From Calcarisporiella thermophila CBS 279.70 (taxonomy: Eukaryota; Fungi; Calcarisporiellomycota), in NCBI RefSeq assembly GCF_041956535.1, contig NW_027192192.1:1215111-1279110 (forward strand): DNA of 64,000 bases, given 5' to 3'. The notes under the pieces were generated by a model. It saw only the letters and a program-made list of their open reading frames with translations, was not told the DNA's origin and did no database searches. Positions within the stretch are counted from its first letter, which is position 1, and every line of letters begins with the position of its first letter. The position numbers and the translations under genes are program-made. Shown one piece after another: positions 1 through 64,000 of the stretch.

Positions 1-1099
1 GGTCACGGTTTCTCCGCAAATTTTCTATCGTGACAGAGAACGCTCCTCTGGCGTTCTTCCAGGTGCAATATCCGGGTACTTTGATAGCTAAGCTTTTGAA
101 CTCTAACATAGGGCAATGAGGAGAGCGAAAAAGATAGGCATATTCAAGATTAATTGTAACAAAATCGGGTAGACCAGTCTTGAGGTCAAGTACTGTTCCT
201 CTAAATAGGAAGAAGAATGCGTACATATAGAGGTTTAGTAATAGATACGTGTGACAAAAGTTTGCATTTAGCTTACGCTATAAGTTTATTTGTCATATCG
301 TCAAGAAAACGTCTGACGCTGAGGTTATCAGCATTAAGATGGCCGAAACAACCTGTACAACTGAAACTCGTACCTTTTGTGGTCTTCATCTTAACAAACT
401 CTTTCCTATTATTAGCACCCAAAGATTATACATTGGGAACAAACCAATAAATCAACTCAAATGCACTACCAAGACAGAATGTTTGTGACTTTGCACCAAG
501 GACACTGAACATGGTGACTTATCTGTTCAATGCTTCTCAAGTCAAGTATATATGGCTCTTTTGTGTTCATCTCCCAGAACCTAACTGATTCCGGATCTGA
601 GCAGTTTTCATCAATAGCAATAGCCTCATGCTGGTGTGGCACACATTAATACAATCCTTTAAAAAAAATTGGGAAGACACCCATACCAAGGCTTGGAGCG
701 GAAAATTAATCTCCATCGCATCCGCCTTGTAGAGGCGGATCATGTCCTCAGCATATCGATAGGGAGAGAGCATGTGAGCATGCCATACAAGCGCAACATC
801 TATGAGGTTCTCCCGTTCATGAGCATCAAAAACATATATCTGTAAAACAGAATAGCACGTATACTACCCCAAGGAGGAACTGGAAGCGGGTTCGCTTTCA
901 ACCTGTGGATAATTTGCATCCAGAGAGTGTAGCGGTATTCTGCTCTATTCAAGAATAGCTTATCGAGTTCCTCATTATCCTGGATAGCCATTTGGTAGAA
1001 CTTATGCAGGCACGCTAAATGCATGTGCAGCGACTGTGGAGTCACAACTTCATCTACATTGGTTGTATATGTAAGGGTGTCTCGTTGTGGATGTTCCAT
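1..1099 (-). CDS. Glycine-rich-domain (GRDP/DUF1399-like) fungal protein; multi-exon, 3' end runs off the window
   Basis: Spliced reading LFLNRAEYRYTLW...PVPPW|DVALVWHAHMLSPYRYAEDM matches the PPxDVxxxWHxHxLxPxxY motif of this family. A later exon has a CPWC motif. Confidence 0.65.
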
Positions 1100-1866
1100 T
1101 TGGTGTTCATGGATACCAAAAGAAATGGTCTCGTAGATAGTAGCTTATATAACAAAGAGAATGTGCACTCACCTAGTTGTAATGGCACAATTCGTGTGGC
1201 AAGGTGGAAAGTTTAACCAAATAAGAATAAAGTTTCTTTTATGCTATATACAAGGAATCTGCATATGTTGAGGCTTCAAAGGCTTTTTAATTCCATATAC
1301 TGGTTGCATTCCAGACTAACTCTATCTTCTTTCTCGATATGTTAACTAGGCTGAACTAGCAAAATGTGGCGGTTCAAAGGGCGCTAGTGGACCATTATCG
1401 AACTGCTCTCCTCTATCTGGCTGAAAGACTATAAATTGTATAGTTGAAAGACTTTAAATAGGATTTTAACCGATGCACTTAGACTTAGCAAATTGCTAAG
1501 CATGTATTACTTGACGTACACATAATGTTGATATTTCCCTACTGAGCGTGTTGGTTTATTTCCATAGACTATCTTGGTCTCTCGGATTGATCGATTAGAA
1601 AGGTTTCATTGTTAGCTAGAAAACTGTGGAAATAGAGATGGAGCACCGAGTAAAACTAATCTCTAAACTTTAGGCGATTTGTATTTTTCTTTTTTCTCCT
1701 TCCACTGCTTAGATTTACTTCATATGTTTGCGATGATTTACTAAAATTTTGTCGATAAACTCTCTTTCAACATCAACAACTTTAAATCAAATAAAGATAA
1801 AACAACGGTCACAAATAGGTAAAGAGTCTTTCAGAGTAATTTAGTTGCACACCATAGATAAAAGCC

Positions 1867-2450
1867 TTAGGTTTTTACCATCAACATGTGATCCATCCCT
1901 TCCTCATCAAACATTTCGCCCTCTGCCACATATCCTAGTTGAGCATAGAATGTTACTTTATCATACTGAGAATGTATGGCAAGACGTGATACGCCCCATT
2001 CTTGCCTAGCAATACGTTCGGCCTCGCGCATCAGAATACTTCCGTATCCTCGTCCCCGACACTTATTCAGAACAGCTAGTCGTCCTATTTTTCCCGTTGA
2101 GGGATCTGTTCTATAGATGCGCACATTTCCGACAGGCTCATAAGTTTCAGTTTGACTATTGTATTCGAGACCTAGTAGATGAAGGCTCTCTTCTTCGTGT
2201 CTGCAAAGATTTTAGAATCATTAAGACCAAATTAGATCAAGACACAGAACAGAATGTGAGAAAAGTGGTGTGCAAAGGGGAGAGCCGCACACTCAAAGGA
2301 AGAAAGATGAAAGTTCACTTACTCGTCGATTTCGGATTCAAGAGGAAATTTCTGCTCATGAACGAACACTTCAATTCGTACAAAACGGCATTGCTCAATT
2401 TGTTTGCTTGTTTTTGCGTGTTCGACTATAAACTTGTTTTCTACTGTCAT
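1867..2450 (-). CDS. GNAT N-acetyltransferase (YjcF/ElaA-like), 2 exons
   Basis: Exon 1 reads VRIEVFVHEQKFPLESEID. After an intron, exon 2 reads KIGRLAVLNKCRGRGYGSILM...FYAQLGYVAEGEMFDEEGMDH, with the acetyl-CoA motif RGxGxG. An alternative start lies at 2477. Confidence 0.85.
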
Positions 2451-2668
2451 AGCTTGTGTGGGATCCGCAATATGCATATGTGAATTAAAGGAAGGAATTT
2501 CGTCGAGATTCTACGAGGTATTGAAAATGAAGTGACAGTCACATTTATATTCAGTGTAATTTTAGTTTACTCATCTTGTATTGATGTTTGCATGTGCACA
2601 AAAATCTTTATTTAGGTATAAAAAAAATGGAAATAAACTATTTTACAAGCGATAGAAGGCCAAAAAAA

Positions 2669-4460
2669 TCACAATGGTTCGTTGATTACTCTAAGGATAT
2701 TGAACGTTAAACAAAGGCACATCACAAGCACTCCATATATAAATAGCAAGATGGAGAGTGATTTTGAAGGGTGACTCTCGTTTTCATGGAGCTTCCAGAA
2801 GAATAAGCCTAGTGAAAATAAGCAGTGAGCATTTTCATAGTTACAATTTTTTTGGCTATTCGCTCATACCAGGTAGGATGAATGAAATCATCGTTGACCC
2901 AGTCGAGCCAACAAAGGACAAAACCAAATCCAATTTTGACACTGATATTGCAATCGAAAAGCTACTAAGTAGGATTCCGGCAGTGATGAGCGAGTGTTTT
3001 AGAGAACTAGGAGTATTTGCGGATTTAAACTGTTCTGAATCCGCTGAGCGAAATCTGAGCACTTGGTTTAGAGACGCACGACAAGGGTGTGCTTGCAGAG
3101 GATAAGAGAGTGTAACCAAGACACATATACAAATTTGTCCAATTTTCGTGATTAAACTGGTAGGATCTAATCAGATAAACGATATGGCTAAAATTACTGC
3201 GAAATTCAACGGGTTTAACCAAAATAAAATCTAGGAACTTACACATCATAATTATATTTGGCCGAACATCATTTCCAAAAGAAAAATAGCCAAGGAGCCC
3301 AATAAGAAGATACATCATCGTTGATGAGGTTATTGCGGTTGCGATGACTCTGAGCATATTTGAACGGCTGTTGTCTTTGAGCTCATTATATACAGAGAAA
3401 CCTATCAAGAGGTTCAAAAATTCCGAGTTGTAACTCGTCTAAATAAGTAAATTAACAAATAAACCTCTACTTACAGTTTTGATGGCACGTAAAAGCAAAC
3501 ACGAAAATCGGTAAATTTGTGAAAAAATTAGTTGAAATTCGCACAGCTTGAATGTTTTTTTCAGCCTCGCCATGAAGCCCAGAGGTTGGCACGAAGAAAT
3601 AATATACAACAATAAATAGGAGATAGGCGGCTGCGCTAAGGGCGATGAAACTTGTGTAGCGAAGTGAATCGAGCCTTTTGAAGAAGGAGAGCGGTGCAAT
3701 GATGAGCATGAATATAGCAATCCAGAATCGTCGGTCATTAAATAAGGAATAACCAAGAGAATGTGGGAACATGTGGCTCATGATATCTCCTAATTGCATT
3801 CAACAATATAAATGCTTCAGCTATAATATGATATAGAAGTTATGACCCACCAATAATAATCAAATAACTAATGGATACTCCAAAACATTTCAGCGCGATA
3901 GCCAGATCAAAAAAAACTGCACCTCGAGGAAATGTAAGTTTCGAAACTGCATAAAATGAGGAATGCCGACCTTCTGTTCTGGCTGCGCATCGAGAAAGAA
4001 GATAGAGGCCAAGGCCACTCGCAAATCCCGAAAAGCAGATAAGAATACCACCAGATAGCCATCCTACTGAAGCAATAGCTGATGACTATTGAGAAAACGT
4101 TGGGAAAATCCCAGTCAAGGCATGAATTAATAACTAGGCTAGAATCTGATTCATTCAATTTACCATCGCAAGCATTCCAGTTCCAAGAATAGTATTGCAA
4201 AGATTCACGCTACAACCAAAAAAACTAGCAGTCTCTGGCACACCTGTCACCCCATGCTCAGCATCAAAATCGTCATAATAATCATCACTGATTTCCTTGG
4301 CTGTTTGTGATTCCTCTCGTGTGAGAAGTGGAGACTGATCGGGAGTGTCAAAATGAGATTGTTCTGCCGATATTTCTAAGGGGAAATCTTGACTTGATGA
4401 TGTGGTTTTCGATGATGCTGCTGGCGTCGTGGAGCTTTGAATAGGCGTATAATCCGTCAT
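2669..4460 (-). CDS. Vacuolar amino acid transporter (AVT5/6/7 family, Aa_trans), multi-exon
   Basis: Motifs NLCNTILGTGMLAM, PLSFFKRLDSLRYTS, PIFVFAFTCHQN and LSFVGSTGSTMISFILPG are spread across exons. Confidence 0.9.
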
Positions 4461-4640
4461 GGCTTTATTAATTCAGTCATGAGAAAGAGCGGGGAAAGCA
4501 ATAAGAATTAAGCTCTAAAATTATCAATGATTTTTCATAATATAGAATGAAAGCCGCCACCAAATTTGTGACCGTGCCATAGTTGTTTACTAGAAAATCA
4601 CATAACATCAACTCCATTGCTATTCTCCTTTTATAAAGCA

Positions 4641-6819
4641 ATGAGCAACGATCCTTTCACGGAAGAGGTACACAAAAGAGATCTGGATCATTGTACCATA
4701 GTTGAAGGAGAGAGTACAGTTGAATCCAATTCTTCCAAAAAAATAAAACTGGATCCCACTACTAACCCTCAGGAGCAGCCTATCGAGCAACGAACTCAGG
4801 ACTCTGAAGCAGAGGGCATGTGGTGGAGATTGAGGTTGAAGAATTTGCCTAAATTCACCGATCCAAAATCGCTGAAGAAATACTTGTCCAAAGTTGGAAT
4901 AGAAAATGTTAAGCTGAATAAGGCACCAAAATGGGACTATGCCTTTCTGACTTTTCAGGTGAATGCTCAATATTGTGATAGCAATACATGTCTTCATGTA
5001 TTGCAATTACCCGATACTGTATTTTTCTAATATTCATTGGTAAAACTATCAATATTTCTAGAATGAACAAGAACAGAAGGTAGCAATAGAGAAGCTTAAG
5101 GATGCTGTTATGAAAAAAAATACCCTGCAAGTAGAAGTTGCCAACATGTCTGCAGAAGAGCGAGCGGCGACATTCGACAAACGTGCAACCAAAAAACACG
5201 CAGAGCTCGAGGCAGATACCCGCACCCCCTCGGAAAAGCTGGCAGACCAAGTTACACCTCTTCACAAGTAAGACTTCAATAGCATCGTTGACATTCCCAT
5301 GGTACCCTAATTCAGATTTGAAATTAATAAGATTATCTTATGAGGATCAAATTCAGCAAAAAACCAAATCGATACATAAAGTTCTCTCCGAGTTTAGAAA
5401 GAAAATAAGTGCCCTGACTACCAACGACGAGAATACAAGAGAGTTTTTGGCTTGGGCAAATGGAAAGTAAGTATTTTAGAGAATTTTTATAAATTGACAT
5501 AACTTCTAGTTTGAACTTACAACCCTTTATAATATATAGAAGTGAATTCGGTCAAAATCTCCCATGTGAAGTTCTACCAACCGTTGCATCCCCTGAAACG
5601 AACTTCTATCGAACTAAGTGCGAGTTTACATTTGGACGTAATCTTGCCGGAGATAAAACAGTCGGTTTCTTACTGGGATTGTTTCGTGATGGACTTACCA
5701 CTGTGCTTTCACCCGAGGAATGCCTCCACGTCAGCGAGCCAGCTAAGAAGCTGGCACGAATGATGGAAGAATATGTAAGAGCTTCCGAATACGATGTATA
5801 TGATCGTGTGACCAAACAAGGTAAGCATTAGTGTATTTCTTGATGTAACTTTTTAACTTCATCAAGATTATTAATTTTTCTCAAAGGCACCTGGCGTACA
5901 ATGCTTGTCCGCACGCAACGTACCGGAGAAGTCATGGTAATTGTGCAATTTAGTTCACAAGGAATGAGTGAGCAACAGATCTCGGAAGAAAAAGAAAAGC
6001 TCAAAAAATATTTCCAAAGCGATGCCGAATCGGACAAAGTGAAAGTGTCCACCTTGTTAATTCAAGTAACCACTTCTTCACTGCCAAATATATTGCCAGC
6101 CACACACTCTGATTGTTTTTCTTCTCACATATTAATAGATTTGGGATGGCTTGTCTAACGGCATGACCGACAAAGCTCCCCTCGAAACCCTTTTTGGTCC
6201 AGGCTACGTGCACGAAGAATTGCTTGGTTTCAAGTTCCAAATCTCACCCACAGCATTCTTTCAAGTGAATACCCCAGCAACTGAGTGTCTCTATAGCATT
6301 GTCCGTGATTGGTGTGCCCTTAACGCTAATGGCACCGAGGTTAATAAAACAACCCTTCTTGATCTATGTTGCGGCACTGGCACAATCGGAATTACAATGG
6401 CAAAATCCGTAGAGAAGGTTATTGGAATTGAATTGTGCAGGGAGGCCGTAGAGGACGCTCGGATGAATGCCAAGTTGAATGGGCTGGAGAACACGGAATA
6501 CATTTGCTCGAAAGTGGAAGATGCGCTACACATGGTCAAACGTTTCAAAGATTCTGATTCGGTTGTTGCCGTGTTGGACCCACCTAGATCTGGAGTGCAC
6601 CAAAGCGTTCTCAAAGCAGTACGCTCTTGTAGCGCCCTGAAACGAATCATCTATGTTTCTTGTGATGCGAACCAGGCTCTATCAAATTTCATTAGTCTCT
6701 GTAGGCCAACCTCAAATAACTGGGAAGGAAACCCTTTCAAACCGAAGCGTGCTGTGCCTGTAGATCTATTCCCTCTCACAAAACATTGTGAATTGATAAT
6801 TGAGTTTGAGCGGCAATAA
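4641..6819 (+). CDS. TRM2: tRNA (uracil-54-C5)-methyltransferase, TRMT2A-like with N-terminal RRM; multi-exon
   Basis: Motifs YRTKCEFTFG, FQISPTAFFQVN, LDLCCGTGTIG, LDPPRSG, IYVSC and VDLFPLTKHCE. An RRM-like segment RLKNLPKF...YAFLTF is present. Confidence 0.92.
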
Positions 6820-7030
6820 ATTTTTTCTGTATATTTTAATCTACTTTCTACAAAACTCTTAGTTTGTTGATAATATATTAAGGTATAAGTTTATATAACA
6901 CGTTAGGTTTACACATAGGCTTAGTTGCATAAAGTGATTATAATACAAAAGCGAAAAGAAGCACAGTTAAGGGAACCAGGGGAAATAAAAATGGATATCA
7001 GTAAATTTTAGATACGGGACAATAGTTTTG

Positions 7031-9759
7031 TTATGTCGCTGCCCAAATACAAATACTACGGTCTTTATCAGCTGAAAATATCCGCTCTCCTTGAGGACTC
7101 CATGATACTCCAACGACACATGCGCTAATTAAGAAATTATTCAGCGAGTCTTATATAAAGTTTGTCAAATCTAAATGATAACTCACGCATGTTCCTTCAA
7201 TGATCTCTCGACTTGTCCATTCAGTATATTCCAAACAAATAAGGTGCCGTCCATTGAGCCAGCGGAAGCATATTTACCATCAGGACTGTAATTAATAAAA
7301 CGAGGGTTAGAATGCGAGTATAATGATTGTTACTCTATACAGTACCTAGTACAAGCACGCGACCAATTGAGACCAGTAGTATATCCATCCGCTCTTTATT
7401 AAAAAACATAAGCAATATGCAAACCATATTTTGAATTTAATCGTAACTTTTAAATATACTAAATTCAACTTACTGTAGTGTTTTTACAACTCCGTATGTC
7501 CGTAAGTCCACAACTTTAAGAGAATTGTCCCGCGAATTCGTAAGCAATTTTGATCCATCTGTAGCAAGTAATGGATTTAGAATAAAAAGTAAAACGAATG
7601 AACTAGAAAATTACCTGGGGTTACATATACGGAAGTTATCTGGCTAGAATGAATGCCAGATAGTTCTTTTATGCAATTACCAGTCCGAATGTCCCAGAAC
7701 CGTACGTTATTATCCAAATGACCGCTGATGATAGTAGATCTAAGTAATATGAGTTGATAGAGTTAGAGTATGAAGGATTCGTAGGATGAAAATTGCTAAA
7801 ATACCCATCGCTATCCATTAGGCAAACATCATTACAGCTTGAGTAAGTGAATATGGTCCGAGTACCTAAATGTAATGATAAAATATAAATACCGGCGATA
7901 TGTAAGAGAAATATATTCAACTTACAATAACCCTTATGCAAATCCCATACTTTTATTGTGCGGTCATGGCTACCAGTAATGACTTTAGTGGTATCAGAGG
8001 TAAACCGTGCAGAATACACTTTGCCAATATGGCCTGTAAGTGTGTGCTAACAAAAAAATAGATTATAGATACATTGAGAGATAATGGTTAGAATCTTCGG
8101 CAATATTGAATAACATACCCGAATTCTACCAGATCCTATATGCCAAAGTCTGCATGCAGTATCATTTGAGGCACCAATTACTAGTTCATCAGTTGAATTA
8201 AACGCAACACACATGACAGATTGCATCGATCCTGTTAATGTGGTTATGAGCTCGCCTGTAGATAATATAACTTGTTCATATAAAAAGTAGAGTGACAATC
8301 AACGAGACGAATATAATTACCCGTTTTAGAATTGAATATCTTAATCTTTTTATCGCTACTCCCCGTGGCAAACAGGGTTCCATCGGAAGACGTCTGAACC
8401 GTGTTAATTTCGGCATCATGCGCACACTGTAAAAATAAATTATGTTAATACATCACTTTCCCCAGTAACCGAATTTTGAAGATAAATACAAAGCGTATGG
8501 AAGCAGAATTAGGAAGCTGAGCTTGTGCAAAAAGCACACTGCCTCGATGTGTTCTGTCAAATCCAATGGAAAAATTAAATTGGGATGAGCAATTTGTCGG
8601 TATGAATAACAAAACTTACTCCGTCCTTCCGTCTTTTAATTCCGGGACAGCAGACATGGACATTGAGCGTGTATGTAGAGTCTTAGAACCTTTTCCCCAT
8701 AATTTATTAGTCCAACTGCCACTTGGTGGAGAAGATCTTTGTTGTGCCTCAATTGTGCTGAAAAAACAGGTTAGAAATACACATACATTTATATTAAAAT
8801 ACACTTTACCCTTACCCCTCATAAATCCTATTCGCTTCGTTCATTTTTTCTGCTTCATCGTTCATTTTTTTTAGCCAGCGACGAACCAATTGCCCATTTT
8901 CCGCTTCCACGGTTTTTAAACGCTCTTCTTTCTTCAGTAATTCTAGATGCAATGCAGCTAGTTCATCTTGTAAAATCTTAATATGCAATATATTAATGTT
9001 ATATAAACAGATACACCTTAGGTTGAAATAAGTTATTACCTGAATCAGCCCATCTTTTTCCCGTAAAAGCTCCTTCTGCTGTTCATTTTGCTTCGATAGT
9101 GCTTTATATTGCTCGGTCAACGTTGAAATCCTAGTAGATAAAATCGTCAATTTCATTCAGAATTTATAAAAAATGAGATCGAAAACTCACTGGGCACCAT
9201 TCTGCTTTTCTCTCTGTTCATAATTACGTATGGCATCATTCATATCAACTAATCTTTGTGCATTCTGGCCTTGAGTTTTATATAATTCAGCCCGCTCTTC
9301 CTTGAGACTTGCTACTTGGCCTTCAAGTTCTGTTATGCGCTTCAAATTTTCTGGGCTTCTATATTTAATAAAAGAATAAAAATTCATATAGCGCATGAAG
9401 TTAATGCAATCCTAGTAAATTACAAAATTTGAAAGGAAATTCTAACCCAATTTCGCGTAAACTCTTAAGCTCTGTCAATAATTTTTCGTTCTCATGCCTA
9501 AGAGATTTTAATTCCGCTTCTATTTCCGCATTTCTAGCAGTCCAAACTTGAGCACGCTTTGTCAACATTGTATCTTATAGGCATAAAAAAAAACCTCAAT
9601 TAATGACAAAAAAGAGGGAAAAAAAAAAAATGCTTAAAAAATTGGTAAAAACTTACAATCCTCTACTATAATAGATAGTAACTTCTCCTTCACATCTCGA
9701 GCTTCTAATTGCTTTATTAAGTGTTCTTGCCACGAAAATGTGCGCGATTCAGTCTCCAT
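7031..9759 (-). CDS. ATG16: Autophagy protein 16 with C-terminal WD40 propeller (ATG16L-type), many exons
   Basis: N-terminal WQEHLIKQLEARD helix. Coiled coil ERAELYKTQGQNAQRL...LQDELAALHLE...ENGQLVRRWLKKMNDEAEKMNEAN. WD40 repeats GSHDRTIKVWDL, SSCNDV, SGHLDNNVRFWD. Confidence 0.9.
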
Positions 9760-9975
9760 TTAGCACTAATTGTTACAGTTAGGGACTCTCCCACCGCTTT
9801 ATAGGTAATTTGGTGGCGAGGATAAAGCGACTTGCTGCGCCTCTAAATTTTAAGTCTAATACGGAAAAAAATAAACACTTAACGGCAAGCTGAGCACACA
9901 AAAGAACAGTGGACTGAAGAAGCAGAACACGTTATACCTATACTACTAAATGTTCTATAGAATATACTTCTTGGA

Positions 9976-11106
9976 ATGAGGAGGCTGAATTTTCATGTAT
10001 TGGGCTCTGGTGCCATAGGAAGCCTGCTAGCATTTCACTTAAGAAAGGCTCAACACGAAGTTACATTATTACTAAGAGATGCAAGATCGCTAGCTGCATT
10101 TCAATCCCAAGGCAGTCAGCTCATTTGTGAATCTGACGGCGTCGAGCTTAAAGCGAATGGATTCCATGCAGAAGCAATTCAATTACCAACAAGATTACCA
10201 CAAAGATACACCAAGTCGGCAATAACACAGGCTGAAGATACTGGAGGTACAATTCAACGATTGCTAGTGTGTACAAAAGCACATGATACAATTGCTGCTG
10301 TTCGTCAGTTACGAGAACGAATATCCTCAAGTGGAACTATAGTTCTTCTCCAAAATGGGATGGGTGTATGTGAAGAAGTGTGCAGTTTATTTCCTGACGA
10401 GATTACAAGGCCTAATATAGCGCTTGCAACAACAACTCACGGAAGCTTCCGCAAAAACCCGTTCCATGCTGTGCACGCGGGTAAAGGGAGTATTTGGCTT
10501 GCTGCCGTGCCAAGACCAGAACCCAATCCTTCCATTCTACAGTCAACCGACTTGAGAGAAAATATTGAGCGATTAAGAGCACTTCAATCCCAGTCTCTGG
10601 CAACCACAATAGAGGCGCTCAAAAACATCCACGAGCTGGACGTTATGGAAGAGCATTTTACTCTACTACAAGATCGACTCTTGGAGAAACTTGTAGTAAA
10701 TGCATGTATCAACCCTCTAACTGCACTGATGAATTGCCGCAATGGCGACCTACTCAATATACGATCCACTCATGAACTCACTCGTTCTATTTGCAAAGAG
10801 GCCTCTGAAGCCATTATCGCAAGTCGAATGCCGTCTGCTGATGCTCTCAATCGATTTCTACCGGATAGATTACATAAATATATAGGGGAAGTGTGTCGAT
10901 CAACCGCATCCAATTACTCCTCTATGCTGCAAGATATACGAAAGGGTAGCTACACGGAAATTGATTACATCAACGGATATTTGTATCGCCTTGCGGCACA
11001 ACATGGCGTTCAGGCACCAGTTAACTTAGCCTTATGGAGACTAGTGAAGACGAAACATAAAATCGATTGCAAACACCGTGAACGCTCTGGAGGCATCAAG
11101 CTGTAA
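9976..11106 (+). CDS. PAN5: 2-dehydropantoate 2-reductase (ketopantoate reductase), intronless
   Basis: Motifs VLGSGAIG, LLQNGMG, KLVVNACINPLTAL and NYSSMLQDI...TEIDYING. Confidence 0.92.
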   Translation: MRRLNFHVLGSGAIGSLLAFHLRKAQHEVTLLLRDARSLAAFQSQGSQLICESDGVELKANGFHAEAIQLPTRLPQRYTKSAITQAEDTGGTIQRLLVCTKAHDTIAAVRQLRERISSSGTIVLLQNGMGVCEEVCSLFPDEITRPNIALATTTHGSFRKNPFHAVHAGKGSIWLAAVPRPEPNPSILQSTDLRENIERLRALQSQSLATTIEALKNIHELDVMEEHFTLLQDRLLEKLVVNACINPLTALMNCRNGDLLNIRSTHELTRSICKEASEAIIASRMPSADALNRFLPDRLHKYIGEVCRSTASNYSSMLQDIRKGSYTEIDYINGYLYRLAAQHGVQAPVNLALWRLVKTKHKIDCKHRERSGGIKL

Positions 11107-11378
11107 ATTAGTTTTATTATTCTTTATTAAATAATTACATCGTGTATAAATTATATCATATTGAGAAATCGCGCCTCTTTATTTCTTTTCCTTTTAATTT
11201 ACTGATTATAGAAAGATTGCTTTTCGTCTCAATAAAAATGCAAAATTCCATAATGAAAGTGAACACGATCTAACACAATAAATTTGGCAACAAAAAAAAT
11301 AATCTTACTATGCAAAAAAACACTAAATTCTGTTAAATACAAAGCACTTGCCTAGCGTTTCACAAAACACATAGACTC

Positions 11379-12311
11379 TCACTCCTCGTGAACACTGCGT
11401 TCTAATTCCGCGCCTAATAAATACCCATAATCATGAAATAAAATCATAAAAGCGGGCAAAAGAGTATGTATTACGTTTTCGCACTTCTTCTGCATGCTTC
11501 TCATGCTGTTCAAATTTTGCGTGCTTGGCATCGTGTGCCAATTTTCGTCTCTCCTCGGCTGCAGCCAATTTCGCCTCAAGTTCCTCCAGTGTGTGAGTAC
11601 TATGAGCAAAACTGGTGAATATGTGTGCATTATTCCAAAAGCTAGTGAATATATACCTCTCCTGGTGTTTAACTTGGAGCTTACTCAACTCATCCCTTAT
11701 TTTACTAATTCTTTCTTCTTCTAGAGCCTTAACGATAAAAAAAATTTAAATAGATAACCGATATTAAAACAACTAGAGCCACGAACTTTCCGACGTTGCT
11801 CTGCAGCAGCCAGCTTTTCTTCAAGTTCTCTCTTTTCCTTATCACTTCGAAAATCAATAGCCTTGGAGATTTGATATATTTTAGAGGATAATAGCCAATT
11901 TTACCTTTCTTTTACTAATTGCTCGCGACGCATTTCGATTTCATTCCTGCGCTCTTCGAGCTTCTCCAACTTCGCTCGTTGCTATTATTGTTCGACATTA
12001 TTTTTTCCATATAAAATTATTGGGTACTCTTAGGATTATACTTGTTCATTTTTACGGTTTTCCGCATCTTCCAATTTTTTTTGAAGTTGCTCTTCTGTGA
12101 GGCTAGATATGTCCAAAATAACGATATTTTTTAATTTTACAGCATTTAAATGTCTAATAATGTTGGAGCGTAATTTCAAATACAAATAATATACACACAT
12201 TTTACGAGTCTCTCCTTGTAAACGTTTCAACAAATTTTTGGGTGGATGAATTTCATGCTTCTCAGCTTCGGGATTAGGTTCATTTGAGATAGCTTGAGAC
12301 GAATTGTCCAT
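11379..12311 (-). CDS. Stathmin-like repeat coiled-coil protein, 179 aa, 7 exons
   Basis: Exons 12311-12199, 12102-12042, 11981-11905, 11844-11787, 11727-11657, 11599-11475 and 11413-11379 join with GT-AG introns into a 540-nt ORF. It has three LxxKLxxAExRR/K repeats and a KHAEEVRK end motif. Confidence 0.7.
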
Positions 12312-12935
12312 GGAAGATAAAAACTGGAAAACGAATATATTTTAAAATGGGAACAATAGGCTGTTTAATGGTTGATGGGATAAAATGGGAAACATCTTTG
12401 GCTGAAATTTCTCTCCCCTCTTTAAATTTCTTCCAAGCCCTCAGAGGCGAAAAACTTGTTGGAGCCCAGCGCTTGGTGCATAATAAAACGGACATATTAA
12501 TAGTATCAGAAACTGTTTAGCCAGATTTTGGCTAAAATTTATTGGAGCAGAGCGATTGAGCTCAAATAACGTTACAGTTAATTCCGAAAAATTATATCGC
12601 TCAAAACTACTGAAGGTTTAGATATTAAACTAATCGCTGTAAAAACATGCTTCTAGCCTACTCTTTTTTATATCTTTTCCTGAGTTGAATGTCGATAGTT
12701 AAAAGTTTTTATCCCAATTTTAATATTTCAATAGATAAAGCACATTTGTGCACATCTACCTCTACATCTTGGAAAGTTTCGTTTTTATGTGACAATATTA
12801 ATAGCAAAATGTTAATGCTTTGTTTATTCATACAGGTTAGCTCCAAATAACAATTTGGCAATCGGTAACCACATACACATTTCTTATTTACTTTTCAAGA
12901 TTTAAAAAAAAATAGTGAGCATTCATATCTAATCA

Positions 12936-13280
12936 TTAATAACACTTATTAACGAACTCCGTTGAAGCATATGCGCCACATTCTCTGGTCAACCGATCAC
13001 AAGTGTCCTTGCACAGGGGAGTATTTGAGTTGCAAATTGTATCTCCAAAACAACTTGGCCTAGTCGAGATACAATTGCCCGATGCCACATATTTGCTTTT
13101 AAGGCAATCAACGAACCCGTAGGTATTTTTCAATGGCATCGTCCACTTGCAACTCTGCTCGCAGCCCTTCGATTTGTCTGTCAAGGTAACATTCCAGGTT
13201 TTACAATCATTTTCGTAGTTAGCAGCATTGACGAACAAAGCCATGGCGCATGCGACGAGTAGTTGAATCTTGAATGCCAT
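12936..13280 (-). CDS. Small secreted cysteine-rich protein (114 aa), intronless
   Basis: Hydrophobic N-terminal signal peptide (MAFKIQLLVACAMALFVNA) and 11 Cys in the predicted mature region. Confidence 0.75.
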   Translation of the reverse strand: MAFKIQLLVACAMALFVNAANYENDCKTWNVTLTDKSKGCEQSCKWTMPLKNTYGFVDCLKSKYVASGNCISTRPSCFGDTICNSNTPLCKDTCDRLTRECGAYASTEFVNKCY

Positions 13281-14993
13281 TTTGATGTCGAGGTAAGAGT
13301 TGCAAGATCAGAGCTTTTTCAAATTATTAGAATCAAAAGAATTGCAAAATCCATCTCATCCGTGGCTCAAATCGTTCCCTTTTATGTTTTCAAGATTTCC
13401 TTCGAATCTTCCCGTGGCGAATTGAAGGCAAATTATATTTGATTAGACTGTTTCTATTTACAACTGACTCAGGGTGCTTTTCGTGGGAATCGGAAATGAA
13501 ACTCTACGCAGAGCATTGAGATAAGACTCTTAAATTAGAGTTGCCAAATATAACGGGATCAGCTAAAACGCTTCACGCTCATTCTGCACTGGTATTGGTG
13601 CTTTACATCCATACTTTTATTTGTAACTTGCAATTTAACTACTAGGATTTAAGCACATTCAGATCGAACGTCTGAGATAGGATGTATTGAGGTTTTATAT
13701 GGATCTATTTCTAATTAACTAATAGCAAGCTGGCAGTATGTTTCCGTTAAAACCTAGAGAAAATCATGCTAGATATAAAATTGTCACTGAAACATGAAAT
13801 GCAAAAAATCCAATTATAATAATATTATAGCATGCTGAGTCAATTTATTGAGAAATACCACTTAAAAAAAAAGGCTATTTGATAGAAAATTTCAGGGCAT
13901 AGTTACCAAGCCGGATTACATAAGGGTTTGAATGCTAACATTTACGAGTTTTTAGACTCGCTAGTTTTGGACTTTGATCGAATTTCTCTAAGTAATCCTA
14001 ACAGCAATTAATATTCTGTTAAGATTATTTGGGCTAGGCATTTATTATTGAAAAGAGTTAGGTGAATGTTATATGGGGCTCAAGATGCTTATATTTATAC
14101 TTTTTCTTTGGATCCATTATGATGCTTCAAAATTAATTTGATGAATTATTTTAAAACTACCAAAAAGAGCTCGCCGTTTAATAAACTTCACAGTCGATGC
14201 TGGAGATTACAGCACAAATCAAATGAAGCTCAAATAAATCGATTAAGTAGCTAAATACATCCTGGTACTCGCTTACAACCATGGTCATCTATTTTTTGAT
14301 TTTTGTTCACCCAACATCAGCATGATCTTTTGTTCAATCTTTAGGCAAAAGGGCAATATTCACAACCGTATCTATACGTGCTTCAACAGCTAGCATTGTT
14401 TAAACAGATTAAACTGCGAAATTTAGTTTTTGTTTAAGTCGCCAGAAACGATAATCTGAACACCCATCATCATCGCATTTAGTAAATTTTACTATACAAC
14501 TTAGAATAATAAATAAACCGTGAATAATTTACGCTCTAATTATACTTCATAACAAGATTTCTTCTTTAATTTTAAATCGTTGCATTTTATGTCTTAGGGA
14601 ACATCTAAAAATAGAGGTAAAGTAATAGCATGTGCAATAGACTAAATTCTGGTGCTGTATTGAAAGTATCAGCATGGACACGGATGTGAATATTTATAAT
14701 TTCAGTTGAAATATTATATTTTAAGATGATTATAACGTAAAATGTAAGAAATTAAATGCGCTGAATATATAAGTAATCTAATATACTCAGTATCATTATA
14801 GCTCTAACAATAATTCGTTTAATCAAATGCAATCAGTTTAGAAAAGCCACCCCTTGAGATATGATTTTGGCATCTCGATTATTTGTATTGTTGGCTGTGA
14901 CTGCTTTAAACATTCGCCACCAATCAGGTGTACTTCGATAAAGTCAACAAGTATTCATTTCCTTTTTATTTTAATTCAATTATATTCATTAAA

Positions 14994-16969
14994 ATGACAC
15001 TACCGCAATCATTAAGGTGCACTGCGCAGATTCTTCTGCGTAACCACCGGTTGTACACTATGGCTACTCCTGCCTTAATACGACAGCTTTCCGTAAGAAC
15101 TTCTCAAGGTAAGGTGCAAGATCGAAAGGCTTTTCGATTACTGAGGCTTTTAGAGTTGATTCCCTGCTCATTGTTACTGTGTCGTTTTATTGAGACAATC
15201 CACACTATGCTACTAGATACTAATTGTTTCTTCCTTTATTTTCCATTCGATTTTTATTAGTCTCTTCTATCCTAAGACAAAGAAGCTACCTCAATCCTAT
15301 TAAGACTTCTTATTCTGCACTTCATACTGCATCCTCTCCTCAAGCTGCCGTTGCTTCACTCAAGCTCGAACCTGAACCAGAAACTCCCACTGAATATGTA
15401 CCTGTTCCTTTTAGTTCCATATCCTCCATTTCTCCTAAACTGCAAAAGGCTCTTGCAAATGTTTTTGGTTATGAAACAATGTCTAAAGTACAACATGCAG
15501 TTCTCTCACGTATGCCACTCGATGCTGATTTGCTTGTTAAAGCAAAAACTGGAACAGGCAAAACACTCGCCTTCTTAGTGCCTGCTATTGAAGAAGCTAT
15601 CAAAACCACGCCAAAAGAACGCCGTAACAAAGTATCCGTTTTTATTATTTCGCCCACTCGTGAATTGGCACAGCAAATCGCTTCGGAAGCTGAAAAGCTA
15701 GTTACTTTTCACCGGCTCAAGGTCCATTGCTTGGTAGGGGGAGAAAAGCGGTATCACCAGGTAAGGGGGCTACTCTCTAAGCCAGTGGATATTGTGGTGG
15801 GCACCCCAGGGCGACTGAAGGATTTACTTGAATCGGAGAAAGAGTTCAAGCGTCAGTGTGATGGTGTGAAAGTGGTGGTTCTGGATGAGGCGGACAGGTT
15901 GCTCGACATGGGTTTCCGCGATGAAATTGAATCTATTCTTGAATATTTGCCAAGCAATCGCCGCTCGCTTCTCTTCTCTGCAACCGTTGCTCCGGAAATC
16001 CGTCAGATCGCAGCTACCACTCTGCGCCCTGATCATGTTTACATCGATACCGTCGATCCTAACGATGTGAACACTAACCTCCAAGTGAAACAAACCTATA
16101 GTGTTATCCCACTGGAGCAACAGCCTTTGGTCGTGCACCAACTCCTCAACCAACACCGCGAACAATGCCCGCGTGAGAATAAAGCTATAGTATTCCTGCC
16201 TACAACACGCTCAACTGAACTTTATGCTCAAGTGTTTCGCAATATTCTACCCCAGTTTAAAGTATTTGAACTTCATTCGAGAATGGACCAGAGACGCCGC
16301 ACCAAGATTGCAGATAACTATCGACGCGCACGCGGGAACGCAGTCTTATTTACATCAGATGTATCAGCTCGGGGGGTTGACTATCCAGGCGTGACAATGG
16401 TACTACAGGTGGGAATCCCGTCTTCGCGCGAGACTTACATTCATCGTCTAGGACGTACAGGCCGTGCAGGAAAGGAGGGCGAGGGCAAGCTTTTGATCGC
16501 ACCTTTTGAACGCCGCTTCGTTGAGGACGAACTGAATGATCTGCCAATCGAGAAGGTGAATGCTGACATCAACACAGAGGTCGAAGAAACTCAGTTGGTG
16601 CGTGCAGAACTGGAAAGAGTTATCCAAAATACAGATGAGGAGTTGCTACAGTCGGCATGCCATGGTTTCCTAGGATATTATGCAGGTCAGCTGGGTACAC
16701 TTGGCTTCCCGAGGCACAAACTTTTAAGATACCTAGATGAATATGCAAAAGGTTTTGGATGCGAGGAAACACCCTATGTTCCCGCCATGCTGGTGGAGAA
16801 GCTCGGTTTGAAAGAGCGCAAACCTCGATCTGAGTTTAACGGCCGGTCTTCCTTGCGCAATTCTAACAGGTTTAGATCCCATGGCGACGGCAGATTTCCA
16901 CGGTTCGATGGACGGAATCGTGGGCAAAAAAAATATGCGACCCGCGGACAGGACGCCAACCTATTCTGA
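14994..16969 (+). CDS. MSS116: Mitochondrial DEAD-box RNA helicase (MSS116/CYT-19-like), 1 intron (~15109-15260)
   Basis: Motifs AKTGTGKT, PTRELA, DEAD, SAT, SDVSARGVDYPGV and HRLGRTGRAG. Arg/Ser-rich presequence-like N-terminus and basic C-terminal tail. Confidence 0.85.
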
Positions 16970-17514
16970 GATGATGGAAGAGTGAGCTCCAATGTGAATT
17001 AGAGCATAGAGGAAAAGGCCTAAGTTGCATTTATAGAAAATAGAAACAGAGAAGTTTTGTTTGATATTTTCCAAAAATTGATATTTTTTAGTTTTATTAT
17101 ATTTTTTTTTTCCTATATTTTATATTTTTTTCTTTTACTTTTATTTTCGAGGTTTTCGTCTTATGTAGAGGTTGCTTTTATATATTTATATATAATATAC
17201 CTTGCACTAGTAATTTTGAGAAATGTATTTTCAAGCTTTGTTCATTTTTCAAACACTGTGTAAAATCGCCTCCAAATTTCTTCAGAAAAATAAAATAGAT
17301 TAAGTACATCCAATTTTTGTCAAGGGAAAGATAATCAAATATAAACATACTGGCAATTCAAATGGATCCCTTTAAGAATCAAAAATAAAAAATCTCTGAA
17401 GTAGCATGGTCAGGGAGATAAGCATGTATACGCACAAAAAAACGACAAGTAACCAAAGAGTACAAAGCAGATAAAATGATTATCTTCTCAGGTACTTCTG
17501 AATTGATATCATAC

Positions 17515-20500
17515 CTAGTCTTGCCCATTTGTCACTTTTTTCGCCTCCTCTTCTAGCACCTTTTTAACTTCCCCTAGCTGCTTTTCCCATTCCAACACCT
17601 TTCCATGGCTTGTCTGAATCATATTAAGTAGATATGCGACTCTCCCCTCCAATTCCCGCGGAGCCTTGCTTCCACCACCGAATAACCAGCCCCCTGTACT
17701 CGTAGAGAAAAGCGATGCAAGTCCCCGTAGTTCCTCCTCCAATTGATTGATCTTTTGAGTCTCTTGTGAAATAAGGTAGGAGAGCGATTGCTGTTCCATC
17801 TCAGCGGAGAAGCTACGATCCGCAACAATATCGCGGAAAGCAGCAAGATAGACGGGTTTTCCTGGGCGGATTGATTGTGGCCGACCTAAAAGACAATATA
17901 TAAGGGATTTATAAAATATATATATTCGAGAACAATATTCAATAGAAACCATTATAGTGCGAGATGGAGATCAGCTCGGAGCGTTCCATAGCCTCAAACG
18001 GCCTGTCATCACCTTTGAAAAATCCACTCCATTTTAATTCCTCATAACTCGCCTATATTCAAGAGATGGCGAATTCAATCAAAAGTCGAACATCTATAAA
18101 AAAATCGTATGGCCTACCACTCCATTTTCTGCCAAGGCCTTAATCACCTGCCATATTTGCACCTCGTTCCACATAATCTTTTCCACATCCTCTGCATCCT
18201 CCCCAAACGCATGTTTGCGGATTTCCGTCACAGCCTTTGTTACGATATCCGCTGCTGCCTCTGATGTAATAGAGAAAATAACGACATAAGCGCATAATCA
18301 GATCAAACACAAAGATTCGCCTCACTCAGTCACCAAAACATACCTCTCAACGACCATCCTCCCCGGACGCGTTGCACGAGTAGGTCCAAGTCTGTTAATC
18401 GTCCACCTAGCATTCGCACGCTCTCCACTAACTCGGGGGTGTCCTCGTGCTGATCCAAATGCTTGCGCACGTACTCCAGAGCCGTCTCAGTGGACGCATC
18501 TGAGAGAGTCACGATATTGAAGGTTTTATTAGGGAGGGCTGCAGATACGAAAAATTAGACTCGAATCCACTTGAAGTTTTTCAAAGTCCATATATACCTC
18601 TACTGATAGTCTTGTTTGCTTGCACATTATTGCTCACAAACACTACATGTGCGACATGATTCTCTACAAGAACTGCTGCCCACTCTGCCAAGCTATCCCA
18701 CATTTCCTTAAACCCACTCTTCTCGCGTAAAAGGAATCCATCGATGACCACAACAGGAATATCATCCAAATCCAATTTTAGCTCCTCTTCTGTTGATAGT
18801 GATTGCTTGCGTTTCTTTTCGCCTTGCGCCTCCACGGAATGCTTTGTAGGGGTAATATCATGAAGTGCCAATGCTGTGGTTTCTAGTATCTGTTTAATAA
18901 GGCTTTCGCTCGAAGCAGAGAGACCTATTCCACAATGAATTAATCATAAATCCATCTTCGCTACCAGTCTTGTGCGTAAATGACCAAACTATATACCTGT
19001 TTTCTGGCCAGTAGTAGCGGTCACAATCGCATCTAGCATGCCACTTGCTGATGTCAAGAATGTAAAAACAGGGAAATATCCAACTTGCTTCGCAAGCTCA
19101 GCCGCAGTGGCATTCATGCTTCTCGAGGAGACAAGATTATCGCAATTGATAATGAGTTTATGTCTGAAATAAGAGACAAATAGCACAATGAGATCCCTCA
19201 TAATGATATGCTTATAGCTAAAATCCTCGTATACTTTTTCTTTTCGATGGCTTTTCGCACCAAGGCCGACTGAGAAAAAATAGGGAAATTAACAAATAAT
19301 AAACTATTGTGTTTATAACGATGGAAAGATTAAATTCTGATTTACCTTGCCACTTCCTTTAGGTCCAGTAACAATAATAAAGGTTTCTAGTGCAAAGGGA
19401 GAAAGATTTAGGGGTTTTCGATACTAATGTAAAACCCAGCTATTTTGTTACCAGGATATTCATTTAACCAATTTATCAGCTGCTCATTGCTCTCTGCACG
19501 ATCTGACCATCCAGTCACATCTTCTCCAGATGGTGCAGGAGAAGTGAGACGTGCCCAAGTTTCACGTCTTAACCAACGGTACAACGCATATTCATCGGGA
19601 TTAAAGCGGCGAGTTATTTTGGAAGTAATGCAAAAGATTCGAATGGGATCGAAGACCGCCCAAGTAATGAGACCGAGAGAACCAGCAATCCTATAATGGG
19701 AAATGAGTTGAGTATTTTTTCATGGAAAAACGAGATGAATATAACCAACAGGGGAATCTACACATTATCAAAAGAGGGATTAATTCGTTATCGCCAGATA
19801 ACAGATGGTCTAGTTTTATAAAACACTTACAGCAATTCGAGGATGTGAGGTTATCCATTGTTTAATCACATTAGTCCGCTATGCGTTTACCGAAATAATA
19901 ATAAGCATTTGCATAAGATATCTTTCGTATTATCATACTATACCATTTGCCTCTCATAAAATATACTAAGTCGAGCATCTTCCACCCTCATCCCGTGCAA
20001 ACAATTACGCGCACTGGTTGCGTTCCTTACGCGTGTGAATTGAACAATCGCATATTTGGGCAATTCTTTCGCCGACGGAGATATGAGTTGAATATCGAAT
20101 ATACGTCCAAATTGACGGAAGGTTTTGTAGAGAGCTTCCATAGACGGGAAATTTGTAGCGCCTTGAAATTCGACTTTGACTTTTGGGCTGGCATAATGCA
20201 GCACCATATCTAAAGGATAAAACCCTAAATAACCCCTAAAGAGAGAGTATAGTGCATACGGGCATCACCTTCCATAAACGGCTCCCCACGAACAACAAAA
20301 GCTCTTACTCTCTGCAGATTAAACCAGCTGATTATCTTTTTATCTTTGAGATGAGTTTGTATGCGATTCTGGATCTCATCCAAAAGCTTCTGAGGGCTTT
20401 CGCCCTCTGTAGTGCGAAATTCAAAACGAAGAAATGCACCTCCATCTTTCAATCTACAATAGGAATAATCGAATTCAATTCTTATAAAAACATACGAATA

Positions 20501-20893
20501 AAAACAAACCTTGGTATAGCATCCTTAATTTTGAATCCAAAAGGCATAATAGGAACAATCTCACGCTTTGCTCTATTCAGGATTTGGTCAGTTGAGGGTC
20601 TGAACAGGATTTGTCGTACATCGAACATATTGAATCGGAGAGGATAAAGATTATCTATATAAACCATGCCCTCTTTCATTTCCTCTTTCTAAATTGAGAA
20701 TGAGGAGCATCTACAAATGAGTATCCATGATAAAAATATAGACGTAAACCTTTTCATTTACCGATGCGCTTTCTCCATTATGAAGAAATCTCGCTCTGCA
20801 CCTAGTCTCAGATACTCTCCTGTAGGAGCTGAATGTAGATCTGTAAAATCGGAACGACCGATTACACATAAGTCTTCCCCTTAATCCCTGCAT
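17515..20893 (-). CDS. YME2: Mitochondrial escape protein 2 (RRM + RNA12/AAA-like domain), many exons
   Basis: Motifs KDGGAF, FVVRGEPFME, ARNCLHG, GPKGSGK, QVGYFPVF, LAEWAAVLVENHVAHVVF, LGGRLTDL and PQSIRPGKPVY. Confidence 0.9.
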
Positions 20894-21312
20894 TCTTAGA
20901 CTGGGAATTAAGAGAATGCAAAAAGAATGTTTTGTTATAATATTTTAGGGGTTAAAACGCGCTATGAAGTTGAGAGACCGTACTATGAAAAGGGGACGCC
21001 AAGCATGCATTGTGGTGGCCAAATGCACTAAGCCATAAAAATTGTAATTATTCGATAAATATTATGCTGAAATGATGTGCTTCAAATATATAGAAAGCCA
21101 GGAAACGATTGTTATTTGTGTAATCCATTCATCTGATATACTTTTTTGGCAGAGTATATACGATGGTGCGATATTAATATATAATAGTCTCCTCCAAAAC
21201 AGGAGCCTTTGCGGGCCTTTATTAAGGGCAATATTCTGCTCTGTACCCTTATACAAGGAAAGAACAGGAAAGCGGTAGCTTCAGCAAACATATACATGCT
21301 CTCGTCAGCAGC

Positions 21313-21975
21313 TCACGGGATGACTACTCGAATCTTATCTTCCAAAACTATGAACTCGACGTGCTCCAAATCCTGGGCAATGGCGGTGGGGCTAACTGCT
21401 TCCAATTTTTCTCGGGAATGGCTCGTAAGAACAGCCAAGGTCTTTGCTCCGGCTTCACTCGCCGATCTCAAACCTGCTGGCGAGTCCTCAATAGCCAAGC
21501 AATCCTCGGGTTTGAATCCCATGAGTGCGGCCCCCTTTAGATACGGCTCCGGATGCGGCTTCCCGTTGACAATTTCATCAGCAGTAATGTATGATTTTGG
21601 CGCTTTCATCCCCAAGTAATTAAGACGCCTCTCAGCGAGTTCAATTGAGCAGCTAGTTACGATGGTCCATCTTTCTTCTGGTAGCCTCTTCAGCAATTTC
21701 TCTACCCCAGGAAGAATGGTTATACCTTCTAGCGAAGTGGGATGCTCCTGCTCTAGACGCACCGCATATTCAGGGTCGTTCTCTATGAGATCAGGGCGAA
21801 AGTGACGTACAACATCGTCTCCCCGCACACCGTGTACATAGGAGAGCACCGCGACTGAGTCAACGTTGTTAAGAGTCGCCCAGCGGAGCCAAAAAGTCTC
21901 GACTGGCTTGGTACTGTCTATGAGTGTGCCGTCAAGGTCAAAAAGAATACATTTAGCTTCAATAATTTTAGGCAT
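21313..21975 (-). CDS. HAD-superfamily sugar/glycerol phosphatase (GPP/DOG/YfbT-like), intronless
   Basis: Motifs FDLDGTLIDS, IVTS, GKPHPEPYL and EDSPAG. Confidence 0.88.
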   Translation of the reverse strand: MPKIIEAKCILFDLDGTLIDSTKPVETFWLRWATLNNVDSVAVLSYVHGVRGDDVVRHFRPDLIENDPEYAVRLEQEHPTSLEGITILPGVEKLLKRLPEERWTIVTSCSIELAERRLNYLGMKAPKSYITADEIVNGKPHPEPYLKGAALMGFKPEDCLAIEDSPAGLRSASEAGAKTLAVLTSHSREKLEAVSPTAIAQDLEHVEFIVLEDKIRVVIP

Positions 21976-22477
21976 GCCGATCGAAACCTCTCAAAAATAT
22001 TATTTGTATTAAATAGATTTGGATAGCTTATGCAGCCGTAACGAAAAAATAATTCTCAGGGGGGGGGGGGTTATCGGTTCTTTATAAGTCTCCAAAAGAG
22101 TGAACAAACCATCCATAAAACAATTAATAATTGGGGCTGTCGAATTAATATGCTAAGCGTGACATCTGTAATGCTATAATTAGCGCACAATTCACAAATA
22201 CTGACTCATTCTGCAATCACATTCTATTAATAGAACGATGTTTTCAAGTACCACCCAAAACAAACAGAATAGAAGGAATGATAATGAAAAGAAAAGGAAT
22301 TTGAAAAGAGAAGAAAAATAGAAAAACAAAGAGGGAAAAAAATATTGTTCACTGATATATATATATATCAGTATAAAAGAAAAAGTTCTAAGCGCTAGAA
22401 TTCTTAATTTTTCCAATTATGAAAAAATAAGGAATCTATTTAACATTATTATGTATATAACGTATAACTTTACGCTG

Positions 22478-23996
22478 TTACTCAAGATTTTGGGCCCATT
22501 TCTCAAGATCAACCTTCTCAGCTGATGCTACAACAAGGAATGGGTGTGTCTTTAAAAGCAGAAAAGGTTAGTGTCATGTATATGAATTGAAAAAGAAGTG
22601 TTATTCGAAATTACCCTAAGTTCCTTCGGGGTTGGTCGATCTTTTACCTCTTTGATTAAACTATAAGTATAAATTGGGTTAATACTAAGATGGATGGCAA
22701 ACAGAAAAATTTCGGTATACCTCTTTTCCACGAAATTCTCAAAGTCGGGCGGGAATTTTCCAGGCGGAAGCGTTGGAACAGGTTCGTGGACAATATGTTG
22801 CAATAACTCAAAGATTGAGAGTGGTTTTCCGTCAGGGGTTAATGGGAAGCGGCCTAACGCTAATTCCATAAGCGTGATACCAAGCGACCAGATATCAGAT
22901 TTTACAGTATAAGCCGCGCCTTGGATCCTCTCCGGCTAAATCCAGCTTATCAGACCAATTTCAATTTAAGATAAAAGTTTCTATACATACCGACATGTAT
23001 GAACTTGTTCCCACAAATGTGTCTGCTATTGAATTAATAAGTTGACCCGAGACGCCGAAATCACATAGTTTAATCTGGCCGCTCGAATTGACGAGAATGT
23101 TGGATGGTTTTACATCTAACAAAATAGTTCTCTGAGTATTGGTACAAGCTCATAAAAAAAAAGATGAATGTCTGATTGTTTACCTCGATGAATGATACGA
23201 TGATTATCATACAAATATATCAGACCATCTAGGACCTATCCAACGCAATAAAGTTCAGATAAAGCTTCTGAAAACCCTGTTTAATACACTCACTGCGCTG
23301 GTGATTTTGCCAATCACGCCCATAGGAATAGGCCCATTCTTCTTGTAAATCTTGTCAAGAGATCTGAAATAGTTAGACGATGAAATTAGAAATTTCTCTG
23401 TAAATCTCGTAATAAAAAAAGTCCATGTACCCGACATCCATGTACTCCATACATATGCTAATGTCGTTTCCATTCATAAAAGCACCATAAAATGACACGA
23501 TATGTCGATGATTACAGTCGTGCATGAATTGCATCTCACGTAAAATCTGCTTTCGTACGTTCGGTTTAGCGTCAACATGAATAATCTGGAGGAACGAATA
23601 AAATGGGAGTTAGATTTGGATCGATTGTATTATCCAGGCATTGGTACACACCTTCTTTGCCATCACAGTTTTGGTTGGCATATGCAATACTTTCGTCACT
23701 GTACCGCCGTTTCCTGCTCCTAATTCTTCGAGCGGCTTGAGATCTTCTGCACGCACATCGAGCATCAATTCCAGCCCAATTTCGAGATCTTTTAGCTGCT
23801 CGAGGAATTTTCCGTATGGATCTCTGCCCTCTGCACCTCCAGTTGGCGGCTTATCGGATTTTGGCTTGCTGTTGGCAACATTTGTTGTATTTGACGGCTG
23901 ATCATCTGGGGACTGCTGCGCTACTACAGGCGAATTCTCCAGGGTCAGATTCTTGAAATTGCGTTTGCGGCGGATGCTAGAGGGGGTTTTGATCAT
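22478..23996 (-). CDS. STE7: MAP kinase kinase, STE7/Byr1/Fuz7 type; multi-exon
   Basis: N-terminal docking motif [11 protein letters not shown]. Kinase motifs [48 protein letters not shown] and KSDIWSLG. Confidence 0.9.
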
Positions 23997-25777
23997 GTTA
24001 TTTTTGCTGGATGATGAGGAGAGAGTTTAGATGAGAACAGAGTGAAAAGTAGAAAAAAGAATAATAGACAAGGCTAGTTTGAAAATCTTGATGTAATTAA
24101 TAGTAGAGAGAGGGAAATAGCAGGGAGGAGTAGCACTATAGGGTTAAAATATCATCTTTTTTAGCAAGAAAGAGTTAATCTGTTGTCTAATCTTTAAACA
24201 AAGGGAAGAAACCAGTTGAAATCGGCAGAAAAAATAAAGAAACACAGCAGCAGAAGTGAAATAAAGAAAAAGGGGTTTATTTTACTGCGGAGTTCGGTGA
24301 CAAAGTATTAATTCCTGTCTCAATCATCACAATATATTGGCCAAAAGCAGATGAAAATATCCAGAATAAACCTAAAACTACGGGCAATAATGGGAGACGT
24401 TCTATACAGCCCTGAGAACTAAACGCACAACCAACTGCGGGCGCACGCAAAAGCAAGCAGTAAGGGGAGGAAAGGATGGGCTTGCTTTGACTCCGCTTGG
24501 CCCGTTCCTAGAGAAGTTTGACAGAGAGGGGAAAAGCGTGGAGATCCTTTTAGATAACGTTCGAGACACTAATCGAGAGGAAAGAAAATAAGGATATGTT
24601 GCGCGCGTATGTGTAAGTTTAGCCCCAATTGATAGGTTTTATATCTCGAATAGAGCTTGCTATAAGAATGCTAGCATCAAGTGAATGATTTACACAATGA
24701 AAAGAATAAATTCCAACATGTTGTTCTTTCATCTGGTTCCATTATTTTGTACAATTCCGCCACACAACAAGTACAACCATGGCTAATCTATAGATGAGGA
24801 TATAAGATCTGAATTCGTTGATCATAAAGAAATTTTGTTGTGTTAGATCAATAACATCTGCCTTTAAGGACTATTAGCAGATCAGCATAAGCAAATATTG
24901 AAACGATAAATTACGCATGAGGGTTGTGTGGGTCGATGCGGCTCTGTAACTGTGAGAAATAGATTTACTTTTTTGTTCTGTTGTGGTATGTTTCCGTATG
25001 GAGTTTTCTTTATTTGAATTTGGTGTAAACGGTACAGTAGACTCCCCCACAAAATTTCTACTTTTCTTGTGCTAACCTGTTTTCTCATTAAATTTCGGGT
25101 CAAACAGCGATAATAAAAAAGCTTAGTTCAATTTTTTGAAGGGTCAAGAACAAGAAGAATGAAATAATTCTATTCTCTTAGGTAATTATGAATTGGGCTT
25201 CTAGTGGTTTTCCTTAAACGTAAATGATTTACCTTACATAACAAGCTTTATGGAGTCCATAATCTGCTAACGATAAAATACTTAGAGCTATGCTGATAAT
25301 AGTGTATGAAATATATATTAGCTCTTAGCCCCCGATTTCATTTATGTATTTAACAGCATCAGTGGAAAATAATTAGGAATATATTTCAATAAAGTAACCA
25401 CACCCGATCTTCTCTTCTTTCAACCAGACTAAATTGACATGTGTATGTTGTATAATTTTCAAGCATTACAGTAAGATATTATACTCATTCGAAATTTTTT
25501 TTTTTGGAACTTAATTGTTTGAGTTGGCAGACATTATTGTGCTTTGGACTCAGAATGCTCCAAATGTTTCCATTAAGATTATAGTCGAGAGTGGCAATTA
25601 AGAGCTAATATTAGAGGTTACTAAAATTTTAAGTGAAAATTGCAAAGAAATATACAAGTGACAAGAAGAGAGGGTGAAGAAGCTAAAAAGCAATAGAGGG
25701 TGAAGGTTAATCTAGAAACGCTATAGTAAAGACATATCTCCAGTAGATAAAAGGTAGAAAGCGTTCATTTTTTGAGG

Positions 25778-26481
25778 CTATGAAAAATTGAAGAACACTG
25801 CTGCGCTTAAGAATACCACGAAGCCTAAATTGATTGCAGAAGATGGTGCCTCATTTTGGGTAAAGAAGGAAGAAGGAGAATTTAAGGCTATTCCAACTAG
25901 CTTATTGTCGACGCGTTCAAAATCTCTTTCAGTAATTTCGGCTGCTTCAACTGTCCTTGTATCAGATCCATCGTCACTATGTTGACTTGAAAGTCAGAGA
26001 ACATGATATACTAATTGTAGAATTAGCGCAATCTGCTCCTACCTTTTGGAAATGCTAGAACATTTTGCGTCATTGCATATGTTGGTACAATTTGCATTTC
26101 TGATTTTGAGATTAGGAATGCATCGCTGCATTCCTTCACTGCACTTTATATCGAAACCAGCATGTAAGTCAGTTTTCAGAAAATGAGATAGCTTTTAGAT
26201 CCAACGTGATTATTCGAAATTACCTGAGAAAGCTCAGAGATACCAGGAGCGACTCCGTTATTACAGATACAGCAATAAGATAATGTGGTTTCATCGCAAT
26301 CGTTCACAGAGGCAAACATGTTATAATCTTGACAAATGAGATCACAGGCTTTCATCTGTAGTACACACTGTTCTGATGATCGGGCATGTACAGCAATGTC
26401 GTTGCTGGAGACTACTTTCACAACGCCAAGAAATATGAAGAGCGACAGAAATGAGCATGGTAGGAAGATTGACGAGTGCAT
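25778..26481 (-). CDS. Secreted Cys-rich, probably GPI-anchored cell-surface protein, 3 exons
   Basis: Signal peptide, then CVLQMKACDLIC...NDCDETTLSYCCICNNG. The C-terminus has a small-residue omega-like site followed by a hydrophobic tail (NEAPSSAINLGFVVFLSAAVFFNFS). Confidence 0.7.
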
Positions 26482-26988
26482 TATCGTGGATATGCTGTAT
26501 GAGGGTGATATACTGATTTCTATTCAGCCAATGGATGATATAATTGTAGGGTATAATAGGGTCTAATCTATTAAATATAGGCGATTATTTTCTACTTCAT
26601 AAAGTTGAAAGTATATTTCCTCGAAAATAAACAAATAGCTTTCAACCAATCTCAGGAGAGTTAGATGAATTCGAAAAACGAATCCGAATCACGCTTGATA
26701 ATAATTCAACCTTTTTTTACTCTCAGAAGCGGTTTAAGTATTTTAATAGGGACAAATTCCCAACTTGGAAGAGCAGGAAAGAGACGAAATCTTCAAACAT
26801 GAGAAATGTAGAAAAAAACTCGTCTAGAAAGTAAAAGGACCAAAAAAAAAGGGATATTACAGATTCTAATGGAAACGAAGTAAATATCATAAAGATATTA
26901 ATGTTTACATTAATGCTTACACCATTAAGGATAAGTAATCATGAGCAAAAAAAAAGGCAGGAAATAAAACTAACGAAGAAAACTACAA

Positions 26989-27453
26989 TTAATCACCCTT
27001 TTTGATCTGCCGATAGCTTTTCCACAAACCCCATTCCTCTAACTTTGGGCCGATTTTGGGTGTAACTGCGGCAACGATTAAGAGGCGTAACGGCATCAAA
27101 ATCTTATGGACTGCATAAGCAACCAGAAACATCGTCCACAACGACGGCCCCTCCGCTTCATCGGTACTCAAAGCATCCTTTTGCTCGAAATATCGAGATA
27201 CCCATTTACCCAAATTTTCTCTACAAAAGTCCTCTACGCCTTTTACAGCTCCGGATCCGCCGAAATGCAGTAGCAGGAAGATGAGTGAGAGATCGCCGAC
27301 AGAAAGTAGAACATACATAGCGAGTGCAATAGGGCCATAGGTTTGAATAAGCTTTTTAAGGCCTTTTGCTGGTGGCGGAGAAGATTTTGTTGGATTCTCT
27401 GTTGAGATTTGGTCTGTATTTATTTCAACGTAATCTTTCGTCCCTTGCATCAT
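26989..27453 (-). CDS. DUF1279 / FAM210-like membrane protein
   Basis: Motifs LKKLIQTYGPIALAMYVLLS and FLVAYAVHKILMPLRLLIVAAVTPKI. Confidence 0.8.
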   Translation of the reverse strand: MMQGTKDYVEINTDQISTENPTKSSPPPAKGLKKLIQTYGPIALAMYVLLSVGDLSLIFLLLHFGGSGAVKGVEDFCRENLGKWVSRYFEQKDALSTDEAEGPSLWTMFLVAYAVHKILMPLRLLIVAAVTPKIGPKLEEWGLWKSYRQIKKGD

Positions 27454-28134
27454 CTTAAATGGCAAAGCAAAGAAAAGGCGATGAATTAGAATTCAAAATT
27501 TTGTTGGTGCTCTAGGATGCCGCAGGAATTTTAGAAATCGACATATGTAAAACCTCAATTAAATCAAACGTGATATTTTCAATTGTTATCACATAAATCA
27601 GGTTCAACAAATATTCTTTGATATTTACAGGTTTTTCATAATGCTTCGCCTATTGCTATTATGTTGAAGCATTTGTGGTAACTCGCTTTAAAGTAAGGTG
27701 TGTAGATCAGAACAATGTTATCTATATCATAGATACATTCTCACCGAATCCCCACAACCCACTTAATATAATTGGCTAATAAAGATGATATGTGCGCTAT
27801 AGAGTAGGTTCGATGTGATCAATGAATACCTGATTATTTTTTGTGAAATGCTTATTCAAATCCACTCGACTAAAGCAACCGCCTCTCAAAAAACTTTAAT
27901 GTGATTTATTTAGACATACTATAGGTCTAGGTTGACAATCTCAACATCAACTCAGTTTGATCCTAGCTTGGTTATTCTTGAATTATTTTCGAAGGATTTT
28001 TCTTAGTGTCCTTTTTTAACATGCATATGACTATATCTATCATTAACCCAAAATTATAGAAAATAAAAAGGAATAGGTTATTAAAAGAAGTGTAGTTATA
28101 TACAGCAATATTATTTATTTTTTTGCCGAAGAGA

Positions 28135-28759
28135 TCATCTCATTTCTCCTCCGCTTCCTGTAACAGAATGTGCTCCAGGCGTTGATGGAAGCGCTGATCC
28201 TTGCGACGTCGGATAATCACCTACAAGCAAGAAATAGTATAAGAAATTAGCTACTCTCCTAGAACTCTGTATCTATTCAGGAAATCTTAATTACATTCGT
28301 GGACATCTTCCAATATTTGCACCACCTCCCGCATATCCTTTTCAATCACGCGGGCCCAATTTTCCACATCTCCGAGCTCTTTGAGCGCGCCATTAATTCC
28401 ATCAATCAGAGCCAGCCATTGTTGTGTCTGCTTGGCGAAATTTATGGTTTGTGCTTGGAGCCGCTTGGTATCATGCTCAATAGCGCGTTGATTTCGAAGG
28501 ATCTGTGACGTTCTAGTGCCAAATATCAGGATGTTGTTTACGATTTACAGAATGTATGGCTTTACCGCTCATTGAGCGAGAAGGAGAGATTGGCACTCAA
28601 TGCATTGACGGAGTCGATAGCGTCTTTTCGCAAGAGGTCTATTACGCGTAGGAATAATTACAAATGCACATCAATGGAGATGAAAATAAAAGTCTCACCA
28701 TTCTGTTTGCGAATCTGCGCCTGTTTCTGTTGATGTTCCTTTAGTAATCGAGAGAGCAT
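28135..28759 (-). CDS. BLOC1S1: BLOC-1/BORC subunit 1 (GCN5L1), 4 exons
   Basis: Spliced protein reads MLSRLLKEHQQKQ...NQRAIEHDTKRLQAQTINFAKQTQQWLALIDGINGALKELGDVENWARVIEKDM. Confidence 0.9.
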
Positions 28760-28945
28760 AAACGCAATTTGAGCCGGAATAGAAGCCGCCTTTGTAATCC
28801 AAATAATTACGGCCAATTTTGCCGAGTCTTCTGATTTTTCTAACCAGTCCAAATTGTATTGCCCTTGGACATTTTCTTGTATTTGATTTGTAGTAGTTGA
28901 TTCATACCTACCATTTGGATTATCCTTCTTCATCTCCGCTTTTTC

Positions 28946-31077
28946 ATGCCTGCTCTTCATACTCTGCGTAGGCTTGCACTGCTCTCAGGTGTTTCTCTTA
29001 CTACCTGCTTCATTGCAGACAATGAATTCGGTGGCAAAGTAAACAAACCTGGTCTATATCGCCGTAGTGGTTTGGCTTCATGTTACTTTGTTCTCCATTC
29101 GTTTAGGTTATTCAAAGGACTTCGCGTCTCGCATACAATGGCATGGCAATCGCAATAGATTATAAGCTTAACTTTAAGCCAGAAAAGGCCGATTTAATAG
29201 AAGATTTACATACACGAGCGGCAAACCGTATATTGAATGTCTGTCGGCAGAATGGGTAAATTTTTTATTGCTAGACCTTGAATCTCTCCGTGGTATCCAC
29301 TTTTACTTATTCTGAATCTATCTATCTAGCGGTCTCTACATTAAACTAGGTCAAGGGATAAGTACCCAAGCTGCTGTCCTTCCCGCCCCTTTTCAACGCA
29401 TACTACGTGTATTATACGACTCTGCTTCACACGTCCCATTTTCAAAGATTGTGACAATATTCAAACAAGATTTTGGTAAACACCCAGACGATATATTCAT
29501 AGAGTTTGAGCGAGTTCCTATTGCTAGCGCCTCTATCGCACAAGTGGTTAGTATCTATTTTTGTGACTTATGTTGATTCTTTGGCCGAATTTGATTCTAC
29601 TTTTTTTTTTCTCTTCCATTCCATAGCATCGTGCTCGATTAAAGGATGGGACCCCTGTCGCCGTCAAAGTGCAAAAGCCTGAGATTGCTAAGCAGTTAGA
29701 TTGGGATATCTGGGCCTATAAGAGTAGCTATTGCTGAATTGCCTATTCTTCTCCTTAAGTAACGTTGACTTACAATTATATATTCTTAAGCTCTCTTTTA
29801 TTTATATGAAAAGATATTTGACTTGCCAATTTATTGGTCGACCTCCTACACTGAAGCCCAACTACGCCAAGAGGTATTTCGCTTTGTCCTATATAGGATA
29901 CGGATGACTAATTCGCCTCCTGTTTCACAACTAGACGGACTTTCTCAACGAGGGCAAGAACGCCGAGCTTGCGCGCCGCCATCTCCAAGAAGACGTCAAC
30001 TTACGTGACCGCGTTTATATTCCCGATGTCTACTGGGACTACTGTTCTAAGCGAGTTCTTGTGGCGGAGTGGATTGATGGTGTTCAGGTGACGGAGGCGG
30101 AAAAGGTGCGCAGCATGGGGTTCCGAGTGGCAGATATAATGGATGCGGTGGTGTCATATTTTGCCTTTCAAATAATGCAGAGCGGGCACGTACATGGTAA
30201 GGGGGGAGATGAGGGAATTACAATTCGATTGAATCTGAAACAATCCTTTTCGTTATTTCTTAGCTGACCCGCACCCGGGGAATGTGTTTGTAAGACCACA
30301 CCCACACAGACCATCCCGACCACAGATTGTCGTGCTGGATCATGGGCTGTACATCCATGAGTCGGAGGAGTTTAGGCGACAATACTGTCAGCTATGGAAG
30401 GCCTTGTTCATGATGGACACAAAGAAGGTCAACGACATTTGTCAAAAATGGGTATGCACGCCCGGCTTGAGTCGACCTCTCACTCTCCGTTTCCTAACTC
30501 TATCTATTCACAGGGAATCCGCGAGTCCGAAATGTTTGCCTCCTTCACCCTACAGCGCCCGTATTCTCCCAGCAAGCCTCTCCATCTCTCATCCAGCGTG
30601 TCTCTCGCAGACACCTATCGTCTCCAGTCCGACCTGAAGAACCGTGCCCGCAACTTCCTCTCCGATGCCGCACTCTTCCCCCGAGAACTGCTCTTTATCG
30701 TAAGGAACATGTCGATTGTGCGGGCCAACAACAAGACGCTCGGCTCTCCCGTGAATAGAATTAATATCATGGCACGATATGCGGTTCGCGGCGAGTATGG
30801 CGTGCTTGATGATATTTACGACATACGAGACGTGTCGCCACTGAAGGCCACGGTGATAAGAATAAGCAGAAATTTCCATAGCAGCTGGAATCGGATGGTG
30901 TTCAGGGTGGTTTTGTGGTCGATGAGCGTAGTGTTTTGGTGGACGCAAGTTCGGGATGCAGTGTGGACCTTTTTCGGGGGAAGGAGCGAGAATTTCGAGG
31001 AGTTAATGGATAAACGGCTGGCTTTGGAATTAGAAAAGGTGGGAATTAAAGTAGACTTGGACGCTTTTGACGCGTAG
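28946..31077 (+). CDS. ABC1/UbiB atypical kinase (ADCK1/ADCK5/MCP2-like), multi-exon
   Basis: Motifs NGGLYIKLGQ, PIASASIAQVHRA, VAVKVQKP, VLVAEWIDG, HADPHPGN and LDHGLY. Confidence 0.9.
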
Positions 31078-31601
31078 ACACCCTCGAGGTTGACTTTTTT
31101 ATGTTTTCACTATCTTTCTTTCTTTTTTCCTTTTTCTTGTAAATAAACGAGTACGTTTTCCACCTAACCGTCGTTTCTCCACCGGGAAATTTTAAACACA
31201 TAGCATTTATGTTCTCCCAAGGTTCAGGGCACAAGACGAAGTAGTAAGCATATGGTTCTTTTGATAGCTAAGATGATGCATTCTTTAGAAGGGTGGAAGA
31301 GGAACCCTATATATGCACAATTCACAGACCCTATACAAGACATGAACAATAGGGTCTGTGAATTGTGCATTTGCTCGTCCGACCGGTCCCCCCCCTCCCT
31401 CCCTCAACGAAGATATTTCAGTGTCATCCCCCTGACAAAGGATGGGAAAAAGTAGACAACAGGCCTTTCTTTAAAAGTGACTTTTCTTACCACATATACA
31501 CTTGAATAAATTGTTTATTATGTCTAGATAAAGACTCCAAGAAAGAGTAATAAAGTTAAGGTGAAAAACAATTGAGACAAAAAAAAAAAATAACAAATTA
31601 A

Positions 31602-33650
31602 TTAAAAAGTATTTTTTCTCTCACCTGCCCCCATGCTGCCTTTCAATACCCATCCCATAGCAGCAATCGGATCCCCATTTGCCTGTTCCAAGTACCCTGC
31701 AAGGGTCTGACGATCCACGTGCGGTACCGCAGCACAGAGATCGTCCAGGACGGCGCTGAGCTGTTCAACATTGCACTTCATTTGCCCAGAAACACTTGTA
31801 CCTAAAGGGGTGGATGTAGGTGTGACCGCACGAATGAGATGAGTGTGACGTCGTCGCTGCTTGTGGTCAGGGGCAAGCGACCGGTTATCGGAGAATGCTT
31901 GTAAATGAGTGTTTGGTTGATTACTTGTGCCGTTGGTGCTTAATAGAGGTGGGGTGTAGGCTCTCGGAGCTCCATTTGTCGGGGCAGAAGAATTAGGTGG
32001 AATGCCAGGAATCACCGCCGAAAAACTGGCCGAGCGAACTGGGATCCCATTTTCTGGTATAATGCTACGATTCCATTCTGCATGGGAGGGGGATATTGGC
32101 CGCATCGTTGCAGGTATAGACGAAACGGATGCGTTGGAAGGCGAAGCCGATCGGCTTAGCTGAGCACGATCCATGGGAACTCGTTCTACGGGAGTGCGAG
32201 ACCGGGATCTGAACGGATTGCCCGCGAACGATTTCAGCGATCTCAACCCATTCGACTCTCCAAGATGATCCCCGGAGTTGAATGAAGAAAGGGGGGCAAC
32301 CGATGAGGCTACGCTTGCCTCAGATGCGAATGAGGGTCGTCGATTATCCAGCGACATCCTCATCCCGGAATCCTCCTTGAAGCCTTTATTCGACAAATGA
32401 GGGGTGGATGCTACGCTCAGACTCTCCATGGAAGAGCGTGAGGCCAAGCTTGCCGTTGAGTTTGAGAATTGGTTCGCGTTGAGATACGGCCTGCCCTCCG
32501 ATCCTGCCGAGAGAGGCTGGCGCGCGGCTGTGAAAGCTTGATACTTAGCAGTCAAACTGGTGGGACTTGCGTCTTCATGGCCAGAAACCCATTCACCAAG
32601 CTCGGTGCGGTAACGACGAAGCTCTTTGCATGCATTTGATAGTGCGGCAATGCGCTCGCGTCGAGGAAGGTTGATAAGATCCTTGTACCGGACCGTAGCG
32701 GGGACACCTGACCCTTGCCAGAGGGCCCTCTCCTTCTCCTCGTCATCACTCTCGTGTTTTTCAACCGCGGATTTGAAACTATCTGGGCTTTTTGTTTCCT
32801 CCGGGGAATAGAGCTGTAAACAGTCCAGGTTTGTGTCTGCAAATCCTATAAATGAGATCGGACGACTCTCTTTCTGGTGGTGGTGTGGAATACTTAGGGG
32901 TGAAATGGCGGTATCGAGGGATGGAGCCGGAGATGGCGCATGGGAAGCAAGGTCCGACTCGCTATGTGAGTTGTGAATGCGTACTACACGTGTAAAAGGT
33001 GTATCCGTCCCCTTTGAGTCAGAACTGTCGTTTGCCGGCTTGACAGAGGTTTTGTTTGTTGCGTTGGTGTGGGAATCTTTGAGAGGCTTTTGAAATGCTT
33101 CAACTCGTCTGCTGTGGCCAGAAGAGAGGACAGGTTTAGGAAAAAATAAAGACAAAGTAGAAAGAGGCCATGCTTACGGTTCCTCTGATTTTACAGACGT
33201 AGTCTCCGCGGCTTCAAGGGCATCGTATGCTTTTACTGTAGTCTGCAGCATCATAATCAAGTCCGTGTCTGTCATGGAGACAGGCCGTGCTCTTGAGGTG
33301 GGAGTAGCAAGGCCATTAGCTGTGTGTGAAACAAAAGGTTCAGACGAGCCCAGACTATAGAAAAATGGATTCTCGATCAATAGCTTACACTGTCTTGACT
33401 TTGCAGATGGCCGCTGTGTATCGATGGATGCTCCTCGCTCTATCAAATTAAAATAAAAATACAATAAATACGGCAAGAACTTTAAAATGAAGTCAAGGTT
33501 GCAAAATGAGACAAAAAAAGGTTTGAAAACGATGTTTTTCCTGATAAAAAAAAAAAATGCTTGGGACTTACCGTTGCCCCATTTAAACTCTTCAATGTGG
33601 ATCTGTGGGAGAACATCTGCTGTACCTGGTGAGAAGGGTATAATCATCAT
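31602..33650 (-). CDS. Ser/Pro-rich, largely disordered hypothetical protein with C-terminal CUE/UBA-like domain; multi-exon
   Basis: A 517-codon terminal exon preceded by short exons. The C-terminal LDDLCAAVPHVDRQTLAGYLEQANGDPIAAM resembles a CUE-like three-helix bundle. Confidence 0.6.
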
Positions 33651-35119
33651 CTAAAAAGGACAATAGAAGCCGTGGCACAGAAAACAACCAACCTGAATAC
33701 ATATTTGACGAATTGAGGAAAACTTAAACAACGAACTATGAAAGATATTGAGCAGATTATGATCGTCGTGCGCACAATCCTGAAAGAATCCTTGTGTTTT
33801 CAGAGAACAAAAATACTAAGGCGGATTGTATAATGGAAAGCTAATTAATTAGATGCATAGTACAGACGGGAGCAAGGGCCTTGTGTAGAAAATAGAAAGA
33901 GATAATAAGAGAGGGGCAAGCAGTAATAAAGAATCTCTCAGGGGGATGAGGTTGCTATAGGGGGAATCAATTAAGCTTGTTGATGTTTAGGAGAGGAGAG
34001 AAAAGGGAAAAGTTGAAGAAAATGAAAAATTAAGCAGCGCAATAAAAATGGAAAATAGGAAGAAAAAATTGATCTCCTAAATGATCATAGTGCTTTTACA
34101 CTCTTCTGGAAGGATATCCCGAAGAGTCTTTTATTAAACAAGCAGTGTGATTATACTCATACATATACATGGGCCAAATGCCGTTGGTCCATCGAAGAAC
34201 ATGGCTGGTCTTTAATACCTTCTCGCCCTCTCCCCCACTTTATCTCAACAGAAACCTTCAAAACCATTAGGCTGGAAATCAATCAATGGCAAATCTTAAA
34301 ATAATCCAAGAATCAAACTCAGCCGGATTTATTTTTCACAAAGGCTCAACTGTCCACAAAGACGCTTCTGTGGCAACTCAACCTCTTCTGAGAGGGTAAT
34401 GCCATATCCACTGTGTACTCACGCCCAAGAAGGTTTCTGCTATTGTGCAATATCCTCTATTTCGGACTGCGCGCATTGGAGTGTGGTTTGTCTATGAGGC
34501 AGCCTGCCATTTATTAATGCGAAAAAGGGCAGTTTTTGGGGACTCTTTATCCCCTTGTGGATCCTGCCGGCTAAAATCACCCACTTAAACACATGAGCAG
34601 GAGATGTTGTGGGCATGCTAGAGTAGCATAGTGCGGGCAGACGCGTTTTTTCCTCTGCTTTTGCTCGTCACTCTTCCATTTACTCAACCCAATTCAGACT
34701 TAGGACTACACTAGCATTAGGCATTTCAAGACCTCTTGCATCCCTAGTCTTACTGATAAAAATTATTTCTTGCTACCTATTTCACAACAAATAGCAAGTG
34801 AATCATTATTTTCTTCGGACATGGCCCCCCCCCCATATTTCGTCATTCCTGAGTATGCTGTAGCCACCGCGATGCCGATTGAGGATGAAATACAGCTAAC
34901 CAGGATATTCCTCGAACCTCTTTACGCAATTATCGTATTTTCACTATAGCATTAACTTCGATGTCCCTTCTATTTATAGGTCAGAATCTAGTGGTCTAAA
35001 TCGGGCTACGATAAATAAATACTTCTCAGCTCTGGGGTTTCGACCTAATATTCCTAGCACTCCGACTAAGAAGCAATAAACCTGAGCACAGCATTAACCT
35101 GAAAGCAGTTATTGTGGCT

Positions 35120-35140
35120 TTCTCGAGAAGGTCTAGGAAC
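35120..35140 (+). promoter_or_regulatory. Imperfect heat-shock element upstream of HSP90
   Basis: CTCgaGAAggTCTagGAA gives four 5-bp units with two perfect GAA 10 bp apart, ~280 bp upstream of the HSP90 ATG. Further TTC units lie at 35238 and 35248. Confidence 0.4.
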
Positions 35141-35414
35141 CTCAGCCACCATTCGAGACGAGTACCATCTTGCTCTCCAAGAGGGGAGCAGTCACCTTTC
35201 CGAGAAAGGAGACTGCAGGAAATTAAAATTTCCTAGATTCTTAGAGATTCTCTAGACGAGAAATTGATGGAACCTGCTGGAAACTAATGACGATGAATAT
35301 AAATTTCGCGCAAAAACCTATTCTTTCCTTCATCCTTTCATACCAAGTTTTTATCCCACTTCCACAACCACTCACTCTTCCCCCTTCTACCCACTCATAT
35401 AATTCACCAATACT

Positions 35415-36455
35415 ATGGCAGACGCCGAAACATTTGCCTTCCAGGCTGAGGTCAGCCAGCTTATGTCCCTTATTATCAATGCGGTCTACGCACAAAAGGA
35501 GATTTTTCTGCGCGAGCTCATAAGTAACGCTTCGGACGCCCTCGACAAGATCCGCTATGAGTCCCTGACAGACCCGTCGAAGCTGGACACCGGCAAAGAC
35601 CTCTACATTCGGATCATACCCGACAAGAAGAACAAAATACTCACCATCCAAGATACGGGTATCGGTATGACCAAAGCTGACCTCGTCAACAACCTCGGCA
35701 CGATTGCCAAATCCGGCACAAAGGCTTTCATGGAGGCGATCTCGTCCGGGGCGGACGTTTCGATGATCGGGCAGTTTGGTGTTGGGTTCTATTCGGCCTT
35801 TCTTGTTGCAGACCGCGTGCAGTTTGTCTCGAAGCACAATGACGACGAGCAATACATCTGGGAGTCAGCCGCAGGAGGGCACTTCACAGTGACACGCGAC
35901 CCAAACCCACATCTCTCCCGCGGTTCCGAGATCCGCCTGTTCCTCAAGGAGGATCAGGTCGAGTATCTCGAGGAGAAGCGCATCAAGGAGATTGTGAAGA
36001 AGCACTCTGAATTCATCTCATACCCCATCCAGCTCGTGGTCGAACGTGAGATTGAGAAAGAGGTTGAGGAGGAGGAGGAGGAGGCGGTCGAGGAGGAGAT
36101 GAAGGAGGGGGAGGGTTCGGAGGAGGACAAAAAGCCTAAGGTGGAGGAGGTCGAGGACGACGAGGAGGAGGAGGACAAGAAGAAGGAGAAGAAGAAGAAG
36201 AAGATCAAGGAGTTGAAGACCGAGACCGAGGAGCTCAACAAAACCAAGCCCTTGTGGACTCGTAACCCCGAGGACATCACGACCGAAGAGTACGCCTCGT
36301 TCTACAAGGCCCTCACCAACGATTGGGAGGATCATCTTGCCGTGAAACACTTCTCAGTCGAGGGGCAACTTGAGTTCCGTGCTCTTTTGTTTGTGCCGCG
36401 CCGGGCGCCGTTCGATCTCTTCGAAACCCGCAAAAAGCGCAACAACATCAAGCTG

Positions 36456-36488
<33 letters not shown>

Positions 36489-37553
36489 GAGGAGCTCATC
36501 CCAGAGTGGCTCAACTTTGTCAAGGGGGTGGTGGACAGCGAAGATCTCCCGCTCAACATTTCCCGCGAGATGTTGCAGCAGAATAAGATCCTCAAAGTCA
36601 TCCGCAAGAACCTTATCAAGAAGTGCCTCGAGATGTTCAGCGAGATTGCGGAGGACAAGGAGAACTTCACCAAGTTCTACGAGGCGTTCTCCAAGAACAT
36701 CAAGCTCGGCATCCACGAGGACAGCAACAACCGTTCGAAACTCGCCGAGCTGCTGCGCTTCCACTCGACCAAGTCTGGCGACGAGATGACGTCGCTCAAG
36801 GACTACGTGACACGCATGCCCGAGGTCCAGAAGAACATCTACTACATCACGGGTGAGTCGCGCGCGGCCATCGAGCACTCGCCATTCTTGGAAGTGCTCA
36901 AGCGCAAGGGCTTTGAGGTGCTCCTCATGACCGACCCCATCGACGAGTACGCGGTGACCCAGCTGCGGGAGTACGACGGCAAGAAGCTGGTGTGCATCAC
37001 GAAGGAGGGCCTGGAGCTCGAGGAGACGGAGGAGGAGAAGAAGGCGCGCGAGGAGGAGACGAAGTCGTTCGAGAATCTGTGCAAGCAGATGAAGGAGATT
37101 CTCGGCGACAAGGTGGAGAAGGTAGTGATCTCGAACCGCATTTCGGATTCGCCATGCGTCCTCGTGACGGGGCAGTTTGGATGGTCGGCCAACATGGAGC
37201 GGATCATGAAGGCACAGGCCCTGCGGGACACCTCGATGACGACCTATATGCTCTCCAAGAAGACCATGGAAGTCAACCCGCGGCACCCCATCGTCCGGGA
37301 GATCAAGACGAAGCTGGAGGCGGACTCCTCGGATCGCATGGTGCGTGACCTCGTGACGCTGCTGTTCGAGACGTCCCTCTTGTCCTCCGGGTTCTCGCTC
37401 GAGGATCCAAACTCGTTCTCAGGCCGGATATACAAGATGATTAAACTCGGGTTGTCTATTGACGACGAGCCTGTCGACGGTGGCGACGTCGAGACCACCG
37501 ACGCGCCCCCATTGGAGGAAGCCGGAGAGACCACTATGGAAGAGGTGGACTAG
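35415..37553 (+). CDS. HSP90: Cytosolic heat shock protein 90, intronless
   Basis: Motifs [39 protein letters not shown] and [15 protein letters not shown], with C-terminal MEEVD. Confidence 0.99.
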
Positions 37554-37829
37554 AGAAGTAGAGCATCTAGGATAGCCCAATGATATACTTTTTATGTGAT
37601 TTCGTTTCAAGAGGCTTTCGGCTCTGTTTTCTCTCTTTAAAAGCTTGGGATTCATTGTTAATATTTGTGGCAGACTTTTCTTTTTTGTTCATTGTCTATT
37701 TGCGTTTCTTTTCTAAATAATACTGTATTAAATAAATTGATAAACTTCTCGCATCCTTTGACACCATCCCCCATCCAAGTTTACTCTGCGGAGTGCGAAT
37801 CCGCTCCGTGACTGAGGTCTCCCACTTTT

Positions 37830-37862
37830 ACGCGTCGCTAAATTTTGATTTTGATTTCGCGC
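37830..37862 (+). promoter_or_regulatory. MCB box (ACGCGT) and E2F-like site (TTTCGCGC) upstream of MAD3
   Basis: ACGCGT at 37830-37835 and TTTCGCGC at 37855-37862, 60-90 bp before the ATG. Confidence 0.45.
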
Positions 37863-37920
37863 GCAACACTTGCTTCACGTTAGGAAAGCCCGCCATTCCA
37901 TCAAATCATAACTGGTCGTG

Positions 37921-39260
37921 ATGGCAGAAGATATCCCTGACGATATTCCTGAATTCACCACATTTGAGCACCAAAAAGAAAACATTCTTCCGCTGCGTCA
38001 GGGTCGCAGCGCAAAGGCTCTTGCGTCGATTTTTTCTCTGTCGCCAAGCGGCCTCGACGCCCATCTGGCCGAAGGGCATGCGCGTTTCCAGGCCGAGCTG
38101 GCTGCGCTCACCCCGGACGACGGGGACCCTCTGGATGTCCATCATCGCTATGTCCGCTGGGTCCTTGAGCATTATCCTCAGGGGCACAATCATGACTCCA
38201 ATTTGATTCCCCTGCTCGAAAAAGCAACACGCGCATTCAAGGATGACGAGAGATACAGGAATGATCCAAGATACCTCCATCTATGGTTGATGTATGCAAA
38301 GTATGTGGAGGTGCCACGAGACATATTTGTGTTTCTCTTGCGTAATGAAATTGGAGGCGAGCTGGCTGCGTTCTATGAAGACTATGGTGGCTTCTTGGAG
38401 TCCATCGAAAAGTGAGTTGGGCTGGTACACTGCGGGTGCTCCAGGCTTGGTTGGAAAGGATCATTTTTTTTTTTTTACTAACTAAACAAATGCATCCTCT
38501 ATTGTGCAGATACGATCAAGCCAAAGAAATCTACGAGCTGGGGATCCACCGTCGGGCCCAGCCTCTTGAAAAGCTCCATCGTCGGTTCACACAATTCCAG
38601 CTACGCCAGATGCAGCGCCTAATCAAAGCCGAAGAGGAGGCTGCCCAGCCTCAGCACGCCGACGCCTCCGCCCCTGCTCGGCCTGTACAGCCAAAAGTGC
38701 GCAAAGCTTTGGGGGCGAAGACCACTAAACCCAGCTCCACCTCCGCCGCAGCCTCGTCGACTCCCTCCGCTTTAGCCAACCCTGCTTCTGCCGCCAACGG
38801 AAGAGCTCTGTCTGGATCGCGAGGTTTAGGCGGGGCCGCCACCATCGGGCCGGCAAAGAAGCCCGTGAGTAAAAAAACCAACCAAGCCAAGATTTCCATC
38901 TTTGTGGACCCGGATGGCACGGCTTCCGCCACGGCTCCCGCGGCACCTTGGCCCGATGTCGGGACGGAAACCTCGCGGCGGAAAGAGAATAGGGTGGAGG
39001 CGACGCAATGGCGGGGCGCCAAGCTCCGACAGGCACCCACCGCGTCCACCCGACCGGTTTGCGAGAGAATCGAGGTGTATCGAGACGAGGGCGAGGAAGA
39101 GGAGGCCCCGAACACGAGCGAGAGCGGAGAAGAGGGCGGCGAGGAGAGCTGGAAATCCATCACCATTGCACCCAAAGCTGGCGAAGAGATGAGCGAAGCG
39201 GAGATGCTGATTAAGAACCCGTTCAAGAACTATTCCAGCCGCGAGGTGGATCGGATTTGA
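37921..39260 (+). CDS. MAD3: Spindle checkpoint protein Mad3/BubR1-like (KEN1-TPR-ABBA-KEN2-ABBA, no kinase), 1 intron
   Basis: Motifs QKENILPLRQGRS, DPLDVHHRYVRW, YRNDPRYLHLW, GIHRRAQPLEKL, KISIFVD, RRKEN and RIEVYRD. Confidence 0.88.
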
Positions 39261-39532
39261 GGAGGCAAGGGGCTGACGAGCGAGAAGGGAGAACAAGGGC
39301 CCTTTGTTAGCATTTTTCTTTCACTGTAAACTAATGCTTGTTTCTTGTTAATCTTTGTGTGCAATACTACTCAAGCCTAGACGCTTCTCTAGTCAAGCTC
39401 TATCATTAACTCTATTTCATAAATAAATGAAGAGTACAATACAAGTGGGGTGTTGGGGGGAGGGAGGGGTGGTAGCCCCGCCCCTCCCCCCCCCCCCCTC
39501 CCGACCAAAGAGGAGGAAGGGCGGATGTCAGC

Positions 39533-40744
39533 CTAAGCAAAATGCCCTTGGACATACTCTAAAACTTGGGCAGCATTATCCCAGTAGACCACTTGAGCCT
39601 TCAGCAGCTTCCAGGGGTCCTCCACCTTCATCGAGCAGCCCGCGCCATCTTGGAGCAATCGATAGAGCGAGTGGTTCTTCCGACAAAGCAGCGTACCGTT
39701 GTGAAGCTTAGTGGCCGGGCAAAAATCGTTCTAGAGGGGAGAACAGTCACGTCAATGGACGAAAAAACGACGTTTCGCAAAGAGCCAAGGTCGGGGTAAG
39801 GGGCCCCTACTTACCAGCCCATCTCCCAGATAGATCATGCGCGTGAAGTTACCGCGCTCCTTGACATACTCGATTAGCTCCTTTCCTTTGCAGAGATTCA
39901 CCGGGCAAATCGAACAGCCATGGGCGGTGCCATCCTCATATCGACGGACACATAACCGGCCGCTGGCGTCAAAGTGGGCGGGGTTCGTGATAATTTTCGA
40001 GAAATAGTGTGCGATGTTGTAGTGCTAATAGAAAGAGGAGGGAGAGGGGAAGAGGGGGGAACAGGGATTAGCCATGGCTGCCTAGTTCTGAAAACCAAAA
40101 CGGGTCGCAGCTCGAGTCCTCACCTTTAGGATCGTGTCGATATAGAATGTATTGCTGTCCGAGATAATGACCATTTCCACCCCGGCGGTATGGAGGATGT
40201 GGAGGGCTTCTAGCATATCCGGCTCCTACTCAACAGCAATCAATCTCCCCTTAGATGAATGAGCGTGAATGGAGATTGGCCATAGTCTGTATATACCATC
40301 ACCATGAGCTTCAGGGCATTTTCAATGTCGACCTTTGTGATTCCCTGCTCGTGCATCTCGCCCAGCAATTCATGCCTGCAAACGTAAAAACAAGCACGCA
40401 GAGTATCGGCAACTGTCAACATTCAATCGCTCAGAATTAGGCATAATTTTAGACTCAACTGGAGATCGGTCCACTGCACGGTCCCGCTCAATTCTAGCTG
40501 CTTGGCCGCTGAGGCGGGGGAGAGGCTGATAGTCTGCTTGTCGGTATCGCCTTCAACCAGCGACCTAGTACAAGAGAGCAGAAAAGCCCGATTCGGAGGG
40601 TCAGTCTAAGGGTAGGGAAGCAGGAGAACACTCTCGAGATGCAACGAGAATGGGGTCTGCTCCTCACCAGTCGAAATCGAACAGGGCAAGAACACGATGC
40701 GAGGGGGGTTCGATGCCCACCGGACTGGGATTATTGGGCGACAT
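39533..40744 (-). CDS. PHOSPHO1/PHOSPHO2-family HAD phosphatase, multi-exon
   Basis: Motifs LFDFDW|SLVEGDTD, IISDSNTFYIDTIL, CPVNLCKG and YLGDGxNDFCP. Confidence 0.88.
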
Positions 40745-43223
40745 TCTGTACTGAATTTGCACGAAAGAAAAGGGAAGCGAGACGAGGGTTGGAATTTCGA
40801 CCAAAGCAACCGTATGCCTTAACCTCCCATGATTTTGTAATGTAAGGTTTATTTTTCACATTCAGTGCGAATTTCAGAAAGGCTTAGGAAAGACGATGTG
40901 TAAGCAGATTTACTCCTTTTATGCTAAGCAACGTGTTCAAGGCGGGAGTAGGAGGAGGGGGGAGAAGGGAGCGGGCGGAGAAAACGGCCTTTTAAAGCTT
41001 GCCTGGAGTTCAAGGAGTTGCACCTCAGTAATAGATAATGTTCCATATTCATGCGCTCGGAATGGAAAGGAGAATGCACCAGCCAGAGGATGGCGGTTGC
41101 TTCTGAGCCATCCCCATAAGATTGGAGGATATCCGGCAAATGAAAACAATCTCTGATGGGGAGCAGGTATCGTCAAGGGGAGGGATACTTGCGCGCGCCA
41201 CCAGAGGGAATAGAGCTTGTTCTCGTCAGAGGCAACCCATAGAAGATGGATCCAATATATTTGAGAATAACAATACACTTGACAGATGCCACGCGTTTCC
41301 CCCTTACTTGTTTACACTCGCACACTCATAAACTTTCTTCGTCTTTGGGGGAGAGGAGGGGTGGGGCCGGCATTGGGACCCGCCCAGTCTGAATTGAGGA
41401 AAACAGGGTAAAAAAGAACAAGAGTGAAAAATAAAGCCACCAGGCAGCCCCCCCTCGTTGCGCGTTTGATTTGTGACGGCTCGCGGATTCTGTGGAAAAG
41501 GCAATGATTGCATCCCGATTTCCATTCGTCCGACAAAGTCAGTTCAAGGTATCACCATCCGAGTTCTGTTACAAGGGAGGGGATGGGACGAGGTAATTTG
41601 CTAAATGGCACATCTGCGGGAATGAAGACATTGAGCAGGCTCGCACAGCAGGGCAATTCTCTCGCCCATTACATAGCATGCAGGAGGGCCAAGGGAGAAA
41701 TGGAAAAGAAGAGGTTGGAGGGTGGGGGGGGGGGTGATATCATGGAGCACCGTCCTATTCATTAACTTGGTTTAGGATTAATTTCGTGGGCTAGCTGTGG
41801 AAGTGATTTGTGAAGGCTAGCGCCACCCCTAAATAGTATAAACCATTTGAGGCCGATGAGGTGTAGTCGCCCGAATTGCAGACTAGGCAGAGGCAATTAC
41901 GTCAGTCCCAATTAATTTCAATAAATCGCTCTGGCATGGCCCGTTTTGGCTAGACTCGAGCGGATCTAGGTTTGAGAGGGGTTAGAGCTGAACGTGGAGG
42001 GGGGGGGGAGACTATCACAAAGGGGGCGATGGGCCGGATGGCTAGAGGCACACTAACGTCATATCCAGCCGAGGGGATTCATTGTAACATCACGCGAGCT
42101 TAGAGAGGACAGGAGCGTTCTCGGAGATGAGTACATTGTACGAGGAATGCAGTCTCGTGGGCCTGCGCAGCGTACACCAGCCCGAGGGGGAAAAGCGGCG
42201 GGCCGCGGGGAGGCGGTTAGGCGCGGAAGGGGACAAGTGCAGTGCGCGGAGAGCTGGGCGGGTGGGGGAGAAGGAGAGGATAGGAGGGCTAGCTTTCCAG
42301 AGGGCCGGCGGGGGGGAAAACAAGCGCAAGCAAGCGGCGAAAACCTGAAGCTTGCGTGCGCCTCGTACGACGGAATACTGGCAGAAGAAATACAAGGTTT
42401 TATTGCTCTGGGTGGACAGGAGGGGGCTTTTTGTTTATTGTGCGGGAGCTGTGTTTCCCCTGTTTTCGACCCGATTGACCACTTGTCCTCTTGCATCACG
42501 CAACTTGCCTCTCTCAGGCTTTCGAGGAAGAGGTGTCAAAGGCTCCTTAATTAAAAAATGGATTGGCTCCTATCGTGAGGAAGTTTATTTTCCTAAAGCA
42601 TCTCCAAGCGCATCGCATGCTGCATCTCCTTTGACTTATTCGCGTAATATTGGATTTTTTTTAATTTGTCTTGACCATGTCGCCTTGTGACCCCAAGGAC
42701 GTTCTCCACCGCGCACAAGGGCGAGGCCCTCTCTCTCGCCCCTCGCCGCTTCCTCGAGCGGGGCCAAGACCCGGCGCTGGCGCTGGCTCAATCAGGGCCG
42801 CGGGCGGCCAAAGAGGTCTTACTATAATTATATCACCCTTAGTCAAATTTAATAACCATTTAGAATTACAAACCCGCGGGCAAATTCTTGTTTTTTTTTG
42901 CGCGCGTGCATCAGAAAAAAACTAGCCAATTTTTGACAGGCAGCGCAATAAAAAATATTCAGCATGACGAATTCTTAATTCTAACTCGAAGTGAGTTTCC
43001 TCATAAAAGCCCGCCAACTTTCACGCAAAATTTTTTTCTTGCCTATGCAGAAAATCCAATTTTTTCTCCCCCCATCCTCCTAGCGTCTTTTTTTTTTTCT
43101 GTTTCGTTTCAAACCTTCCTCCTGGCTCTCCCCCAACCTGACCTCCCAGCGTGTTCTCTCCTAACGCTCTCCTGCGCCCCCCCGCTCTCTCGCTCTCCCG
43201 CCCCTCCTAGCGCCAGCTGCCCA

Positions 43224-44149
43224 ATGCCTCGTTTAGAAAATCCCAACGCCTACCGCAATTGCAGAGAAGTGACGGAGTACTCCAACAAGCCCGCGGTAAG
43301 GATCCCCCCCTGCTCTGCCATCCGGGCGCAGCCGGAATCGGCGTGTGCATGGAGCTGACCCTCCCCCCCTCCTCTTGCCTTTAGCTTGACTTTGATCTAG
43401 ATGAAGACGGCCACTGGGTGGATGATGATCCAGCCATGAACCAGCTCCAGGTCGAGTTTCAGCGCAAATCAAAATGCCGCATTGCGCGGCCCAAAAAAGA
43501 GGTGAAGCGGAAGCAGGTGCGCTTTCCCCTGGCCAAGCCCGCGCACAAGCCTCGCGACGATTCCCTCATTCCCCGTCTGGTGCGCAAGCGCCCCTTCTGC
43601 GGTCTCTACATGAAGGACTGGCCCGCCTACGAGTTCCGCCGCGACGACAACTTCGTGGTCACCACCGACCCCGGCCAGGTGCAGTTCCACCGCCTCAACG
43701 AATTCCTCCAGAAGCAGGCCTACTGGTCCACGGGCCGCTCCGCCGAAACGATCCTGCGTGCCGCCGAGAACTCGGTCAACCTCTCGCTCATGGAGGTCGT
43801 CAGCGAGAACCCGACCGAGGACAGCGGCTACTCCGAGGACGATACCGGCAGCGCCTCGCCGCTGCTTGAGCCGATGGGCGAATATCGCCAAATCGGCTAC
43901 GCCCGCATCATCACCGACTTCGCCACCTTCGCCTATGTTGCGGACGTGTTCCTCCTGCCGCAATACCGCGGGCGCGGCCTCGGCGGGTGGATGATCGAGT
44001 GCGCGCTCGCGATCCCGGAGGTGCAAGGACTGAAGCGGTGGTGCCTGCGCACCCAGTTCAAAAAACAATTCTATGCGCGCTACGGCTTTGCCGACGCCAA
44101 AAACGCTGACCATCTGATGGAGTACTATCCGGTCGACGGCACAAACTAG
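43224..44149 (+). CDS. GNAT acetyltransferase (bacterial-like subfamily) with N-terminal extension, 1 intron (43296-43384)
   Basis: Motifs VTTDP...AYWSTGRS...QIGYARIITDFATFAYVADVFLLPQYRGRGLGGWM...FYARYGF. Confidence 0.85.
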
Positions 44150-45225
44150 CCCAGTGCGTGCCCTTCCCCCTCTCCCTTCCCCCCAAAAAAGAGCATCCCT
44201 CTTCCCCTCTTGTAATGCCCGTCGTTGATCGACGAGCAGTAATATGTTTGCAATTTATAATATCTGCAATTCACATCTTGCATTCTCTAAAATACCCTTG
44301 TTTTTCTTTGTTTTTTTCGCCTTTCTCCTATATATATAGTATCCTCTACATATCTATACATTATATATACAGTTTACTAAAAATGCTTAGAAAAAAAATG
44401 AAAAAAAAGTTTTAAATAGGCCTATTCTTATTCTTATTTTCTTACTTTTCTTACTTTTTCTTATACATAATTTGGCTCCATTGCGCTTGTTTCGATGTTA
44501 TTTCACCCTGTTTTCTGCCTTGACACTTTTTCCTTCCCCCCCCCCCCTTTTTTTTCCCTCTCCTCGCTGTTTGTTTTCTCCCCCTCCCCCCATCTTTGCG
44601 ACCGGTTCGCACCTCTGCCCATGCCGGGCGGAGGACAAAAATAAAGAAATTTGGCATTTGTTCCAAATCCATTGACTCAGTTGACAGGTTTTCTCACATG
44701 GATGCATGCGGTCCATCTAACCCCTTCATTCCTCGCTACTTGTCTACACCCTCTCTTCCCCCCCCCCCCCAACAATTTTGCAGGCCTTCTTCCATTAGGG
44801 TAATATTGCCAGTTTGGCTGCATGGAGTTCCTACAGGACGACGTGACATGGCGAGAGCCTCTTTTGGTATATGAAAAAGCAAACAAGGGGATAAGGAGAG
44901 CTTAAGCATTATTTGGATTTCATGACCAGGCTGGGCAAAAAGCTGCACGGATCGGAAAATTGGATCCATGTAAGGAGGTGTGGGAATCGGGAAGTGTGAA
45001 ATGAAAAACGATCCGGCGAGTGATGAAAAAAAAGGAGATTCCTCAGTTAATTAATCCCAAAATAAACCTTACCTGTTGTCCTTGTTGCTAAAGCTGGGTT
45101 CACTACGACAACTTTGACTAGCAGAGGTTGGAGCAAGTTACGGAGAACGCTGGCCGCTAAACCAAGCCTCGAGATAGAGGGTGACAAAAGGCGTAGAAAG
45201 TCGGCTCTTGTACTTGGAATCTATA

Positions 45226-45439
45226 GGGAAAAGCTAGTGGGTGTAATATAACAAAACCAGCATGCCTTGGCATGGTTGAATCCCCTCTTCTAAGTCCTGT
45301 GGAGGTCACCTTTGGGTGACTGTTTAGTGAATAGTCACAAAACAGTCGATCGAGTTGGTATTTCTTGAGGATAGCCTCGAGAAATAGCAACTCGATCGAA
45401 AGCGAAGGAACATTGAGAACAACGGGACTACGTTTTCCC
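45226..45439 (+). ncRNA. Candidate structured non-coding RNA (identity unknown)
   Basis: Terminal complementarity between 45226-45238 and 45427-45439. A 25-bp stem/4-nt loop at 45346-45399 plus further hairpins. G-U pairs favour the + strand. Confidence 0.35.
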
Positions 45440-45692
45440 ATCCGGTACCATTTCGCTTAATAATACTCGAAAATTTTGCTTGGCCCTACTGATAATCACT
45501 GACTTACCCCCGCCCTCCTTCGATCAATGAAGACAGGGCCCGCTTGTCGGCCGCGAGCTCAGTTCAATTTGGCCGTTACTATATATATTACCTCCTAATC
45601 TAAATCTCCAAAAAGGGGCCCTCAAGAGCTTTCCAGCCTTCGCTCACTTATTATTATATTATATTATATTCCCTCTCTTATCAATATTCGCC

Positions 45693-46955
45693 ATGGCACC
45701 CCCACTTCGCACTGCTGTCATCGGAACCGGTAAGGAAACCCCCTAGCATTGGAAAATGCTGGCAGGCCATTTCAATGGTTGGTTGAACTTTTGAATTCGA
45801 ATTCTTTTTTTTTTGGTTTTGTCCTAGGCATTTTCTCGCGTAAGAGACATCTCCCTGCATTTGAAAAGCAGAGAGACAAGTTCCAGATCGTCGCCTGCTG
45901 CAATCGCTCGAGGGAGAAGGCGGAGATATTCGCGGATGAGGTATGAGGCTATTTGGAGGGGGGGGAGGTCCAGCTGGCTTTTCTACTGACACTGGAGCTC
46001 TAGGCGAAAATTTCACACGAGCACATTCATTCCGGTTTGGACGGCCTGCTCAAGAGTGAACCCGAGGTCGAGGCATTGGATGTCATCCTGCCCCCCACCG
46101 ATAATCTTGCCGCAACCAAGGCCGCTCTGTCCAGCGGCAAGCACATTGTGCTTGAGAAACCCATTGCTCATTCGATCGAAGACGCGCGGGAAATCGTGCG
46201 GCTCGCGGAATCTTCGGAGAAGGTCGTCATGATTGCGGAGAATTTTGTGCATCGCAAGTATGTTAGAGAGATGAAGGCGTTTATCGAGGATGGACATCTC
46301 GGCGAGGTAGATGCAATGCATTGTGAATTCACCCCGGCGGCGCCGCTAATTCCCCTCCCCTCTTCCCCCCTCTTCACCCTCTGTTCTTGAACACTAGGTC
46401 GTCACGTTTATCATGACAGCCGTCCGCCCCTATAACCCTGAGAGCCCCTACGTGAAAACAGCCTGGCGCGCCAATCCCGCGCACCCCGGCGGCTTTCTCT
46501 CGGATGCCGGTGTGCACGACATGGGGCTCCTCACGGCCGTGCTTGGGCAGGTCACCTCGGCGAGTGCAGCGACCCGCCAACAATATGAGATCCACGGCGC
46601 GGACGACACTCTGACCGCCACCCTCCGCCTCGCCAGTGGCGCGGTCGGGAGCTACATTTCCACAGTGGCGGCCACCACAGGGTCGTTCCGCATGGAAATT
46701 TTCGGAACCAAGGCCACCCTCCGGCTGGTCGAGGGGCTTGTCACTGTCGAGGACAAGCAGGGCAAGCGGGAGCTGTGCTTCATGGCGCCCGATGAGGACG
46801 ATGTGGAGGCGGAGATGGTCGATTTCTATGCCGCAGTGCGCGAGGGGAAGAAGCTGACGTGCACCCCTCGCGACACATTCCATCACCTGGCCGTCATCAT
46901 CGCGGCGCTTCAGAGCGCGGAGAGCGGCCGGGAGGAGAAGGTGATGGAGCCTTGA
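45693..46955 (+). CDS. Gfo/Idh/MocA-family oxidoreductase, multi-exon
   Basis: Motifs AVIGTG|IFS, GKHIVLEKPIA, IAENF and GGFLSDAGVH. Confidence 0.9.
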
Positions 46956-47324
46956 GAAGGAGAAAAGGGAGGAGAAGAGGGGGGAGGGGGGCGCAAGTAC
47001 ATTTTGTATTAGGATTTATTTTTCTCTCTTGAATATGATAAAAACAACAGTAGGATAATCGAATGATGGGGTGGCATTTTGGTGGTATGGAAGGAGTGTA
47101 TGAAAGAAAAAAAAATAATAAAAAATTAAAAAAGATCAAGATCCAGATATATATATATTCGAGGGCAACAAAGGGGGGGGGGGGAGAGCAACAGGAGATG
47201 AAAAACGGGGGAGATGGGGGGGGGGGGGGTAGAGACAAGTTTTTGTTCCATGGTGGAGCTCTTCTCTCCCTTCTATCCCATCCTCTGCCTCAGTTTGCCA
47301 TCTCTTGAACCCCCCCCCATCCAA

Positions 47325-48913
47325 CTACAACAACCCACAATCACGCAGTGAGGATTGAACGACGATATCGTTGACCGAGTTCATCACAAAGGTGACTTGC
47401 TGCGTATCCGTGGCGCATGTGAAGTGGGTATAGATCTACGCGGGGAAAAGGGAAAGGAGATGAAGAGGTTCAGATGAAAGGGGGAGGAGGGGGCGGTTTG
47501 TTAAGGAAAGACATGACGCACCTGCTTAGTCTCTGACTGGTTTAGCGATACAAACTTTTCGAGGAAGAATTCGCACGCGGAATCAAAGTCGTTCGAGCCT
47601 AACCATCCAGCCACGTATAGGATAGCGGTCACTAAAAACAATCAACAGGGACAGGGCGGATGCAATTGCCTACCTTGATATTCAGGGAAATATTTGTTTA
47701 GCGGGGATCGGGGCAACTTCTCGCGGAACAAGTCCGTCTTGTTCAAAAAGAGCACGATGTTCGTGTTGACAAACCACCTGAACATGGGGTTGGAATAGAG
47801 ATTGGGTATTCAGGGTGGGTTGTATTAGATTCGAGGGGGAGCAACGTACCTAGAATTGCATATCGAGTCAAAGAGGGTCAAGGACTCCTGCATACGGTTG
47901 ACGGTCTCGTCTTCGCGCAGTTGCTGATCATACTCCGAGATGGCCACAAGAAAGAGAAGAGCCGTCACGTTCTCGAAGCAGTGGATCCACTTTTTACGCT
48001 CGCTCCGTTGACCTCCGACGTCGAACAGGCGGTAGGTGATGTCGCCAACTTGGAAGGTGGATTCTGGTCAAAAAGAAAAGCCAAAGAAGAGATGAGTTCA
48101 GCGACGTTAACGCGGGGTGTAGTGGTCTCGAAAAAACCAGCCGCGATACCATACCAGTTATTCCAGTGGTTTTAACGCGGGAACGTAAAACGTCTTGGTC
48201 GGTGGGCAAATAGTCGGGCTGTGCGATACGATCGATGGCATCAAAATAGCTTCAACATAGTAGATCATCAGCAATATTGCACAATGTCCCCCTCCTCCCT
48301 GCTCCTCTTCCTCTCTCCATCCGAGTGGATAAGACACAAAAAGAGTGTAGAAGGGGAGGAGAGGGGGCGTGGATGAGTACTCACTATTTAGCCGAATCGT
48401 TGAGCTGGAACTCTCTGCTGCGGTCTACGCAAGCACGCACCTTCTCGTCATTGAACCACAGCTCCTTGCAAGCCGCCGCGATATCGGACGGCAACCGATC
48501 GCCTTCAAAGTTGGTGGGTGCAGATAGAATGACCTGCGCGTGGTGCTTGTTTGCATCGGCGAGCTGCAGGCCCATGCCATCCATGGCGTTCAAAACGGCA
48601 ACCATGGACTGGATGATGTTGGAGAACACGATCTCACGGTAGGATTCTTTTTCGTCCCGCGTGTACGACCCATCATGGATAAGCTTCATCTGCTTGAGAA
48701 TGGTGGATTTTCCGGACTCACCGGCACCTACGGGAGGGGAGAAGGGGTTAGCAAGCGGGGGAGGAGAGGGCTTAAGGGCGACCGTGCTCTCGTACCTAGG
48801 AGGAGCATCTTTATCTCCTTTCTCAGGTTCAGGCGGTCGTTCTTTAGCTGCTCCTCTATTTCCTTGTTTCGGCGGGAGCTCTCTTTCTCCTCAACGCTCT
48901 GGCAACAACCCAT
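47325..48913 (-). CDS. Heterotrimeric G protein alpha subunit (group I / Gi-like), multi-exon
   Basis: MGCCQS myristoylation/palmitoylation N-terminus. Motifs [34 protein letters not shown] and TCATDT, with C-terminal LRDCGLL. Confidence 0.95.
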
Positions 48914-50026
48914 GCTGAATGCTGAAGGTGCGGGATGAAGGAATGTGCAAGGTAACCTAAAGAAAGGGGTCGACTAAAGGCGCATGGTTAGGCAGGCCAA
49001 GAAGCAATGGCTCTTCCGAGCCCCGATGGGCTCCCGCCCTTCTACATACCTAATGAGAAGAGACGAGGCGATGGGGATGGATGGGCACTTTGCGGAATTA
49101 TAAGCGAGAAGATATGAAGCGCGGAGAGAAAAAGGAGGAGCAAAAGGGGCATTGTGGGAGCGCGGAGGACAGATCTTGCTTTTGCTCAGGTTAAAGGGAA
49201 CCGGCGGGAGAACAAGTTTTCTTCATGTTATCAACAACCGTTTTTCATTAAATTCTCATGCATTAGAGCGAATGCCCTCTCCCAGATGCAGCTCTGCTTC
49301 TCCGACGCGAATAGTTCCTGGAAGGAGCCTAGATGCAGCATGAGACGCATTGGTTAGCCTGATCAAGTTGAGGAAGCTTTTGGGAGGCGGTTAAGGTTGT
49401 TGGCCCTGACCGGTTTCCCCGCCGCCTTCTCCTCTCGCCCCCTTAGGCCAATCTAGTTTTTTTTTTTCCAGCGCAATCAAGATTCTCCCTTGCTTCTTTG
49501 TTTGCCGCGGAGGGGCTCGATTCGCCTAATGGCCGCTGCTACTCTCCGGCCTCGTGTCCCATCGCAACGCTCAAGCACGAAAAGATTCGGCCTTTGCCAT
49601 TTCGTCACACCCAATCCGGAATAATTGAATCGAGTCGGCTGCATTCCCCTCGCCATACTTCGCCGAACACCCGACCGCCGCAGGAGCGTCGAGCCCGATT
49701 AAGGAAGCACAACACGTATTGCTAGCCGCCGTGGCCTCTTCTAAGCGACCATCAGAGGACGACGGCCACCTCACTTCCCCGGAATCCAACCAAGTGTGGA
49801 TGCAGCTGAAAAACAAAAACTTGTGCTGACTTCAATACGTTCTCAGGCGGCTAATCGACTCTCCTATAAGTCGCACTTGTCCGCTCATCTTTCTCAAAGA
49901 GAATTATGTAATTTCCCGGGCAAGTTGCGTGGGAGTGTGTGTCAAAGCTGCACGCCTGCAGGCTTAATTAAGCTGCGTGTTGAGTGTGCTGTAGGTACCA
50001 AGAGTGTGTTTTTTTTTTCATTTTAA

Positions 50027-50065
50027 TTCATCTATTTCATCTATTTCATCTATTTCATCTATTTC
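50027..50065 (+). repeat. 9-bp tandem repeat (TTCATCTAT) x4.3
   Basis: Directly visible perfect repeat. Confidence 0.9.
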
Positions 50066-50403
50066 GCTCGGTCGTCGAAGATGCTGTAGATCCGTCCATA
50101 TCTCCGAGAGTATCTGTCGACTGGAGATTCTCACCCCAACACACTCTCTCTTCATATGGACGTACATATCTGGTTTTTTTCTTCAAATTGAATTCACCCC
50201 GATTTAGACGACTTCCGTGGTACATCGAAATTACGTTTAATATTCTCTCTCTGCTTTGAACAATTTCTAAACTTTTTTTTTACTGTAAAACTAGCGGGGC
50301 AATTTCACAGCAGATTTATTTTCAAACGGCCAACATAACAACCACCGGGGCGAGAGAAGCATCGATATGCTATTAGCACACACACCTCCTACCAGTAGGA
50401 TGC

Positions 50404-51945
50404 TTAGTTGTCGATAAATCGCATATCCGCGGGGCGGTAGCGGTCTCCATGAACGCCAACGCTATTTATCAAGCCTCGAATCTTCTCGAGATCGTCTTGC
50501 GTTAATTTAACGTGGATGGAATTCTAAGAGACAGAGAGGAGGGCAGAGGGAAGAGAAGAGGTGAGCCCGCTTTCCAGTTGCGGCTAGACGTTTTCAAGAC
50601 TTACCAGGTTCTCCTCCAGTCGACTCAAGCGTCTCGTTCCTGGAATCGGGATAATATCCTTGCCCTACCATCCATGAAGCAGAACGTTAAAGTGGGTGCT
50701 TCCCACCCCATATTCATAGGGGCGTATTAATATAAATAGACATCGCATACCTGTGCCAGCACCCAAGCAATACATAGCTGAGCGGGCGTGCAGCCTTTCT
50801 GTTTTGCCAGATCTTCCACGACTTTGGCAAGCTTCAGGTTGTTTTCAAAGTTTTCGCCTTGGAATCGAGGATTGTGTCGGCGCCAATCTCCTTCCTGCAA
50901 TTCGCTGACGCTTTTGACCGATCCTGTGAGGAAGCCTCGCCCAAGGGGAGAGTAGGCCACCACGGTTATTCCAAGCTCACGGCAAGCTTCGAGGAGGCCA
51001 TTGGTCTCGATATCCGTGGTCCAGAGGGCTAAGGAAGAGAGACAGCGCATTAATGGGGCGAGCTTTTGTCTTCTAAGCGACTCCGGTGGAAGTGAGAGGT
51101 TCAAGCTTACAGTATTCCACCTGCACCGCAGTGATGGGGTGAACTTTGTGCGCACGCCTAAGTGTCTCCGCACTACACTCCGACAGTCCTATGTATCGCA
51201 CTTTGCCTTCCTTGACCAGTTCCGCCATAGCACGCACTGTCTCCTCGATAGGGCTAGAGTGAGAAGGGCAGTCAATAGGCGTCATTTTTTTGTTGTTTCG
51301 CGTTAGCTAGTATCGGGGGATGCTTACGTGTTTGCATCCACTCGGTGTTGATAGTAAAGGTCAATATAGTCGACGTCAAGCCGTTCTAGAGACTTTTTGC
51401 AGGCCTCTTTTACGTATTCAGGGGTGCCGCAGATAGAGCGTGCCATAGGATCTTTGGGATCCGTGCAGAACCCGAATTTGGTGCAAAGGAAGACCTCTTT
51501 GCGTCTTTCTTTGAGCACGCGCGAAAGCAGTTTCTCATTATGGCCTCGGCCATAGAGATCTGTAGTGTCAACACAAGGCAGTCTTTAGTGTGAATTTTAC
51601 ACTTGGGCTTTAGCTGAGCGCGTCTTGGGGATGGTCGACATCCAGGCTCGCAAATGGAAAGGCAAAGGGAAAGGGAAAATGAGTCCTTACCAGCTGTGTC
51701 CCAGAAGTTAACCCCGAGGTCGAGGGCGCGGTTCAGAGTTTCGACACTGTGCTCATCGTCCACGGAACCTCCATACGTCGGAGACATGGTCATACATCCA
51801 AGACCTTCCATTCGCAACAGCACAATGAAAAAGATTGCTTAGAATTACATGGACGTCTGCAAGAGTACGAATGGGATAATAATGAGATACCAATTACGGA
51901 GACTTCCTCCTTCGTATTCCCTAGAATTGTGCGTGGAATGGGCAT
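50404..51945 (-). CDS. Aldo-keto reductase (YakC-like), multi-exon
   Basis: Motifs [51 protein letters not shown] and IPIPGT. Confidence 0.93.
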
Positions 51946-52408
51946 TTTGTCCTTTGGTTTAGCTTCACAACGTGTGTAGGAGATGTGCAGCACGTGAGAA
52001 AAAAAAAGGGACCAAGAGATATAAACTCGTGCGAAGTCGAGCTCGGAAGTGGAGATAAAAGATTACTTTCGAGAAAAATGTGGCGAGAAACTCATTACGT
52101 GTCTCTTTGGATTTGAGCTACTTTTGGAAATATGACGGAATACCCGAATGCGAGCACCAAGGCGTTAGGCCCAAATGGCCTGTGGGTGTTCGGCACTGAA
52201 TTAGTGGATTAATATTAGATACTAACAGAGAGAAATAAATCAAGCAAGAACTCACAGTAGAACAATGATGGCGGGGGAGGGGGGGGGGGGAAGGGGACGA
52301 AAATAATGATAAAGATGATAAAATGCAAATTGTATGTACAAGGATCGTCCTCTCAAGTGCAATAAATTAGGTCGGGGGGGGGGGGGGAGAGAGAACAACA
52401 ACATAGGG

Positions 52409-54570
52409 CTACAGCAAGTGCCAGGATTTTGGACGAGGGTACGGCTGATTTGCGCCATCGTCGCTGCGCTCCCAAACATACCTCCCAGCGGGCACGCCAC
52501 CTATCATGGCGGGGTTGGGCTCTGGACTCCGGAAAAAGCTGATCTTGGTCTGGGAGGCGGCCGTCGGCGGCGGCTGCCGCTGGAAACCGGCGTTCTGGCA
52601 CCGGTCGATCAGGCGGCACCACCACGACCTGCGCCGCCCACACCCGCATGTCTCTTCTCGCGCGCCCACGCTTTCGAGTCTCAGACAGATAACCGGCTGG
52701 ACCAGGGGATTTGGCTCCTGCGCAACCTGAAGGAGCTTGTGCGACCAACGACTGTAGATCTCGTCGATGAGCCCCTCCACATCGGCAGCCCCCTCCCTCT
52801 TCAGGCTCTGCGCAAAACCAGGGCGGGTCGCGGCCTCCCACCCCCGAACGCACGCGACGGCGTATTCCTTATCGGTGAGCTGCCCGCGCTCAAAGACGGC
52901 CCACGCGGGCTGCGGCTGATGGACGACAAAGAATTCACGCACCCGCCAAAGATGGCTTACGCTGAGGAGAACCTCCTTCGTTTCTCGGAGGGTACGGCAG
53001 TGCACGGGCTGCGTAAGCGCAGAGAGTTGCGAGCGTGTCAGCTTGGTCTCCTCCACAAGCTCCTGCAGCGTTTGGTCCAGCGACTCCACCATCAGCTCGC
53101 AAGCCGTCCCATTCTCGTTCGCGGCGGGGAAGGAGAGGACAAGCTGGCCACCGGGCGCGAATTCGGCGGCGCGGAGGTAGAGGAAGGTCAGGAGGTCGTC
53201 GTGGGCTCGCCGCTCAAAACTAAGCCGCTCTACCGCCGATACTCGCGGGGAGAAAGAATAGATGGAGCCACTCAATGAGATGGGGGGTGGTGAAGACAGG
53301 AAATGGAGGGAATATATCGAGAATCCTAAGTGGATGCTCTGATCTAATCAAAGAAAGGGAGTATTTGAGTGAGCGGAAGAGAGAGAAGAGGAGGGAAGGG
53401 GTGGAGAGAGTACGCCAATGTTTCGACTGACAGCTTTACCTGGGAAGAGACGGCGAATGATGGATTGCCCGATGATATGCGGGAACACATTGGTGCGTAT
53501 GACCGGCTGCAATTCTCGGAGGGCCGAGCTCCCGTTCCTGCTCTGTGCCGATGTCGAGTGCCGGAGTTGCTCTTTTTTCGAGGGAGAGGGCTGCTTTTCA
53601 CTCAGGCCCAACACATCCTCGTCAGACGAAACCCTGGCCAATTCCTCCGTTGTTAAATTTTCTTCTTCGGGCTCCTCTAGAATGGCTGGCGTCTGAAAAT
53701 TTTGCGTGTGAGGCCTCTGCTGAGAAGCTTTGGACATCATTGCAGGGTAGGAGGGAGCCTCCATCATCCCCTCTACATTTCTTGCGTCAGTAAAACTGGG
53801 GTGCTGCATCTGTTGCATCTCTTCTGTAGAATAGTTGGCAGATCTCCTGGCCGCCTTGGTGGCCATTTTGGTCGATACAGCCGAGGCTGGTCTCTCGCCC
53901 AACTCTGGCGTCCATTCGTGGGATTGCCGGGGCTGTTTCGGAGGGGTCCGAGGAGCATAATCGCGAGAGCGTCGAGAGGTTTTCTGCTTGCGCCAGTGCT
54001 CGTGCATCGGCAGCGGCGAGTAGGCCAGGTAGCTTTTTGACGGTTTAGAGAGGAGTCTACCAGAGGTTCGCGTAAATAAAATAGAAAACGAGATTAATCC
54101 AGGCGAATACGCGTAAAATCGATGGGATTGGTTAATTGTTACTTGAAAAGGGGCGAGAAATCGGTATGAGGCATGTCCGTGTGCGAGACAACGAAGTAGG
54201 GCTGGGGAATGGATGGATGCTTACGGTGTTTGGTGGTTTGGGATTTTGAAAAACGATTTTCAAGAATTGGAATCATTTCGGTGACGGCTGCCATGCTGTT
54301 GGTGCCAGAGCCACAGCCTAAAACGACGGGGTGGAAAGGTAAAATTCTTGCATTACGGTAAATGGCCATCTCACAGGCTCTTCTTACCAAATTCTGCTAT
54401 TTGAAGGGTATTCTCATCGTATCTCGGCAACGGACATCTTTCAGCTGAGTGAGAAAAAATGCAATCGGATTAGGTCCGAAACACGACCTCCATACTGGAG
54501 GTAGGACTCAAAACCGTTCACGATGAACGCTTCATTTACCTGCGCGTCTAATGACTGGCAAAATATCCAT
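52409..54570 (-). CDS. SABATH-family (Methyltransf_7) SAM-dependent carboxyl methyltransferase-like protein with internal insertion; multi-exon, 5' end uncertain
   Basis: Spliced motifs QIAEFGCGSGTNS, HTDMPHTDFSPLF, RLFPDQSIHLGFSIYSLHFLS and DLLTFLYLRAAEFAPGGQLVL. Confidence 0.8.
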
Positions 54571-55403
54571 GGTGGGAAGGAGGAGGGTGGGTAGGGCTGG
54601 CTAAGGGAAAGGTAGAATTGTACTGACTAGAGCAATTAGAACTAAGGGAAGAGAGGGAGAGTAATGGGCATTGCATGAATTAGATGAAGGAATGCAAGGT
54701 AGAGGAAAAGTGGGGTTAATAAAAATGGAGGCGGAACAGTTGCTGATAAAGCGGGTGAAAATGGTAAAAAACAATCAAATTAAATTGGAAAAGAATTAAT
54801 TACAGCCGATTTGATTGGGGAAGCGGGAGGCCTCCCATTCATCGATCACAAAACCGGTAGATGACGGAGGTGAGGGGGGGCGAGGCTGCCGCTGCAGTTT
54901 CAACGCAGAGGCCTGGAATCTGCAGCCAACAAGGGTGACTTGTCGAGAGTAATTAATTATTGCGCAAAAGAAAACACACAACGTGGTTAGCGCTCCCTTG
55001 TTTCATCGTGCGTTTTAAACAAACCGGTAGAAAGCAATCAATCCAGCAATATTGGATCGAGGGGGGGAGGGCGAACGCAAGGCGAGGGATCAAGAGCAAC
55101 AAGTCAGAAATAGCATTAATTTGTAGAAACGAGAATAGAGGGACAACCAACAAAGAAACAATGGGATATATGGGCAAAATGAACGAACGCCCAATTAATA
55201 GAATCTTTTATATATGTATATATTTTTTTTTTTTTCATAGATAAAATTATGAAAAAAAAGGAAAGATTTAACTAATTGTCCTTCATAGGAGATGGATTTC
55301 TTTAATAAAAAGAATCTCTACGACGCATAAAAATAACAATATATGTATATGTATATATTTATATCGATATACGTCACAGAGAGCAAGGCAGAGATGTGAA
55401 GGC

Positions 55404-57006
55404 TCAGAGCTCTTGAATCTGGCGTATCAAAAAGGCCTTTTCATCGTTGAACTGTTCATCGTCTACGTTGTTGATGAGCAGGGTTTAGGGCAAGAATCGA
55501 AGAGATAGCCAATGCTAGAGCAGCTTACCGTTGCGATCATTATGGAAGTTGGACAGAAACGTGATCAATTTCTCGCGATTTTTTTGCAGGATATCGAGAA
55601 TGGGTTTCGGTTTATGTGGGTTGGCAACAAACACCTGGACGGGGAAGCAAAAATCTATCAAACACAGGTTCGCGCAATAGCATTCCCAGGGGGAAATGTA
55701 CCTTGAATACATGGAATGCTTCAAACTGAATATTCCGACTCTTGTCTCGAAGTAGATTCATCATTAGCTTCATATTCTCCGCGTTTGCGATGTACTTTGT
55801 CATGACGCCGAAATTTGCACGGTCGAGCAGGATCTCACCCAAAAGCTAGTTGAATGAAAAAATACACATTCTTTTAGGTAGTCGGAATCTGCAATGAGGT
55901 AGGAGGATTGGCTTACCTTGAGAGATTGTCTTTTTGTTACATAGTTTGATGAGTTCAATAGCTTTGTGTAGTGTTCAAAAAACTAAGAGAAAACAGAGAG
56001 GTTAGTTAATGAGGGGGAGAAGTGAGGCAAGAGTAAAGTAAGGCGCTTACTGGCTGATAGTTTTTCTCCAAAAAGTCGGCCACCAAAGGCTTATGCCGCG
56101 TCAACAACTCCTATCAATAAAGACGGAGAGAATCAGTCTTAGGGAATCCCATGATAAAGAGAATTCGCCAACGAACTTTGAAAGTTGCAAACGCGTCACT
56201 CGCAACATCAAATGTACTCATCTCGACGTAGTCAAAAAATTTGTAGAATTGATCGGAAAAAAGTAGCGCCTTGGCAAGCGCTTCATGCCGTAGACACTCG
56301 CGTAGCATCATCCCACAGTTGAGAGCAATCTCTTGATTCTCATAGCTAGAGGGGGAGGTGACGTTTAAGTCTGTGCGAACCATGGCATTACCACTCAATA
56401 AACCCTTCATATTACCTTCTAAGTAGCGTAAACAATATTAGCTCGCGGGTGCAGAGATATTCCACCGTCGGCCATCGAGAACCAATTTGGCGCCTTAGTA
56501 GGTTATTGAATATCTGAGACACGTCTTTTCTTGCCTAGTACAGGTGAAAAATAAGCGACCATTTTGATATATCCGGCAGAGGCCGATTCCCTCGAGGATT
56601 TACCTCGAATTCAAAGCGAGCAATATTGAGCACTAGCAACTGCAAAAGATCGTTGTTATAGACCTCTTGCGACAACTGCGCAACCTGCTCCGGTATAGGA
56701 TCGTGGTCTGGTAGCAAAGAGACGGGTAAAATACCAAGGAGAGAAAAGAGGGGTTAGGGCTGCATCCGAATACCTGCATCGCCATATAGTATCGTTTTCA
56801 TTGCAATGAGATTCTTTGAAATATCGTCATTGGCCTGTTCAAAGATTGCATTATGCATCGCGGTTAGCTACACAAAACACGGCAAAGCAAACAGCGGATC
56901 CTGCCTTCTTTTTATCCGGCCCTTCTAATCTTGATATGGCATCCCGCACATTCTTGACTAAATCGTGGGGAGTCTTCTGTTTAGACTTGAAGATGTTGAA
57001 ATTCAT
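55404..57006 (-). CDS. HYM1: MO25/Hym1/CAB39 kinase scaffold, many exons
   Basis: Motifs FEFE|[67 protein letters not shown] and FNDEKAFLI. Confidence 0.95.
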
Positions 57007-57515
57007 GGTGGTAACCTTTCCAGCACACAGGCCAGAAGAAAAAAAAACGCTAATTAATGAGCCGACGGGAGTATTAAGGAAGAAAGTGGATGAGGGAGTG
57101 ATGGAAAATCTATAGGGTAGGAGATACAGTAACAAGATTTACAAACAGCAATGCTAGGGTAGCGATGAATTCGGTGAACATAAGGGCGGTGATATAAGCG
57201 CACGACCAGAATTAAAGGTGGTAAGCGAGGTGTCTGCGCCTCGTTTTGGATTATGCTCGAAACTATTTTATATACTTAGGAGGGTAGAGAACCTTTGAGT
57301 TTGTAGGCAAAATAAAATGCACTTTCTTCGATCAAATGCAGAAAGAATTGACTCGAGGCGATCTCCCTTGTTGCCCCATGAGATTCAATTGAGAAGATAC
57401 TCATTTCATAATGAATATTCGAGATTCACAAAAATTAATAAGCAGTCGGTACATTGGGGAAGTAATGTACAAAAAGCGAACAGGAAACATAAAGTCTATC
57501 TATACAAGAGGGAAT

Positions 57516-57740
57516 CTATTTTTTCGATGCATGTTTATTCCAACATTCTTTGAATGCATCCATTTCCTTTTGACATTTCCGCCAATCGCGTGTATCGTAG
57601 AAGCAGAGCTGTAAATCTTCATTCTCCTTTGCACAGCCGGTCCTTTTGATACGCTCATTGTACTCGTCCTCTTCGTCCTCCTCTACCTGCTCTGCGTGCG
57701 CTGAGGCAGGGACTTTTGTTTCCGGCTTTGAATCGGCCAT
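57516..57740 (-). CDS. COA4: Cytochrome c oxidase assembly factor 4 (twin CX9C)
   Basis: Sequence DEYNERIKRTGCAKENEDLQLCFYDTRDWRKCQKEMDAFKEC. Confidence 0.88.
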   Translation of the reverse strand: MADSKPETKVPASAHAEQVEEDEEDEYNERIKRTGCAKENEDLQLCFYDTRDWRKCQKEMDAFKECWNKHASKK

Positions 57741-58566
57741 GACTAAGAGAATGGCTCACCTGATCTCATAAAAGCTCCTCCAACGAGACTCTTATCCAAG
57801 TGGCTAAGGCTGAAGAAAGCTTTGAATCTCCGCGCTCAGATTTAGGCGGAAAATTAAGGTTCGAAGGCCTCGTCCGAAGTATAAACCCTGACTTTCTACC
57901 GTGGAAGAATCTTGGAAAAAGCTTAAGTTAGAAGAGCTCTTGAATAAGTGGGCTCGAGATAGAAGTCCATTGAATATCCCTCAAGAAAACAACTGCTTAA
58001 TATAGAGCTGGATTTATAGAACTCCTCTTGAACTACGTCGAAGCACCTGTTCTATTTAAACTAATAGAGAGTAGAGAGCTGTCGGCTGCTTTTATTATAG
58101 GAATGCAGTGCAGCTCTGTGTATTGGGAGAAACGATTCTAAAGTGCGATCACCTTTAGTGCTGCCATTTCCACAAGCAGAGTTAGCTCCGGGTGGAAACC
58201 GCTAGTTCCTGTGAAACAATGAAGACAATCCTTGTCCCCTCATAAATGCATAAATGAGCACACCCAAGGCACAACCACTTTGATGGTAGACAATCGGCCC
58301 CACCGATCCTTGCATCATCTTTCAAATAGTTTAAAAGCGTTGCGAAATCGAATAATTAGAGGAGATCCAGAAACACACTAGTTTAATTAATAAAAATTTT
58401 ACAAACACATAAAGAAAAGCAAACACGTCAAAGAGAAAATATGTATAGCGTCAGTGGGAATGAGAAAGAGAATAAGTAAGAAGCCCTTGCTCCCGTCGAA
58501 AAGCTCGCATAAGATAGAATGACTATATGCCAACACACACTCATGTAGATCCTCAATGGCCCAGAA

Positions 58567-59425
58567 CTACTGCCGTAGTTGCTTTAGCCTTTCTGCCAAC
58601 TCGTCGGATTCCTTTTCCTCCTTTTCTAGCTGGGGCACCACATTCGACGTCGCCGCCGATCTCAACTCCTGGTTGAGCTCCAAGCCCGCCTCATCCGCAA
58701 CCTGCTGCATTAGTACATCCACTTCCTCTTGCGGCGTTGTTAGTGTGGTGGAGCTGCCCATGGCGCCCTCCATGTAGCCAGTCTGGACGTCTAGGTCTTC
58801 GAACTGAGCCTCAAATTTGTCCATGACAAGCGAAATCTTTTCGAGATTCATGGATTCCATCGCCTTATCCATGCCTTTGACTACATTCGCCATCGAAGAG
58901 GTCACTTTGCGCATCGTGACGGCTGTCTGAACGCGACTCGCCACGGCATCAATACGCGAACTCAAGCGAAGCAAATTGAGCGCTTCGTTCTTTTTTCGGA
59001 TGGCGTTTGCGGCATATATGCGAGCACCCTCATTATTGCCCTGCTGAATGGCCTAAGTGGTTTCCAAGACAAATCAGTATATCGCCATAGTAGGCCCACA
59101 CGCTTCCTCCATCTACCTTTTTTAATTTCGCTTTTTCTGTTAATTCATCCTTGTTGCATTTTTTGGATTGTCTCTGAAGTTGTTTAGCTGTGAACTAAAC
59201 AATTAAAAGAAAAAAGTAAAAAAATTTAGTACTTGGGTCCATAATCAAATAAAAAAACATCTTACTTTTAACTGAAAAAGCTGCTCTAGCAACGTGGAAA
59301 ATTTGATCCAAAAAAAGGGTAATATGGAAGAATGGCGAATACATCAGAATTTAGTCAGGTTCGAAGGATCTTCAAAACAAATCATAACCATGGCGGCAGG
59401 CATACTCACTTTCCAAATTACTCAT
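58567..59425 (-). CDS. DID2: ESCRT-III subunit CHMP1/Did2/Vps46, 4 exons
   Basis: Spliced MSNLEKQLFQLKFTAKQL...[12 protein letters not shown]...[20 protein letters not shown]...[13 protein letters not shown]...LAERLKQLR. Confidence 0.95.
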
Positions 59426-59834
59426 ATCTTAAGCGTGCTATTAAGGTGAAGGGCAGCTGAATCTACTAAATAGGCGTGTCGATCGATGCGATCTAAGTAA
59501 ATGGATATGCGATGACAAGAAAAGTGAGTTGGACCTTATTGAAAAAGTAGGGTGGCACAGCAATTTAATTATCTTGGCTCATGCGGGATTAGATAGTAAA
59601 ACAAAGGCTCGTCAAATGAAAGGGTAAAAAATAAAAGAAAACAGTGTCTGCATATAAAGGAAAATGTACATCGTCAGGTATTAGTGGCACATTTAAAGAA
59701 AGAATTCTCGAGAGAAAACTAATATACGATTGTAAACCCAAACAAAATAAAGTCCAGTTAAAGCATGTTGCATAGAAACCATTTTAGGGGGGAGCGGGGA
59801 GGTGGAGTCGAATACAGCCATATCAGCACAAAGT

Positions 59835-62579
59835 CTATCCCCTTTCCACTAAAACCATGTTTCGGTACTCAATCTCGGCGTAAATCTCCCATTCACTAAG
59901 TAGAAGTAGAGCGTGTTTTCTTTAGTAGGCCCCATAGTGAGATTGCATCGATTCAACTTTTCCTACCTCATATCGTCCACTTCCTCGATGACTCCCCACT
60001 CCTCTTCATTTTCGCCCTCCTCCGAGCCACCTCCGTTGCACTCGGCTCTCAGTAGCTGTTTCCTTACTCTCAAGTGATGGTGGTAGTGCTCATATGCAAT
60101 GCACCGTGACAAGTTGAAGAACAAGTCGAAAAACTCGGGCGCTTGCTTGCAGCGTTTGAGGTCGGCAAGCGAGATCTGGCCCTGGCGCACAGGATTAACA
60201 AGATCCATTCTATCACAGCAGCAATAATAAGGGCGTGAGTTCTCTGCCTACAGTCAGGCGTGAGAAATACAAATGGGGTTCCCTACATTTGGCAGATACA
60301 GTCCTCGAGCTTGACAATCTCTGCCTCAAAAATCTCCATGCGCTGAACCTGCTCTTGGAAGAAATACTCGAGCTCGAACACCGTCAATACGCCGTCGTCA
60401 TCCAAATCCATGCAGCGGAACCTACCAACGCATCTTGGTTATCTGGAGTCAACTAAGTCAAAGCTTTACTGTATTCAATACCAGTATTCTATGGCGGTCG
60501 GCGTGGATTTATCCGTTTCTGACAAAAAGAACCATATAAAATCAAGATAGCCCATATACAGCTCTTCATCTACTCCCCCTTCGCTTTGCTTTCGAAAGGG
60601 CTCATGCAGTTTGGCACAGCCGTTTAGAACGCGCTTTAGAATGCGCGTAGTGAGCGCATAATTTCCATATCTTGCAAGATCTTCCTCATGAAGTACTAAG
60701 TCATGGTCGGTGTCTAGTTCGAAAAATTTGCAGTAGATAACATAAAAGTGTTTGTAGGAAAAACAGTCGCGCGTCTAGTGGGAAAATCCACAATTATCCT
60801 ATCTAGAATTCCAAAAAAACACAAGATGCCTTCCTTACTGTACTAAGATCACAGGTTTCTTCCAGCCTACGGAGCTCATTTACAAAGTCACTTCGTCGAA
60901 ATTGGCCCAGGGTCATGCGCCCAACAAAATTCTTGGAGTTGTAGAATATACGGCATATCACGGTTTCCGCTGTTAACAGAGGGCAAAGGTCACTATCATC
61001 CTGTTCCTTATCAATGATTAGACAAAGAAGGGCTCACCGTATCTCTCTTGAAAGAGAGGATTATCCGCCAGAAAGTCGAGCCCGGGATGGTATAGAACCA
61101 CGTCTACAATAGATCAACGATAAGCGACGGAAGACACCGCTCTCATGGAGCTAATTCTACAGTACCTTCGAGAATGGGCAAAAAGTCGTCAGGTGTTAAA
61201 ACGTGGGCGTCATTCTTTTGTAGAAGCTTGAATAGGATGGCCTCCTCATCATGACATTCTCTTGAGATATCGGTCCATGTCCTTGATTATGTCATGATGT
61301 AGCATCAAGTTTTCCGTGAGAGCAAAGAAAAGCGGTTACTCTACCTCGCAAACTCCTCATATCCGACCAGGTCGATCTGAGTCCCTTCGGCCTCTACTTT
61401 TCGAAAGAGAGCAATGTTGGCATACCGCGGTAAGTTGCATATATCTTTTGATATCGGGAGGAACTCCATCTCATCCAAGTGCTCGCGATCGCCAAAAATT
61501 TCTTGAGCCTTGGTCTAGTTGAAGAAGGCGAAAAAAGGCGCAACCACTAAGCATTGTATTATAGAAGGGGAGAGCTTATTCATTTGAATTACATTACCAG
61601 AACCATGGCTAGTCGACGCGATGCTTCATCAGGGGACACCGATTTTCTTAGAGGAAAGAGGAGGGGTTTTGTAGGACTCTATGGAATCATCCTAGAGCGT
61701 TAGACTTGGAAGAAAACATAAAAGAGATGCATTCGTACCGATAATCCTTCATTGAAGGAAATACCCAAGTCATTTCCCAAAAAAATCATGACTCTCCCCG
61801 TACTGTCCGCATAGACTACCTCCTCCACGTGCACACCTAGCCCCGGTAGATCTGCACTCAAGACTTCCTTAGCCACCGCTTGTTTTTCCGCATTGGGTGG
61901 AGCCTGCTCCTCTCGCCGTGCATTAGGAGAGCACATATTGTCCAAGGAAGCATAGAGGGATTCGTGCATGCTCTCGTTCTTTTTCAGGACGAAATTTTCG
62001 GTAGAGGGGATTGTCTTTTCTGTAAACTTACTCCTCCGCGGCTGCTGTATCGGGGAGAGCGCTTTCTCCTGAAAGAGCGCATTGGGGTGAATATCTTCAG
62101 GGCCGTTCAACAGGCCAATGTGTGACATACGCGGAGAAAGGCAGGGTGGCGACCTTGAATTCTGAATTCCATTATCGCTGGGGACGGATGTCAAGGGTGG
62201 TGATTTCAGCACATTTTGGAATAGATCTTGTATTCATTTAAAATAGAGTGTGTGTTAGGGGCAAATGGACACGAAAAAGAAGGACTGTCAACTATCCATA
62301 GCTACCACTGAGGTTGTCGGCAGACAGAGTGATGCTGTTCGAAGGATGAGACCCATTCCATCCTTTCCGCCACTGCCCGGGACTTACCGGAGGCGTCGAA
62401 GCATTCTCTGATGAAAGCTGCGCACCCTTGGACTTGTTGGGGGAGACGGGGAGGAGCGAGGAGCGAGCTGCACCACTATTCTTGTCAGAAGAGGCCGATG
62501 ATGGGTTCATGCCCGTGGAATGGAGCTTGTAAAACACCCGCACTAAGGACTGAAACTTGTTCAGGGGATGGCTAGTCAT
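59835..62579 (-). CDS. PP2A regulatory subunit B'' (PPP2R3 family, EF-hand); many exons, start uncertain (possibly as far as 62892)
   Basis: Motifs HPGLDFL, TVICRIFY, FSYKHFYVIYCKFFELDTDHD, SETDKSTPTAIEYWFRCMDLDDDG and ISLADLKRC. Confidence 0.88.
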
Positions 62580-62941
62580 TTCCTCACAAGATGTGAGAGC
62601 TGTGTCGAGGAATAACAGAGGAGAGATGGGAAAGCGCTGAGGGGATGTTCTTCTTCGTGGTGGCGGCAATGACGGGAGGGATAATTAAATACAGGAGAAA
62701 GAGGGATGAGCGCACACGTTTTCCTTACGGTTTCATAAGATAAGTACAAAAAAGGGAAATGGAAAGAATGCATTCCACAGTTGCGGGTGGCCAATGCGAA
62801 TTTGGAGAGCAGGATGAAAATTTCTTGACACGTATCACGAATGGCAGCAGCTGAGCCGATTTCCTCGCGTCGTCTGGCAGCAGTACTGACATCTTCTGCC
62901 GGCAGCTCCTCTCCTCGGTGCACCGCTGGTTGAACGAGCCC

Positions 62942-62975
62942 TGCCTGCACATCGCCTTGCCTGCACATCGCCTTG
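62942..62975 (+). repeat. 16-bp direct tandem duplication (TGCCTGCACATCGCCT) x2
   Basis: Directly visible perfect duplication between the divergent PP2A B'' and hydrolase genes. Confidence 0.9.
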
Positions 62976-63304
62976 TCTATAACCTGAGCGGCTCCCTGGA
63001 GCTATTGTGCTACTTCTTTGGCTAGTAACCTAATCTTCCTTGCTAGAATATCATTAGACCTCGTTTGAGGTGCCTATTCAGGAAAATAGAGGAGTTTGCA
63101 TAACTTCTCTTCCGAGAGGTTTGGGACACAGCGACGAGGCCCAGCAAAGGGATCTATAGAGCACCCACTACCGGCTCAATTCTCTCTTCTGCACCAATCA
63201 AATGCAAGTTTGCATCTTTCAGAAGAGTTTCCTACCCATTTCTCCTCTATCCAAGGGAACCCAATCATACACGGGTGCGGATCCGAACAAAATTCGGGCC
63301 TCAG

Positions 63305-64000
63305 ATGCCCGTGGTGGCAACGAAGTTTCAGTCTTTTAATAGGGGCCATTCTTCAAATTCCAATGGAAACATCTCGCCATTCCAGCATCGTATCGCTAGA
63401 ATGTATACCGAAAGAATACCCCCATTAACCAAAGGTTATGCCGTAATACAGCGATCCAAATGTAAACCTGTGAAAATATACTACGAATTATATGGGAAGG
63501 GACCCCGCTGTATAATGATGATTATGGGTAATGTGTACATACTCTAGTTGATAGAATCTTTACTCTATGCTCGCTTTTAACACCTCGGCCCATTTCTTTT
63601 TTAATAGGGTTTGGTCTCCCTTGTCTCGCATGGTACAAATTGGTGAGCATTTAAATCGGTATAGCTTTGTCCTTACCTCACTAATCGTTAATGCATCATT
63701 TAGATCCACTATCTGATGTCCAGCTCCAATGAATTCTCCATTCTTGTGTTCGACCATTGTGGTGTTGGCATGTCAGGTGGGGCGTTGCTTCTAGTTCTAT
63801 GTAAAACTCGGATCCTCATTTATTCTATTAGAGGCGCCAAAGAAACTTCGCTACACGACGAAATCCATGGCAAAAGATGCGCTCGGATTACTCGAGTATG
63901 TCGGTTGGACAAAAAGCGTTCATTTGCTTGGGTGCTCGCTCGGTGGAATGGTGTGCCAGTTTATGGCCGCTTATCGGCCTAGCAATTTCTTGTCCCTTAC
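63305..64000 (+). CDS. Alpha/beta hydrolase, multi-exon, truncated by window end
   Basis: Motifs IYYELYGKGP, VFDHCGVGMS and YTTKSMAKDA, with nucleophile elbow GCSLGG. Confidence 0.85.

Follow-up and report, generated by a model that had tools for sequence, protein, structure and literature searches.

Among the textbook regulators of microtubule dynamics is stathmin, which is also the standard partner for crystallising tubulin and is usually regarded as an animal protein. A short locus in the genome of Calcarisporiella thermophila, which belongs to the phylum Calcarisporiellomycota, raises the question of whether a fungus encodes a true member of this family and, if so, what its repeats might do with the tubulin of its host. 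The locus lies in a window of 64,000 nucleotides, by which we mean the whole stretch of DNA that was analysed. A first-pass annotation made from the letters alone had proposed a fungal stathmin-like protein with three tubulin-binding-type repeats. The fungal host that it assumed is borne out by the C. thermophila genome, in which the fungus-specific domain Fungal_trans has at least 75 matches.

A seven-exon gene on the minus strand

The gene occupies positions 11379-12311 of the window on the minus strand and was rebuilt from the window with a local script. Its parts, in the order in which they are read, are as follows.

12199..12311, minus strand: exon 1, start codon, the first 37 residues and 2 bases of a split codon
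12042..12102, minus strand: exon 2, repeat 1 head containing the KL core of residue 47, with a phase-2 intron before it and a phase-0 intron after it
11905..11981, minus strand: exon 3, tail of repeat 1
11787..11844, minus strand: exon 4, repeat 2 head containing the KL core of residue 94
11657..11727, minus strand: exon 5, presumed tail of repeat 2
11600..11656, minus strand: intron 5, 57 nt, in frame and stop-free
11475..11599, minus strand: exon 6, all of repeat 3 from head to tail, containing the KL core of residue 137, 41 aa
11379..11413, minus strand: exon 7, final 10 residues and stop codon

The joined exons encode an E/K/R-rich product of 179 aa, ending at a TGA stop codon (11381-11379), which is identical to the protein proposed in the first-pass annotation and carries its three KL cores at the same residues, 47, 94 and 137. 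All six introns run GT...AG, with lengths of 96, 60, 60, 59, 57 and 61 nt in order of reading. Their phases are 2, 0, 2, 0, 2 and then 1, so the alternation 2-0-2-0-2 in register with the repeats, pointed out earlier, recurs in the rebuilt model; a two-exon unit that opens after a phase-2 intron is what duplication of an exon pair would be expected to leave. The donors (GTGTGT, GTATAA, GTAAAA, GTTCGT, GTATAT and GTAATA, in order) are degenerate, and those of two annotated beta-tubulin genes of C. thermophila are equally loose (GTTGGT and GTATCT, among others).

The six junctions rest on the sequence and on intron phase conserved in two environmental relatives, the loci L002 and L016 described below. 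Phase-2 introns precede repeat heads in L002, L016 and the window gene alike. In both relatives the first head is followed by a phase-0 intron, as is the second head in L016, matching the pattern of the window gene. Because intron 5 is in frame and lacks a stop codon, exon 5, intron 5 and exon 6 form a single open frame of 104 aa, which we used as a query in searches. All searches and models were run with single exons or stop-free open frames, and the joined 179-aa model served for local checks of frame, composition and spacing only.

No protein containing exons 5-6 was found by a word-index search or by an exhaustive phmmer search, both of which covered the public proteome of C. thermophila; hence the gene seems to be unannotated in the public protein set of the species. 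The beta-tubulin of C. thermophila, unlike the exon 5-6 protein, was found in the searched proteome. That difference, together with the weak splice donors and an intron 5 that is open and in frame, could also be taken to mean that the locus is not expressed as modelled, being a decaying relic or a gene with alternative splicing, for example with the in-frame intron 5 retained. We regard this as very improbable, given that the seven exons are open and in frame only with the six modelled junctions, that the phases match those of two distant relatives, that weak donors are normal in this genome and that exon 1 has 37 codons against 38 in L002.

Two features of the surroundings were also recorded. 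The convergent neighbour at 9976-11106 on the plus strand, an ORF of one exon and 376 aa, encodes both domains of a PanE/ApbA ketopantoate reductase (128 and 112 bits); 272 bp separate its stop codon from that of the stathmin-like gene, and exact look-up returned no public gene call for its product. Further along, between 32000 and 56000 of the window, G+C rises from about 0.38 to 0.50-0.54 across roughly 20 kb, an isochore-like block.

Stathmin homology, composition and copy number

The curated cut-off of the Pfam family Stathmin (PF00836) is 24.7 bits, and none of the single exons of the window gene reaches it on its own. Stathmin is nevertheless the best family wherever the repeats have a Pfam match: it ranks first for exon 6 by itself, at 21.4 bits (E 2.7e-4), and the best family for the open frame with exon 4, at 15.2 bits over profile positions 41-61. 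TCP11 and remorin, better matches to which had been named in advance as a finding that would speak against a stathmin, are absent among the Pfam matches of all exons and open frames at E up to 10, a range in which the HMMER filters drop most matches above about 0.1.

Matches to solved structures are more specific. Exon 6 has 20 PDB matches, every one a chain of stathmin or RB3. The best is 4f6r_C, the engineered one-tubulin design R1, with E 1.2e-4 and an ungapped alignment of 39 residues, which shows that exon 6 carries the head and the tail of a repeat unit at a fixed distance. R1 is also the best match of an early repeat profile, A2, which finds stathmins only (E 5e-7), and of profile A5, built from the repeat units of the window gene and its relatives (E 6.9e-9). 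Across a PDB set of 177,635 sequences, A5 matches 22 distinct stathmin-family sequences (E 6.9e-9 to 9e-5) before its next match, a ClpE chain at E 2.9, about five orders of magnitude away.

Relatives of the gene are few. An exhaustive phmmer search of 1.84 billion representatives returned a single one, P0001, a read-through ORF on an ENA metagenome contig (locus L002), which scores 44.2 bits against Pfam Stathmin, over the 24.7-bit cut-off. A first metagenome scan gave no relative and a second gave one further locus, L016. Word-index protein searches returned no match with the exon 5-6 open frame and only P0001 itself with P0001. Relatives thus total two across very large collections; Atlas feature searches gave scores of 0.84-0.89, leads at best. 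Both L002 and L016 have four repeats, and every single one of these has Stathmin as its best Pfam family (18.2-31.4 bits), with two above the cut-off, the last repeat of L002 at 31.4 bits and the last repeat of L016 at 26.3 bits. The stathmin-like identity put forward in the first-pass annotation is thus upheld by the top Pfam family of exons 6 and 4, by PDB matches confined to stathmin and RB3, and by relatives that exceed the cut-off.

A charged helix can resemble another by composition, and E, K and R make up 22%, 13% and 10% of the product. These figures, the single-exon Pfam scores below the cut-off and the Atlas feature scores below 0.9 would fit a generic charged single alpha-helix or coiled coil that looks like stathmin by its E/K/R/A content only. 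As a composition control, each exon of the window gene was scored, alongside 1000 composition-preserving shuffles of itself, with a profile that drew on no sequences but those of the two foreign relatives. Exons 6, 4 and 2 scored 40.7, 18.2 and 13.5 bits, respectively, and 0 of 1000 shuffles reached the score in each case; exon 3 scored 7.4 bits (reached by 6 of 1000 shuffles), exon 5 scored 1.5 bits (391 of 1000) and exon 1 scored -1.4 bits (771 of 1000). Since the real scores of exons 2, 4 and 6 lie above those of all shuffles, the match is not explained by composition alone. By the same profile, the three repeat heads, the tail of repeat 3 and, weakly, the tail of repeat 1 are recognisable; exon 5, the presumed tail of repeat 2, and the N-terminus escape recognition.

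Further points against the generic helix are that only stathmin chains match among the 177,635 PDB sequences, that the repeat-unit alignment is ungapped and that the 28-Mb genome contains no further charged helix that matches PF00836, or that matches A5 significantly. We consider that explanation largely refuted and its probability slight. Sequence comparison instead gives good support to the view that the protein is a true stathmin-family member, beyond chance composition.

Within the genome the gene stands alone. When all six frames of the 28-Mb genome are scanned with PF00836, a sole locus emerges, exon 6, at 19.6 bits, and the back-translated motif KLxAAE[EQ]RRK occurs twice, both times in the stathmin-like gene, against 0 occurrences of the reversed control. 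Profile A5 finds exon 4 with E 0.006. Taking PF00836, exon 6, P0001, the back-translated motif and A5 together, all genome-wide matches fall in the stathmin-like gene, barring one that is not significant; the gene is single-copy in C. thermophila. The exception is a weak A5 match (E 0.12, 17.6 bits) at G000:C7:804846-804914 on the plus strand (L019), inside an open frame of 1321 codons that is probably a coiled-coil protein.

Repeat spacing, the N-terminus and modelled tubulin contacts

The stathmin-family unit is of the type head E-E-[IL]-x-K-K-L-E-A-A-E-E-R-R-K and tail K-H-x-E-E-V-R-K. In the fungal protein the unit would consist of a head, [ED]-[LIV]-x-x-K-L-x-x-A-E-x-R-R-K, and a tail, H-A-x-x-V-R-K, about 20 residues on. 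The arrangement of these units in the three genes is as follows.

Window gene: 3 repeats, head-to-head spacing 47 / 43 residues
L002: 4 repeats, head-to-head spacing 51 / 48 / 44 residues
L016: 4 repeats, head-to-head spacing 51 / 48 / 46 residues

With heads at residues 47, 94 and 137, the spacing in the rebuilt model is 47 and 43, shorter than the 51 of stathmin, as had been cautioned. Animal stathmin and RB3 carry a pair of repeats on a single long helix with a period of about 51 residues, a pattern from which the window gene departs with its three heads at 47/43. At 43-47 residues, the heads lie too close for one unbroken helix to set successive units on successive 8-nm dimers; given this spacing, either the linkers unwind or some units are unused. 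Gly, Pro and Ser are abundant in the linkers that separate the repeats of L002 and L016.

The N-terminal capping hairpin was not clearly present on first inspection, and exon 1 indeed has no stathmin match in Pfam. The first exons of L002 and L016 likewise give no capping-hairpin match in Pfam or PDB, and the first exons of all three genes have in common a short P-x-x-L-x-K-[RK]-[LIV]-Q-like motif only. By eye, the first exon of L002 (L002:3107-3220, plus strand) contains VAFEVPL, which is like the AFELIL capping hairpin of animals, a resemblance that is not significant; window exon 1 has KHEIHPP at the same place.

Human stathmin is regulated through serines 16, 25, 38 and 63. Direct reading of the window protein shows N, A and L, not S, as the residue after R-[RK]-K in the three heads, and hence no equivalent of the Ser63 site after RRK; the same reading finds no S-P site in its N-terminus. 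Short linkers lead into heads 2 and 3, and these do contain Ser and Thr.

The solved structure of tubulin with RB3 shows the first alpha subunit capped by the N-terminal part, after which the helix runs along alpha-beta-alpha-beta, one repeat per dimer. Exon 6 (41 aa) was modelled together with one alpha/beta pair from C. thermophila, namely alpha-tubulin (L009:1468-2736, without about 28 N-terminal residues) and beta-tubulin P0012. This model has an ipSAE of 0.75, and the best of three controls has 0.21; in calibration of the tool, 51 of 78 solved complexes attain that mark, as do 2 of 108 mismatched pairs. Three model runs share at least 90% of contacts, and the pLDDT of the partner is at least 82. 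In the model, exon 6 residues 2-21 lie on alpha and residues 25-41 on beta. The contacted residues are 76-84, 127-131 and 382-386 of alpha (cut-chain numbering) and 104-112, 155-162 and 403-405 of beta; with an offset of 28 for alpha, these appear to be equivalent positions in both subunits. The modelled polarity, with the head on alpha and the tail on beta, is that of stathmin. The high score may reflect memory of the many solved tubulin-stathmin structures, and the model therefore shows likeness, not binding. Read in this way, it supports stathmin-style binding of repeat 3 to the organism's own tubulin.

The tubulin complement itself is large. At least nine tubulin loci (L008-L015 among them) were seen in the 28-Mb genome, many paralogues for a fungus. 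Three near-identical alpha-tubulin genes, each with one long exon of 422-425 codons, lie on contigs C16, C19 and C6. There are at least five beta-like genes with conserved introns, and the loci on contigs C2, C8 (two loci), C1 (two loci) and C5 are mostly beta-like. At the beta-tubulin locus L014, identity to the NCBI entry "beta-tubulin [Calcarisporiella thermophila]" (P0012) is 100%.

The gene structure, homology, repeat architecture and single copy number established here lead us to the reading, which we hold with a probability of about 0.7, that C. thermophila has a single-copy gene for a small helical stathmin-family protein of three tandem repeat units, likely one per tubulin dimer. Most likely, each unit would lie along one alpha/beta-tubulin heterodimer, with its head on alpha and its tail on beta. 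The protein could in this way hold up to three soluble tubulin dimers, curved and unable to polymerise, or it could report their concentration. Here we infer the stoichiometry, the sequestration or destabilisation and any effect on microtubules by analogy with known stathmins.

The protein might also be a true stathmin homologue that binds tubulin but does not sequester or destabilise it, acting as a sensor of soluble tubulin or as a scaffold that strings dimers together, with one or two of its three repeats active. Several stathmins, it has been argued, are not abundant enough for sequestration and perhaps sense tubulin instead (Deng et al. 2024, PMC11238091). That no cap is detectable, that the tail of repeat 2 is degenerate and that a spacing of 47/43 misfits the 51-residue period would all suit such a role, and the Gly/Pro-rich linkers of the relatives suggest beads on a string, not one rigid helix. 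However, the unit that binds in the model is the unit that sequesters tubulin in animals, and we regard a purely sensing or scaffolding protein as unlikely, if still deserving of some weight.

Relation to known stathmins and significance

Taking the three-unit stathmin-family protein as the preferred reading, its closest counterparts are animal stathmin/Op18 and RB3 (STMN1-4), whose complexes with tubulin are represented by PDB entries such as 1SA0 and 4I4T. The repeat unit is the same, with head and tail collinear and ungapped, and the animal proteins are likewise small and almost wholly stathmin-like domain; the head-alpha, tail-beta polarity also agrees, as far as the model goes. The differences lie in number and setting. 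Animal proteins have two repeats, whereas there are three heads in the window protein and four in the relatives. The 51-residue spacing of the animal proteins, found also as the first interval of both relatives, is replaced by 47 and 43, and the animal capping hairpin has no detected counterpart in the window protein. Finally, no repeat of the window protein has a Ser after RRK, and the fungal host is without flagellar markers.

A second comparison is with the engineered modular stathmin-like domains R1 to R4 (PDB 4F6R, 6GVM and 4F61). R1 combines the repeat 1 head with the repeat 2 tail and is the same compact unit as is repeated in the fungal gene, and in the R4 design added units add tubulins. 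The designs keep a 51-residue period, one helix and an N-terminal cap, whereas the fungal units are closer together, with Gly/Pro-rich linkers in the relatives.

The statement in the first-pass annotation that the family is generally described as metazoan is dated, because fungal stathmin-domain proteins are already listed by Deng et al. 2024 (PMC11238091). That study names choanoflagellates, ciliates and Fungi among the non-metazoan holders of stathmin-domain proteins and reports that proteins dominated by the stathmin-like domain occur in Opisthokonta including Fungi, the fungal ones being placed in a tree and not described. It also proposes cilium-related roles for the most ancient stathmins and describes STMND1, with its N-terminal MGCG lipidation motif, internal nuclear localisation signal and link to cilia. 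The trait that the window protein has in common with STMND1 and the non-metazoan members is that of a small protein, outside animals, dominated by a stathmin-like domain; unlike STMND1, it begins MDNSS, with no Gly2/Cys3, and its genome has no match to IFT57 or tektin. The missing IFT57 and tektin matches are consistent with a non-flagellated fungus. A literature search linking stathmin with zygomycete fungi returned nothing of the kind among its top results. We consider the stathmin-family gene of this early-diverging, non-flagellated fungus well supported; its multi-unit architecture is new to description, and its putative function is argued from that of known stathmins.

A microtubule regulator usually deemed animal-specific thus becomes open to study in a fungus, and a single-copy member of 179 aa and three units would be a simple system for asking about the ancestral role of stathmin. 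With a non-flagellated host, it would also test the proposal that the oldest stathmins served cilia. The thermophilic source could provide natural multi-tubulin scaffolds for structural work, and the gene's apparent absence from the public protein set is an example of how short multi-exon genes escape annotation. More tentatively, and as a conjecture that we think could well prove wrong, early-diverging non-flagellated fungi may keep a multi-module stathmin, in which three or four compact one-dimer units, capless and joined by flexible linkers, string three or four dimers as R3 and R4 do. If that multi-module reading is true, the stathmin repeat would be older than animals, its ancestral role would not be tied to cilia, and the two-repeat capped form of animals would be derived.
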